A DNA stretch of 47,018 bases from a virus. Lineage: Duplodnaviria > Caudoviricetes. The position numbers were made by a program, and so were the translations under genes. The stretch lies in the IMG/VR virus record IMGVR_UViG_3300043478_000062, positions 1-47,018 of that record, one strand, 5' to 3'. Shown one piece after another: positions 1 to 47,018 of the stretch. The notes under the pieces are model-generated. The model ran no database searches, had not been told where the DNA came from, and saw only the letters and a list, made by a program, of their open reading frames with translations. The stretch's first letter is position 1, and every line of letters begins with the position of its first letter.

Positions 1-127
1 CCATTTGGTGTTTTTCAGGTGGGACGTGAACACGTCCGGGGTCCACTGCTCCGCAACGGCGGAGCCCAGGAGCTTCATCAGCTCCGGCTGGGACTTGAAG
101 AACGCGTAGGACATGCCGTACTCGTCC
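1..127. repeat. 127-bp terminal direct repeat, left copy (circular assembly overlap)
   Basis: Identical to 46892-47018; 127 matches a common assembler k-mer; falls inside a CDS. Confidence 0.95.
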
Positions 128-606
128 GCCAGGGTGCTGGCGGACAGCTTGACCTGGGGCGCGCCCAGCGAGCCGTAGGAGCCCGAACTGTCGCCCAGAC
201 CCTGGGCGGAGGCCCCGTCGACCCCGGCCATGCGCCGGCTGCCCATGAGCCGGTTCATGTAGTACGAATCCGACAGGGAACTGATCTTGACCACGTCGCC
301 CGTGTGGGGCGCGTGAATGAACTTGCCCCCGCCAATGTAGATGCCGACATGGTCGGCGCCCTTGTTGCCCGGCTCGGTGTCGAAAAACACCAGATCCCCG
401 GGCTGGAGCTTGTCCGTGGGCACCGAGAACCCGGCATTGATCTGGTCGTACGTGACCCGGGGGACCTTGATCCCGAAGGATGCGTACACGGCCTGGACCA
501 GGCCGGAGCAGTCCACGCCGGAGGACAGATTCGATCCGCCCCATTTGTACGAAACGCCCAGGGACTGCCTGGCCTTGCTGACGATATCGAACCCGGAGAC
601 CGGCAT
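1..606 (-). CDS. NlpC/P60 peptidoglycan endopeptidase virion protein, 5' part (continues at 46891..46181; 438 aa in total)
   Basis: Manual translation MPVSGFDIVSKARQSLGVSYKWGG...GVDCSGLVQ...LQPGDLVFF...DHVGIYIGGGKFIHAP has the NlpC/P60 DCSG and HVGIY motifs; ATG overlaps the upstream TGA; in frame with ORF 46181..47005. Confidence 0.9.
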   Translation of the reverse strand, partial: MPVSGFDIVSKARQSLGVSYKWGGSNLSSGVDCSGLVQAVYASFGIKVPRVTYDQINAGFSVPTDKLQPGDLVFFDTEPGNKGADHVGIYIGGGKFIHAPHTGDVVKISSLSDSYYMNRLMGSRRMAGVDGASAQGLGDSSGSYGSLGAPQVKLSASTLADEYGMSYAFFKSQPELMKLLGSAVAEQWTPDVFTSHLKNTKW

Positions 607-1475
607 CAGCCACCGCCTACCGCGCTGGTCAGCGCGTTCATGTAGGTGGTGGCCGCCTGAGTGGCCCCGTACTCCTTGGTCCTCTTGATCTCATCCGCAG
701 CCAGCTGCGCCTTCCCGTCGGCTGTCACGCCGCCGGCGGTCACCGTGGAGGAGTCGGTGGCCTCGCCCGTGGCCGGGTCAAACTGTGTGGTGGTCGTGGA
801 CATCGCCGGGTTCTGCGCCTCGCTCTGCGAGAGCGCGCTGGCGTACGCCTCGATCTCCCCCCGGCCGGGGTCCCGGCCCAGCAGATCCTGGAACAGCTTG
901 GTGGCGATCGCCCCGGCGGTCGCCGGGTCCGTCAGGTCCACCTGCTTCTGTGTGGTGGTCCTGGACTTCGGGCCGACATAGCGCTTCTCGCCAGTGGCCG
1001 GGTTGATCTCGAAGTTCCCGTTTTTGACCCAGCCCCCGGAGCTGTTGCCCTTGACGTACCCGGACAGGATGTCCAGCGGGCCCACCTGCTGGTCCTGAGC
1101 GCCGTACAGCGCCGCCTGCTTGGTCAGATTGGACCAGAGGCTGTACGCCTCCAGATCCCCGGCGCCCTGTGTGAGCAGGCCGGAAAGCAGGCCCTTGGCC
1201 CGGAAGTCGTCGCGCTGCTTCTGGGACCAGGTGAAGTACTGATTGGTGGCGTCGTCCATGGTCATCCAGTTGGGCACCACCCGGGAGGCGCCCGCCTCGC
1301 TCATGTACCGGGGATTGCCCTTCGGGCCCGTCATGCCCATAAAGACCCGGCCAGCACTGTTCCCGCCAGAGGCGCCGATCCCGGAGGCAAAATCCGAGAG
1401 CGCCTGCTGCTGGGCAGACGACAGGGCGCCCCCCGAAGGGGACGGGGAGGGCGTGCCGCCCTTGGTGATCACCAC
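606..1475 (-). CDS. putative internal virion/ejection protein (289 aa)
   Basis: Translationally coupled within the late operon; Ala/Gly/Thr-rich; function from position only. Confidence 0.7.
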   Translation of the reverse strand: MVITKGGTPSPSPSGGALSSAQQQALSDFASGIGASGGNSAGRVFMGMTGPKGNPRYMSEAGASRVVPNWMTMDDATNQYFTWSQKQRDDFRAKGLLSGLLTQGAGDLEAYSLWSNLTKQAALYGAQDQQVGPLDILSGYVKGNSSGGWVKNGNFEINPATGEKRYVGPKSRTTTQKQVDLTDPATAGAIATKLFQDLLGRDPGRGEIEAYASALSQSEAQNPAMSTTTTQFDPATGEATDSSTVTAGGVTADGKAQLAADEIKRTKEYGATQAATTYMNALTSAVGGG

Positions 1476-4400
1476 TACGCCTCCTGCGCCGGAATGCCGT
1501 CGTATCCCAGATCCCGCGCCAGATAGCGCGAGTGGAGATCCCCGAACGTCGTGTCGGACTCAATCAGCGAGTCCACGTACCTCTGCCAGACCTCCAGCAG
1601 ATCCGCGTTGGCCCTGGCCGTGATGACCCTGGAGCCGCCCGCCTTGCCGCGGTCGGCAAGCATCTGCACAAGGCCCTGACGGGCCCCCAGATAGCCCTGC
1701 AACACCTTCAGGTCACTGCGGTTCGCCTCGGCGGCCACCGGGCCGTTGGCGACCGCCTGGAGCCCCGGGATGAGCCGCTCGTACTTCAGCGGGTCCAGGG
1801 TGTTGTAGTCCTTGGACCACGCCTCGTTGTAGAACGGGTTCTCGCCGCCGGACGGCAGCACCGGAGAACCGAAGAGCTGCACCAGGGCCTGCTTCTGCGC
1901 CCTCAGGTCCTCCGCGCCGTCGTCCGCAAAGGACTTCAGGCCCCGGTTGCGCAGGGTGGCGTTGAGGCCGTTCATCACGGCCGAGAACTTCGACCAGCCC
2001 AGGCGGCGCTGGTTCTCCGCCAGCGCATCGGTGGCGGACATCTTGGTTCGCTGCATCTCCGCCCCGCCGGGCGTGACCGGCGTGTTCAGCTGGTAGGAGT
2101 ACGCCTCCGGCGAGAAGGGCCCGTTGCCCTCCGGGCCCACGACCAGAGCCCCCAGCTCCGGGTTTTCGGCGATGAGATCGCCGTACTTCTTCTGGAGTTC
2201 TACGGCCTTGGTGGTGGCCGGGATGCCGCTGACGTTCCTGGACTGGGACTGGGCGAAGATGAAATAGCTCTCCGCGTACCGGGCCAGGAACTCATCGTCC
2301 GCGCTGAGCGGGTTCTCCCGGCGCAGCGCGTTGTACTGGTCCCGGAAGAACTGGTAGTTGTCCGCCTTCTGGGTGGCCATCGGCTGAAGGAAGGCCGAGG
2401 CGGCACTGAACTGCCAGTACTGCCTGGTCATGGCGGAGATCTGTTTCGCCGAGGGCATCGGCTTGCCCAGCTGGTCATGCTCGAACGCGGCACGCTGCAT
2501 GATCTGCATCTTCACGTCCTGGTACCGGCTGTCCGAGGTGTCGTACGCGGTCAGGAAGTTCTTGATCGTGGACGGCGCGAAGAACGACAGCGCCTCACCG
2601 ACCGGGCCGGAGCCGAAGGCCCCGCCGTTCTGCGGCCCGAAGGGCAGGATGCCCAGATGCCGGGCCAGTTCCGCCTGCTTCGGCTTGTCCTTGACGAGAT
2701 GGTTCACCGGGATCTGGACGATCGGGCCGACCCCGGGATGGAACCAGGGGTCGCCCTGGGTCACCAGGTCCATGCTGTTCTGGGACAGCCTGAAGTTCCT
2801 CGAAGACGGCTCCGCGCCGAAGGCCAGGGCGAAGGGGCTGCGCTTGCCCCCGGTAGTGTGCAGCAGCCACCTGGGCATCCGCCCCACGATGTACCGCTCC
2901 GACTTCGGCACCAGGCGCCTGACGGACTTGCCCGTGGCCGAGTCGATCGTGTACGAGTACCCGCCCCGGGTGACGTGGTTGCCGTCGGCATCCTGCATGG
3001 AGCCCTTGGCGATGGGGGCGTTGAAGAAGTTGCTGGCGTAGCCCACGACCTGGGGCCGGTCCGCGATGATCCGGCCCCAGCGCTGAAACGCCTCCGTGGT
3101 CGCCGCCATGAACGGCGACACCAGCCGCAGGGCGGCGGCCGCATCACTCTTGTGGGCAATGTCGAAGACCAGCTTCCTGGTGTCCCGCAGCGCCAGACGG
3201 CGCGCGGTGGTGGCCATCCGCTCCACGCCTTCGGCCGTGGTGTCGTACGCGCCCTGCTTCCTGAGCTGGCTCGCAAGGGTCTGAAGGTGGTCTTCGTACA
3301 TCTGGTTGAACAGCGGATGCCGCGACCAGCGGTCGGCCGGCTGGGAGGCGGCCCACTTGTACCAGCCGCCCATGATCTCGCTCATGGCGCCCTGGAACCG
3401 GCCCTGGCTCAAGCCGACCTGGCCCGTGTGCACATCCGGGCGGTGCGTCATCGGCATGGAGTCCTTCAAGAACTCCGGCGTCACACCGGAGGGCTCCAGG
3501 GCCTTCATCCGGATTTCCGGTGTCGGCAGGTACTCCGCCACCTCGTGCCAGGCGCGATTGGCCAGATCCTCCGGATCGGCAATCACCCGGTTGGCCGTCC
3601 CGGCGCTGGATGCACCGGGCGTCAGCCCGATCCGGCGCTGGTACTGGCGGCCTTCGGCCGTCGAGGTCAGCCACTTGGTCATGCCCTCGGGGCTGGCGCC
3701 CCGCACGGCCTGCGCGGCCAGCGGGTCCTGCATGATCTGGGCGTTGATCGCATGTGCCCAGGAGGTCGCATGCAGCGCTTCGTCCTGGGCGGGAGAGATC
3801 GCCTTGCCGCCGTGGTCGAAGGACCGCATCAGGTGGCCGTGGATCAGGCGTTTGTTCGTCATGAAGATCTGCCCGATCGATTCGTCCGAAGAGATCGCCT
3901 TCAGGAAGTAGCCGCCCTCCTTGCCTTCGAGCGCGGCGGGGGCGTACACCCCGTTGCCCAGATGCACGCGCTGACTTCCCTGGATCACCTTCGGTGCATT
4001 GACCTTCGCCAGGGCCTCGTCCATCTGCTGCTGCGAAGCAGCGCGCTCCTGGTCCAGCCAGGCGTGATGCGCCTGGAGATCCTGGAGCTTGATGTTCTTC
4101 GCACCCACTCCGGTCGACATCGACCGGGACGCACGGTCCACCGCCAGCTGATGCTTGGCGATGTTCGCGTCCATGGCCGCCACCTTGGCGGCCGGAGCGT
4201 CCGGCGGCAGTGCCGCCCGCAGCTCCCGCGCCGTGGCCAGCTTGCGGCCGGAGGCCGTCAGATAGGAGCGTGTTACCGCCCTGCGGCCTTCGACCTGCGC
4301 CTGAAGAGACTTGATCCGCTCCTGGAGCTCGCCCATCTTCGCCGTGGCGAACTCCACGCCCTGCCCGGCTGCGGAGGCCTGGGCCGCAGCCCAGGGGCGA

Positions 4401-6634
4401 CCGCCCCTCAGGGCAATGTTCGTGGCGCCGTTGCGCACGCCCCACATAATGCGCAGCGCCATGCTGGCTGCGCCCAGGCGGGCCATCTGGCCCGCCAGGT
4501 CATCCCCCGCCACCCGGGGGATGTATCCCAGGCGGAACAGCGTGCCGAACTTGAACAGGCTGTTCATCTGGTCCATCCGGTCCAGAATCCAGTCCGGATT
4601 CCCCAGCTTGGATGCCCGGATCGCCTTCAGTGAGCTGGCGTTGCGCGCCAGCACCTTGTCCATCTGGTCCAGATCCTGGAACACATGACTGCTCGCCAGC
4701 TTGGTGACCAGGTTCGGATGCAGCACCAGCTTGCCGCCGTCGGAGGCGAACTCATCCACATGGATGGCCGCCATGCTGCCGTCCGGCAGCTGGATCGGCA
4801 TCCGGGCGGCGGAGTACCGTTTCATGTTGTCGATTTCGCCGGCCTGGCTGGACAGGTGCTGCTTGTAGATGTCCAGACCCGCCTGGGGGTCCAGGCCGTG
4901 CTTCTCGGCCATCTTCGCGGCGCCCGTAGCGCCGATGGACTTCAGCAGCGCCAAGCGCTCCGGCTCCGAGGTCGTCCTCAGGTACTCGTTGAGCATGTTC
5001 AGCCGGGCCTCGTTCGAGATCCCGGGAATGCGGGCTATCTGCCCGCGCAGCTCGGCCACCGAATCCTTGTCGATGTCATCGATGCGCATGAACCCGTTGG
5101 GGCGCGCGTTGGCGAAGGACCGGACGACCGTCACGGGCGTGGAGAAGAAGTCCCCCGCGCCGTACAGGCGCGTCTTGACGAAGCCGCTGGCGAACGGCAT
5201 CACCGCATCGGCGGCCATCCTCCCTGCGCGGCCTGCCTCTTGCGCCGTTCTCCCCGCCGCCAGGGCATCCCGGGTCGCCTTGGTGCGCGCGCGCTCCGCG
5301 TCGGGCGCCAGCTTTGCCCGCGTCGCCTTCAGGGGCTCCGGCAGATTCGCCAGCTCATGCCCCGCCCTGGCCCCCCGGGCCGCCCTGGCCCGGTAGGCCG
5401 CCTGTGCGTCCGTGGCGGCCTGCGCCTTGGCGAAAGACCAGCGGGACAAGTTCACCTGGTCCAGCTCGCCGGAGTGGTCCAGTATCTGGCTGTACCGGGT
5501 CACCAGGGAGTCATCGGCGTTGACCCGGGCGTCGATGCTCTTCATCGCCTGGCGGGCCAGGGCCGCATACTGCGACGCCCGGCCTGTGCCGCGGGCGTCA
5601 AAGCGGGTCGCCATCAGATCCAGGGCCGCTACGCGGCTGGTGTCCTGCTCAAGCCGGGACGCCGCCAGGGCGTTCTGGCTCTGGAGCTTCTGCGCGGCGC
5701 CCACGTCCCCGAGGCCGACGCGCAGGAACGCGTGGACCTCCTCCGGAGTCTGGAGCAGTGAGGCGATGGCGCCGAATCTCGGACCCAGGGCGCTGTTCTT
5801 TGCCATAGCCAGGTTGTTCAGGAGCTGCGGGTTGTCCTTGTTGGCGTAGATGAAGTCCACGGCCTTGCCCATCGTGGACTTTTCCATGATCGAGTCAATG
5901 TCCTGCGGAGACCAGCCGCCCTTCGGCCGTCTGATCACCTGCCGGGCGGCCCGTTCGCCGGAGATAACTTTGCCCGCGAGGACCACCGGATCCCCCCACC
6001 AGCGCAGGGCAAGGTCACCCACGCCAGAGGCGTTCTTGAAGAACTTGCTGCTCTGGCGCAGCTCGTTGATATAGGCGTTGCCCGTGGCGGGCATGCCCGC
6101 CTTCCTCAGAAAGTCCTGCTGCTGGTCCTCGGGCAGTTGGTCGAAGCCGGGCGGCAGGTAGGCCGAGCCCGGCTTGTAGTACGCCAGCGGGGAGTTGACC
6201 GCCTTCTGTGTCGAGGACTTGCCGGACGGGTCCTGGCCGTAGAAGTTGCTCCCCAGGAACAGCGCCTGGCCCGGGGAGATGTGGTTCGCCGCGTGCCACG
6301 CCGTGGCCCAGTTGTGCGCGCTGAGCGGGCCGCCCTTCAGTTCGCCCGCCATAAGGGTGGTCGATATCGGCTGACTGACGCCGTTGTCGTAAAGCCAGAG
6401 CAGCACCCGGGAGGCGTTCTCTACCTGGTGGTTGACTGCCCTGTCGATCGGGGACATGCCCCTGCTGGTGCCGTCCGGACCCGTGATTGAGTACGTGCTG
6501 CTGACGGGGCTGTACTTCACCCCGTCCGGCACGATGGAAACATTGGAGTTCCACCAGTTCACGCCGGTCATGACACCGTGGCCGGCGCTCTTGGCTACAT
6601 CGCCGACCTCCTTAAAGAAGGAGCCCAGACCCAC
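1475..6634 (-). CDS. very large virion protein (1719 aa), probable DNA ejection/internal core protein
   Basis: Largest ORF, Ala-rich, between the portal and PG-hydrolase virion genes; no siphovirus tail tube or chaperone genes recognised. Confidence 0.7.
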   Translation of the reverse strand: MGLGSFFKEVGDVAKSAGHGVMTGVNWWNSNVSIVPDGVKYSPVSSTYSITGPDGTSRGMSPIDRAVNHQVENASRVLLWLYDNGVSQPISTTLMAGELKGGPLSAHNWATAWHAANHISPGQALFLGSNFYGQDPSGKSSTQKAVNSPLAYYKPGSAYLPPGFDQLPEDQQQDFLRKAGMPATGNAYINELRQSSKFFKNASGVGDLALRWWGDPVVLAGKVISGERAARQVIRRPKGGWSPQDIDSIMEKSTMGKAVDFIYANKDNPQLLNNLAMAKNSALGPRFGAIASLLQTPEEVHAFLRVGLGDVGAAQKLQSQNALAASRLEQDTSRVAALDLMATRFDARGTGRASQYAALARQAMKSIDARVNADDSLVTRYSQILDHSGELDQVNLSRWSFAKAQAATDAQAAYRARAARGARAGHELANLPEPLKATRAKLAPDAERARTKATRDALAAGRTAQEAGRAGRMAADAVMPFASGFVKTRLYGAGDFFSTPVTVVRSFANARPNGFMRIDDIDKDSVAELRGQIARIPGISNEARLNMLNEYLRTTSEPERLALLKSIGATGAAKMAEKHGLDPQAGLDIYKQHLSSQAGEIDNMKRYSAARMPIQLPDGSMAAIHVDEFASDGGKLVLHPNLVTKLASSHVFQDLDQMDKVLARNASSLKAIRASKLGNPDWILDRMDQMNSLFKFGTLFRLGYIPRVAGDDLAGQMARLGAASMALRIMWGVRNGATNIALRGGRPWAAAQASAAGQGVEFATAKMGELQERIKSLQAQVEGRRAVTRSYLTASGRKLATARELRAALPPDAPAAKVAAMDANIAKHQLAVDRASRSMSTGVGAKNIKLQDLQAHHAWLDQERAASQQQMDEALAKVNAPKVIQGSQRVHLGNGVYAPAALEGKEGGYFLKAISSDESIGQIFMTNKRLIHGHLMRSFDHGGKAISPAQDEALHATSWAHAINAQIMQDPLAAQAVRGASPEGMTKWLTSTAEGRQYQRRIGLTPGASSAGTANRVIADPEDLANRAWHEVAEYLPTPEIRMKALEPSGVTPEFLKDSMPMTHRPDVHTGQVGLSQGRFQGAMSEIMGGWYKWAASQPADRWSRHPLFNQMYEDHLQTLASQLRKQGAYDTTAEGVERMATTARRLALRDTRKLVFDIAHKSDAAAALRLVSPFMAATTEAFQRWGRIIADRPQVVGYASNFFNAPIAKGSMQDADGNHVTRGGYSYTIDSATGKSVRRLVPKSERYIVGRMPRWLLHTTGGKRSPFALAFGAEPSSRNFRLSQNSMDLVTQGDPWFHPGVGPIVQIPVNHLVKDKPKQAELARHLGILPFGPQNGGAFGSGPVGEALSFFAPSTIKNFLTAYDTSDSRYQDVKMQIMQRAAFEHDQLGKPMPSAKQISAMTRQYWQFSAASAFLQPMATQKADNYQFFRDQYNALRRENPLSADDEFLARYAESYFIFAQSQSRNVSGIPATTKAVELQKKYGDLIAENPELGALVVGPEGNGPFSPEAYSYQLNTPVTPGGAEMQRTKMSATDALAENQRRLGWSKFSAVMNGLNATLRNRGLKSFADDGAEDLRAQKQALVQLFGSPVLPSGGENPFYNEAWSKDYNTLDPLKYERLIPGLQAVANGPVAAEANRSDLKVLQGYLGARQGLVQMLADRGKAGGSRVITARANADLLEVWQRYVDSLIESDTTFGDLHSRYLARDLGYDGIPAQEA

Positions 6635-6635
6635 G

Positions 6636-6818
6636 TCAGCCCCCCAGCGTCTGAGTGTCCGCCGGGTACACGTCGATGTTCGCGGAGGTGTTCTGGAGGG
6701 CGTACGCCATGTGATACGCCAGATCGCCCTGCGGGCCGTTCACGGCCATATCGTGCGCAAGCGCCGGAGTTTGATTGAAGAACTGGTACATGGCGCCCAG
6801 CCGGTCAGCCCATTCCAT
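6636..6818 (-). CDS. hypothetical late protein (60 aa)
   Basis: Coupled to neighbours; GA-rich RBS. Confidence 0.65.
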   Translation of the reverse strand: MEWADRLGAMYQFFNQTPALAHDMAVNGPQGDLAYHMAYALQNTSANIDVYPADTQTLGG

Positions 6819-7291
6819 CAGCCAGCCCTCCCCTTGAGATCGCGCACCAGGTTGCGCATGGCCGCGCTGGCGCCCGGAATGTTGGCCATGTGCTCGTACA
6901 CCGGCAGGTACCTCAGCTGGGACTGCAAGTCCTGGTCCTGCTGGACCGGGACACCCAGGGCCTCCGGCCCGGCTCCGGGGCCCGTGGCGGCCCCGTCCGT
7001 GACCGGAGTGCCCGGCTGCTGCGTGGGGGCGTTGAACGCCGGACCCGTGGGCAGGGCCAGCCCGGCCAGAAGGCCGGGGGCCGGGGCGTCGCCGCCCGCA
7101 GAGGCGGCCATCGCGGCGCCCTGCTGGTCGCCGCGCAGCTGTGTGGCGTCGCCGTAGGCGCCGCCCGTGGGGACACGGATCGGCTGCCGGGCAGCCCCCG
7201 GGCCGCCGTCAACGCGCTTACTCAGGCTCCCCGGCCCGGAGACCGGGGCGGGGGAGCCGGGAGTCCGTGGACCCCCGTGGCCGTTGGCCAT
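6818..7291 (-). CDS. Gly/Pro/Ala-rich late protein (157 aa)
   Basis: Strong RBS (AGGAGGAG); late operon context. Confidence 0.75.
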   Translation of the reverse strand: MANGHGGPRTPGSPAPVSGPGSLSKRVDGGPGAARQPIRVPTGGAYGDATQLRGDQQGAAMAASAGGDAPAPGLLAGLALPTGPAFNAPTQQPGTPVTDGAATGPGAGPEALGVPVQQDQDLQSQLRYLPVYEHMANIPGASAAMRNLVRDLKGRAG

Positions 7292-7300
7292 TCACTCCTC

Positions 7301-7435
7301 CTACTGCTCGGGTTCGACGTTCACCACTTCGGAATTGGCGTACAACTCGGCCTCTACGAGGCCGGGGTCCTCGCCTGCGGCCACTCGCTCAAGAGCGGCA
7401 CGGAACGCCACGTCTTCGATCGACCACCAGGCCAT
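7301..7435 (-). CDS. small hypothetical protein (44 aa, MAWWSIEDVAFRAALERV...)
   Basis: Not in the ORF track; read manually; RBS AAGGGGAG; fills the intergenic gap. Confidence 0.65.
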   Translation of the reverse strand: MAWWSIEDVAFRAALERVAAGEDPGLVEAELYANSEVVNVEPEQ

Positions 7436-7477
7436 CGCTCCCCCTTGCCTTTTTCGGTGAACGCCGGAAAAGCCTGG

Positions 7478-7714
7478 TCAGTGGGCTTCGTTCTTGTCGT
7501 TGTTCGGGGTCGGCGGCGGAGTTGCGCCCAGCGAGGTGCTGTTCCAGCTCTGCTGGATGTTCTCCGCCGCCGCGGAACGCGGATTGGTCATCGCCTCGGA
7601 GGTCATCGGCATCTGGGTGGGCGGGCCCTGCATGCCGCCCTGGAGGTGGGCCAGGGGCTGGCTGGCGCCCTCGTGATACGGGTCGCCGGGCCATGCGGTG
7701 TCGGACACGGTCAT
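7478..7714 (-). CDS. hypothetical late protein (78 aa, MTVSDTAWPGD...)
   Basis: ATG overlaps the upstream TGA; 3' part of track ORF 7478..7909. Confidence 0.65.
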   Translation of the reverse strand: MTVSDTAWPGDPYHEGASQPLAHLQGGMQGPPTQMPMTSEAMTNPRSAAAENIQQSWNSTSLGATPPPTPNNDKNEAH

Positions 7715-7956
7715 CACTTCCTGCTCTTGGGGTCGCTGTGCTCTTTGCAGTACATGGGCGCACGGCCTTTGCCCTTCGGGCGCCGGGCGTTCGCGCAGTC
7801 GCCGAAGGCGCACTGCCCGGCCTTCTCGACGAGTTCGGCCATGTGCTCCTCGGGATCGGGAGCGTCGGGCCGCCGATGCAGCTCGAAGAACTGGGGCGCC
7901 TCCGCGCATCCCAGGTGGTGGCCGTCATCCCGGCCGCAGGTCTCGCAGTTGCTCAT
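7714..7956 (-). CDS. small Cys/His-rich putative zinc-binding protein (80 aa)
   Basis: CETC...H..C and CAFGDC...YCKEH motifs; ATGA overlap with the portal stop. Confidence 0.7.
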   Translation of the reverse strand: MSNCETCGRDDGHHLGCAEAPQFFELHRRPDAPDPEEHMAELVEKAGQCAFGDCANARRPKGKGRAPMYCKEHSDPKSRK

Positions 7957-9770
7957 GCCGGGACACTTCGCTTCACAGAGGCGGACAGATTCGGGCTGCC
8001 GCCGGACCCAAGTCCGGCCAGGAGGCTCATCAGATCCGGCTTGCCGCCCGGACCCATCCCGGCCTGGCCGGGGGCGACGCCCATGGGGGCACCCGTGGTC
8101 GGATTCTGGCCCTGGAGCGCCCCGGGCGAGCCCTCACTCCCCGGGGCGCCGGGGCCCCCGCCCGCCGGGGACGGCGGCGGCGGAGGGGTCTGGAAGGTCT
8201 GGAGGATCGCCTCATGGATCGGGACGCCCTTCTCGCGAAGGGCGATGATCTGGGCGCTGTTGCGCAGGATCTGGGTCGGGTCCATGCCCTGCTGGGCCAT
8301 GATCCCGATCGAGGACAGTTCGGCAAAAAGGCCCTGCTTCAGGGCATCCGTGATCTGCTCGTTGTCAATCTGGATCTGGAGCTGGCTCACGTCCACGTCC
8401 ATGGGCAGCTGCCGCTGGACGAAGTCCCGGGGAACCAGCTGGTCCCCGCGGAGCTGGAGCAGGAAGACCAGGGCCTGGTTCGGATTCATTCCGCTGGCGA
8501 ACCCGTACGTCACGGAGACCTTGAAGTCTCCGTGGATGTCCTTGGCCGGAGTGTAGGTCTGCTGGAACGGCGTTCCGTTGATCACGCCGGACACGGTCTT
8601 GGTGCTGTCCGGCCAGAACTTCTCATCCATCTCGAAGGCCAGCATCAGCGCCTGCTCCAGGCCGTGACCGATCACGGTCTGGCCGGTGGCTATCTGGATG
8701 TCATAGCCGCCGTTCAGGGCGTTGACGCCCTGCCCGGTGATGATGGACGCCTGTACATCGCCCGTGGCGCTGGCCGGGGTGCGGGTCCCCCGCATCACCT
8801 CATCGGCCAGCATCTGCTCCTGCTGGAATGCGGCCGTGGGAATATCGGTACCCACGCGCCGGATCTTCTCCGGGGAGTTGGTCCGCAGGACCGCATTGTC
8901 GCCGAAGCTGATCTTCTGGACATCCGTCGGCACGGCCAGGGGGGCCCGTACCGTCTGGTTGGTGGCCTCCAGGGCCAGCATGGCCATGCGGGCCCGTGCC
9001 AGGTGCGGGTAGATCACGTCATCGAACTGACCGCGGTCCTGCTCATCAAAGGACGGCTTGACCGCCACGGCCACCGGGCACTTGCCGAACAGGTTCGGCG
9101 TCTCGGCCAGGACCGCGTTCTTGCGCTCCGGCATGTACAGGAGCTGCACATCCTTGTCGAGATACTTCACGACCTCGATCAGCGCATCATCCGAGGTGAT
9201 GCGCTGGCCGGCCCAGTTGCGCTCAAAGATCCGGTCCGCGGCGTCAGGGAACTTGGCCGCCAGCTCATGGGCCTTCTCCCGGTACACCCGGGCGTAGCAG
9301 ATGACCCGGCCCCACAAATCGAACTGGGGATAGCTCCCCTTGGGGTTGTCGAACCGGATCTTCGGCTTGCCGTCCTTGAAATCGGGCTCCACGACCATGG
9401 GCAGAGATCCGTAGGTCACGTACCAGTCGCAGCCCGTGGGCATGCGCGCCTTGAGCTGGGAGTCGATGACGTAGGAGTACGCGACCTTCGTCTTCCTGGC
9501 CACGAACCGCTTGGCGCGGTCCGAGGTCGTGATCCCGGAAGCGCAGTTGATCGAGGGAAGCGGGGCCAGATTCTCCGCGAGCTGCCTCGCAGAGGTGTCG
9601 ATCGTGTTGGCCACGATCGGCTTGGGCCAGGCGTCCGGCAGAGAGCCGGGCTGAACCCGGTCTATCTTGTTGGCCCGTACGTCATACACGGTCTGGTGCC
9701 GCGTGTCGCGCTCGGAGTGGTCAGCGCGAAGCGCTGTCACCCTGCGGGTGATCTGATCCATGCTGGCCAT
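7953..9770 (-). CDS. portal protein
   Basis: About 605 aa, downstream of terminase, Pro/Gly-rich C-tail typical of podovirus-type portals; start chosen at the ATG with GGGAGG RBS (track start 9788). Confidence 0.85.
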   Translation of the reverse strand: MASMDQITRRVTALRADHSERDTRHQTVYDVRANKIDRVQPGSLPDAWPKPIVANTIDTSARQLAENLAPLPSINCASGITTSDRAKRFVARKTKVAYSYVIDSQLKARMPTGCDWYVTYGSLPMVVEPDFKDGKPKIRFDNPKGSYPQFDLWGRVICYARVYREKAHELAAKFPDAADRIFERNWAGQRITSDDALIEVVKYLDKDVQLLYMPERKNAVLAETPNLFGKCPVAVAVKPSFDEQDRGQFDDVIYPHLARARMAMLALEATNQTVRAPLAVPTDVQKISFGDNAVLRTNSPEKIRRVGTDIPTAAFQQEQMLADEVMRGTRTPASATGDVQASIITGQGVNALNGGYDIQIATGQTVIGHGLEQALMLAFEMDEKFWPDSTKTVSGVINGTPFQQTYTPAKDIHGDFKVSVTYGFASGMNPNQALVFLLQLRGDQLVPRDFVQRQLPMDVDVSQLQIQIDNEQITDALKQGLFAELSSIGIMAQQGMDPTQILRNSAQIIALREKGVPIHEAILQTFQTPPPPPSPAGGGPGAPGSEGSPGALQGQNPTTGAPMGVAPGQAGMGPGGKPDLMSLLAGLGSGGSPNLSASVKRSVPA

Positions 9771-9823
9771 TGGCACCTCCCTCGCCATATACGATACGGC
9801 CTCGTTCCGTATATGCCCGTCTG

Positions 9824-10651
9824 TCAGCTCTTCAGGCGCGCTTCAAAGAGATCCACGACCTTCGCCGCAAGGGCGTCGAGGTCGACGCCGCCCACGGCGA
9901 GCCTGTCCAGTTTGGCGTTCGCCTCGACGGCGGACGCCAGGGCCGCCCCGGCCTTCTGGTTGGCGAAGGCGATCCACTCGCCGACGGTGGCCGTCTGCGA
10001 GTCCGGGTTGTAGGCGCTCTTCGGGAGCGTGAACTTGTCGGTCAGTTCCATTTCTGCCTCCGCGGCGATGAGGCCGGGCCAGGAGCCCGGGTCCTGATGG
10101 TCATTCTCGGGCACCTGAGAGTGCCCGTACCAGCCGCCATGCGTCTCCCACACGCTCTCCGAGCGGTTGGAGTCGAAGTTCACCGGCCTGCCCATCGGCC
10201 AGACATCCGGCACGCCCCAGGACTTGATCCAGGCGTGCAGCTCGGGCCAGCCCTTGCAGGGCGTATCCGTCAGGTGCTCATACGCCTTGCCGGCCACCAC
10301 GCACCACGGGAAGAACAGCGCCTCGATCTGGATGACGACCTTCCCGGCCCGGTTGGTCCGGGTCCCGCCCGGCAGGTCCACCACGCTCTTACTGCGCGAA
10401 GTGGCCGGGTAGAACTGCGCGAAGCGCCCCGTAAACGGGTCCCACAGGACATGCGGCGCCACCGGGGCGCCACCGGCCGAGAAGTAGCTCCGCAGGCTCT
10501 CAAAAGGCACCAGGGCCTGCGGCTTGGCCTTCGTGGCGTTGCGATCCCAGGTTATGTGCATGATCGCCTTGGGAGGATATTGCTGGTCAGTGGGGGCGAT
10601 GTCGCTCAACGGCAGGCGCTGCGCGCCCGGCAGCCACGGGTCGGCCATCAC
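9824..10651 (-). CDS. endolysin, N-acetylmuramoyl-L-alanine amidase type
   Basis: Zn-amidase-like motifs IMHITW...QIE...WYGHSQVPENDHQDPG; coiled-coil-like C-terminus. Confidence 0.85.
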   Translation of the reverse strand: MMADPWLPGAQRLPLSDIAPTDQQYPPKAIMHITWDRNATKAKPQALVPFESLRSYFSAGGAPVAPHVLWDPFTGRFAQFYPATSRSKSVVDLPGGTRTNRAGKVVIQIEALFFPWCVVAGKAYEHLTDTPCKGWPELHAWIKSWGVPDVWPMGRPVNFDSNRSESVWETHGGWYGHSQVPENDHQDPGSWPGLIAAEAEMELTDKFTLPKSAYNPDSQTATVGEWIAFANQKAGAALASAVEANAKLDRLAVGGVDLDALAAKVVDLFEARLKS

Positions 10652-10932
10652 ACACGCTCCGGCCAGTGCCAGGTGCCGCCGGGGTGATTGGCGGCTACGC
10701 CTGCGGGTGCCATCGTCTCGGTCTCCAGCGCTTCGTGGTGCACGCAGCCGCGGTTGAAGAAGAAGCCGGTCGGGTTGAGCACGGCGAGACCGACGATCTC
10801 CTGCCCCTCACCCTTGCTCTTTGGCGCCACCTCCGTGATGACGGCGGCTCGGCACTCCTTGCCGTACTCGCCGCCCGGGGTGCCGTAGCTGACGTAGTGG
10901 ACGATGTGGCCCACGCTGGGCGTCTGTCCCAT
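10648..10932 (-). CDS. conserved actinophage hypothetical protein (94 aa)
   Basis: PSVGHIVHYV...CRAAVITEV...GTWHWPER pattern familiar from actinophage small proteins. Confidence 0.75.
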   Translation of the reverse strand: MGQTPSVGHIVHYVSYGTPGGEYGKECRAAVITEVAPKSKGEGQEIVGLAVLNPTGFFFNRGCVHHEALETETMAPAGVAANHPGGTWHWPERV

Positions 10933-10944
10933 GCCGTCCCCTTG

Positions 10945-13860
10945 TTAGTTCGGCCCGGAGAAGCCGTTCAGGCTTCCGTCCCAGGCGTTCACGGCGCCCT
11001 GCTGGAGCGCCATCTCGATATCCACGACCATCTGGCCCTCACGGTCCCGCTGGGACATGAACTCGCTGGCCTCGGAGTGCCAGCCGTCAAGGCCGTCCGC
11101 CATCAGCTCCCGGCAGCGGATCTCCACGAACCACGCGGCCATGACCGTGTCGGTCAGGCCCTTGGTCTCCGGAGTCCAGGCGCACAGCTGCTCCGCGAAG
11201 TTCCGCACCGGCTCGGACTGCGTCTGGGACGGCAGGCGGATCAGGTTCCGCTTCTCCTGCCAGCCGTCGAACAGCGTGGCCATCGAGGCCACGCCGAAAT
11301 CGGAATCCCACTTCTTCGCGTCGGTGGTGTGCGGGCCGATGAGCACGCCGCGGGCGTTCATGAAGTCCCGGATCAGGCGTTCCTGGACGATGGACGCCTG
11401 GTAGGCGTTCTTCTCGATCCGCCATTCCGAGACGCCGTAGCGCTCGGTGATACGGAACATCTCCTCCCGCAGCAGATGCGGCGGGAGCGCCTTCTTGTTC
11501 AGGACCTCCAGCACCCACCGCACCTTGGTCTGGCGGTCAAGACCCCAGACCTGGATGGCGGTATACCCGGCGGCGGCCGGGTCCAGACCGGCAATGACGG
11601 TCAGGCCCTCCATGCCGTACGGACGGTGGTCGGCCTGGCCCGGCATCAGCCGGCCGGGATAGCGGGCCCGGTCCACACAGCCCTGCACGTCCTCCTGCCT
11701 GAACGTGGAGTCGTCCGCCACCTGGTCCTGCATGTAGACCATGGACCAGTTCCGCGCCCGCATCTTGCGGCGCTTCCTGGCCAGGGCCTGCCCGTGCCAC
11801 ATCGGCCACATGCCCTCGCGGGGCCAGCCGCCGGCCTCGGCGATCTTGCGGCCCTTGATGGTCACCGGAGGCCGGTTGGTGACCGGCCACAGGGTTTTCC
11901 AGTCCTTCGGGTCGTCCGCGTACTCCAGCACTGCCGGCTGGGTCAGGTACGTCCAGGGAGACTCGCCGTCCACGTAGTACGAGGGCTTGAGGATCTCCGA
12001 ATACAGGTCCACCGTTTCCAGGCGGGTCCCGACCAGCAGCATGCGGCCCCCCGCGTCCGCGACGCGGGAGCCGACCTGGTTCTGGATCCAGTTGATCTGG
12101 CTGTCGTACTGCTGGTGGTTGGTGTGGTCTATGCAGTCGTCCATGATGGCCAGGTCGGTACGCGTGCCGTAGATGTGGCCGCCGATGCCGACGGCCTGCA
12201 CCGTGTAGGCGTGCTCCCCGGAGTCCGCGCCGTTGACGCGGATCTTCTCGGCGGCCCAGATGGCGTTCTCCGCCCAGCCGCCGATCGGGCCGAAGTCCCG
12301 CTGGAGATCCGCGTACCGCTCGTTCTCACTCAGGCGGTCCTTGATCGCCATCAGGAACCGCTTGGCCATGTCCTGGGTCTTGGAGATCAGCAGGATACGG
12401 ACGTTCGGATCCTGCACGATGCGCCACGTCACATAGTTGACCGTGAGGGTCGTGGACTTCCCGTTGCGGGTGCTGATCAGCGAGTCACCGACCAGATAGG
12501 TGTTGTCGTCCGACAGGACCGTCAGGCAGCGCACGCGGCCCTCTCCCGCGGGCTCGACGTTCTGGATCGCCAGGAAGTCGGTCCGGCGACTGCGCGCCCG
12601 GGTGAACTGGCGGCACGCTTTGCGTTCGAGCCTGAAGACTGAAGTCTCTGCGTCCGGCTTGAAGCTGATCTCCGTAACGCCGCTGTACGTCTTCATCCGC
12701 GGCTGGAACCCCAGCGATGCAACCAGGCGGAAGACCTGTCGGTTCAGCTCCACACGTCCGGCGTCCTGGCAGAAGCGGGCCCTGCCGTCCTTCGCCGTGA
12801 TCGTGCCGTCCGCATCCATCAGGCCACGCAGCAGCTCGAGCCGCTGCTCAATCGACGCAATTTCGTACGCGGCCGGTATGCGCTTGCAGTCCATCACCTC
12901 GAGCTTGCGCAGCGCGGTGCGCAGCCCGGCCGGATAGAGCGTGGCGTACGTGCCCCGTTCGTCTGTCGAGGTAACCGGATAACCCGCCTGTCCGAGGGCC
13001 TGCTCGAGGTTCGGACGGTCCTCGCTCGAGCAGGCAAAGCGGCTCCCGCCGGTCTCGCCGTCACCGAGCCAGTAGCCGAAGACATACGGATCGATCGGCA
13101 AGTCTACTGGCTTGCCCTCGAGCGGCGCCGCCTGGCGCACTCTCCACTTGAGCTGACCCGAGGGCGAACGGAGGTCGGCCATCAGTTCCGCCGTGGTCAT
13201 CTGCTTCTCGGGATGCCGCGCAGAGCGCTGCACGTTCCACTTGTGTGCCGCGTCGGTAGTCACCGAAGACCCGTTGCCGAACGTCACCCGAAAGACCGGG
13301 ACTTCGTCGTCCGGCTCCCATGTCCGCAGGATCGGGTACCAGCGCCCGTTCCGGTGTGGCAGCAGGTCGTCGTCGGTGACCTCTCCGATGGTCTTCCAGC
13401 CATCGGCGGTCAGAACCGGCGTGTCCACGGCCGGGCAGTGCTCGGGCGGGGTGTTCACCAGGAGCTGGTCCGCGTCCCCGCGCACGAAGCGCTGGGAGCT
13501 GTGCAGATCACGGGGCTCCCGCCCCTCCAGCAGGTCGTACCACTGGAGGTGGTGCCAGAACATTTTCGTGTCCAGGTACTTCTCGCAGAACTCCGGGAAG
13601 TCCGGGACTTCCTTGGACCCCGCGTCGTACCCCTGCGCGCGCTCGGTGAGCGCGGCCTCCGCCAGCCGGCGGAACTCGGGATCCTGGGCCTTGTAGTACG
13701 CGAAGGTGCTCGTGCCGCGCTCAGCGGCCTCACAGGCCCGCTTGACGGTCAGTCCGGACCTGATCCCGGCCAGCATCACGTCCTTGGCGTTCCGGGACGA
13801 CTTCACCGTACGGCGGCGGTCCCTGGAGTTCGTGGACCCGCCCACGATCTTGACTACCAC
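10945..13860 (-). CDS. terL: terminase large subunit with N-terminal TerS-like HTH and an intein (971 aa precursor, about 646 aa if spliced)
   Basis: Walker A PPEH|GKST split by an insertion; Walker B AIMDD; nuclease motifs IAGLDPA and TDTVMAAW. Confidence 0.93.
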   Translation of the reverse strand: MVVKIVGGSTNSRDRRRTVKSSRNAKDVMLAGIRSGLTVKRACEAAERGTSTFAYYKAQDPEFRRLAEAALTERAQGYDAGSKEVPDFPEFCEKYLDTKMFWHHLQWYDLLEGREPRDLHSSQRFVRGDADQLLVNTPPEHCPAVDTPVLTADGWKTIGEVTDDDLLPHRNGRWYPILRTWEPDDEVPVFRVTFGNGSSVTTDAAHKWNVQRSARHPEKQMTTAELMADLRSPSGQLKWRVRQAAPLEGKPVDLPIDPYVFGYWLGDGETGGSRFACSSEDRPNLEQALGQAGYPVTSTDERGTYATLYPAGLRTALRKLEVMDCKRIPAAYEIASIEQRLELLRGLMDADGTITAKDGRARFCQDAGRVELNRQVFRLVASLGFQPRMKTYSGVTEISFKPDAETSVFRLERKACRQFTRARSRRTDFLAIQNVEPAGEGRVRCLTVLSDDNTYLVGDSLISTRNGKSTTLTVNYVTWRIVQDPNVRILLISKTQDMAKRFLMAIKDRLSENERYADLQRDFGPIGGWAENAIWAAEKIRVNGADSGEHAYTVQAVGIGGHIYGTRTDLAIMDDCIDHTNHQQYDSQINWIQNQVGSRVADAGGRMLLVGTRLETVDLYSEILKPSYYVDGESPWTYLTQPAVLEYADDPKDWKTLWPVTNRPPVTIKGRKIAEAGGWPREGMWPMWHGQALARKRRKMRARNWSMVYMQDQVADDSTFRQEDVQGCVDRARYPGRLMPGQADHRPYGMEGLTVIAGLDPAAAGYTAIQVWGLDRQTKVRWVLEVLNKKALPPHLLREEMFRITERYGVSEWRIEKNAYQASIVQERLIRDFMNARGVLIGPHTTDAKKWDSDFGVASMATLFDGWQEKRNLIRLPSQTQSEPVRNFAEQLCAWTPETKGLTDTVMAAWFVEIRCRELMADGLDGWHSEASEFMSQRDREGQMVVDIEMALQQGAVNAWDGSLNGFSGPN
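12463..13437 (-). mobile_element. intein with LAGLIDADG homing endonuclease (325 aa, C142-N466)
   Basis: Block A CPAVDTPVLTADGW; block B TTDAAHKW; blocks C/E FGYWLGDG and LRGLMDADG; block F/G VRCLTV...LISTRN. Confidence 0.92.
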
Positions 13861-13875
13861 TGCACCCCCTGGACT

Positions 13876-13895
13876 GCTAGCGATTTTATGCTAGC
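13876..13895. promoter_or_regulatory. GCTAGC-N8-GCTAGC palindromic operator straddling a minus-strand TAAAAT -10-like box before terL
   Basis: Inverted repeat GACTGCTAGC/GCTAGCAGTC; same motif at 43723 and 32097. Confidence 0.6.
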
Positions 13896-13932
13896 AGTCT
13901 ACGCTGAGGGACGACCCGGGAAGGGAGTCGCA

Positions 13933-14160
13933 GTGAAGGCCAAATTCGCCGGCAGCAGGTGCCCGCTCTGCCTCGGCGCAGTTGCCGTAGGCAGCGAGAT
14001 CGAGAAATTCATGGGGCGATGGGTGCACATCGCCTGCACGTCCGCCGAAGGGCGGACCTCGGTTCCCAGAGACTGGAAGTGGCGTGGAATTCGGATTCCG
14101 CAGGGCGGAAACCCCCAGACCGACCGCGGGAAAACTCGCGGCGGCCGCGGCGTGGCGTAG
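13933..14160 (+). CDS. small zinc-binding-like protein (75 aa, MKAKFAGSRCPLC...WVHIAC)
   Basis: GTG with AAGGGAG RBS; CxxC...HxxC; divergent from terL. Confidence 0.7.
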   Translation: MKAKFAGSRCPLCLGAVAVGSEIEKFMGRWVHIACTSAEGRTSVPRDWKWRGIRIPQGGNPQTDRGKTRGGRGVA

Positions 14161-15460
14161 GGGAGTTACCGGCGGTAACACCGGATAGACTGACTCCTGC
14201 CGGGTGAGCACGCTCCCCGGTCGCCGCCCCAGGAGGGCGACGTAGGCCGTCAGAGGGCGCCGCGTACGTGTGCCCGGGTTCAGCCGGGCCATCCACGAGC
14301 ACAGGGCGTCCGAAGGCAGGAGCGCCGTGGCGGACAGCAGTAAAGACCCTGTGTGCAGAGACCGCGCTATCCAGAAGTAATGCCCTGGATTCCCCCGAGC
14401 CAGGGGTCCCCATGCCCGCGCCGGCGCGCGGGACAGGGGCGCCCGGAGGCGCCCGGATATGACGGCCCCCCAGGGGCCGCACGGAATAGCGGCCAAGCCG
14501 CTGGAGGGTCTGGGCCACACCCTTAGGGGTGGACCAGTCCAGTCCAGGACCCGGGGGTTTAGCATCCCCGGGTCAAGATCGCGCCCATATGGGCGCTCAT
14601 ACGTACAGGGGAGCATGATCCCGCTCATACGAGCGGGATGTAAGGGGTCCTGGACTGGAGCGGGAGCGACAGCCAGGCCCAGCCCTGCACGTAGGTGCAG
14701 GTCAGAGCCCTGTCGCCCATAGTGTGTGCCCGGTAGGGGCACACACACGGGATGACCACACCAGTGGTCATCAGGTGAGCCTGCCCCTGACGGGCAGGCT
14801 CCTGGGGCATATGGATCATGTGCACACCACCGCCGCAGAGCGGTGGGCGTGCACCAGCTGGTCGGTGTGCAGGGCACACCTCCCGCCGTGTGTGCCTGCG
14901 GCACACCAGTGGCGAGCCTGACGGCTCGCCCAGGGGGGGGGATCGCTTGAGCGATCACCTCCCGGCTCAGGGAGCCAGCCCGGGAGGCTGGCATCCCTTT
15001 TCGCCGCAGGCTGTACCGCCAGCCCCTTGAGGGGCGTCGGCGGAAGGGGTGTCCCGGGGTCGGCTGGTGCCGACCCCTCTGCGCGTACGCGCGCGCGTGC
15101 GAGGCACTCGCGGCCCCGCCGCGCCCCGGCCCGCCAGAGGTTCCGGTGACCCCCGAACGCGTTCCGGAGCCCGGGCCGGGGGTCTGTATGACATACAGCC
15201 CCTCGCCCTCGGCTCGTGGACCCCGGTGGCGGGATCCTCTTCCCGCATGCGCGGGAGGGCTCCTGAGGGGCTCTCAGCCCCCTGCGGGGCAGGGGCGGGT
15301 GAGCCCAGGGGTTCCCGGCCGTACGGCCGTTGCGCATGTGCAGCCCTGCGAAGATCAAAAGCGTCAGAGATCTCGGAGGCTCTGCCCGGTCCGGGACGGC
15401 ACTTCCGTCCTGGTGCTTCACACACCCATGCGTGAACTCCCTGCTCAGGACAGGGCAGTT
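14161..15460. other. non-coding block densely packed with hairpins (structured RNA or genome-end/origin region)
   Basis: Many back-to-back 7-10 bp perfect stems plus a 15-bp long-range stem (14538-14552/14645-14659); no convincing ORF. Confidence 0.55.
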
Positions 15461-15514
15461 CATCTGGTGTTCATGATCACTTTCAACTTTGCCAACCCTT
15501 TACGTGTGTGCCCC

Positions 15515-15543
15515 TTGTCCGACAGATCGGATGCTGGCAGAGT
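15515..15543 (+). promoter_or_regulatory. putative early promoter TTGTCC-N17-CAGAGT with a TCCGA-N4-TCGGA operator overlapping the -35/spacer
   Basis: Resembles the HrdB-type consensus; AT-rich upstream; same palindrome at 21936-21949. Confidence 0.5.
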
Positions 15544-15741
15544 CGTGATTGCAGCAAGGGGAACCCCGCAAGGGGGGAGCCGAGCGGACAACTTCAGAGC
15601 ATGGGCCCGTTGGACCGGCAGCCGCCGACACGTCACGGGTAGGGCGTCAGGACATGGCGCGGGGGAGCGATCCCCGGGGGTTGACCCCGGATGCGCGACG
15701 AACCCCGTGGGCACAGGTGACGCTTGCAGGGCCACAGAGCC

Positions 15742-15823
15742 CTGCGAAACGACGTACAGGGCCCTTCACGGGCCCTGTCTCGTCAAGTGCGCCGCGCGGC
15801 ATCGCGGCGTGCCTGATGAGCAG
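15742..15823 (+). ncRNA. candidate type II hammerhead ribozyme (variant with an AA insertion after the GUC site)
   Basis: Stem II CTGC/GCAG, GAAA, stem III ACGA/TCGT, GTC triplet at 15782-15784, 10-bp stem I, CTGATGA at 15813-15819. Confidence 0.45.
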
Positions 15824-15848
15824 TCATGACCCAGAGGAGAGCTGGAAC

Positions 15849-16061
15849 ATGAACACAAGCATGAGCATGAACGGCGTCACCGCCGAGGAGATCACCGAGG
15901 CGTGTAACTGGATCGCGGACGCCTACCCCCAGAGCCCGTACGACATGAGCGACGAACACCCCGTATACAGCGAGACGGCGGAGCGCGTGCAGCGCTTCGT
16001 GGACCGCCGGTACCCGGGCGGCTGGTACGGGTTCGTCTCGGACTGCTGCACCTACGCGTAG
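15849..16061 (+). CDS. first early protein (70 aa)
   Basis: GAGGAG RBS; 3' part of track ORF 15549..16061. Confidence 0.7.
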   Translation: MNTSMSMNGVTAEEITEACNWIADAYPQSPYDMSDEHPVYSETAERVQRFVDRRYPGGWYGFVSDCCTYA

Positions 16062-16125
16062 CACGGCCCGCAGAGCGGTCGGGCGTACGGCTTCACTCCG
16101 TACGCCCCATCAGTCCTGCGGACTG
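16062..16125 (+). repeat. post-stop structured element E
   Basis: Inner stem GGGCGTACGG/CCGTACGCCC; outer stem CCGCAG/CTGCGG. Confidence 0.55.
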
Positions 16126-16174
16126 GCCGAGAGCGGCATCTCTCGGCATCACATGAGCAGTGGAGGGGCTGACC

Positions 16175-16369
16175 ATGGCGCTTGAATGGCGTGAAGAGAC
16201 CTGCGAGGACTGCGGCGCGGAGCGCGAACGCAGTTGGTCGGTACGGGAGATTGCGAAGGGTCTCCCCGTCCCGAAGGGCTACCGCGTGGAACACCGCGGC
16301 GCCTCATGGAAGCGCGCCGCGGCGCCCACGACGACGACGACCCTGTGCCTGTGCGACACGGCGGAGTGA
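16175..16369 (+). CDS. early zinc-ribbon-like protein (64 aa)
   Basis: GGAGG RBS; CEDC and CLCD motifs. Confidence 0.65.
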   Translation: MALEWREETCEDCGAERERSWSVREIAKGLPVPKGYRVEHRGASWKRAAAPTTTTTLCLCDTAE

Positions 16370-16371
16370 GC

Positions 16372-16944
16372 ATGAGTCAAGCCATCAAGCTCCGCACGCC
16401 ACTGCCCCCGGGAGTCCTTCCTGTGCTTGCCCGCTCCGTGCGGGCGGGCGACCGGGTGATAGGTGACGTCGCACCGGACGGCACCGTGGACCTCCTGGAG
16501 GACCCGTACGACGCTGCCCCGGAGCCGTACAACCCGCAGTGCGGGTGCTTCGGCTGCGAGCCGGTCACCGGCCCCTGGCCGCACGTTGTGCTCACGGGAG
16601 GCTTTCCCTGGGATGTGCACGACGTGTGGGGGGCAAACGACTCCGCCCTGATCGTGCCCGTGGCCCGGTTCGACGTACGGCTCACCGAGTCGCTCATGGT
16701 CCACGTGTCGGGCGGCGGCACCTATCAGGGTGACGAGAGCCCGGAGATCGGTGCCGAGCTGAGGGCTCTCAGCTGGCACCCCGGCAGGGGTGCTTCGGGC
16801 ACGGTTTCCAGGGAAGCGCTCGACTCCCTTGCCGGGTGCATCGAGCCCCTGCTCGACTGCGGCGAGTCCTGGGAGATCCGGACGGCGCGAGCATTTCTGC
16901 GCAGGTACGGGGATCTCGCATCCCTCCGGATCATGCACGTCTGA
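16372..16944 (+). CDS. early hypothetical protein (about 190 aa)
   Basis: Follows the upstream gene closely; GC3-biased codon usage. Confidence 0.7.
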   Translation: MSQAIKLRTPLPPGVLPVLARSVRAGDRVIGDVAPDGTVDLLEDPYDAAPEPYNPQCGCFGCEPVTGPWPHVVLTGGFPWDVHDVWGANDSALIVPVARFDVRLTESLMVHVSGGGTYQGDESPEIGAELRALSWHPGRGASGTVSREALDSLAGCIEPLLDCGESWEIRTARAFLRRYGDLASLRIMHV

Positions 16945-16996
16945 CCCTGTGCGGCCATCGGGTGCCCACGCTGTGGGCACCCCCTTGGTTCTACAG
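16945..16996 (+). repeat. post-stop structured element A
   Basis: CTGT/ACAG, CCA/TGG, TC/CCT internal loop, GGGTGCCCAC/GTGGGCACCC. Confidence 0.65.
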
Positions 16997-17025
16997 TCCA
17001 CATGAGCGATAAGAGAGGATCGATC

Positions 17026-17307
17026 ATGAGCTACATCGTTCTGCACAACGAGAACACCCACGAGGACTTCCGGTACGACGTACCGACTCGCGAAGCGCAA
17101 GCACTTGCCGACCTGGAGGTCACGCCGCAGAGCGGCTACACGTCCTGCGCGTGCCGCGACTGCATGGACGTCACCGTGAGCGGTGACACGACCAAGCCGG
17201 AGCTGTGCACGGAGTGCGCGGAGGCGGGATGCGAGATCTTCCCCCAGGGCCTCAGCGACTCCAGCGTTATCTGGGAGTGCCAGTACGACGGCGCGTACGA
17301 GAACTGA
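17026..17307 (+). CDS. early Cys-rich protein (93 aa)
   Basis: GAGAGGA RBS; CACRDC...CTEC...C motifs. Confidence 0.75.
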   Translation: MSYIVLHNENTHEDFRYDVPTREAQALADLEVTPQSGYTSCACRDCMDVTVSGDTTKPELCTECAEAGCEIFPQGLSDSSVIWECQYDGAYEN

Positions 17308-17365
17308 TCCTGCCGGCGCATCGGCATGACCTGCGTAAGGCAGGTCGTGCCCCTTGTGCATGCAG
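17308..17365 (+). repeat. post-stop structured element B
   Basis: CTGC/GCAG, GCGCA/TGTGC, TC/CCT loop, GGCATGACCTGC/GCAGGTCGTGCC. Confidence 0.65.
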
Positions 17366-17467
17366 TGCACAGGTGAGACCCCCTCCTGCGCCCACCCCCG
17401 GCATGGGGTGGTGCGGACGCACGGGGGGGGTCTCTCGATCCCGACAACCTTAGAGAGGAACGGGACC

Positions 17468-17788
17468 ATGGACCAAGCTATCAAGACCCTGCCCCGCGAG
17501 CCGTGGCGCGGTTCGATGATCTGCGGTTGGCAGACCTCGTACGGGATGCCCCGAGACACTTTCTGCGCGCAGCGCAAGGCCGACGACTTGCCCATGTGCG
17601 AGCAGCACTTCATGGACGTCATGGATGAGTACGGGATGCTGCGTATGGCTCCGGGCGTCGCCCTGGGCGCGTCACGCTTGCGCGTCCGGCTCCTGTGGGA
17701 GCCGGAGGACGGGGCCGTGCCCGTGGAGGCCAGCGCCGGGGAGATAGCCCGCTACGCGGGCATCCTGGACCCTGCGAGGGGTGAGTGA
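17468..17788 (+). CDS. early hypothetical protein (106 aa)
   Basis: GAGAGGAA RBS; C...C...CxxH pattern. Confidence 0.7.
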   Translation: MDQAIKTLPREPWRGSMICGWQTSYGMPRDTFCAQRKADDLPMCEQHFMDVMDEYGMLRMAPGVALGASRLRVRLLWEPEDGAVPVEASAGEIARYAGILDPARGE

Positions 17789-18018
17789 TGACATACACGC
17801 TCTTCCGGACGCTGCCCGACGGCAGCGAGCGGTCACAGGGCCCGTTCGCGTCGGTCCGCCTGGCGGCCGTCGCTGCTGGCATGGTGCTCTACGACAACCG
17901 GCACGCCGGTAAGGCGGAGGCGCAGCGCTTCTCCGCCTGTCTGGTACGCAAGGAACTTGGCTCCGAGTGGGCTCACACGGGAAGCGGATACCGCTTCCGC
18001 ATCGGAAAGGCCACCTGA
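17785..18018 (+). CDS. early hypothetical protein (77 aa)
   Basis: GTGA coupling. Confidence 0.7.
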   Translation: MMTYTLFRTLPDGSERSQGPFASVRLAAVAAGMVLYDNRHAGKAEAQRFSACLVRKELGSEWAHTGSGYRFRIGKAT

Positions 18019-18299
18019 TGATCAGAGCCCTGGACATGAAAACGGTCAGCGACGATGGACGGTGGGTCGTCTCCACCGTCGCCCTGGTCGGCTCCGCCCC
18101 ACGGGTCTTCGACACCCCCCTGAACCCCGAGCGAGCGCCCGAAGCCTTCGAGACGATGGTGTTCGAGGCCGGTCCGGACAGTGAGCCGTCCGACTACCGT
18201 GACCACTACCGATGCGGTTACGCGGAGATCACGGAGGCTCGTATCGGCCACGGGATCACGGTGGCCGCACTGAACGCGGGTCAACTGGACATGTACTGA
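18018..18299 (+). CDS. early hypothetical protein (93 aa, FETMVF motif)
   Basis: TGATG coupling; VSTVAL...FETMVF...EARIGH pattern seen in small phage proteins. Confidence 0.72.
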   Translation: MIRALDMKTVSDDGRWVVSTVALVGSAPRVFDTPLNPERAPEAFETMVFEAGPDSEPSDYRDHYRCGYAEITEARIGHGITVAALNAGQLDMY

Positions 18300-18372
18300 C
18301 CCTGCCCCACCAGACCGCCGCAGGTGCCTCCTGCCCCCCTCCGGGGCACCTGCGGTTCCCTGGCCGGACAGG
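18300..18372 (+). repeat. post-stop structured element C
   Basis: Shares TACTGACCCTGCCCC and terminal GGACAG with element D; inner stem CCGCAGGTGCCTC/GGGGCACCTGCGG. Confidence 0.6.
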
Positions 18373-18407
18373 CCGCAGCGGTATGACTCGACAGGAGAAG
18401 ATCGACC

Positions 18408-18629
18408 ATGACGATCAGCAGCGGTGCGTGGGCATTCGATCCCCCGCGCGACTACCGGCCGCTTGTGACCGGACGCCCCTGCGCTTTCTGCGGGGAGACG
18501 ATCACAGACACCGAGGGTCCCCGGCGCGGGGTGGTCTTGCGCGACCCCGCCTTTGTCTACCGCGACGGCCGGGCGCACCTGGGCTGTCTTGACCGGACCC
18601 TGGACGACCCGGAGCCCAGGGTCTACTGA
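18408..18629 (+). CDS. early zinc-finger-like protein (73 aa)
   Basis: AGGAG RBS; CAFC...HLGC. Confidence 0.72.
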   Translation: MTISSGAWAFDPPRDYRPLVTGRPCAFCGETITDTEGPRRGVVLRDPAFVYRDGRAHLGCLDRTLDDPEPRVY

Positions 18630-18684
18630 CCCTGCCCCGCCATCGGGTGCACGTCTCGCACGTGCGCCCTGTTGGTCCGGACAG
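18630..18684 (+). repeat. post-stop structured element D
   Basis: CCA/TGG, TC/TGT loop, GGGTGCACGT/ACGTGCGCCC. Confidence 0.65.
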
Positions 18685-18966
18685 AGCGCTAACCGCGCAC
18701 CTCCTGGTGCGCGGGCCCGGGCCCGCAGGGGGCCCTATGCACACCACGGAGGACAGGAGCGACATACGCACGGCCACGAGGCCGCCAGCGCGGCCGCAGG
18801 GCCCGAGGGAGGGGATGCCAGTCCGGGAGGACTGGGCGCGCTTCATGCGCGCATGCTGCGCGGGGTGTGCGCAGCACACACTTTGCTGAGCTTGCCGGGC
18901 GCCCTCTGAGGGAAGGGCGCCCGACTGGCCCCGCAAAGGGGATACCGGTAGGAGGGGACCGAGAAC

Positions 18967-19332
18967 GTGAACCGGAAACTTGCGGACGTGGTCCGGCAGG
19001 TCATCAGCGAGACGTATGGCGTGTGGCGGTGGACTCACCGCGAGGACCGAGACGGCCCAGAGCAGGACGACCGCGACGCCTTTGATTTCTGGGTAGCCAC
19101 AGAAGGGGACGTCACCGCCTTCCGTGACGCCTTCTACGGGGTGGCGAACGCAGTTCTCCCGCAGGTCCGTCCCGGCGACGGAGGCGAGGCCCTTGCGCTG
19201 CGGACGGAGCGCCGGGACGCGCTCTGGGATCAGGTAGAACCCCAGCTTGAGGCGTATGTGCAGGAGTGCCGCTTCGCCAGGTACACGGGATGGAGCCGGG
19301 CCTCATCCGGCCCGATCCGGCGTGTCCGCTGA
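18967..19332 (+). CDS. early hypothetical protein (121 aa)
   Basis: GGAGG RBS; GTG start. Confidence 0.72.
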   Translation: MNRKLADVVRQVISETYGVWRWTHREDRDGPEQDDRDAFDFWVATEGDVTAFRDAFYGVANAVLPQVRPGDGGEALALRTERRDALWDQVEPQLEAYVQECRFARYTGWSRASSGPIRRVR

Positions 19333-19534
19333 CTGTTCACCACCGGTGCGGTTCACCTCCGGGTGAGCCGTCGCCGTGACTGCGCAGCCGCAGTCACCAG
19401 CACCCCGCGCCTCCCCCACCTCTCCCGGGTTGCAGGCGCGGGGGTTCACCCCTCAGGGAGAGGATTCAGGCCCTCTGGCCTGACAGCGCACCGTGAGGTG
19501 CGTCAGAATCAGTGCACGCTCAGGAGAGGGAGCC

Positions 19535-19816
19535 ATGGACACCGAACAGATCACTCTCACGCGAGAGCAGTGGGAGAGCATCCGCAGGCAAGCGCGGGGC
19601 GCCGGGGACGGCATCAACACCGGGCACAACAATCTGCGAGTTCAGGCCGGGGGATTCCCGGGTTCGAGTCACGAGGCCGGTATCCACTGGGCCGTTGGCC
19701 GCATTATCAGCGAGGGCCTGGAGTCGGCCCCCGAGGGCGACAGTGTCACTCTCGCCCTTAGTCCGGTCGCGGTCAGGGACATGAAATTCCACGGCTACCT
19801 GCCGCAGGAGGCGTGA
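19535..19816 (+). CDS. early hypothetical protein (93 aa)
   Basis: AGGAGAGGGAG RBS. Confidence 0.72.
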   Translation: MDTEQITLTREQWESIRRQARGAGDGINTGHNNLRVQAGGFPGSSHEAGIHWAVGRIISEGLESAPEGDSVTLALSPVAVRDMKFHGYLPQEA

Positions 19817-19819
19817 GTC

Positions 19820-20596
19820 ATGTCTGACAGCACGATGCGCGCCAAGCGCGCCATGCAGGCCTTAAGGGCCGCTGACCAGCGCGGCGTGGGCCAGGTCGCC
19901 GGCGGCATGGGCGCGGAGGCGATAGACCGCCTGGCGGCACTGGACGAGTGCACCCTGGCCTACCGGACATGGAGTCCCCGCGTGGTTCCCGGGCTCCTCC
20001 AGACCCCCGCGTACACCGCGGGTGCCATCAAGAGCCACACGCCCGGGCGGCCGACGGAGGACGTCGGCCCTCTGGTCACGCACCGCCGCAGGCGGTCGGA
20101 GGCGTTTTTCAACCGCCGCGCACATCTGAACGGGTGCCTGGCCTGGTTCCTGATCGGGGAAAACGCGATCAGATACCCCCTGATGAACGCCCACAGCCAC
20201 GCGGAGCAGCTGCGGCAGCTCCTGTCGCAGATCGAGGAGCCGAACAACGTCGTGATCCAGGTGCTCCCCGTGGACACCCCGATCCCGGTCACGGCGGAGC
20301 CGTTCAGCCTCTTCGTCCTGGATCCCGGACCCATTGTGGGCCACCTGGAGACAGCAATCGGAGGGTTCTATACGATCACCACCGAGGACATCGCCACGCT
20401 CAACGGCGCGTTCTCAGACATGGTCGGGCGTGCTATGAGCACGCGCGATTCCCGGGAGTTCATCAGGGAGGAGCTGTACGGATGCTCAGGATCAGGCCAG
20501 ACCTCGGCGTATACCGCGGAGCCCACTACGCCACATCCAGTTACACCAACCCCGAAAACTGTGTTGCCGTCGCCGTCGCCGGAGGCGTCGGCGTGA
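19820..20596 (+). CDS. DUF5753 (Scr1-like) protein lacking the N-terminal XRE HTH; TTA at codon 15
   Basis: VVPGLLQTPAY, FLIGENAI, AEQLRQL, NVVIQVLP, STRDSREFI motifs; only about 35 aa precede the domain. Confidence 0.85.
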   Translation: MSDSTMRAKRAMQALRAADQRGVGQVAGGMGAEAIDRLAALDECTLAYRTWSPRVVPGLLQTPAYTAGAIKSHTPGRPTEDVGPLVTHRRRRSEAFFNRRAHLNGCLAWFLIGENAIRYPLMNAHSHAEQLRQLLSQIEEPNNVVIQVLPVDTPIPVTAEPFSLFVLDPGPIVGHLETAIGGFYTITTEDIATLNGAFSDMVGRAMSTRDSREFIREELYGCSGSGQTSAYTAEPTTPHPVTPTPKTVLPSPSPEASA

Positions 20597-20688
20597 AGGA
20601 CTCCAAGGACCCGCACGGTCCCGTGCTGGAGTTCGGGCGGGACGCCTGGGCGTCCTTCACGGAGTTCGCCAAGGAGTTCACTGTCTGA
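20482..20688 (+). CDS. DUF397 (Scr2-like) protein (68 aa)
   Basis: SSYT...NCVAVA...VGVKDSKDPHGPVLEF...AWASF signature; GGGAGGAG RBS; overlaps the DUF5753 3' end. Confidence 0.9.
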   Translation: MLRIRPDLGVYRGAHYATSSYTNPENCVAVAVAGGVGVKDSKDPHGPVLEFGRDAWASFTEFAKEFTV

Positions 20689-20697
20689 CAGCACACC

Positions 20698-20724
20698 GGC
20701 CCCCGCTTCACGGCGGGGGCTTCT
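20698..20724 (+). terminator. hairpin/terminator before the tRNA
   Basis: GCCCCCGC-loop-GCGGGGGC followed by TTCT. Confidence 0.5.
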
Positions 20725-20728
20725 CCAT

Positions 20729-20805
20729 GCTCCCGTAGCTCAGCTGGTCAGAGCGCCGTCCTGATAAGGCGGAGGTGCCTGGTTCGAGCCCAGGCGGGAG
20801 TACCA
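20729..20805 (+). tRNA. tRNA-Ile(GAT)
   Basis: Acceptor GCTCCCG/CGGGAGT; D arm GCTC/GAGC; anticodon loop CTGATAA; GGTTCGAGCCC T-arm; encoded CCA. Confidence 0.93.
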
Positions 20806-20838
20806 AGGGGCGTCCCGCGGCATCGGGGCGCCCCTTTT
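20806..20838 (+). terminator. intrinsic terminator-like hairpin after the tRNA
   Basis: AGGGGCG...CGCCCCT followed by T tract. Confidence 0.55.
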
Positions 20839-20865
20839 CCCATCCCGACCGGAGAGGACACGAGC

Positions 20866-21237
20866 ATGTACCCGGAAGTGGAGGCGTTTTTCGCCTCGTT
20901 CGGACAGGCGCACAAACGGTTCTACGTGGCCCTGGCCACCGAGACGGGGCACACCGAGCCGTCCCTCGCCTGGGACCAGCTCAGCGCGGACCGGGCGGCG
21001 GCCTGGGACGCCTTGCAGGCGTCCGCCGACCCGCTGATCCGCTGGATCGCGGAGAACGCCCGGGCGTTCCCGGACGAGGCCAGGGTCGTCCTGGGGGCCC
21101 TGCCGGCGAGCGCGGCCGAGCTGGACAGGATTGCCGAGTGGCACGGATGGTGCGAGTCCTGGACCGGCCTCAGGGAAGCCGCCGAAGCGGCGGGCGTCCT
21201 GCCGGTCACGGCCCCGGCGGAGGCGAGCGAGCGATGA
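20866..21237 (+). CDS. hypothetical protein (123 aa)
   Basis: GGAGAGG RBS. Confidence 0.75.
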   Translation: MYPEVEAFFASFGQAHKRFYVALATETGHTEPSLAWDQLSADRAAAWDALQASADPLIRWIAENARAFPDEARVVLGALPASAAELDRIAEWHGWCESWTGLREAAEAAGVLPVTAPAEASER

Positions 21238-21638
21238 GCGAGACCTACAATGTCGATCTTCTGATGCAGGTCCGGGAGAAGGTCCTCACCGAGCCGGAGG
21301 CTCACCAGCAGAACTGGTGGGCCAGGGCCGGGACCGACCCCCGGAAGGGGGACGGGTGCGGCACCACGTACTGCGTCGCAGGCTGGGCCGCAGTCCTGGA
21401 CGGCCAGGCGCTGAGCTGGCAGTACGGCGAGGACTCCCTTGCATTCGCTTGGCAAGCGTTCGACCTGGCGGACGGGAGGACGATCATGGATTACGCACAA
21501 GGCGCACTGGGTCTGTCGCCCCATGAGGCCAAGGTGCTCTTTCGCGGCGGCAACAGCCAGGACTCCGTTCTGGCCGCCCTCGACTCGCTGATCGAGGCGG
21601 GCAAGAACGGGGAGCGCCTTCCCAAGGGCATACTATGA
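21234..21638 (+). CDS. hypothetical protein (134 aa, CGTTYCVAGWA motif)
   Basis: ATGA coupling; CGT..C.AGW motif familiar from actinophage hypothetical proteins. Confidence 0.78.
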   Translation: MSETYNVDLLMQVREKVLTEPEAHQQNWWARAGTDPRKGDGCGTTYCVAGWAAVLDGQALSWQYGEDSLAFAWQAFDLADGRTIMDYAQGALGLSPHEAKVLFRGGNSQDSVLAALDSLIEAGKNGERLPKGIL

Positions 21639-21889
21639 GGCTCGCTCCGCGCACGACAGTGCGCTGCACCGTCCCGTACGGGCGGCCGTTCCGCGGCCGG
21701 ACCGTGCGGGGGGAGCACCCCCCCGGCCTGGTCCGTGTCCGCCTGGCGGCGGACTGCTCACGCGGGCGCAAGGGCAAATGCGTGTACGTGCTGGCCAAGC
21801 ACACAGCGCCCTGCGGGCGCGGTCGGCACGCCTCTGGCGTGCGGGTCTGGGGTCCGGCATGGCTGCATCCCTCGTGGGTGCGCAGGTAA
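21635..21889 (+). CDS. Arg-rich hypothetical protein (84 aa)
   Basis: ATGA coupling only. Confidence 0.45.
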   Translation: MRLAPRTTVRCTVPYGRPFRGRTVRGEHPPGLVRVRLAADCSRGRKGKCVYVLAKHTAPCGRGRHASGVRVWGPAWLHPSWVRR

Positions 21890-21933
21890 AGCACAGGCAA
21901 AGCTTGGGCCATCGGTCCGAGATGCCCCTGGCG

Positions 21934-21951
21934 CGTCCGATCCATCGGACG
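21934..21951. promoter_or_regulatory. palindromic operator CGTCCGAT-CC-ATCGGACG upstream of the HTH gene
   Basis: Matches TCCGA-N4-TCGGA at 15518-15531; followed by -10-like TACGGT. Confidence 0.55.
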
Positions 21952-21998
21952 CTACGGTGATCTTTCTGTTTATCACCAGGTACAGACCAGGAGCATGC

Positions 21999-22277
21999 AT
22001 GCCACGCGGACCCAAGCCAGCCCTGCCGCCCGAGCGCCGCCATGCGCTGGAGGCGGAGCTGCGCCTGTATGCGCGGGAAGAGCGTCGCGCGACATTGGAA
22101 AAACACATCCACGTGTCCCGGTCGTACGACGCCGGGATGTCGCTGGGCGACATAGCCCGGATCTACGGCGTCTCGCGGGACACGGCCATGCGCTGGAAGG
22201 ACTCAGGTGAGCGCGAGAGAGATCGCCGCCGTAGCGGCGATCCTGACGGACCCCGAGAACAGGGAGCGAACTGCTGA
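21999..22277 (+). CDS. HTH DNA-binding protein, candidate repressor (92 aa)
   Basis: GMSLGDIARIYGVSRDTAMRW helix-turn-helix; AGGAG RBS; near the integrase. Confidence 0.82.
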   Translation: MPRGPKPALPPERRHALEAELRLYAREERRATLEKHIHVSRSYDAGMSLGDIARIYGVSRDTAMRWKDSGERERDRRRSGDPDGPREQGANC

Positions 22278-22782
22278 AGAGGTCGCAGACCTGGTCATAG
22301 ACCAGCTTGACGACCTCCGCGCCCGCACCCACCGCCTTGCAGTGGTCGGGCAGATCGCCTTCCCGCAGGCCCCGGAGACGACCCATACGGTCGTCCTGGG
22401 GCCCTTCGGCGCCCGGGGCATCCTGGACAGCCAGGAGAAGTTCTTGAAAGCCGTACAGGGCGGCTCAGCCGCCCGCAGGGCGGGACAGGATCTCGCCTGG
22501 GACACAAAGACCGGCCGCGGCCGGGGCCGCTTCATGCTGGCCCCGGCATTCCAGCGGCCGCGGGCCGCCTGGGAGTTTTTCCGCCAGCCGGAACCCGAGA
22601 TCCCGGCACGCTTCGCATGGATCGCGGAGTCAATCCGGCGCTGGGAAGCCGGAGGCTGGAAGGCCGGATACGGCCCCGTCTGCCACTGCGGCGCACAGCG
22701 CCCGGGGCGGATCAACCGCACGTCCGCCGGGGGCCTGGCCCCCACGGGGCCCTGCCCCGTACACGACAGGGAGGGCGCATGA
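22207..22782 (+). CDS. hypothetical protein (191 aa) with C-terminal CxC...CPVH
   Basis: ORF with good codon usage; overlaps the HTH gene tail. Confidence 0.7.
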   Translation: MSAREIAAVAAILTDPENRERTAEEVADLVIDQLDDLRARTHRLAVVGQIAFPQAPETTHTVVLGPFGARGILDSQEKFLKAVQGGSAARRAGQDLAWDTKTGRGRGRFMLAPAFQRPRAAWEFFRQPEPEIPARFAWIAESIRRWEAGGWKAGYGPVCHCGAQRPGRINRTSAGGLAPTGPCPVHDREGA

Positions 22783-22949
22783 CTGGCATACCCACCCCGG
22801 ACGAAGCCCGGGAGTGGCTCAAGGAGCACGAGAGCGAACTCGACCTCACGGTCATCTGGACGGAGACCGACGCTCCCGGCTCCGCGGAGCGGCATCTGAA
22901 GCTGCTGAAAATGCTTTTCGGTCCCGCGGAGCCACCCAGAGCGGCATAA
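22779..22949 (+). CDS. small protein upstream of the integrase (56 aa), possible directionality factor
   Basis: GGGAGG RBS; ATGA coupling; function from position only. Confidence 0.6.
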   Translation: MTGIPTPDEAREWLKEHESELDLTVIWTETDAPGSAERHLKLLKMLFGPAEPPRAA

Positions 22950-23016
22950 TCCGCCGCATGGGTGACCCCGGCAGCGCAGCAACGCCCCGGGGTCCGGCCA
23001 GTCGGAAGGGACTGAC

Positions 23017-24729
23017 ATGAACAAGGCTCTCACGGAAGCGCTCGACGCGATCGGCACCTATCAGCGCCCGCGCCTGCGGGCCGTGCTCTATCTGCGCGTC
23101 TCCACGGAGGAGCAGGCAGAAGGCTACGGCCTCACTTTCGGCGAGAAGCGCGGACTGCGCTACATCGGCTCCAAGAACTGGGAGCACGTCGGGACCTACA
23201 AAGACCCGGGCGTCAGCGGCAGCCTTCAGGCTGCCGACAGGCCCGACCTGAAACGGCTCATGGAAGCCGCCCCGGGCAAGGGCTTCGACGTAGTCGTAGT
23301 CCCCGAATCCCGCGTCATCGGACGCACCGACCGGGCGTACTACTCCTGGGTGTGGGAGCTGGAAGATCAGGGCATCTTCGTCGCCGACGCCAAGACCGGC
23401 ATGGACAACACCTCCGAAGAGGGCAAGGAAGCCATGCGGGAGGAGGCGCACTACGCCTTCAAGGAATACATCCGCATCCGGACCCGGACCCAGAACGGGG
23501 TCCAGGAAAAAGCCCTGGAGGGCGGCTACGCAGGCGGCAAGCCGAAGTTCGGCTACCGCGTGGAGAACCTGGGCAAGAAGAGCCTGTCCCGGCTTGTGCC
23601 GGACGAGTGCGACGGCAGGGAGGCGTGCGCCTACAAAGACGGCGCATGCACCGCCCGCCACGAGGCGGACACCCTGCGCATCGCGCGCAGACTCGTGCTG
23701 GAGCACGAGGGCGCATGGCACGACGCAGCCCTGGCGCTGAACGCGCAGGGGCGCACCACCAGGACCGGAAAGCCCTGGACGGGCGGAGACCTGCGTATCG
23801 TCCTGATGCGCGAAGACCTGCACAAAGCACAGGTCCGCTTCCGGAAAGTCCGCAAGAGCAAGGAGACCGCCCGCGAGAGCGTCACCATCAAGCTCACGCC
23901 GATCTTCTCCGAAGAGGAGATAGCGGAGCTGAAGGCCGCAGTGCGGCCCCGGCGGCGCATCACCAAGCGGGCCGAGGGCTTCATGCTCTCCGGCCGCATC
24001 GACTCACTGTGCGGCTCCTACTACGTAGGCCGCGGCAAGCACTACATGTGCCGGATGCGCACGCACAAGAATGCGTGCGGCTGCCCCGCCGTCCCGGCGA
24101 GCATCACTGACGCCTGGGCCTGGGGCCACGTGCAGAGCCTGCTCATGGACGCCGAACGCATGAAGAAGCTGGCCCGGGAACAGGCGGGACTGAGCGCGGG
24201 CAGCCGTGCCGACTATCTGAAGCGCCTGGCGGACCTCGACCGCCAGATCGAGGAGCAAACCGAGACCATCGACCTGACCATGACCACCGCCGCCCGCGCG
24301 GCGGCCCGGCGCAAGCTCCCCCGGGAGGAGGCCGAGAAAGCCGTGGAACGGGCCGTCAGGCCCCTGGAAAAGGAACTGGCAGCCCTGGGCAGGCAGCGGG
24401 CCCAGGTAGCCGCCTGGCAGGCGGAGACAGAGACCGCCAGCCGGCAGGCGGAGGCCCTTCAGGCCCTGGCCGCCGATGCACAGCACCAGCTGGACAGCTT
24501 CACGCCCCGCCAGAAGGCGGACCTCCTGGGTCTGCTGAGTCTCCGGGTTGCCGTGAAGGGCCAGCGGTCGGCTCCGTCGACCCGGAGCCGGGTTGTTCTT
24601 CCCCCGATGGTGATGACCGGGGGTGTTCATCTCGGCGCCCTTGGAGCCATTGGCGACACTGGGATGTCTTGCCCTTGGGTAAGCACCTCGCCTGTCATTG
24701 TTCGGTTCTCGATGGCGGTAGCCGCCTGA
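23017..24729 (+). CDS. int: large serine recombinase (integrase)
   Basis: YLRVSTEEQ catalytic Ser motif; DPGVSG...RPDL; SRVIGR; recombinase domain; Zn ribbon; coiled coil. Confidence 0.95.
   Translation: MNKALTEALDAIGTYQRPRLRAVLYLRVSTEEQAEGYGLTFGEKRGLRYIGSKNWEHVGTYKDPGVSGSLQAADRPDLKRLMEAAPGKGFDVVVVPESRVIGRTDRAYYSWVWELEDQGIFVADAKTGMDNTSEEGKEAMREEAHYAFKEYIRIRTRTQNGVQEKALEGGYAGGKPKFGYRVENLGKKSLSRLVPDECDGREACAYKDGACTARHEADTLRIARRLVLEHEGAWHDAALALNAQGRTTRTGKPWTGGDLRIVLMREDLHKAQVRFRKVRKSKETARESVTIKLTPIFSEEEIAELKAAVRPRRRITKRAEGFMLSGRIDSLCGSYYVGRGKHYMCRMRTHKNACGCPAVPASITDAWAWGHVQSLLMDAERMKKLAREQAGLSAGSRADYLKRLADLDRQIEEQTETIDLTMTTAARAAARRKLPREEAEKAVERAVRPLEKELAALGRQRAQVAAWQAETETASRQAEALQALAADAQHQLDSFTPRQKADLLGLLSLRVAVKGQRSAPSTRSRVVLPPMVMTGGVHLGALGAIGDTGMSCPWVSTSPVIVRFSMAVAA
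24655..24696. other. candidate attP within the integrase 3' end (central TT at 24675-24676)
   Basis: Dyad symmetry about TT at positions 1-3, 5-7 and 17-20 (GACA...CTTGCCC TT GGGTAAG...TGTC); local drop in GC and codon bias. Confidence 0.5.
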
Positions 24730-24742
24730 CCTGCAACAATCC

Positions 24743-24770
24743 AAGGCCCACCGATCCGGGTGGGCCTTTT
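24743..24770 (+). terminator. intrinsic terminator after the integrase
   Basis: AAGGCCCACC/GGTGGGCCTT followed by TT. Confidence 0.8.
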
Positions 24771-24789
24771 GCATGCCCGAAGGAGAGAC

Positions 24790-25035
24790 ATGAAGGATGC
24801 AGACAAGCTCGCTCGGGACGTCTGCCGCCCCTTGGTCGAACGGCACTTCAGGGACCACCCCCTGTACGACCTGATCATGCAGGCGTACGACCGGGGCACC
24901 GTCCCGCCGGAGCAGTGGGACCTCTGGTTCGGGGATATGGAAGTCGTCGCCTGGGAGCGGCTGAAGAACCTCACGAACCGTGACAACGGCGATGGCACGT
25001 TCACCTTCGAGATGCACAAGGAGCCGCGGACATGA
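24790..25035 (+). CDS. hypothetical protein (81 aa)
   Basis: AAGGAG RBS. Confidence 0.75.
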   Translation: MKDADKLARDVCRPLVERHFRDHPLYDLIMQAYDRGTVPPEQWDLWFGDMEVVAWERLKNLTNRDNGDGTFTFEMHKEPRT

Positions 25036-25109
25036 GCACGGAAGAGCCCGCCTGGAGGCGGGAGCTGGAGGGACGGGCCGCCGACCTCATCGAACCGGAC
25101 ACGCCGTGA
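25032..25109 (+). CDS. 25-aa coupling peptide (MSTEEPAWRRELEGRAADLIEPDTP)
   Basis: ATGA overlap upstream and GTGA overlap downstream; AAGGAG RBS. Confidence 0.45.
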   Translation: MSTEEPAWRRELEGRAADLIEPDTP

Positions 25110-25960
25110 TCCCCGCGGCGCCTGATCCGCGCAAGTGCGCGGCGCTGGACAAGGAGGAGCTGGAGGGGACGTTCTGGTATCCGGGCCCCCTGCCCGTCAG
25201 CACCCAGCCGGGGGCCCGCCCCCTGAGCCGCTGGCGTCTGGCCAAGAAAGTGTGCGAGTCCTGCCCTGTGAAGTCGCGCTGCCGCGCGACAAGCTGGGGC
25301 GAGGAGTTCGGGGTCTGGGGTGGTACCGACCAGTACGAGCGGTACAAGTTCCGCCGGAACCTGACCAGGCGCCTCGCCCTGATGGACAGGAAAGAGCGGG
25401 CGAAGCTCGCGGAAACCCTGTACGGGATGCGCGGCGCCACGGGGTGGCGCATCGACGCCGTAACCCGCGAGACGGGCTACGCGGCTGCGATGGTGACCGC
25501 GCTGGTCGGGGAGCACGTCCAGCGCCTGAAGGCGGAGCGTGAGGCTCCCGCAGAGGCGCCCCGGGACGCCGTGGACTGGGCCCGGTCCCGCCGCTGGCCC
25601 TCCGGACCCCCGGCGGGGGACGCCTGGGTGGAGCGGGGCGGGACAGTCCATTCCGCTCAGTACGTGGGCCAGACGGCCAATGGCCGCTGGCTGCGCATGA
25701 GCATGCGGCTCGGGAAGCCGAGCCCGGTCATGCGCTGGGTCCCGGCAGACCGCGTGGACCTGCGCACGGAGATCGCGCCCGTGGTCATGAAGAAGGGGGC
25801 CCGCGGTCCCCGCGGGGCTGCGGCCGTCAATGCCCGCAAGACGCACTGCATCCGCGGGCACGAATTCACCCCGGAGAACACGTACAGGTCCTCCGACCAG
25901 AAGCGGGCGTGCCGTACATGCAACGACGAACGGCAACGGGAAAGGAGGGTCCGGTGCTGA
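25106..25960 (+). CDS. whiB: WhiB-family transcription factor fused to additional domains (about 284 aa)
   Basis: C...AKKVCESCPVKSRC...GVWGG; C-terminal NARKTHCIRGHEFTPENTY...CRTC. Confidence 0.85.
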   Translation: MIPAAPDPRKCAALDKEELEGTFWYPGPLPVSTQPGARPLSRWRLAKKVCESCPVKSRCRATSWGEEFGVWGGTDQYERYKFRRNLTRRLALMDRKERAKLAETLYGMRGATGWRIDAVTRETGYAAAMVTALVGEHVQRLKAEREAPAEAPRDAVDWARSRRWPSGPPAGDAWVERGGTVHSAQYVGQTANGRWLRMSMRLGKPSPVMRWVPADRVDLRTEIAPVVMKKGARGPRGAAAVNARKTHCIRGHEFTPENTYRSSDQKRACRTCNDERQRERRVRC

Positions 25961-26808
25961 TGCGCCCGGCCCATCTGAGTCACAGTGCCCGGGAAACGCT
26001 GAACCGGTGCGCCAAGTCTTATTTCCTCAGATACTTCACTCCGGCGCCGAGGCGCCCGGCCCTGTGGTCGGCCGGCGGCTCCGCCGTCCACGAGGTGACG
26101 GAGGCGTACGACAGGGACTCGGTGAAGCTGGGCGGCACGCCGGACTGGGACGAGTACACCGTGCATCGCAGCTGGCAGGAGCGCTTCGTCTTCCAGCTCG
26201 ACGAGGCCCGCAGGGTGGACCCCAACGAGTGGAACTGGGGCCGCTCTCCGAGCGAGCCGATCGAGGTCTGGAACGTCAACGGCCCGAAGTTCATCCAGTC
26301 GTACATCGACTGGCGCAAGCGGTCGCCGTACACGATCTGGACCACGCCGGACGGCGTGCCCGCGATCGAGCTGAACGTGTCGGGCATGCTGCCCGGCTGT
26401 CCTGTTGAGATCAAGGGCTACGTGGACCGGATCTTTCATGACCCGGTCTTCGACAGGCTCATTGACGTGGACCTCAAGTCCGGGAAAAGGCCGCCGAAGA
26501 ACGGCGACCAGTTCGGCACGTACAACGCCCTTATGCAGGTCAAGTACGGAGTCGAGACCGCCCTGGGTGTGCCGTTCCTGAACCGCCGGGGCACGCTCGG
26601 CAAGCCGTACGAGCTTGCCGCGTACACGCCGGAGGCCGTGGGCGAGGTCTTCGCCCAGGCGTGGGCGAAGATCCAGACCGGGGAGTTCACGGCGGACACA
26701 TCGGACTGCTTCATCTGTGATGTGGCGTCGTCCTGCGCCGCCAAGGGCGGCCCCCTGGCCTCCCGCTACGACCCGGATCACGAGAACTACGAACATCCCC
26801 CTTTCTGA
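25960..26808 (+). CDS. Cas4/RecB-like PD-(D/E)XK exonuclease
   Basis: LSHS...C; GSAVH; GYVDRI...VDLKSG; QFGTY; C-terminal CFICDVASSC Fe-S-type cysteines. Confidence 0.88.
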   Translation: MRPAHLSHSARETLNRCAKSYFLRYFTPAPRRPALWSAGGSAVHEVTEAYDRDSVKLGGTPDWDEYTVHRSWQERFVFQLDEARRVDPNEWNWGRSPSEPIEVWNVNGPKFIQSYIDWRKRSPYTIWTTPDGVPAIELNVSGMLPGCPVEIKGYVDRIFHDPVFDRLIDVDLKSGKRPPKNGDQFGTYNALMQVKYGVETALGVPFLNRRGTLGKPYELAAYTPEAVGEVFAQAWAKIQTGEFTADTSDCFICDVASSCAAKGGPLASRYDPDHENYEHPPF

Positions 26809-26823
26809 CCAAGGAGAGACTTC

Positions 26824-27060
26824 ATGCTGCTCATCATCAGCATCTGCCTCACGGCCCTGGGCCTGCTGGCCCTGGTCCGCAAGAACAAGGTGCCCGCGTG
26901 GTGCCTGCTCGCTGCGGCCAACGGCGTTTCGCTGGCCGACGGCATCCGCCGGAGTGACCCCTTCGCCGTCGTCTGGGCCGCCGTAGCGCTGGCCATCATC
27001 GCCGCGTACGGCGTCTTCCACGTCCTGTGGGTCCGCCGCCTGACACCCGGGGCCAAGTGA
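26824..27060 (+). CDS. membrane protein (78 aa)
   Basis: Hydrophobic segments; AAGGAG RBS. Confidence 0.72.
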   Translation: MLLIISICLTALGLLALVRKNKVPAWCLLAAANGVSLADGIRRSDPFAVVWAAVALAIIAAYGVFHVLWVRRLTPGAK

Positions 27061-27323
27061 GGGCCCCTCTGGCCCTCCTGGCCGCCTTCCTGGCGGGCTT
27101 AACCGCCGCCTGCGGCTCTGACCAGGCTTTTTCCTGGTACCAGGAAAAAGTAACCGCCGGTAAGCCGCGGCCAGCCGCCCTTGCGGGCGAGATTGTCAGG
27201 CGGAGCCACGGGCTCCTGATCGTCCTGCGGGACGACCTGACGGCAGTTCTGATCAACGACAGGCAGGCGTACCGCGCCTGCCTTTTGCATGCCCGATACC
27301 CCGAGTGCCGGGAGAGGAAATGA
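27057..27323 (+). CDS. putative lipoprotein (88 aa); TTA at codon 15
   Basis: MRAPLALLAAFLAGLTAA-C signal peptide with lipobox; GTGA coupling. Confidence 0.65.
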   Translation: MRAPLALLAAFLAGLTAACGSDQAFSWYQEKVTAGKPRPAALAGEIVRRSHGLLIVLRDDLTAVLINDRQAYRACLLHARYPECRERK

Positions 27324-27556
27324 CCATCAACGAGGCGGCCTTCGCCGACCTGGTGTCGGCGGACACCGCCGGGGAGCCGGAGGCCCTGCACTACGTGTGC
27401 GCCGGGTGCTTCCCGGTTCCCCGGCCCGGGAATCTCGCCCTCTGCGGCTACGTCTGCCGCGAGGGCGAGCTGGAGCCGACTCCGGCCGGCAAGCACAAGT
27501 GCGCCAAGTGCCTGGCGTGGAACGCGCGGGCCACCTGGCCCTGCGGCCACCGGTGA
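27320..27556 (+). CDS. small zinc-finger-like protein (78 aa)
   Basis: H..CAGC...LCG...CAKC. Confidence 0.68.
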   Translation: MTINEAAFADLVSADTAGEPEALHYVCAGCFPVPRPGNLALCGYVCREGELEPTPAGKHKCAKCLAWNARATWPCGHR

Positions 27557-28287
27557 CCTGGGACCAGCAGGACGTCAACGCTCTGAATCTGATCGGGTCC
27601 GCGCTGGGCCCGATCCGTGTGCTGAAGATCGAGGAGAACCGCATGACCGAGCAGGACAGCCAGGACTGGAACGAAGAAGACCAGGCGGCGCCCGCCCCCG
27701 GCGGCGCCACGTATCCGGAGTACCCCTACTCCCTGGCGGACCACGTCTACACGTGGTCCCCGAGGCTCCCCGATGGCAGCATGATGGTCATTCGGTCCAA
27801 CACGGCCGAAGGCCTGGCCGAAGCGACGGAGGCCCTGGCCGCTGTCACCGGGCGCCTGCGGGCGGCCTGGGCGCAGGCCACCGGGGTGCCGGTGCCCGTG
27901 AACCAGTTCCCTGCACAGACGGCTCCGCCGTTCGGGCCCAACGTGTCAGTGCCGCAGGCACCGGGCTACCAGGGTCCGCCGGTGCCTGCGGCACCGCAGT
28001 GGGGCGGAGCCCCCCAGCCCCCGGCTCAGCCGCAGTGGGGCGGCCAGCAGGCCGCACAGGGGCAGCGCAAGGAGTACCCGGCCCCGCAGGGCTGGTACCG
28101 GCTGACCGGCCAGAAGGCCCAGGTGGACACCGTTGCCCAGCTGGCCGGGGTGCCCAAGGGCAACCCGGGCAAGGGCGGCATGTACAACTTCTTCGGCCTG
28201 ACCCCCTCGGGCCAGCCGGGCAAGGCATGGTACTGCGATCCGCAGGTTGCCCAGGTCTTCGCTCAGCTCAACCCGGTGGTCGGCTGA
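27553..28287 (+). CDS. Pro/Gln-rich protein in the replication module (possible ssDNA-binding/annealing role)
   Basis: Between the exonuclease and helicase; start uncertain (27553 or 27643); function inferred from position. Confidence 0.6.
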   Translation: MTWDQQDVNALNLIGSALGPIRVLKIEENRMTEQDSQDWNEEDQAAPAPGGATYPEYPYSLADHVYTWSPRLPDGSMMVIRSNTAEGLAEATEALAAVTGRLRAAWAQATGVPVPVNQFPAQTAPPFGPNVSVPQAPGYQGPPVPAAPQWGGAPQPPAQPQWGGQQAAQGQRKEYPAPQGWYRLTGQKAQVDTVAQLAGVPKGNPGKGGMYNFFGLTPSGQPGKAWYCDPQVAQVFAQLNPVVG

Positions 28288-28556
28288 TGGGCGACGAGGG
28301 GCTCCCCGTGCTCGGGGCCGCGACGGAACCCAGTCCATCCGCCAAGCTCATGGCGGCAGTCAGCCAGACGGGCATGAGTTCCGATGAGGCGTACCACTAC
28401 CTGGACTCGCACGACGCCCTCAGGGCGCACCAATCCGCCGTTAAGCTGCGGAAACTGGCGGCGCTGTACAGAGCCTTCCGCTCCCAGCACATGGGTTACG
28501 TCGCGGAAGGCTTTGAGCAGGCCGCTGAGCTGATCGACCCGGAGGGCCAGTCGTGA
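28287..28556 (+). CDS. hypothetical protein (89 aa)
   Basis: TGATG coupling. Confidence 0.65.
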   Translation: MGDEGLPVLGAATEPSPSAKLMAAVSQTGMSSDEAYHYLDSHDALRAHQSAVKLRKLAALYRAFRSQHMGYVAEGFEQAAELIDPEGQS

Positions 28557-28876
28557 GCGATGGCCTGGTCACGTTCGTTCTGCTCCCGGACGCTCGGGAG
28601 AGCGAGGGGCCTGTGACCCGGATCAACAACTGGATCCGGGCGAAAAATGTCAGTACCTGGCAGTACACTCCGCCGTTCCGGCCCGTCCGGATGGCGGGCC
28701 CGCGCGCCTGGCACACGTACGGCCTGGACGACATGGCGTCCACGGACATCATGATGGACCTGCTCAGGTTGGGCGACTGGGAATACCCGGCCATAGTCGC
28801 CCTGCGGGGCGACAGCGAGAACCGGTGGTCCTGGGTGACTCTGGGCCTGACCGTGCCCGAGCTGGGCGAGGAATGA
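28553..28876 (+). CDS. hypothetical protein (107 aa)
   Basis: GTGA coupling; GGAGG RBS. Confidence 0.7.
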   Translation: MSDGLVTFVLLPDARESEGPVTRINNWIRAKNVSTWQYTPPFRPVRMAGPRAWHTYGLDDMASTDIMMDLLRLGDWEYPAIVALRGDSENRWSWVTLGLTVPELGEE

Positions 28877-28900
28877 GCACGCTCAGGACCGGGCATCGTC

Positions 28901-29731
28901 ATGCAGACGCTCTCTAGGAGCGTCGGCCGCAACGAGGCCGCGGCCGAGCCGCTGCCCATGCCGTTCACGAGCTGGCAGGAGCGGGGCATCCGGTTCCGGC
29001 GGTCATCGGTTTCGATGATCGCCGGGCTCCCGGCCAGCTTCAAGACCATGCTGACGCTGAATGTCCTGGTCGGCATGAGGGTGCCGACTCTGGCCTTCAA
29101 CACGGACTCGTCCCTGGAGACGGTCCGTGCCCGCCTGCTGGCGATAGCCAGCAGCAGGCCCACGGACGAGACGGAGGCGTGGCCCTTCAGCCAGCCGCAG
29201 AAGGCGGCTGAACTGCTCAGCGCGTACGACTTCCTGAAGTTCGACTTCCGCCCCGATCCGTCCCTGGACCACATCTGGGGCGAAGTCGACGCGTATGCCG
29301 AGATGCACGGCCAGTGGCCGGAACAGATCGCCATCGACATTATTTCTGACGTCGCCTATGACGTCGGAGACGAGTGGGCGACACTGCGCGATCTGATGCG
29401 CCAGTCCAAGGTTCTCGCCAGGGCCACGGGCGCGCACGTGCTCCTGGTACACCATGCCGCCGACAGTCCGAGCACGAAGCGGCCCTGTCCGCGCCGCTCG
29501 GACATCCACGGCAAGGTCGCAGCCATTCCGGAACTCATCATCACGTGCGGGATGGATGACCAGGGGCGGCTGAACGTCGCCGCCGTCAAGAACAGGCACG
29601 CCAGGGCGGACAAGGACGCTAACGCGTACTTCCAGATGGACCTGCACGCGGAACGCGCCTACGTCGGGGACCACATACACATCCCGTACGGGCTCCACTA
29701 CGGCGGAGCCTACGGCGGAAGGGACGACTGA
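28901..29731 (+). CDS. DnaB-like (SF4/AAA) replicative helicase
   Basis: Degenerate Walker A IAGLPASFKT; IAIDI Walker B; LKxLA-like motif SKVLARATGAHVLLVHH; VKNRH. Confidence 0.85.
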   Translation: MQTLSRSVGRNEAAAEPLPMPFTSWQERGIRFRRSSVSMIAGLPASFKTMLTLNVLVGMRVPTLAFNTDSSLETVRARLLAIASSRPTDETEAWPFSQPQKAAELLSAYDFLKFDFRPDPSLDHIWGEVDAYAEMHGQWPEQIAIDIISDVAYDVGDEWATLRDLMRQSKVLARATGAHVLLVHHAADSPSTKRPCPRRSDIHGKVAAIPELIITCGMDDQGRLNVAAVKNRHARADKDANAYFQMDLHAERAYVGDHIHIPYGLHYGGAYGGRDD

Positions 29732-29732
29732 A

Positions 29733-30362
29733 ATGAAGATCTACTGGAAAGCCGTGAGACCAGACGGCACCGATTTTCACACCGGCACTGTCGACTACGC
29801 CGGAGCCCTGGCCACCGGCAAGCCGGTGGCGCGCAAGCCGCTCCGGACGGTTTTCGCATGCTGCACGGACGGCGTGTACCACGCCTCTGACGCGGCGGCG
29901 GAAACGCTGATCGGTGGTAGCTGGCCGTGCAGGCTTTTTCAGGTGAGCGGCCGTCCCGTGGTCCAGCAAGGCCATAAACGGGGCTTTCGCTCGCTGCGAG
30001 TACTGCGAGAGGTCCCCGCGCATCTGGCACTGGGGCCCAATGGCGAGCAGGTGGCGGCTCTGATCGCCCAGGCGTCCCGGATATCGCCCGAACAGGCGGC
30101 CCAGCTGAACGCCGCCCGGGGCGCCGCCCGGGAGGCTGCCTGGGGCGCGCCCGGGATCGGCGCCGAGTACGCCGCCTGGGAGGCTGCCCGAGACGCCGCC
30201 CGGGGCGCCGCCCGGGACGCCGTCTGGGACGCCGCCCGGGTTACCGCCGGGGTCGCCAGCCGGGCGGCGACCGGTCTCTTGGTCCGGGACCTGGTCAGCA
30301 GCGAGGTGTTCGACACGCTGTACGGCCCCTGGGCCTCGGTTATGTCCCCGGAGGCGACATGA
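29733..30362 (+). CDS. hypothetical protein with AARxAAW tetrapeptide repeats
   Basis: 12-nt tandem repeats at about 30110-30245; common actinophage family pattern. Confidence 0.75.
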   Translation: MKIYWKAVRPDGTDFHTGTVDYAGALATGKPVARKPLRTVFACCTDGVYHASDAAAETLIGGSWPCRLFQVSGRPVVQQGHKRGFRSLRVLREVPAHLALGPNGEQVAALIAQASRISPEQAAQLNAARGAAREAAWGAPGIGAEYAAWEAARDAARGAARDAVWDAARVTAGVASRAATGLLVRDLVSSEVFDTLYGPWASVMSPEAT

Positions 30363-30475
30363 AGAGCCTGATCAGGAAACTGCTCGGGCGGGGGCCCGCC
30401 CCCGCCCCCCGGGGTGAGTGCGACTGCGGAGCTTTCGTGCTCCGCTGCCCGATCTGCCACGGTGGTGGCAGATGA
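30359..30475 (+). CDS. small Cys-rich peptide (38 aa)
   Basis: ATGA coupling at both ends; CDC...CPICHG. Confidence 0.55.
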   Translation: MKSLIRKLLGRGPAPAPRGECDCGAFVLRCPICHGGGR

Positions 30476-30669
30476 ACCCCCTGACCCTGCGTGAACTGGA
30501 GCTGCGCAGGGCGCAGCTCGCGGAGCGCGCCGAGAAGAGGCGCCAGGAATGGCGCAGTACGTCCTCCGTGAGTCCCAGGGCCCTGTCCCTGGGCAAGGAG
30601 GTCAAGGCGCTCCAGGAGCGCGCTGACGACCTCGCGGCCCTGCTCCGGGTGGCGGAGGGAATGACGTGA
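30472..30669 (+). CDS. coiled-coil hypothetical protein (65 aa)
   Basis: Coupled start. Confidence 0.62.
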   Translation: MNPLTLRELELRRAQLAERAEKRRQEWRSTSSVSPRALSLGKEVKALQERADDLAALLRVAEGMT

Positions 30670-31025
30670 AGATCCTGGTTACGGGCTCCCGGTCTTGGCC
30701 CACGGCCAAGACCGTGTACGACGCCCTGAATGACGTGCTCATGGAGTACGGGCCCTTCATCCTGATGCACGGTGCCTGCGGCACCGGCGCCGACTTCTTT
30801 GCCTCGCAGTGGGCGAAAGCCCACCCCGAGGTTGCCGAGGACCGGTTCCCCGCGGACTGGGAAGGCCGCGGCCGGGCCGCGGGCCCGGAGCGCAACAAGC
30901 GCATGGTGCCCGCGGGAGCGGACCTGGTCCTGGCGTTCCCGCTGCCCGACGGCAGGGGAACGCAGAACACGATGACCCTCGCCCGCGATGCGGGCATCCC
31001 GATCCAGACCTGGGGGATGCTGTGA
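30666..31025 (+). CDS. SLOG superfamily (YspA/DUF2493-like) protein
   Basis: ILVTGSRSW...HGAC.TGAD...ADW...AAGPERNKRMV...GT. Confidence 0.88.
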   Translation: MKILVTGSRSWPTAKTVYDALNDVLMEYGPFILMHGACGTGADFFASQWAKAHPEVAEDRFPADWEGRGRAAGPERNKRMVPAGADLVLAFPLPDGRGTQNTMTLARDAGIPIQTWGML

Positions 31026-31183
31026 GCTGCCCCTCCGGAAAGCTCCGGTACCGCGACGAACTGGCGGCCAGGCTCACGCTTGCCGCAGTCCGTCCCAGGC
31101 ATGAGCGGCGCGAGAAGTCCGAGAAGCGGGCCTACCGGTGCCCGGCCTGCAACGGCTGGCACCTGACGTCCAAGAGGAGATAA
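31022..31183 (+). CDS. small Zn-binding protein (53 aa, RAYRCPACNGWHLTS)
   Basis: C.SGK.RY...YRC..C.GWHLTS pattern typical of small actinophage proteins. Confidence 0.75.
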   Translation: MSCPSGKLRYRDELAARLTLAAVRPRHERREKSEKRAYRCPACNGWHLTSKRR

Positions 31184-31184
31184 C

Positions 31185-31454
31185 ATGAGCGAGATCACGT
31201 TCGAAGCCCCGCCGTCCCCCCGACGGGGGGACGCCAGGCACGGGTCCATTGCGGCGCAGCTGCGCGACTGGCCGGACCGGTGGGCCCGCGTGGCGGCGTA
31301 CAGCACGCCGCACGGCGCCTGGAACACGGCGTACGCGATACGCAACGGACGCCTGCGGGCGTACGAACCGGCGGGCTCCTTCGAGGCCGCGGCCCGGACC
31401 GTGGACGGTGTCCACGTGGTGTACGTCCGCTACATGGGGCAGGGCAGGCCCTGA
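31185..31454 (+). CDS. hypothetical protein (89 aa)
   Basis: GAGGAG RBS. Confidence 0.75.
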   Translation: MSEITFEAPPSPRRGDARHGSIAAQLRDWPDRWARVAAYSTPHGAWNTAYAIRNGRLRAYEPAGSFEAAARTVDGVHVVYVRYMGQGRP

Positions 31455-31696
31455 TGGGCGACCTGCACTACCTGCCCCTGCGGGGCAGGGATCTGCCGCC
31501 GGTCGAGACCGTTGAGCTCTCCGGGCCCGGCATGACTGCGGCCCTGCGCCGCAGGGCCCGGGTCTACAAGGTAAGCGGGTACTGGAGCTGGGAGCACGAC
31601 TGCCCCGGACGGTCCCGGCCGGTCCTTGGGCATGCGCACGGCACCGTGCAGAGCGCATTCAGGTTCGCCGCGGACCACGCCAGGCGGTGCCCGTGA
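31454..31696 (+). CDS. hypothetical protein (80 aa)
   Basis: TGATG coupling. Confidence 0.6.
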   Translation: MGDLHYLPLRGRDLPPVETVELSGPGMTAALRRRARVYKVSGYWSWEHDCPGRSRPVLGHAHGTVQSAFRFAADHARRCP

Positions 31697-31878
31697 GCGA
31701 CAGGGAGCGCCTGCTGGCGCTGCTCAGGGACTTCGGCGTGACGCCGAGCGCCAATGCCGACGCCGGGGATGTCGAGCTGGCGCCGGGGGAGGGAGGCGTG
31801 AACGGCTACTGGGGCCTCGTGTGCGCCTTCCGGTTCACACCCGAAGGTGCATTCAAGGGCGTGGGGGTATGGGAGTGA
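31693..31878 (+). CDS. hypothetical protein (61 aa)
   Basis: GTGA coupling. Confidence 0.65.
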   Translation: MSDRERLLALLRDFGVTPSANADAGDVELAPGEGGVNGYWGLVCAFRFTPEGAFKGVGVWE

Positions 31879-32282
31879 GTACCAAGTCGAAGGCCACCGG
31901 AACGGCGGCCGAGACCGCCGTCGTGCGGTACCTCCAGAGCTGGTGGCCGGCGGCGGAGCGCCGGGCCCTTTCGGGCAGCAAGGACAAGGGCGACATTGCC
32001 GGGATACCCGGGACCGTGATCGAGGTGAAGGCCGCTGCACGGCTGGAGCTGGCCGCCTGGAGGCGGGAGACCTGGGCGGAGATGGAGCACGCAGGCGCTA
32101 GCACCTGCGTGCTAGTGGTTAAGCGGTCCTACAAGCCCGTAGGCCAGTGGGACGCGTTTATTCCGCAGACCCTCCTGCCCGGACCGCTCGCGGAGATCAA
32201 CGAAGAAAGTGAGGCTGAGTCTTGGCTTCGCATGGATCTTCGCCTGGCCGTCGCCATGATCGAGACGATTCAGAGCGCCTGA
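31875..32282 (+). CDS. Holliday junction resolvase (Hjc-like PD-(D/E)XK)
   Basis: SKATGTAAETAVVRYL...DKGDI...VIEVK. Confidence 0.85.
   Translation: MSTKSKATGTAAETAVVRYLQSWWPAAERRALSGSKDKGDIAGIPGTVIEVKAAARLELAAWRRETWAEMEHAGASTCVLVVKRSYKPVGQWDAFIPQTLLPGPLAEINEESEAESWLRMDLRLAVAMIETIQSA
32097..32116. promoter_or_regulatory. third, intragenic GCTAGC-N8-GCTAGT site upstream of the primase genes
   Basis: One mismatch to the 13876 and 43723 motifs; CTAG is otherwise rare in this genome. Confidence 0.45.
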
Positions 32283-32644
32283 GCCCGCTCCTGCGGGCCA
32301 CGCTGGAGCATTACGGCGTGGAGCTGCGCGGCGGCTCCCGCTGGGGCGAGCAGGCCGCCCTGTGCTGTGTGCACGGAGACAGGCGCCCTTCCATGCGGGT
32401 CAACCTGGAGAAGGGCGTCTTCTTCTGCAATACCTGCGACGCCAAAGGCACCGCGGTGGATCTGATCAGAGCAATGGAAGGCTGCACGCGTGAGGCTGCC
32501 GTCACCCGAGCAGAGGCTCTTGCTCGCGCAAGCGGCCTCGCAGTACCAGGCCGACCTGGCGGCCGATACCGCAGGCCAGGTCTATCTGAAGAGCCGGGGG
32601 TTTACCGAACAGGTCGCCGCTTCGTTCCGCCTGGGCGTAGTTAG
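32222..32644 (+). CDS. DNA primase N-terminal CHC2 zinc-finger subunit
   Basis: CCVHGDRRPSMRVN...FFCNTC..KGTAVDLI; start uncertain. Confidence 0.85.
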   Translation: MASHGSSPGRRHDRDDSERLSPLLRATLEHYGVELRGGSRWGEQAALCCVHGDRRPSMRVNLEKGVFFCNTCDAKGTAVDLIRAMEGCTREAAVTRAEALARASGLAVPGRPGGRYRRPGLSEEPGVYRTGRRFVPPGRS

Positions 32645-33131
32645 GACGCCCAGCCAGGGGCACGAGGGCTACCGGGGCCGCCTGGCCCTGCCCTACATGA
32701 CACCGGCAGGGCCGGTGAACTTCCGGTTCCGCTGCCTGCGGCAGCACGTATGCAAGGACGAGGGCTGCAAGAAATACCTGGGCCTTGAGGGGTTCGAAAC
32801 GAACCTCTACAACGTGCTGGATCTCAGCAGGCCGGGAGATGTGATCTGCGTCTGCGAAGGCGAACTGGACGCGATCACTCTGTCCGTCTGCGGCATCCCC
32901 GCCGTTGCGGTGCCTGGTGCGACCAACTTCAAGAAGCACCAGGCCAGATGCCTGGACGACTTCAGCCGGGTCCTGGTCCTGGGGGACCCGGACGACGCAG
33001 GCAGGGGCCTGAACAAGAAACTGATCAACGACGTACGGGCCATCCCCGTACGCATGCCCAAGGGACACGATGTGAACTCACTTTTCCTGGAAGGGGGGCG
33101 TGATGCCCTCGAACGACTCATCAGGGGATGA
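32490..33131 (+). CDS. DNA primase TOPRIM catalytic subunit
   Basis: YLKSRG; ICVCEGELDAI; VPGA; GDPDDAG; DVN. Confidence 0.9.
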   Translation: MRLPSPEQRLLLAQAASQYQADLAADTAGQVYLKSRGFTEQVAASFRLGVVRTPSQGHEGYRGRLALPYMTPAGPVNFRFRCLRQHVCKDEGCKKYLGLEGFETNLYNVLDLSRPGDVICVCEGELDAITLSVCGIPAVAVPGATNFKKHQARCLDDFSRVLVLGDPDDAGRGLNKKLINDVRAIPVRMPKGHDVNSLFLEGGRDALERLIRG

Positions 33132-33399
33132 GCCGCTGAGCGTAGCCCCATGCCCCAAGGGCGTGATGTGCACGCACGAAGATGAAGACGGCTTCTGGCC
33201 TGCGGGAAGCCTCTGGGGGCTGGTGCCGGACGCGGGCGTTGATGCCTGGGTTCTCGCCCAGCGCTGCCTGGAGCCGACCCTGCCGGAGGGGTACGAATGG
33301 GCGAGCAAGACACTCTATGTCCACCAGGGTCCGGTGGTCGGACTGACCCCGGAGCCACGCCGCAGCGTGGCCATCACCCGGGAGGTGAGACCGGCATGA
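33100..33399 (+). CDS. hypothetical protein (about 99 aa)
   Basis: G-rich RBS; fills the gap. Confidence 0.55.
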   Translation: MMPSNDSSGDEPLSVAPCPKGVMCTHEDEDGFWPAGSLWGLVPDAGVDAWVLAQRCLEPTLPEGYEWASKTLYVHQGPVVGLTPEPRRSVAITREVRPA

Positions 33400-34112
33400 C
33401 CGCCGATTCGGAGCCGAAGGGCTCCGTAAGGCCATCACCATATGACCCGTGCGAGGTCTGCGGTCACGCCCGCAGAAAGCATCGGCCGCCGGGGCAGTCA
33501 TCCTGCACGGGGTGCGACAACGGCACCTTTCACACCTTCGCCCCGGCGGGGACGAACACCTCGCTGCACAAATGGATACAGTGCAGCGCCTGCGGCCACC
33601 CCCAGCACTCCATGAAGTGCCGCTTCGGCGGCACGCCCAACTCCTGCGGCTGCCTGACGCTGACAGCCGTGAACGAGATCGCCCGGACCTGCCGCCTCGG
33701 GGGCGGGTGCCCCGAACACCCGGTGCTCCGGGACCTCCCGGAGCCGCAGGACCCCGCAAGCTCATCCGAAGATGAGAAGTGCCGGTGCGGCCACGCCCGC
33801 CGGTGGCACTACCAAGGCCGAGGCACCGTGCATTGCAATGACTGCGACAAGGGCAGGCAGCATGCCTTTACCCCGGAGTCACCCCCCGAGCCGGAGGCTC
33901 CGCGGGGCGAGCCTACGGACGGATGTCCGGAGAAGGCGCAGCCTGCCCGCCGGCCTCCGTACGCCGTGGCGTACGCCGTCGAGGGCGGAGTCGAGTACGA
34001 GATCGCCCTGTCGGGCGACGCCAGTGTCCGCGCCATAGACGGCGTCCTGGTCATCGCCCATTCCAGCGCCGTCCTGGCGCTGTCCAACGTGCGGCCCGTG
34101 GAGGGGCAGTGA
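33396..34112 (+). CDS. protein with three CGH-x4-H-xn-C metal-binding repeats (238 aa)
   Basis: CEVCGHARRKH...CTGC; CSACGHPQH...C; CRCGHARRWH...CNDC; GGAGG RBS. Confidence 0.72.
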   Translation: MTADSEPKGSVRPSPYDPCEVCGHARRKHRPPGQSSCTGCDNGTFHTFAPAGTNTSLHKWIQCSACGHPQHSMKCRFGGTPNSCGCLTLTAVNEIARTCRLGGGCPEHPVLRDLPEPQDPASSSEDEKCRCGHARRWHYQGRGTVHCNDCDKGRQHAFTPESPPEPEAPRGEPTDGCPEKAQPARRPPYAVAYAVEGGVEYEIALSGDASVRAIDGVLVIAHSSAVLALSNVRPVEGQ

Positions 34113-34324
34113 GCGCATACGAAGACCTGACCAACCAGTACGGCTCCGAGTCGGAGCACTGGCACGGTCTCCTGGCCGCCTTCGCCGCGGAGATCCGCAG
34201 GGAGGCGGCAGTCACCGTGCGGGGCATGACTCCGAAGTATCTGGACAACGAAGTGGACGCGGCCATCTTCCGCGCCCTGGACGCCGCTGCCGCGGCGGTC
34301 ACGAAGCCCGGCAAGGAGCACTGA
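34109..34324 (+). CDS. hypothetical protein (71 aa)
   Basis: GTGA coupling; GGAGG RBS. Confidence 0.68.
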   Translation: MSAYEDLTNQYGSESEHWHGLLAAFAAEIRREAAVTVRGMTPKYLDNEVDAAIFRALDAAAAAVTKPGKEH

Positions 34325-34632
34325 TGATCAGCCTGGTCAGCAAGACCCCGGTGAAGTTCCGCTGGGAGGACGACCTGTCAGAGACGGTCGTCGTGATCCA
34401 GCCGGACGACAGCTCAGAAACCGTCCAGGCCAAGCTCCAGCGTGTGCTGGAGCTGGAGACAGGCCGCAGCCTGCCCGTACGGCCCCTTGGGGCCGCCCCA
34501 GGGCCGCCCCAGCGGCCCCAGTTCACCCCGGCCGACAGGGCGGCCGAGGAGGCCCGCCTGGCGGGAGTGCAGGCCATGGGCTGGAACGAGGACCTCTCCG
34601 AGAGCGATATCGAGAACCTGCCGGAGTGGTGA
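34324..34632 (+). CDS. hypothetical protein (102 aa)
   Basis: AAGGAG RBS; TGATG coupling. Confidence 0.72.
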   Translation: MISLVSKTPVKFRWEDDLSETVVVIQPDDSSETVQAKLQRVLELETGRSLPVRPLGAAPGPPQRPQFTPADRAAEEARLAGVQAMGWNEDLSESDIENLPEW

Positions 34633-34641
34633 AGTACACGG

Positions 34642-34830
34642 ATGAAAAAGCGCTTCGTCCTGGCCCTGTGCCATCACGACGCCCGCGGCGTCATTCAGGC
34701 GTTCGGGCCCTACGAGACCGAAGAGGCGGCCCAGGCCGCCGAAACAGAGATCTACGACATCGTCAACTACTGCGGAAACACGGGACGCTTCGAGGTCACG
34801 CCCTGCTGTGACCTGACCCTGGAGGACTGA
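34642..34830 (+). CDS. hypothetical protein (62 aa)
   Basis: Operon context. Confidence 0.65.
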   Translation: MKKRFVLALCHHDARGVIQAFGPYETEEAAQAAETEIYDIVNYCGNTGRFEVTPCCDLTLED

Positions 34831-35054
34831 TGAGCGACGACTTCGACGCCGCAGGCTTCAAGGCGGTATGCGCCGCGCTCGGCATTGAGACCCGGGTCAT
34901 CACGGACGCCTTCGGGCGTCCCGACGTTGCCATCGACCGCGATGGCCTGAACAAGCTGATCAGGGCGGGCCTCCTTCCGGAGGACCCGTCGGGCCTGCCG
35001 GGCTTCCAGGCCCTGATGGAGAAGCGGCGCAAGGAGCGGGGCGAGAGCCCGTGA
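34830..35054 (+). CDS. hypothetical protein (74 aa)
   Basis: GGAGG RBS; TGATG coupling. Confidence 0.7.
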   Translation: MSDDFDAAGFKAVCAALGIETRVITDAFGRPDVAIDRDGLNKLIRAGLLPEDPSGLPGFQALMEKRRKERGESP

Positions 35055-35154
35055 TCTGGTCCCTGATCCAGAACCCCGTGTTCGTCCTGGCCGCCCCCTC
35101 CGGGGCGGCTTTCCTGTTTCTGATCCCGTACGCACTGTGGGGAAGGGGGTCGCG

Positions 35155-35370
35155 GTGAGCGCGAGAGATGACCTGACCGAGTACACCAATAGCTCCTTTA
35201 CGGCCACGGGCCGAGTGGAGATACAGCGCCTCCTGGAGGCCTACCGGGCCGAGGTGCTGACCGAGGCGGCGGGGGAGATCTGCCGGGAGGTGCGCACCCC
35301 GGCCATGGACTACGACGCCTCCCGGTGGAACCGCGTCGTAGATCTCTGCATCGACGCCATCACCCCCTGA
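35155..35370 (+). CDS. hypothetical protein (71 aa)
   Basis: G-rich RBS; GTG start. Confidence 0.65.
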   Translation: MSARDDLTEYTNSSFTATGRVEIQRLLEAYRAEVLTEAAGEICREVRTPAMDYDASRWNRVVDLCIDAITP

Positions 35371-35439
35371 AGCACGCCCCTCTGGCCCCGCGTCCTGTCC
35401 GGCGCCCGAGGGGCGTCACAATGTGAAAGGATGCCGCGC

Positions 35440-35721
35440 ATGAGCGAGCCGATCGACCCTGAGCGCTCCGAGGTGGAGCGCAACCTGTGGCACACCCTGG
35501 ACGAAGCGGGATGGAGCGCGGATCAGATCCGCGAATCCTTCACGGCTTATCGGTCGAGCATCTTCCGCGAAGAAGCGGCGAAGATCCGGGATGAGCACGC
35601 CAGCGAGCTGGCGAAGCGCCAGCGAGAGGCTATCCCTGAGATCATGGAGCGCGAGCAGGGATACTTGCACCAGGATCTGCTGACCGAGCTGACCGACCTG
35701 ATCGACCCCAGGATGAAATGA
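35440..35721 (+). CDS. hypothetical protein (93 aa)
   Basis: AAAGGA RBS; last gene of the rightward arm. Confidence 0.68.
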   Translation: MSEPIDPERSEVERNLWHTLDEAGWSADQIRESFTAYRSSIFREEAAKIRDEHASELAKRQREAIPEIMEREQGYLHQDLLTELTDLIDPRMK

Positions 35722-35758
35722 AGAAGCCCGGCCCCTTCGGGGGGCCGGGCTCTTCTTT
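35721..35758. terminator. bidirectional terminator between the convergent arms
   Basis: AGCCCGGCCCC-TTCG-GGGGGCCGGGCT flanked by AAGA and TCTTCTTT. Confidence 0.85.
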
Positions 35759-35769
35759 GCGTTGTGGGC

Positions 35770-36024
35770 CTAGTGGTCCACGTGCCACGCCTCGTGCCTG
35801 TCCACGCGCCCTTCAACGCGGTCCACGCGGGCGTCCATGCGCCCGTGGTCCCGCTCCTTGGAGCCCACCAGATCCCGGATGTCGCTGCTCAGCTCTTCCA
35901 GCTTCGCCCCGGTCCTGGCCCACTGGGACACCACGCCGAACAGCGACTTGGCCAGCCAGCTGAGACCGCCGAGAATGGCGGTCAGGAAGATCATGAGCAC
36001 CGTGAAACGCTGGTCGGGAGTCAT
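35770..36024 (-). CDS. single-TM membrane protein with coiled coil (lysis-associated)
   Basis: FTVLMIFLTAILGGLSWL TM segment; follows the holin; alternative GTG start at 36030. Confidence 0.7.
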   Translation of the reverse strand: MTPDQRFTVLMIFLTAILGGLSWLAKSLFGVVSQWARTGAKLEELSSDIRDLVGSKERDHGRMDARVDRVEGRVDRHEAWHVDH

Positions 36025-36026
36025 GG

Positions 36027-36209
36027 TCACTCCGCCGCCTTCGCCGGAAGGCGGTGCACCACCCAGGTCTTGGCCGCACTCAGTGCGGTGGCCAGGGGCA
36101 GGGCCCACCAGGTCCGGAGGCCACTGGCCTCCGTGACCAGCAGTGCCAGGCCCGCCTGTGCGGCGGTCCAGCCGGCGCGCTCTGCTATGTCGGCCAGGTG
36201 CCGTTTCAC
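36027..36209 (-). CDS. holin (r1t-like, 60 aa)
   Basis: DIAERAGWTAAQAGLA...ALSAAK pattern of r1t-type holins; two hydrophobic helices. Confidence 0.75.
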   Translation of the reverse strand: MKRHLADIAERAGWTAAQAGLALLVTEASGLRTWWALPLATALSAAKTWVVHRLPAKAAE

Positions 36210-36514
36210 GACATCACTACTGCGTCTGCGCGCACGGTGGCGCCCGTGCCGTCGATGTCGGTGACGTTCAGGCGCATCTGGAGGACGGGGGTGTCCACGA
36301 TGCGGTAGACCTGCACGCCGCCGGTGGTGCTGATGTCCTCCTGGCTCAGGGCGGTCCACCACGCATTTCCGTCCAGGGTCATTTCCAGGGCCGTGACTGA
36401 CGTGCCGTCGGTCACGGCGATCTGGACGACGTACAGGCGCGAGAAGGGCACCCGCACCGGAGTGGTGATTCCGGTGGTGGTGACGTTGGAGGCGAGGTTG
36501 ACGCTGGTGCTCAT
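36206..36514 (-). CDS. hypothetical beta-rich late protein (102 aa)
   Basis: Coupled ORF. Confidence 0.7.
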   Translation of the reverse strand: MSTSVNLASNVTTTGITTPVRVPFSRLYVVQIAVTDGTSVTALEMTLDGNAWWTALSQEDISTTGGVQVYRIVDTPVLQMRLNVTDIDGTGATVRADAVVMS

Positions 36515-36762
36515 TGCTCCGGCTCCCTGTAGATGTGGCGCAGGCGCTCTATGAGCGCTGCTGTTTCCCGGTCCAGGACCCCTGTGACCGGAGCCCTGAA
36601 GAGGCGCTGTACGCCTCTCAGGGACGCTTTGGTGGGCTCATCCAGCTCGCCTGTCTCCGTCAGGCCCAGGGCCCTCTGGGCCGTCTTCACGGCCTCGTGC
36701 TCGGGCGTCGAGACGGGGGCGATGATGTCCCTGGGCAGCCAGCTGACGCTTGCGTCGGTCAC
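36511..36762 (-). CDS. stand-alone peptidoglycan-binding domain protein (83 aa)
   Basis: VKTAQRALG...GELDEPTKASLRGVQ...VTGVLDRET three-helix PGBD pattern. Confidence 0.8.
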   Translation of the reverse strand: MTDASVSWLPRDIIAPVSTPEHEAVKTAQRALGLTETGELDEPTKASLRGVQRLFRAPVTGVLDRETAALIERLRHIYREPEQ

Positions 36763-36928
36763 GACGCTCTTCCTTCCTGTGGCACGGACAGATGCATTTG
36801 GCTCCGCAGAACTTGCACTCAGAGGGCATCTTCTGCCAGCTCACGGCGCCGTTGCCGCCTTTGCTGTTCTGGCAGTAGTCATGGTCGCCGTGGAAGCACG
36901 ACGTCGACAGGTACTCGTGCTCCCTCAT
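36638..36928 (-). CDS. Cys-rich small protein (STSCFHGDH...CKFCGAKCICPCH) with run-on C-terminus
   Basis: ATGA coupling to the tail gene; overlaps the PGBD gene by 125 nt. Confidence 0.6.
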   Translation of the reverse strand: MREHEYLSTSCFHGDHDYCQNSKGGNGAVSWQKMPSECKFCGAKCICPCHRKEERRDRRKRQLAAQGHHRPRLDARARGREDGPEGPGPDGDRRAG

Positions 36929-38865
36929 GATGTGATCACGTCGGCAATGGTGCGGAGCTGTACCCACAGGACGCCGCCGGAGACGGTGTCGTTCAGGCCG
37001 GGGGCGGCCTTCTGTTCCATCCTGAAGTCGTCAATGACGGCCAGGGCCGAGCTGTCGGAGGCCAGGTCCTGGAAGGACACGGCATCGCCCCCCTGGGCGA
37101 GCTGGCAGAAAGCGGCCAGCCGCGCGGCGGCGCGGCCCTCGTAGCCCGCGCGCTGCCCGGTCTGGTCGGTCTCGAAGTCGAACAGCAGCAGCGGGATCTC
37201 AAAGATCCGCTGCCGGGCCGAACCCGGCATGGCCTTGAACTGCCAGCCGGTGACAATCGGCCCCAGGGTGCTATCGGTGGCCGAGCGGTTGAAGTCCAGG
37301 CGCAGCTGCGCCCACTCCACGGCGGTGGAGGGGGCGGCCAGCAGGACGTCGGTGATGGCGGCCGTGCCGCCCTGGGAGACGGTCAGGATCGATGTGGTGG
37401 CCCCTCCGGGGTCCGTGACGGACGCGGAGACCGATCCCATGAGCCCGGCCGGGGTCCGCACGGTGAGGAACTTGAACAGCTTGGGCTCCAGAGTGCTGTA
37501 GCGCACCCTGCCGGTCTGGAGATACCCGCTGGGCTCCAGCGTGGAGGCCGATTCCAGGTAGGAGCCCTGGCCGACCACGGCGAAGACCATGCGGTCGGAG
37601 TTCCCGAAGTTGGTCACCGCGGTCACTGCCCCGGTGACATGGGCCTGGAGGTCGGTGGCGTAGGCGAACTTCGCCACCGTGCCTCCGGCGTCCTGGATGA
37701 TCTGGCCCAGGTCCACGCGCCACAGGCCGCTGGAGCCGTCAATGGCGCTGGTGCCCCCGACGAAGAAGAACCGGTCGTACGCGCCCACGCTCTTCACTCC
37801 GCCGCTGATGGTGATCAGCAGCGGCCCGTAGGCGATGTCGCCGTTGGAATCGATCTCCCCGACCCGGAATCCCCGGCTCGTGCCGATCCCGACGAACGTA
37901 CCCAGGTACACGGTCAGGCAGTTGACACTCTCGCCCAGCGGGAGCTGGGCGGTCAGGATGCCGCCGTTGGCCAGGGTGGGCACCGTGCCCGTGCTGTCCA
38001 GGGCGAACTTGTAGATGCCGGACTGCGAGCCGGCGGAACCGGCGGCGTAGATGGCGTTGGTGCCTTCGGCGAAGTCGCTCCAGGTCCAGGACGGGTTCAG
38101 GTGCGTGAAACGCAGATCGGCTCCGGGCAGGGCCGTCCCTGCCGAAACCAGCTCGTACACCTTGTTGCCCAGGCCGCCCATCAGGCGGCCCTTGACCCAC
38201 CGGATCGTGACACTGGCTGTTCCGGTGCTGTAGACAAGGGCCCCGGCGCCGTTTCCGGCGCCCTTGTAGATGCCGACGCTGTCGGCGGCGTAGTAGCTGG
38301 TGCCGTCCGAGGTCAGAGACCGGATCGTGTTGGCTCCGCCCCAGGTGATGGTCGTGGTGGCGGAGCCGGTGTCGGATTTCAGGACGTTGCCGACGGCGGA
38401 CCAGTAGCGGTCCGTGCCGTCGTTCCAGCCCAGCAGGAAATGACTGTTCGCCGAGGCGTCGGCCACGCGCTGCACGGCGGAACGCAGCAGCGTGAGCTGC
38501 CCGTTGGTCCACGGGTTCAGGCCCACGGAGTGGCCGTACTGGATCGTGTGGCGGTTCTGGAGATTGGCGCTGGAGACCTGGTCGGGGTCCTGGTAGAGCA
38601 GTCCTTCGCCGCCGATGAACGTGGACTGGCTGCGCAGCCACCAGCTGGCCAGGCTCTGTTCTCCCGGCTCCCTGTTGTTGTCGAACTGGTCTTTGCGGAC
38701 CGGAGCCAGCGAGATCTTCATGGGGCGCTCATCGCCGATAGCCGACAGGAACGGCAGTCCGCCGATGGCGTAGTCGTACTTGATCCCGGACAGGGCGTAG
38801 GTGGCCGCCCCGGCGGTGGCGGGGCGGGAGTTGAGCGGCAGTGGTATCCGGGAGACGATGTCCAT
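36925..38865 (-). CDS. tail protein, probable nozzle/tubular protein B (646 aa)
   Basis: Start MDIVSRIPL coupled to the upstream stop; beta-rich, propeller-like; podovirus synteny. Confidence 0.7.
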   Translation of the reverse strand: MDIVSRIPLPLNSRPATAGAATYALSGIKYDYAIGGLPFLSAIGDERPMKISLAPVRKDQFDNNREPGEQSLASWWLRSQSTFIGGEGLLYQDPDQVSSANLQNRHTIQYGHSVGLNPWTNGQLTLLRSAVQRVADASANSHFLLGWNDGTDRYWSAVGNVLKSDTGSATTTITWGGANTIRSLTSDGTSYYAADSVGIYKGAGNGAGALVYSTGTASVTIRWVKGRLMGGLGNKVYELVSAGTALPGADLRFTHLNPSWTWSDFAEGTNAIYAAGSAGSQSGIYKFALDSTGTVPTLANGGILTAQLPLGESVNCLTVYLGTFVGIGTSRGFRVGEIDSNGDIAYGPLLITISGGVKSVGAYDRFFFVGGTSAIDGSSGLWRVDLGQIIQDAGGTVAKFAYATDLQAHVTGAVTAVTNFGNSDRMVFAVVGQGSYLESASTLEPSGYLQTGRVRYSTLEPKLFKFLTVRTPAGLMGSVSASVTDPGGATTSILTVSQGGTAAITDVLLAAPSTAVEWAQLRLDFNRSATDSTLGPIVTGWQFKAMPGSARQRIFEIPLLLFDFETDQTGQRAGYEGRAAARLAAFCQLAQGGDAVSFQDLASDSSALAVIDDFRMEQKAAPGLNDTVSGGVLWVQLRTIADVITS

Positions 38866-40055
38866 CAGGTCGTTGTCTCCACGGTGCCGAAGATCTGGAA
38901 TACGTTGCCGTTGGCCCAGGTCCAGGGCGTGAGGCTGTCCAGGGTGCCGGTGCTGGCCATGGCCGTGGCGTCCACCCGGCCGCCTGCGGTGTCCAGCAGG
39001 AGATTGGTGCCGCCTGAGTCCACGCGGACCGTGACGGGCGCGGTGAGGCCCGAGGACTGCGTAACACGGCCGTAGCCGCAGGTCGCCTGGGTTCCGGCGA
39101 AGGTTGCGGAGCCGGTCAGGGCGCCGGGCAGGGAGAAGAGCCAGTTGTCCGATGTGGTGACTCCGGCGCCGAAGTTGGTCGTGGAACCGAAGGTCACACC
39201 CAGGGAGAACACGACCGTGCGGCCGATCTTGGCGTAAGTGCCGGTTACGGTGGCATTGCCGAAGCTGGGCAGATGCAGGCCCGTGGACGTGGTCCACGAG
39301 GGCGTCCAGGCGCTCCAGGCGCCCAGGGTCATATTGGCGGCCGTCAGGGCGCCGACCACATTGAGGGTTCCGTCCGTCTGGAGCGCGCCGACTCCGGCGC
39401 GGTACAGATTGGTGTCCCCGACGGTCACCCCGCCGGGTCCCCAGGTGATTTTCCCTGCGGCGTCGGTCAGGAACCGGGACTGGGTATCGCCCGTGGCCCG
39501 GGCCCGGTAGGCATTGTCCGTGGTGGCGGCCCGCTCCACCAGGATGTTGGAGCCGGTCCAGGTGGCGCCCCCGGTGAAGGTGGGGGCGCCGGAGAGGACC
39601 AGGTTGCCCGACAGGGTCGGGCCGCCGGTGAAAGTGCCGGACAGTGCCCCGGCATTGATGACCGGGGCCGTCAGGGTCTTACTGGCCAGAGTCTGGGCGT
39701 CGGAGGTGCCCACCACGGTGCCGGTCACGCCGTGCACGCCCGTGGTGGCGGCCTGGTGGGTCTGGTGGTCCGCGAAATCGCGGGCGGAGGCCACGTGGCG
39801 CACCACGGCGCCGATGGAGTGGGACTGTGCGCTGGTGCCGTCCGCGCCCCGGGTCACCGTCAGAGTGGTCCCGGCGGCGTTGGTCACGTCCACCAGCTCT
39901 TCGTTGGCGGCGCCGTAGTCCAGGGCCAGGGTGTACGGGAACGAGGTCGGGAAGCCGGTGGTGGCCTGCACCTGAATACTGGTGTTGGCATTGCTGATGC
40001 CGCCCGCCAGGGCGGTCTGCTGCGCCAGGCTGGAATAGAAGCGCAGGACGGGCAT
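38865..40055 (-). CDS. tail fibre/receptor-binding protein (396 aa)
   Basis: TLTVTRGADGTSAQSH, HGVTGTVVGT and WSAWTPSW...YAKIGRTV motifs typical of actinophage minor tail proteins. Confidence 0.75.
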   Translation of the reverse strand: MPVLRFYSSLAQQTALAGGISNANTSIQVQATTGFPTSFPYTLALDYGAANEELVDVTNAAGTTLTVTRGADGTSAQSHSIGAVVRHVASARDFADHQTHQAATTGVHGVTGTVVGTSDAQTLASKTLTAPVINAGALSGTFTGGPTLSGNLVLSGAPTFTGGATWTGSNILVERAATTDNAYRARATGDTQSRFLTDAAGKITWGPGGVTVGDTNLYRAGVGALQTDGTLNVVGALTAANMTLGAWSAWTPSWTTSTGLHLPSFGNATVTGTYAKIGRTVVFSLGVTFGSTTNFGAGVTTSDNWLFSLPGALTGSATFAGTQATCGYGRVTQSSGLTAPVTVRVDSGGTNLLLDTAGGRVDATAMASTGTLDSLTPWTWANGNVFQIFGTVETTT

Positions 40056-40056
40056 G

Positions 40057-40962
40057 TCAGGCTCCGTAGGAGAGGGTCTGGGGATTGTCTGCGAACATGC
40101 GCACGCGCTCTTCTTCCAGGCGCTGCTGGTACATGGCCATGTAGAACTGGGCCGTTTTCAGGGCGGCGCTGGCCGGCACCAGAGGTGCCCGCTCCGTGGC
40201 CTCAATGGAGGACTGCTGGAGCCGGGCTGGCTCCATGGCCGGGAACAGGCGGGCGCAGGCGCCCCACATCGCCAGGTCCACGCACCGCTCCGGCAGTCCC
40301 GTGGTGGCAGCGAAGTCGTCGCTGCCACTGACCAGGACCGCAGGCGCTTTGGTGTACTTCACGTACACCGTGCGGCCCGGGGTTACCGGGTCGAAGAGCT
40401 GGATGCTCTTCCCGGTCGGGAATGCGGTGGGGTTCGCCGTGGGGTTGAACCGGTAGTTCAGCCCCTGGGTCCACACCTGGGACGGGCCGATCGTCTGGTC
40501 GGCCACGGCCCATACGTCCAGGGCATCCGCTGGCATGCCGTACTCGTAGACCACCGAGACGTTGGTGATCTCGGTGGTCCCGAACACCACCAGTGACGGG
40601 TACAGGCTCTGGAGGACGTCGTTGACGGCCTCTTTGATGCGGACCCTCGGGTACTTCGGGTCCGCCGTGATCAGGGATCCGGAGACATGCACGGCAGCCG
40701 CCGTGCCCTCCGCGCCGCGGCCGTTGAGTCCCGCCATCACCCGGGCCACTCCGGAGGTCCGGTCGTAGCTCTTGACCAGGACCAGTTCATCGCCGATCTC
40801 GATCAGGCCCCGCGAGAGACTCTCCACCGTGTCCGAGGCCACGGTGAACTGTGTGTCCACCGCGGACATGTCGGCGGTCAGCTCCGCATAGGCCGCCTGG
40901 TCCTTGGTGTAACCCATGGCCTGCTGGCGCACCCGGGCGAGCAGGCCGTCGAAGGTGGTCAC
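40057..40962 (-). CDS. head-tail adaptor/tail tubular protein A-like (301 aa)
   Basis: Position after the capsid genes; includes an IEIGDELV...RG.EGT.AA.H module. Confidence 0.65.
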   Translation of the reverse strand: MTTFDGLLARVRQQAMGYTKDQAAYAELTADMSAVDTQFTVASDTVESLSRGLIEIGDELVLVKSYDRTSGVARVMAGLNGRGAEGTAAAVHVSGSLITADPKYPRVRIKEAVNDVLQSLYPSLVVFGTTEITNVSVVYEYGMPADALDVWAVADQTIGPSQVWTQGLNYRFNPTANPTAFPTGKSIQLFDPVTPGRTVYVKYTKAPAVLVSGSDDFAATTGLPERCVDLAMWGACARLFPAMEPARLQQSSIEATERAPLVPASAALKTAQFYMAMYQQRLEEERVRMFADNPQTLSYGA

Positions 40963-41240
40963 GGCAGCGGGTCCGCCTTCGAGAAGTCCCGCCCGTACGC
41001 GGCCCCGGCCGCATCGGAGCGCCGTACGGCGTCCTCAATCTTGGCTCTGGTGGTGCCGTCGGGCTGGATGCCCTGACGGCGGGCCTCGCGGTACAGATGC
41101 AGCTCCCGGTCCCAGTTCTTCTGAGCCGTGCCATCCAGCCCCCTGGAGGGGCTGGCCAGGTAGGTGCGCACGCCTGCGTCCCGCAGGCACTCGTGGTAGT
41201 TCGCGTGATCCCTGGTCCTGCACCCGGAGCGGCAGGCCAT
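40959..41240 (-). CDS. hypothetical late protein (93 aa)
   Basis: CRSGC...H..YHECL; coupled. Confidence 0.72.
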   Translation of the reverse strand: MACRSGCRTRDHANYHECLRDAGVRTYLASPSRGLDGTAQKNWDRELHLYREARRQGIQPDGTTRAKIEDAVRRSDAAGAAYGRDFSKADPLP

Positions 41241-41416
41241 CAGGCGCCGCCCACGGCGGGCTCACGGAAGGGCGCCGTGATGTGGCTGTCGTCGGCCTGG
41301 TGGCCGACAGTCTGAACCGGGACGCCGCTGACGCAGGCGTCCAGGATGGCCTTTTCGTCCTGGTTGACCAGGGTCGTGTTGCCACCGCCTCCGGCGGTGT
41401 GCTCGTGCTGGCTCAT
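41240..41416 (-). CDS. small hypothetical protein (58 aa, MSQHEHTAGGGG...)
   Basis: Not in the track; AGGAG RBS; TGATG coupling downstream. Confidence 0.65.
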   Translation of the reverse strand: MSQHEHTAGGGGNTTLVNQDEKAILDACVSGVPVQTVGHQADDSHITAPFREPAVGGA

Positions 41417-41423
41417 GACGCTC

Positions 41424-41702
41424 CTAGGCGGGTGTGAAGTTGGCTGAGGTGACGCCCACCCCGCCCGCGATGAGCGCGGCCTTTGTGGCGTCGTCCACGG
41501 GGTATTCGTGACCGCCCATGTAGACGGTCACCGCCGCCGTGATCTCGTCCTGAGAGGGGAACCGGACCGCCCGGTAAGTGCCGGGCGGTCCTTCCAGAAT
41601 CGTGATCCCCCGGTCCAGCCGGACCCGGATGAACAGGCGGTTCTCCCAGGACGCCGGGCCCTCGGTCACCACCGGGGGCCGCAGAGTCCAGGTGGCCATC
41701 AC
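41424..41702 (-). CDS. hypothetical virion protein (92 aa)
   Basis: Coupled ORF. Confidence 0.72.
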   Translation of the reverse strand: MMATWTLRPPVVTEGPASWENRLFIRVRLDRGITILEGPPGTYRAVRFPSQDEITAAVTVYMGGHEYPVDDATKAALIAGGVGVTSANFTPA

Positions 41703-42025
41703 TGCACGCAGATGATCTGCCAGTTGGTGCCATCGGACAGGAAATGCATGCAGCCGCTGGCGTTGGACGCCTTCACCAGGACGCCGGTTGCCCCGGCGGT
41801 CCCGTCGATGGTGGAGGTGGTGGACTTGACCGTGACCGCCGCGGAGGCGGAGGCGATCTGCTTGACGACATAGACCCGGCCCGCGTTGGACGCGGACGCC
41901 TGCGGCAGGTTGACCACCGAGGCGCCGTTGATGCTGACCAGAACCATGTAGTCCGAGCCGGTCACGGTGTACGGCGTCGCCGTAACTGTGGCCGTGGTGT
42001 AGGAGGTGTCATCCAGTCCGCTCAT
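41699..42025 (-). CDS. putative capsid decoration/minor virion protein (108 aa)
   Basis: Thr/Ser/Val-rich; LP.AS...GRVY.VK...SDGTNW motif; directly after the capsid gene. Confidence 0.6.
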   Translation of the reverse strand: MSGLDDTSYTTATVTATPYTVTGSDYMVLVSINGASVVNLPQASASNAGRVYVVKQIASASAAVTVKSTTSTIDGTAGATGVLVKASNASGCMHFLSDGTNWQIICVQ

Positions 42026-42039
42026 GGCTCAGTCCCCGA

Positions 42040-43032
42040 TCACGTGGCGTCAATGGAGCTGGTCGTCTCGATCCGGACCAGGGCCTCTTCGCGGAAGCGC
42101 GCCCAGCCGCCCGTGCCCAGCCAGCCCAGGGGCCGGAACCGGCCCAGCTTGTCCGTGATCGGACCGGCCACGACGTGGAACTCGTCGGCGATGGCCTCGG
42201 CCAGGGCCTCCTGGCCCGCGATGTAGGTCCGGAAGCGCCGGACCGAGTTGTCGCCGGACCCGGCATCCAGGGCCTGGTAGCAGCGCGGGGACTCGATCCA
42301 GTACACGCCCTCGTAGAGCCCGATCTCACCGAACCAGATGTTCCCGGCCGCGCTGTAGTTGTGCGGTTCCCGCCAGGAGGCGGCGCCCGTCTCCTGGCGC
42401 AGGTCGTGACTGACCTCCGGGTGGATCATTCCGCCGTAATTGGAATCGCGCTTCGGCACGGCCTTGTTGGTGCGCAGCTTGGCCACGCTCAGGCGCACGG
42501 CCCGGGAGGTGATGCCGTCGGTGGCCACCCCGGAGGTGACCGTGGAGACCATGGTCGTAGCCGCCGTGGACACGGTGGCGTTGGTGACGTAGGTCATCGT
42601 GCCGTTCTTGATCTGGAGCAGGTTCGACCCGCCGCGGATCTGGGTCTGCACCAGCACGTCCACCGAGTCCGCCATGTTGTAGGCGATCATCGACGCTGCG
42701 GCCGGGTCCACGTCGGTGATGCTGACCAGCATCAGCTTCCTGGTGCGGATCACCGGGTTGCCGTACTCGTTGATGGTCAGGGTTTTCTGACTCGGATTGC
42801 CCAGGGCAACCGCGTCCGGGTCGGTGGTCTCGGTCAGCGGCGTGGTCGCCGGAGCCAGATCCGCCCAGGTGCTCAGCACCATGGAAGAGCCGGGGGCAGT
42901 CAGGTCGGTGGGATGCACGTCCGCCAGCTGGCGGAACATCGGATGGGCGCGGAGCGCGAAGCGGAAACTCTTGTCGTATGCGGTCTGCACTGCGTTGGAC
43001 AGTGCAGTCGTGTCCGTGAAGACGTTGGCCAT
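42040..43032 (-). CDS. major capsid protein (N4-gp56-like, 330 aa)
   Basis: EYGN, IHPEVSHDLR, GEIGLYEGV and DKLGRFRPLGW motifs; follows the scaffold. Confidence 0.9.
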   Translation of the reverse strand: MANVFTDTTALSNAVQTAYDKSFRFALRAHPMFRQLADVHPTDLTAPGSSMVLSTWADLAPATTPLTETTDPDAVALGNPSQKTLTINEYGNPVIRTRKLMLVSITDVDPAAASMIAYNMADSVDVLVQTQIRGGSNLLQIKNGTMTYVTNATVSTAATTMVSTVTSGVATDGITSRAVRLSVAKLRTNKAVPKRDSNYGGMIHPEVSHDLRQETGAASWREPHNYSAAGNIWFGEIGLYEGVYWIESPRCYQALDAGSGDNSVRRFRTYIAGQEALAEAIADEFHVVAGPITDKLGRFRPLGWLGTGGWARFREEALVRIETTSSIDAT

Positions 43033-43091
43033 GCGGGTCTCTCACCCTCTCGGGGTGTCGCAGAAGTCGGGGAGAGAGAGCCCGGCAGGAT

Positions 43092-43601
43092 TCAGAAGCG
43101 GCGGTTCCCGGCGTCACGCATGATGGCGTCGAACTCCTCTTTGGAGCTCGCGGCGTTCATCCGTGCCACCAGGGCCTCCTCGCCCGTCAGGGCGATGGCT
43201 CCATCGGTTCCGGCGGCGCTGAACGCCGCCATGGCTGCCTGGCTCTCGGCCGGAATAACGGACTGCGGCGCGCCCTGCGCGCCCTGTCCCGCCTCGCCGG
43301 CGGCGGCGCCGTCGGCCTTGGCGAGCCCGGCACCGTAGGTGCCCAGCCAGTCGTCCAGCTTGCCGGGCTCACCCGTGTACAGGTCGGCGACCTGCGGGGC
43401 GTAGCCCTTCGCCGTGAGCGTGGTCCTGACTTCCTGCTGGCGCTGGCTGCTCTCCAGGGCGTCGTTCCTGTCCTGAAGGGCCTTGAGCTGCTGCGAGACC
43501 TTGTCCATGTAGTCGCGGTAGAACTTGGGTGCTACCGCGCCTTCCTGGCCCTGAGGCTCGCCCTGCTCGCTTTCTGCGCCGAAGCCGTACATCTCGCTCA
43601 C
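43092..43601 (-). CDS. capsid scaffolding protein (169 aa)
   Basis: Coiled coil, acidic, directly upstream of the capsid gene; GTG with GGGAG RBS. Confidence 0.75.
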   Translation of the reverse strand: MSEMYGFGAESEQGEPQGQEGAVAPKFYRDYMDKVSQQLKALQDRNDALESSQRQQEVRTTLTAKGYAPQVADLYTGEPGKLDDWLGTYGAGLAKADGAAAGEAGQGAQGAPQSVIPAESQAAMAAFSAAGTDGAIALTGEEALVARMNAASSKEEFDAIMRDAGNRRF

Positions 43602-43709
43602 TGCGTTCTCCCTGGTCTGCCGTGGCCTGCTCACCCTTCGGGGAAGGGGTTCGCGCTCCACTCCCGGACTTCTCGGCCAGAGGGCCGGTCGTTCCCCTGA
43701 CTAGAACAG

Positions 43710-43742
43710 GTTATACCCGAGCGCTAGCGCTTTAGTGCTAGC
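43710..43742 (-). promoter_or_regulatory. late promoter candidate: TATAAC -10 with GCTAGC-N8-GCTAGC over the -35 position
   Basis: GTTATA at 43710-43715; motif at 43723-43742. Confidence 0.58.
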
Positions 43743-43801
43743 GCCTGCGCAGGGGTAGCGCGCAGCGCTACGCTGCGACCACCGAGCAAGGGGGGAAGGG
43801 T

Positions 43802-43960
43802 ATGGAGGGAGCGGGCTGGACCCGTGTGGCGGTGGGCCTGGGGGGCCTCGCCATCGGGGCGATCGTCAGCATCTTCACGAGCCAGAACTACGTCGGCGGC
43901 CCCATTACGGCCGCCGTCTTCGGGGCAGCGGCAGCCCGCTGCTGGTACCTGGGCGGATAG
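43802..43960 (+). CDS. small two-TM membrane protein (52 aa) on the strand opposite the late genes
   Basis: MEGAGWTRVAVGLGGLAIGAIVSIF...PITAAVFGAAAARCWYLGG; purine-rich RBS; not in the track. Confidence 0.62.
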   Translation: MEGAGWTRVAVGLGGLAIGAIVSIFTSQNYVGGPITAAVFGAAAARCWYLGG

Positions 43961-43961
43961 C

Positions 43962-43996
43962 GCGAAGTCCCCGACCGGAGTCGGGGGCTAAGTCGC
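43962..43996. terminator. hairpin between convergent genes
   Basis: CCCCGAC-CGGA-GTCGGGG. Confidence 0.55.
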
Positions 43997-44914
43997 CCTG
44001 TACCCCGCCGACAGGCCGCCCGCGGCTCCGCCGCTGGCCCCGGAGAACAGGGCCCGCTCGGAGGTGACCAGGCCGCGCTTCCTGGCGGTGGAGTCGGCAC
44101 TCGTGCCGAATACGGACTGCTCCTCCTCCACCTGGCCGAAGGTCGTGCCGAACCGCGCCGCCAGCGCCTGGAGATTCGGCAGCTCCTCGGCGACCTGCTG
44201 GAAGCCCTGGCTGGCCTGGGACTGGGAGAAGCCCTGTGTGACGTAGTCCTCCATGCGCTGCCGGTCGCTCAGCAGGCCCCTGCGGGCCGCCTCGGCACCG
44301 AAGGCCGCAGCGGCCTCCTGCTTCTGGAGCAGCGGCAAAGCCTTGCCCTGGTCCAGGAAGTACGCATTGATGTGGGCGTCATCGACGCCGTAATAGGCGG
44401 CGAGCTGGGCTTTGGTGTACGCGTCCGCCTGGGTGGTGCTGGCCACCGCCAGGTCCACCCGGGACTTGATCTCTGTCGGCGACACGTCGCCGCCGATCCA
44501 GTTCGCATAATCCGAAGGCGAGTCGTAGAAGCTGGCCGGCAGGCCGGCAGAGGCCATGATCTGGCGGTAACTGGCCTCGGTGGCCAGGTAGTCGGCCGGG
44601 TTGAGCACGGCCAGGCCCTGCTTCTTGCGCAGCTCGTTGCCCGCAAAGCGGGTCTTGTACTCCGCGGTCTCCTGGAGCAGGAGCGAGATCGTATCCGCGC
44701 TGTACCCGTTCTGGATGTAACTGAAGATCTTGCCCGCCAGCGTGCCCAGGCCGTAGCTGGTGAACAGGGCGTTCAGGGCCACAAAGGCGTCCCTGTTCGC
44801 CCCGGTGAGCTGGCTCTCGAAGGACGGCGCGGGAGGCGGGGGGCGCGAGATCCCCGACTCGCCCGAGGCCTTCGGTGGCCCCGTGGACTCCGCGGCCAGC
44901 ACCGGTCCGCTCAT
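43988..44914 (-). CDS. putative internal virion protein (308 aa)
   Basis: Last gene of the ejection-protein block; helical, Ala-rich. Confidence 0.7.
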   Translation of the reverse strand: MSGPVLAAESTGPPKASGESGISRPPPPAPSFESQLTGANRDAFVALNALFTSYGLGTLAGKIFSYIQNGYSADTISLLLQETAEYKTRFAGNELRKKQGLAVLNPADYLATEASYRQIMASAGLPASFYDSPSDYANWIGGDVSPTEIKSRVDLAVASTTQADAYTKAQLAAYYGVDDAHINAYFLDQGKALPLLQKQEAAAAFGAEAARRGLLSDRQRMEDYVTQGFSQSQASQGFQQVAEELPNLQALAARFGTTFGQVEEEQSVFGTSADSTARKRGLVTSERALFSGASGGAAGGLSAGYRAT

Positions 44915-46180
44915 CTAGAACACCATTCCCCACTGCTGAAGCACCTGGTGTGCGGTCTGCGTCGCACTGTCCTGCGCGTTCTGCGTCTTCTTCCAGAGCG
45001 GGTCCGCCCGGAGGTCGTTTTCGAACTGCCAGATGCTGTACGCCTGACCGCCCTTGTTGGCGGTCATGGCCTTGGCCACATGGCCGTTGAACAGATCCAC
45101 GGAGCTGTCCGGCACCTCCAGGATGCCGGAAACGGCCCTGATGTACGGGCTGGCCAGGTCCATGACGTTCTGGCCCGCCCTGATCTGGTCGGCGAAGGCC
45201 GAGTACTTCGCCGCCGCCTGCTTCCGGATAGCCGCCTCTGCGGCCTCCATGGTGTCCCGCCCGGACGCCACGCGCCGGGCCTCGGTGAAGTACCAGGTGT
45301 TGTACTTCATGCCATTGAGGTACGCCAGACTGTGGATCTTGTCGAAGGCTTCCCCGGCTTCGCCCAGCATGGTCTGGCCGTGCATGGTCACCTGGGCGCC
45401 CAGCCAGTCCTTGACCCGCGCCTCGGACCAGCCGAGCGCAAGCGAGTTGTACACCGCGGAGTTCAGGAGCTGCTTGTCGTGGGCAGTTCCCCGCATCAGG
45501 TCGCCCGCGCCGACCTGTACGGCCAGGGCGTTGACCGAGTACAGGCTCTGCTGCTGCTTCTGCTTCCAGGTGGCCGGGTCGGTGTACCGCAGCGTGATGT
45601 ACTGCCGCAGCGTGTCGGACTGTGTGGACCACCACTTGGTGTTTTTCAGCTTCGCCGTGAAGACATCGGCGGACCAGGAGCCCGCCACCGCCTTCTTGAA
45701 CAGGGCCTTCAGCTCCTTAGAGCTGTTGATCAGGCCCGCACTCAGGCCGTAGGAGTCGGCCAGAGCACTGGTGTCCAGTGGTGCAATCGTTCCACCCACG
45801 GCTGCTCCGCCTCCTGCGCTGGTCCCGCCGGAGGCGGCCAGGACCTTGTTGACGTACTGGCGGACGGTGTTGCCGCCGTCCGAGGCCCGGCTGTTCGGGT
45901 TCGGCTGCCCGCTGAACCACATGCTGGCGGCGCCTTCGGCGCCGTACTTCCTGAAGTAGCCGCCCAGGATCACCTGGGCCACCTTGTCCTGCGCGGACCT
46001 GGATGCCCGGAACTGCTGCCAGGTCATCGCATACCCCAGTGCCCTCTTCGTCCAGGACGGGATATTCGCCTTCATGACCTGGTAGGCGCCCACGGCGCCG
46101 ATGGAGTTCACTACGGAGTAGTTCCCGCCGGACTCCACCTGGCGGATACCCGCCAGGAGCTGGGCCAGGGTCAGGGCCAT
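44915..46180 (-). CDS. lysozyme-like/lytic transglycosylase virion protein (421 aa)
   Basis: IRQVESGGNY...GAVGAYQVM catalytic Glu motif; YVNKV; C-terminal domain paralogous to the NlpC/P60 protein. Confidence 0.85.
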   Translation of the reverse strand: MALTLAQLLAGIRQVESGGNYSVVNSIGAVGAYQVMKANIPSWTKRALGYAMTWQQFRASRSAQDKVAQVILGGYFRKYGAEGAASMWFSGQPNPNSRASDGGNTVRQYVNKVLAASGGTSAGGGAAVGGTIAPLDTSALADSYGLSAGLINSSKELKALFKKAVAGSWSADVFTAKLKNTKWWSTQSDTLRQYITLRYTDPATWKQKQQQSLYSVNALAVQVGAGDLMRGTAHDKQLLNSAVYNSLALGWSEARVKDWLGAQVTMHGQTMLGEAGEAFDKIHSLAYLNGMKYNTWYFTEARRVASGRDTMEAAEAAIRKQAAAKYSAFADQIRAGQNVMDLASPYIRAVSGILEVPDSSVDLFNGHVAKAMTANKGGQAYSIWQFENDLRADPLWKKTQNAQDSATQTAHQVLQQWGMVF

Positions 46181-47018
46181 CTAGGTCACCAGCCCCATGG
46201 ACTGGAGCACCTGGTGCCCGACCTGGATGGTGTGGTCCTGGGCATTGCGGGTCTTGCGCCAGGCCGGGTCAGCGCGCAGGGCGCCCTGGTAGTCCGACAG
46301 GGACATGGGGGCCGGCAGGCCCTGCCGGTTGGCCTGGTTCAGGGCGGCCCGCACCCTGGGGTGCCAGACCGTCACATCGGTCTCGGGCAGCTCCAGCTGC
46401 TGGGCCGTCATCTGGATGTAGGGCTGCGCGATGTCGCGCATCGTGGCACCGGCAGTGATCTGCTCGGCGAAGCCGGGATAGGTGGAAATGGCCTGCTGGC
46501 GCAGGCCGTCCTGGATCTGCTGCATGCTGGTCAGGCCGCGCTCCAGGTACGCGGCCGAGTTCTTGGCCGTCTGGTCGGAGACGCGTACGCCCTGGTCGTA
46601 GGCGTAGCCGGTGATCTGCTGATAGGCGGCCCCGGCCTGGCCGCCGAGCGTGTGGTCCTTGCGGAAGGTGACGTACTGGCCCAGGAAGTTCTGGATCTGG
46701 GGGTCGTTCCACTGGTAGTCCACCATGTTCTTGGCAAGCTGCTGCGCCTGCTTGCCGGACAGGATGGCGCCCATCTTCACCGCGGCCTCGGAGGCCGCCG
46801 CCTGGGCGGCGGACAGCTCCGCCTTGTACGTGGCCGGGTCCGTCTTGGCCATGACCTGCGCCTTACGCGCAGAGTCCGAATTGTCTTTCCACCATTTGGT
46901 GTTTTTCAGGTGGGACGTGAACACGTCCGGGGTCCACTGCTCCGCAACGGCGGAGCCCAGGAGCTTCATCAGCTCCGGCTGGGACTTGAAGAACGCGTAG
47001 GACATGCCGTACTCGTCC
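46181..47018 (-). CDS. NlpC/P60 virion protein, 3' part (C-terminal domain paralogous to 44915..46180)
   Basis: ORF 46181..47005 is the in-frame continuation across the circular junction. Confidence 0.88.
   Translation of the reverse strand, partial: DEYGMSYAFFKSQPELMKLLGSAVAEQWTPDVFTSHLKNTKWWKDNSDSARKAQVMAKTDPATYKAELSAAQAAASEAAVKMGAILSGKQAQQLAKNMVDYQWNDPQIQNFLGQYVTFRKDHTLGGQAGAAYQQITGYAYDQGVRVSDQTAKNSAAYLERGLTSMQQIQDGLRQQAISTYPGFAEQITAGATMRDIAQPYIQMTAQQLELPETDVTVWHPRVRAALNQANRQGLPAPMSLSDYQGALRADPAWRKTRNAQDHTIQVGHQVLQSMGLVT
46892..47018. repeat. 127-bp terminal direct repeat, right copy
   Basis: Identical to 1-127; unique genome length 46,891 bp. Confidence 0.95.

Follow-up and report, generated by a model that had tools for sequence, protein, structure and literature searches.

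Inteins of classes 1-3 require a Cys, Ser or Thr at the +1 position of the C-extein, which forms the block G branched intermediate (PMC5222942), and this residue has come to be regarded as universal to the three classes, restricting both the insertion sites of inteins and the junctions of intein-based tools. In the class-3 MP-Be DnaB intein, Ala at +1 results in double cleavage with splicing blocked, both cleavages of the T+1A variant proceeding without a +1 nucleophile (PMC2807308); with Ala+1, the precursors of the Msm, Mle and Bvi class-3 inteins stay unreacted, and AceL NrdHF undergoes partial cleavage. AceL NrdHF has neither of the two His residues and splices with Ser+1, so double His loss is not unique to the family described here. 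The type A BIL domains, such as the C. thermocellum BIL (2LWY) and Tetrahymena BIL2, combine the HINT fold with the lack of a +1 nucleophile and are proposed to ligate by attack of a free amine upon a thioester (PMC4031507), formed at residue 1; they occupy hypervariable regions of non-conserved proteins (PMC7765530), and their products are mostly those of cleavage (PMC4031507, PMC7664689). Finally, the actinophage terminase inteins TerL1-a and TerL1-b are lodged in the Walker A motif and show a variable penultimate residue (Kelley 2016, Gosselin 2025).

The window, that is, the entire 47,018-nucleotide stretch of viral DNA analyzed here, represents a circular phage genome of 46.9 kb with a single terminase gene; a second copy was ruled out by the single tblastn match. 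This gene is interrupted within its Walker A motif by an in-frame element with the following features:

10945..13860, minus strand: terminase gene (phrog_38 match), encoding a 971-aa precursor with a TerS-like HTH, an ATPase and a nuclease
13438..13860, minus strand: N-extein, residues 1-141, with a helical TerS-like region, the ATPase strand 129-136 and the PPEH half of Walker A
12463..13437, minus strand: intein, 325 aa, Cys142-Asn466, with a class-3-derived HINT splicing domain and a LAGLIDADG endonuclease
13435..13437, minus strand: intein residue 1, Cys (Cys in 20/27 alleles, Pro in 7/27)
13318..13320, minus strand: Trp40, clade signature (27/27 alleles versus 16/435 comparators)
13237..13257, minus strand: block B, with Thr61 (signature, 26/27 versus 23/435), Asp62 (B7), His65 (B10) and Trp67 (B12)
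12592..13104, minus strand: LAGLIDADG homing endonuclease domain, with Asp126 and Asp210 at the catalytic positions in 27/27
12526..12528, minus strand: Cys304 (block F4), the proposed acyl carrier, 27/27
12484..12504, minus strand: Asn312 at the F13 His position (Asn/Asp in 25/27, His in 0/27) and Asp318 (Asp/Asn in 27/27)
12463..12471, minus strand: block G, with Thr323 (G5), Arg324 (G6) and Asn325 (G7)
10945..12462, minus strand: C-extein, residues 467-971, the remaining ATPase and an RNase H-like nuclease
12454..12462, minus strand: start of the C-extein, with Gly+1 (the Walker A Gly position), Lys+2 and Ser+3

The upstream junction is PPEH followed by Cys142 (13437-13435), and the downstream one is Thr464-Arg465-Asn466 (12471-12463) followed by Gly467 (GGG, 12462-12460), Lys, Ser and Thr. 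An earlier sequence-only reading had described these junctions, along with Gly at +1, Arg at the penultimate position, HKW in block B and VRC in block F, all of which are present in the ORF; the range it gave, 12460..13440, does hold the element but takes in one extein codon on each side of the intein proper (13437-12463). Alignment with the intein-free close relatives P0042 and P0046, which have NTPPEH-GKSTTLTVNY, supports these boundaries and confirms the junction then proposed, and the Gly in the Walker A GIGKS of T7 gp19 aligns with the +1 residue. The AlphaFold model of the intein (pLDDT 95.4) superimposes on the class-3 inteins Msm DnaBi1 (6bs8; Z 20.3, rmsd 1.4, 125 aligned) and Mch DnaB1 (6rix; Z 20.1), with Cys142 as residue 1 and Asn466 as the last residue; Pfam and NCBIfam yielded no HINT match for it. 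Ser+3 as the true +1 residue was ruled out, as the structure alignment stops at Asn466 and the product would lose Gly-Lys. As in inteins generally, we find an insertion inside a conserved host motif that is missing from homologs, a predicted HINT fold in which blocks A, B, F and G are all present, and putative homing endonuclease motifs with a patchy and incongruent distribution.

We recovered 27 full-length alleles at this Walker A site (38-86% pairwise identity) and one fragment (P0024), which brings those with the derived splicing domain to 28. The +1 residue is Ala in 23 of the full alleles and Gly in four, the window's and three others, so that the junction recurs in relatives. Among 613 distinct related intein C-termini, the next residue is Ser, Thr or Cys in 583, Ala or Gly in 29 and Tyr in one, the last being an orphan without a host frame; all 29 Ala/Gly ends belong to this terminase family at this site, including P0273. 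His65 (B10), Trp67 (B12), Cys304 (F4) and Asn325 (G7) are invariant in the 27 alleles, with the WCT triad completed by Thr G5 in 25/27. His is retained at G6 in 12/27 and never at F13, a position at which just 211/435 comparators have it. Residue 1 is solely Cys or Pro, and the seven Pro1 alleles (P0010 among them) require four changes on the intein tree, which suggests that Cys1 may be dispensable in the family. Two features had earlier been flagged as odd. The co-occurrence of Cys1 with the WCT triad proves not to be, with Cys/Ser-initial WCT inteins already in print and present in 14/435 of our comparators. Loss of the penultimate His is likewise common in phage inteins, but its replacement by Arg is indeed clade-specific (14/27 versus 2/435).

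These features place the family closest to class 3, whose members (MP-Be DnaB, Msm DnaBi1, Mch DnaB1 and AceL NrdHF) head the sequence matches and are the best structural matches among mini-inteins, and with which it shares His B10, Trp B12, Cys F4, Thr G5, Asn G7 and a phage terminase host. In class 3, residue 1 need not be a nucleophile, and the Pro1 alleles suggest that this may hold here too, although the window's intein has Cys. The family departs from class 3 in that +1 is only Ala/Gly instead of Ser/Thr/Cys and position 2 is Ala where class 3 has Leu; Trp40, Thr61, Asn/Asp at F13 and the frequent Arg at G6 set it apart as well. Class 1 does not accommodate it either: Cys1 is present, yet at B7, where that class has Thr (TxxH), the family has Asp/Ser, and at F4, where class 1 has a residue other than Cys, it has Cys. 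With the type A BIL domains it shares the HINT fold, the terminal Asn, the lack of a +1 nucleophile and a proposed ligation by amine attack on a thioester; unlike them, it sits in a conserved catalytic motif, the Walker A of a terminase, is mobile, and carries an endonuclease, the WCT triad and, in some alleles, Pro1. It resembles TerL1-a and TerL1-b in host function, motif and variable penultimate residue; the TerL1-a site is between the Lys and Thr, and the present site lies two residues earlier, before the Gly.

The splicing domains of the family form one clade (support 95/90), whose signature combines Trp40 and Thr61 with Asn or Asp at F13 and, in many members, Arg at G6, although these residues could partly reflect common ancestry. 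On the extein tree the intein has been gained or lost at least 12 times; five of 13 supported intein splits contradict the extein tree; and one 90% cluster contains both intein-bearing and intein-free alleles. These patterns indicate that the element is mobile. The tree of whole inteins was a quick tree. The closest pair with DNA (L082/L331) has dN/dS values of 0.06 and 0.17 in the two parts of the splicing domain and 0.09 in the C-extein (more distant pairs give 0.2-0.8, near saturation), pointing to purifying selection on the element. Because the element is mobile and under such selection, neither a sequencing error nor a defective phage, both of which had been entertained for this locus, is likely. 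The depth of the family likewise argues against a defective phage, and an error at the Gly codon was rejected in view of the relatives with Ala/Gly+1 and of the contig spanning the stretch, which has a word depth of 48 with no alternative letters, in a run that is possibly the window's own source and hence not independent. The joint across the intein was not seen in the contigs of one run, although these do not show its absence.

Two members diverge from this pattern. P0273, at the same site, has Cys1 and Ala+1 with Gln at F4; either Cys F4 is dispensable for some Ala+1 alleles at this site or P0273 is dead. P0235, on a 44.6-kb contig, falls within the clade but begins with Leu and ends in ETRG without Asn; its DNA had no match among viral contigs. 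A contrast of another kind is offered by the ordinary class-3 splicing domains at the very same site, which have Ser+1 in 3/3 cases (P0012, P0022 and P0373). P0012 and P0022 share their endonuclease with the Ala/Gly+1 family, and P0373 has Ser+1 although Ala/Gly occupies that position in every one of the 12 exteins closest to its own (78-83% identical). Ser occupies this position in just 4/90 intein-free alleles; the nominal Fisher p of 0.0002 overstates the contrast, given three alleles of which two are sisters. The derived domain is not shown to avoid Ser (0/28 versus 4/90, p 0.64).

On balance, we favor the interpretation that this is a mobile, class-3-derived family inserted before the Walker A Gly/Ala, which probably splices through a Cys F4 thioester and the freed +1 amine. 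Cys304 would capture the N-extein as a thioester, in a first branched intermediate suggested by its invariance; the terminal Asn would then cyclize, releasing the alpha-amine of the +1 residue, and this amine is predicted to attack the Cys F4 thioester, restoring PPEH-GKST. The signature residues may have re-tuned Asn cyclization such that a +1 branched ester is no longer required. Since Pro1 alleles exist, we infer that the acyl carrier is Cys F4 and not Cys1. Ligation itself appears necessary because the terminase gene is single, the cut lies within the P-loop, and every ordinary class-3 domain here has Ser+1. The sequence-only reading had proposed, as one option, a non-canonical ligation for the window's intein; this is the best-supported reading, and the junction is a trait of all 27 alleles, but with Cys F4 as the more likely acyl carrier the route differs from the BIL one cited then. 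Elements of the chemistry have precedents besides the BIL domains and MP-Be DnaB T+1A: the branched intermediates of class-3 inteins return to the linear precursor (PMC5222942), which we read as attack of an amine on the Cys F4 thioester, and the sulfur of Cys F4 may approach the +1 C-beta to within 3 A (PMC7664689). Against this stand the block to splicing by Ala+1 in every class-3 intein covered in the literature consulted (MP-Be, Msm, Mle, Bvi and AceL NrdHF) and the predominance of cleavage in BIL domains.

That counterpoint bears on an unlikely alternative, namely that the intein only excises itself, by cleavage at each end, and leaves the terminase to act as a non-covalent pair of fragments. 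Such cleavage would require the identical invariant residues, is the outcome for MP-Be, a class-3 intein with Pro1, when it has Ala+1 (and predominates in its P1C mutant too), and would agree with P0235 terminating directly after its intein. It would not, however, demand the Ser+1 of the ordinary class-3 domains, and it would leave a break inside the P-loop, with the core strand of the ATPase (129-136) on one side and the helix of the P-loop (143-158) on the other, which we expect to place a carboxylate beside the phosphate site. The cut at 141/142 would divide the ATPase in two and release no intact TerL, contrary to an earlier suggestion of separate TerS-like and TerL-like products; residues 13-74 do match TerS families weakly. 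Further, no gene split at Walker A was found among 82 intein-free loci (75 contiguous, six ending at contig ends and one with a deletion right after AKST), and none of the 16 short matches inspected, of 109, starts at Walker A. The JXY1 record is split by frameshifts near residue 320-355, away from this site. Decidedly unlikely, too, is a relay in which the Walker A hydroxyl at +3 holds the N-extein as an ester before a long-range O-to-N shift to the freed +1 amine. It would keep the exteins covalently tied, and Ser/Thr+3 is present in 27/27 alleles; yet the host motif fixes this residue (90/90 intein-free alleles, by selection of the search pattern), making its conservation uninformative, and it lies two residues off the register in which Cys F4 meets +1 and would probably need an 11-membered ring.

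The backbone nitrogen of an Asn-Gly pair has a reactivity familiar from deamidation. It could, in principle, attack the thioester on Cys F4 while the C-terminal junction is still uncut, with Asn cyclization resolving the resulting imide; this would couple the steps, making the His at F13 and G6 dispensable, and would be favored by small +1 side chains. We regard it as very unlikely, the amide nitrogen being a poor nucleophile and the small +1 residue being dictated by the host; an intein precedent was not found in the literature consulted. We give equally little credence to a non-splicing parasite, be it a dead terminase kept by co-infection, an unprocessed intein or an inactive Lys+2 isopeptide. 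Early class-3 inteins have been suggested to persist by complementation (PMC3196547), BIL2 is known to ligate through a Lys isopeptide (PMC8616854), and all alleles but one come from assemblies, with no plaque-forming isolate among them; but the family is deep and diverse with intact frames and invariant catalytic residues, the low dN/dS of the closest pair extends to the C-extein, the circular genome has a single terminase, and Lys+2 is the Walker A lysine. Scarcely probable is a BIL-A-like route in the Cys1 alleles, the window's included, whereby the freed +1 amine attacks a Cys1 thioester with the assistance of Cys F4. Residue 1 is Cys unless it is Pro, P0273 combines Cys1 and Ala+1 without Cys F4, and BIL domains offer the precedent (PMC4031507); but the route is closed to the seven Pro1 alleles, at four places on the tree, and Cys F4 and Trp B12 are invariant.

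If the favored splicing through Cys F4 holds, a natural family running an essential motor with Ala/Gly+1 would overturn the +1 rule, show how aminolysis can become efficient although cleavage prevails in BIL domains, and offer a basis for joining proteins at Gly/Ala junctions and, with it, a more flexible tool for protein ligation. We think it rather probable that a fourth mechanistic class of inteins is at hand, one that homes and efficiently splices an essential enzyme with no C-extein side-chain nucleophile, possibly reached twice (in the Cys F4 clade and in P0273). The system has built-in controls in Cys1 versus Pro1, His versus Arg at G6, and the ordinary Ser+1 alleles sharing the endonuclease. 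Even if only cleavage takes place, it would be a surprise in its own right for a terminase to function with its P-loop broken.

We found no earlier description of an Ala/Gly+1 terminase intein family in the titles and abstract openings of the literature searched. No member occurs among 712 cultured-phage records (best intein match 35%), and the cluster BF-type Streptomyces phages checked (Dennebes and JXY1) are without the intein; a named strain, Terrabacter sp. 28, which has a 45.5-kb element, does carry one of the alleles in its genome record (KJK12563.1). The hosts of the family are soil phages. In the same terminase family, ordinary inteins are also present at the K/S site, between the Lys and Ser (P0028 and P0023).

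The phage genome of the window is circular by terminal overlap (about 46.9 kb) and related to the Beephvirinae Streptomyces phages (46-47% over the exteins), with endolysin and portal genes downstream of its terminase gene:

13860-10945, minus strand: terminase gene, 971 aa, the sole terminase gene of the genome
13437-12463, minus strand: intein, Cys142-Asn466 of the terminase

Residues 142-466 are an in-frame insertion, and the close intein-free homologs, which read NTPPEH-GKSTTLTVNY, confirm the junction between PPEH and GKST claimed by the sequence-only reading. In a predicted model (pLDDT 95.4) the insertion adopts the HINT plus LAGLIDADG fold of an intein, its first and last residues falling on the corresponding residues of 6bs8 and 6rix, both class-3 inteins. 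The first C-extein residue (+1) is Gly, at the Gly position of the Walker A GK(S/T) in an alignment to T7 gp19. A sequencing error at this codon, which that reading had entertained, is set aside both by the single contig, which has a depth of 48 without a variant over this stretch and may stem from the source sample, and by the recurrence of Ala or Gly in relatives.

These relatives were gathered by three protein searches, one profile search and contig scans, and constitute a sample because only the best 80-150 matches per search were listed. They include at least 27 distinct full-length inteins at the PPxH site, 38-86% identical, with +1 Ala in 23 and Gly, as in the window, in four. Among the matches listed, 613 distinct related intein C-termini are followed by Ser/Thr/Cys in 583 cases, Ala/Gly in 29 (the 27 full alleles, the family fragment P0024 and the separate allele P0273) and Tyr in one. 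The Tyr case (L261:2995-4008, Streptosporangium sp. CA-135522) is a full-length class-3 intein neither flank of which carries a host reading frame, and has the appearance of an orphan remnant. His B10, Trp B12, Cys F4, the terminal Asn and both endonuclease acidic residues are present in all 27 family alleles and Thr G5 in 25, while residue 1 is Cys in 20 and Pro in seven, and G6 is Arg in 14, His in 12 and Gly in one. The Ala/Gly+1 junction is real, family-wide and conserved. One Ala+1 allele, annotated only as a hypothetical protein, lies on the phage-sized contig9 (L249/L082; 45,488 bp) of the bacterial genome record of Terrabacter sp. 28.

Against 435 related inteins with Ser/Thr/Cys at +1, the 27 alleles show a distinctive signature within or close to blocks A, B, F and G: Leu at position 2 (none versus 365), Trp40 (27 versus 16), Thr61 (26 versus 23), His at F13 (none versus 211, with Asn/Asp in 25 family alleles) and Arg at G6 (14 versus two), together with Asp/Asn at position 318 in all 27. 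Because the family has one origin, part of this signature may reflect inheritance rather than adaptation. Cys1 alongside the class-3 Trp-Cys-Thr (WCT) triad is indeed present in the window. A Thermobifida intein with Cys1/Ser1 and WCT reportedly splices as class 1. The combination is no oddity, since PMC2807308 already describes Cys1/Ser1 together with WCT.

The splicing domains of the 27 alleles and P0235 form one clade (95/90, in a tree of 108 columns with many open forks), whereas in the endonuclease tree the Ser+1 alleles P0012 (L090:2995-3963) and P0022 are mixed in. These two are chimeric: an endonuclease of the Ala/Gly clade sits within a splicing domain of the ordinary class-3 kind, so that different splicing domains at one site have exchanged endonucleases. 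A third ordinary domain, the fragment P0373, likewise has Ser+1, though its 12 closest exteins have Ala/Gly; across 90 intein-free alleles the equivalent residue is Ala in 72, Gly in 14 and Ser in four. At the PPxH site, ordinary domains were thus found with Ser only and the derived domain with Ala/Gly only, a contrast comprising three non-independent ordinary alleles. We infer from it a need for ligation at this site, which the derived domain would satisfy by other means. Distant terminases (P0052, P0054, P0055, P0142, P0146, P0222 and L109) also carry ordinary class-3 inteins at this Walker A position, where PRH is followed by Ser/Thr-Lys-Ser; residue 1 of some of these inteins is Lys, Arg or Ile.

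We lean towards a route in which Cys304 (Cys F4) would take the N-extein as a thioester, cyclization of Asn325 would free the Gly+1 amine, and this amine would attack the thioester to join the exteins, with the signature residues presumably coupling the three events. This proposal draws on the Pro1 alleles, which arose with four changes on the intein tree and, being unable to form a residue-1 thioester, indicate Cys F4 as the acyl carrier, and on class-3 and bacterial intein-like (BIL) precedents. The MP-Be DnaB T+1A mutant cleaves at both junctions without splicing (PMC2807308); hence, both half-reactions are possible without a +1 nucleophile, but uncoupled. Class-3 branched intermediates return to precursor (PMC5222942), a reversal that in our reading has an amine attacking the thioester at Cys F4; Cys F4 can come close to the +1 residue (PMC7664689); and type A BILs ligate via the freed amine, with cleavage dominant (PMC4031507). 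The first step would then probably be class-3-like and the last BIL-like, but the family departs from each of these groups in a defining feature; it is a candidate fourth intein class.

Earlier experiments weigh on the other side: +1 Ala abolishes splicing in the MP-Be, Msm, Mle, Bvi and AceL inteins (PMC2807308, PMC5222942, PMC7891396), and AceL NrdHF relies on Ser+1 even though neither of the two His residues is present in it (PMC7891396). The intein might only excise itself, leaving the terminase pieces unligated, which we consider improbable; ligation by one route or another is likely. The cut would fall between a strand (129-136) and a helix (143-158) in the model of the intein-free homolog P0042 (pLDDT 82.3), which has terminases among its matches, and none of 82 intein-free loci, nor of the 16 short matches inspected out of 109, showed a natural gene split there. 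The suggested release of separate TerS-like and TerL-like products is not supported in that form, as the cut lies away from the boundary of the weakly TerS-like N-terminal 74 residues. Within these, residues 13-74 (13641-13824, minus strand) are helical and weakly match small-terminase families; a TerS-like domain seems to be fused to TerL in this phage group. The terminase of Streptomyces phage JXY1 (L333:490-2464) is annotated as two genes; frameshifts around residues 320-355, which may be sequencing errors, cause the break.

On a branch separate from the Ala/Gly+1 clade, P0273 (intein residues 139-481) combines Cys1, Trp B12 and Gln F4 with Ala+1, while its sister at the same site, P0151 (156-495), has Cys1, Trp B12, Ser F4 and Ser+1; in P0273 the +1 nucleophile may have been lost a second time, on the basis of Cys1. 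The clade member P0235 (448 aa, on a 44.6-kb contig) starts with Leu and ends at the last intein residues without the terminal Asn, and may be a frameshift, a dead allele or a natural split.

Passages from the main texts of Kelley 2016 (PMC5050341) and Gosselin 2025 (bioRxiv 2025.01.02.630785) contain no mention of an Ala/Gly+1 junction, and searches of a mainly open-access literature turned up no account of homing inteins that share it as a family. Further background came from PMC7765530, PMC3196547, PMC8616854, PMC10710043 and PMC12245125, and that on BILs from reviews.

The intein is mobile and under purifying selection: its presence changes at least 12 times on an extein tree of 61 rows (31 intein-bearing and, after dereplication, 30 of the 90 intein-free), five of the 13 intein splits that have support contradict those of the exteins, and one 90% cluster contains both kinds of allele. 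For the closest pair with DNA (L331 and L082, the latter the 45.5-kb Terrabacter contig), the two splicing-domain parts have dN/dS values of 0.06 and 0.17, the C-extein 0.09 and the endonuclease 0.26; in four pairs that are further apart the values are 0.16-0.8 at dS near 1. No plaque-purified phage is among the carriers. The otherwise intact terminase of locus L078 has two in-frame TAG codons in its N-terminal part, at positions 28 and 84, which may reflect a pseudogene, an error or recoding. Upstream of the window's terminase, about 1.5 kb (13900-15400) has no convincing long gene and may hold the genome terminus, because the terminase start of related phages in culture lies 600-750 bp from the end of the genome. 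A tRNA-Ile(GAT) is called at 20729-20805 (plus strand), opposite to most long ORFs.

Follow-up and report, generated by a model that had tools for sequence, protein, structure and literature searches.

An attachment site inside the integrase gene and a candidate degron switch in a family of phage serine integrases

Does integration rewrite the C-terminus of the enzyme that carries it out, and could it remove a degradation signal in doing so? The question is raised by the integrase gene of the DNA analysed here (the window), which is the whole 47,018-bp virus record IMGVR_UViG_3300043478_000062. The window is circular, because the two ends of the record overlap by 127 nt, and it is a complete circular temperate phage, with genes for portal, terminase, major head, endolysin, helicase, primase and a WhiB-like protein and with a single integrase among the 31 proteins scanned. 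Its relatives point to a Streptomyces-type host. A frame at 24980-25960 matches a WhiB domain together with an HNH-like C-terminal piece, and two adjacent minus-strand genes at 43988-47005, the second of which lies at the circular junction, match one family, phrog_6654.

The integrase matches Pfam Resolvase (PF00239) over residues 22-170 (E 5.5e-19) and a PHROG integrase family (E 2e-53), and a profile search of solved structures returned it as a large serine recombinase. Foldseek with the modelled protein retrieved the SPbeta, Bxb1 and phiC31 integrases (E 2e-16 to 5e-14). The catalytic serine motif (Y25, R27, V28, S29) is invariant over the 97 aligned rows of the family, cysteines C332, C345, C354 and C356 are conserved, and the model places helices at 379-494. 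The Pfam Recombinase and Zn-ribbon models gave no match to the window integrase itself and did match its relatives; taken together, a resolvase domain, a Recombinase domain, a zinc ribbon and a coiled coil can be recognised. Sequence and model thus assign the protein to the large serine integrases, and recombination activity is predicted.

A first-pass annotation had placed a candidate attP near the 3' end of this gene and proposed that the integrase edits its own C-terminus. The protein does end in VRFSMAVAA, as stated there, and is the sole one with a terminal Ala-Ala (AA) among 69 heuristically called ORFs, a set from which the 56-aa ORF just upstream is absent; the AA end (PPRAA) described for that small protein is likewise present. 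The features of the locus are collected in Table 1.

Table 1. Features at the integrase locus of the window
Feature	Coordinates	Strand	Basis
Conserved 56-aa protein just upstream of int, AA end, candidate recombination directionality factor (RDF)	22779..22949	+	family, position
Large serine integrase, 570 aa, phage (attP-intact) form	23017..24729	+	Pfam, PHROG, fold
Putative attP, about 50 bp (outer limits are estimates), imperfect dyad over codons 545-562	24650..24701	.	dyad, register, low GC3
Putative central dinucleotide TT (crossover), 54 nt before the last stop base	24675..24676	.	register of relatives, P0006
Exchangeable C-terminal tail, 17 codons and the stop, last residues FSMAVAA, candidate Clp degron	24676..24729	+	family ends, tmRNA tags, fold
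Conserved TGACC(T/A)GC motif over the int stop, goes with the tail to the far junction	24727..24740	+	intact tails, far junctions
Hairpin, 10-bp perfect stem and four T, likely terminator	24743..24770	+	similar hairpins after intact tails

Integration breakpoints in lysogens of relatives

The integrase family is present in 34 of 401 sampled Streptomyces genomes. Junctions were mapped with no assumption about a tail, in up to 70 kb upstream of the integrases, which gave 20 assembled Streptomycetaceae regions with elements of 2.8 to 55 kb. Intact host alleles came from five genomes lacking a strong integrase match, with element-carrying alleles excluded and both host halves located; this search covered the 15 regions that were mapped, 14 of them through intact alleles and G009 separately, at 7 host sites. 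In every one of the 15, host sequence begins inside the integrase frame and the missing end of the integrase sits at the far junction, usually followed by the TGACC(T/A)GC motif. The crossover therefore lies within the coding sequence and gives phage and prophage forms different C-termini in 15 of the 20 regions, at 7 sites, and in 5 further dprA records.

The position of the break is also regular. It falls 53 or 54 nt before the last stop base in eight of the 15 mapped regions (G006, G009, G011, G012, G167, G198, G285 and G312), the tie in the register of G285 being settled by homology with G002 and G011, and those of G011, G285 and one G001 allele being set from the shared core. Four longer-tailed integrases have an offset of 66-69 and two decayed remnants offsets of 48 and 45; one region has lost the stop, so that its offset is undefined. 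One G312 candidate junction was rejected as a duplicated host segment. The dyad centre falls within the shared core of the mapped junctions, and the 53-54 nt register recurs in integrases that insert at several host sites and have only about 40-45% identity. In one natural set, comprising a free virus contig, both lysogen junctions and the empty allele, all sequences switch at one TT, at offset 53. In these relatives, then, the attachment site is inside the int gene and tails are exchanged at the DNA level. The proposal that the integrase edits its own C-terminus is borne out by them, since the integrated form ends in host-derived sequence and the AA-type tail is found at the other junction; the predicted break into a host-derived C-terminus is seen in the same register in their lysogens, but not in a lysogen of the window's own clade.

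The exchange can also reach the host gene. In all five dprA lysogen records, the reading frame of the host PF02481 fragment stays open into the phage tail and takes up its AA end, while the integrase continues into the remainder of the host protein. In four of five acyl-CoA-synthetase lysogens the tail extends the host fragment without a frameshift, and two of these have an AA end. Pfam confirmed integrase fusions to AMP-binding, EF-Tu, thioesterase and CoA-binding domains. Six sites are co-oriented and in frame, three are out of frame and many are antisense; the reciprocal swap is not universal, and selection for in-frame fusions is only suggested, because such fusions are easier to notice. 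With a GC-frame test of orientation, 25 loci were left without a placed motif and some sites gave ambiguous results. At L337 the integrase joins a host gene of the same orientation in frame, and a stop comes directly after the junction. Five elements (G014, G017, G020, G022 and G235) carry, near the far junction, an inverted copy, about 70% identical, of the disrupted host gene, which is likely to be a replacement allele.

Sequences beyond the tail take part in the rearrangement. The motif, in the longer form TGACC(T/A)GC...AAA, lies over the stop in most intact loci and is mostly absent from the dprA clade; the lysogen regions also have it elsewhere, at places that resemble mobile elements. 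The hairpin after the window's int gene was skipped by the terminator scan, which requires five T; integration would separate this likely terminator from the gene.

The exchanged tail as a candidate degron

If tails are exchanged on integration, free and integrated forms should end differently. Among the 120 matches listed of the 240 homologues found, with source labels assigned by hand, AA, TA or AS ends occur in 51 of 70 metagenome-only proteins versus 1 of 50 proteins of NCBI source (p = 1e-16); a crude baseline is 36 AA ends per 1254 long frames. Among 20 virus or metagenome loci chosen from the top matches, duplicates excluded, 16 end in AA or AS, and three of the other four records end at or just after the integrase. 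In genomes, 75 distinct loci were found, 68 with frames of at least 600 aa, and only one of the 68 has an AA end, on a 4.2-kb MAG contig. The position profile of the homologues was motif-filtered and is not independent evidence. On a tree built from the first 500 residues (112 rows, after 9 fragments or frameshifted rows were dropped), the tail states require 22 changes, 18 of them forced by starred branches, whereas shuffles need 37. There is thus some clustering of states as well, but the two are interleaved on the tree, so that the tail is a state rather than a lineage.

Two features of the family sit beside this pattern. An insert of about 95 aa (about residues 550-630) that matches DUF4096, the N-terminal domain of IS4/5 transposases, precedes the last strand in most homologues, including P0014 and P0015, and is absent from the window's clade. 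As a candidate host fusion it was rejected, being internal and found with both tail states. A tail-like strand without AA is kept in 3 of the 68 genome loci, and one more was recognised by eye (L334/L478). These loci (L010, L012, L020 and L334/L478) are chromosomal contigs whose integrase has a tail-like end but no terminal AA; they may be tandem copies, may travel as cargo of other elements or may have decayed.

What would such a tail do? The tmRNA tags of two of the host genomes end in FALAA, and the window tail ends in MAVAA. By sequence and by one model, in which its confidence is low, the tail has the features of an ssrA-like degron, namely a free hydrophobic-Ala-Ala C-terminus that appears unstructured: in the modelled window integrase the last strand spans 531-535, the fold stops at residue 535, short of the crossover, and residues 538-565 have pLDDT <50 and no secondary structure. 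Swapped-tail sequences make up 41 of the 97 rows of the alignment behind the model, which can lower confidence in the tail. In Streptomyces, the accessible text of PMC7142297 describes degradation of sigma-AntA by ClpXP via a C-terminal Ala-Ala, abolished by a change to Asp-Asp, and that of a review (PMC9775585) has similar C-terminal reports for ClgR and Lon. In one clade whose tail is 19 residues longer, the terminal AA is kept with other codons, and the dyad lies 111 nt from the stop. From the sequence and these published Clp data, it is likely that the tail destabilises the protein.

Several observations count against a degron or a switch. Most Ala codons of the tail are GCC, and they lie right next to a conserved DNA motif; a hydrophobic strand that would be superfluous for a simple tag is kept as well, and three or four chromosomal integrase copies keep a tail-like end. 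Only 4 of the 15 mapped far-junction tails end in AA, and those of three full-size prophages of 47-55 kb end in LVA, ATL and VAP; lying outside the gene while integrated, such tails may drift. Four cultured Streptomyces phage integrases, about 25-30% identical and with a similar last strand, end in PTR, LTV, STR and KTA.

The small protein upstream is the other candidate component. Its family of 27 aligned members has a conserved W...LLxxLF motif and is found just upstream of these integrases, with an AA end in 11 of 20 motif-picked relatives. No match to it was found in Pfam, PHROG or the Atlas; RDFs, according to the accessible text of PMC12286644, lack conserved sequence. From its position, it is likely to be the RDF.

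Taken as a whole, a switch in which the integrase sheds a Clp tag on integration is probably the right account of this locus. The free phage would make an AA-tagged integrase, short-lived through Clp turnover, and entry into lysogeny would then depend on host protease activity. Crossover at the TT would replace the last 17 residues by host-encoded sequence, leaving in the prophage an untagged, longer-lived integrase that would await the small upstream protein, the likely RDF, which is itself often AA-ended and may be unstable. Excision would restore tag and terminator and so limit re-integration. An extension, which we advance tentatively and think rather doubtful, is that the transfer runs both ways: the tag would come off the integrase and, where the site is co-oriented and in frame (dprA, acyl-CoA synthetase), go onto the truncated host protein, so that the fragment is cleared, and the tagged RDF would be the only unstable trigger of excision in a lysogeny switch set by Clp.

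Two other explanations accept the site within the gene. The first, which we regard as unlikely, takes the tail with its last beta-strand as a structural or activity element, so that the swap would alter activity or directionality and the Ala-Ala would be secondary. A hydrophobic strand does precede the AA in most intact tails and is present in tails without AA, and in Mx8 a comparable swap changes specificity while activity remains (accessible text of PMC6070905). However, the low-confidence stretch of the model has no predicted structure to offer, the AA is terminal even in the longer-tailed clade, and ends of very different length are tolerated in integrated forms, between an immediate stop and more than 150 host residues.

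The second, somewhat less probable still, is genome compaction: the tag would limit the integrase during lytic growth, its loss on integration would be an unselected by-product, and terminator loss and antisense host transcription may matter more. Integrated tails are indeed arbitrary and often derive from the antisense strand of a host gene, the hairpin departs with the tail, and BPs-type integrases bear a tag that is never removed (accessible text of PMC9262239). A by-product, however, would sit uneasily with a register that is kept across integrases this divergent and across several host sites. The degron switch remains the reading that we favour.

The putative attachment site in the window

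In the window, the imperfect dyad about TT 24675-24676 described by the first-pass annotation has the complementary pairs given there (1-3, 5-7 and 17-20) and one more, pair 13, for 11 of 20. It is the best centre within 24600-24729. Its reading as a serine-integrase site agrees with the register of the family, but scores of at least 11/20 occur at 679 window positions (1.4%), and taken alone the dyad is weak and not beyond chance. When scores are added up for the window together with three close relatives, the TT centre comes first of 380, with a score of 48 against a mean of 22.3 (sd 5.6), the sequences being related, so that no p-value applies. Across 11 intact loci at a greater distance, the top rank among 375 goes to dyad offset 53, and offset 54 comes fourth. 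Close relatives have a stronger dyad at the window's TT centre, with 14/20 in L245; the 73% relative L165 has CT instead of TT as central dinucleotide, in the same register.

The TT straddles codons 553/554 and is followed by 17 residues and the stop, in keeping with the earlier estimate of about 18 codons. The decay of codon bias reported there is also real: GC3 is 455/520 in codons 1-520 versus 33/50 in codons 521-570 (Fisher p = 2e-4), and GC3 is lower in the last 30 codons than in the body in 14 of 14 intact loci. A natural truncation falls at the same point. P0121, the integrase of L245, is a 78%-identical relative of the window's, and P0006, a member of its cluster, is an exact 552-aa prefix of it that breaks off with the codon to which the first T of the TT belongs; this end may be a stop or a contig break, a discontinuity at the TT in either case. 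Short dyad attP and attB sites with a common central dinucleotide are found in the relatives, and we infer the same for the window. From register, dyad and truncated variant, the window attP very probably lies inside the 3' end of int, with the crossover at TT 24675-24676. That it lies elsewhere, for example in the gap 22950-23016, with the internal dyad a relic or chance, is very improbable: although the window dyad is weak, that gap holds two centres likewise at 11/20 and no junction of the window phage was found, all 15 mapped relatives break inside the int gene, P0006 ends at the TT and L245 shares the centre.

Searches for a lysogen of the window's clade returned none in protein-pattern scans of genome contigs (best 56% over a segment), none by a DNA-pattern scan and none in 401 genomes (best 53%); one further genome scan covered 8 of 64 parts. 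Sequencing runs compared with L245 gave low-depth contigs and no junction, the same searches found no attB for this clade, and a strict tail pattern found nothing near integrases in 22 genomes. A guessed attB core was rejected, its matches being to a recurring host palindrome in which the outer arms are missing. This palindrome, with TTACTC and GAGTAA arms and often in tandem, recurs in 50 of 101 genomes (L520-L549) and is probably the operator of a host regulator.

Further afield, L504, L505 and L247 (Hank144, phiScoe1 and a virus contig) have AC-centred dyads 59, 65 and 68 nt before the stop, with 14-15 of 24 pairs in the same register, whose sequence suggests that the design reaches cultured phages; in the Tefunt and phiHau3 integrases no dyad stood out.

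Relation to known systems and significance

In BPs-type mycobacteriophages, integration removes a tag from the repressor while the integrases keep theirs (accessible text of PMC9262239 and PMC8092301). BPs has its attP in the repressor gene, a tyrosine integrase with a retained tag and an attB over tRNA genes, whereas in the present family the attP is in a serine integrase gene, it is the integrase's own tag that is removed, and relatives target protein-coding genes. Accordingly, breakpoints lie in the integrase gene, not a repressor gene, in 15 of 15 mapped relatives, and the Pfam-matched host sites are protein genes, with no tyrosine integrase or tRNA site. What the two share, at the level of sequence, is a tag removed by integration, here on the integrase instead of the repressor.

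Mx8 Int is a tyrosine recombinase, and its swapped part is much longer. The likeness lies in an attP inside int, a new 3' end on integration and an enzyme that is still active; the reported effect is altered specificity, and a degron is not mentioned in the accessible text (PMC6070905). DsiB of the Dehalococcoides ssrA islands is, like the present enzymes, a large serine recombinase with a gene that overlaps attP/attL at its 3' end, and its authors suggest that it is perhaps fully functional only on the circular form. It differs in targeting the tmRNA gene and in belonging to a two-recombinase island, not a phage, and the accessible text describes no conserved degron tail or exchange of tails with a host gene (PMC3146451).

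Bxb1, SPbeta SprA, phiC31, SV1 and Samy resemble the family in domain order, fold, short dyad sites with a central dinucleotide and insertion into protein-coding genes. As far as the accessible sources go, however, attP lies beside the gene in SV1 (downstream), Samy (upstream) and phiC31 (promoter region), so that phage and prophage make the same protein. The design is not described in the accessible text of PMC5499854, PMC13626063, PMC12884075 or PMC7721734. In the accessible literature, which consisted mostly of titles and abstracts, we found no serine integrase that removes its own degron or tags a host fragment. An attP within the integrase and a degron removed by integration are both known; here they would be joined in one self-acting gene.

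The integrase class concerned is the one most used in genome engineering. Integrases of this family mined from prophages end in host-derived tails and differ from the native phage enzyme, and some database entries are integrase-host fusions. Vectors that keep the native arrangement would alter their integrase on insertion, and its stability could be affected. If the transfer of the tag to the host side is true, the cost of disrupting a gene would be limited by a novel means, a degron placed on the broken host protein.
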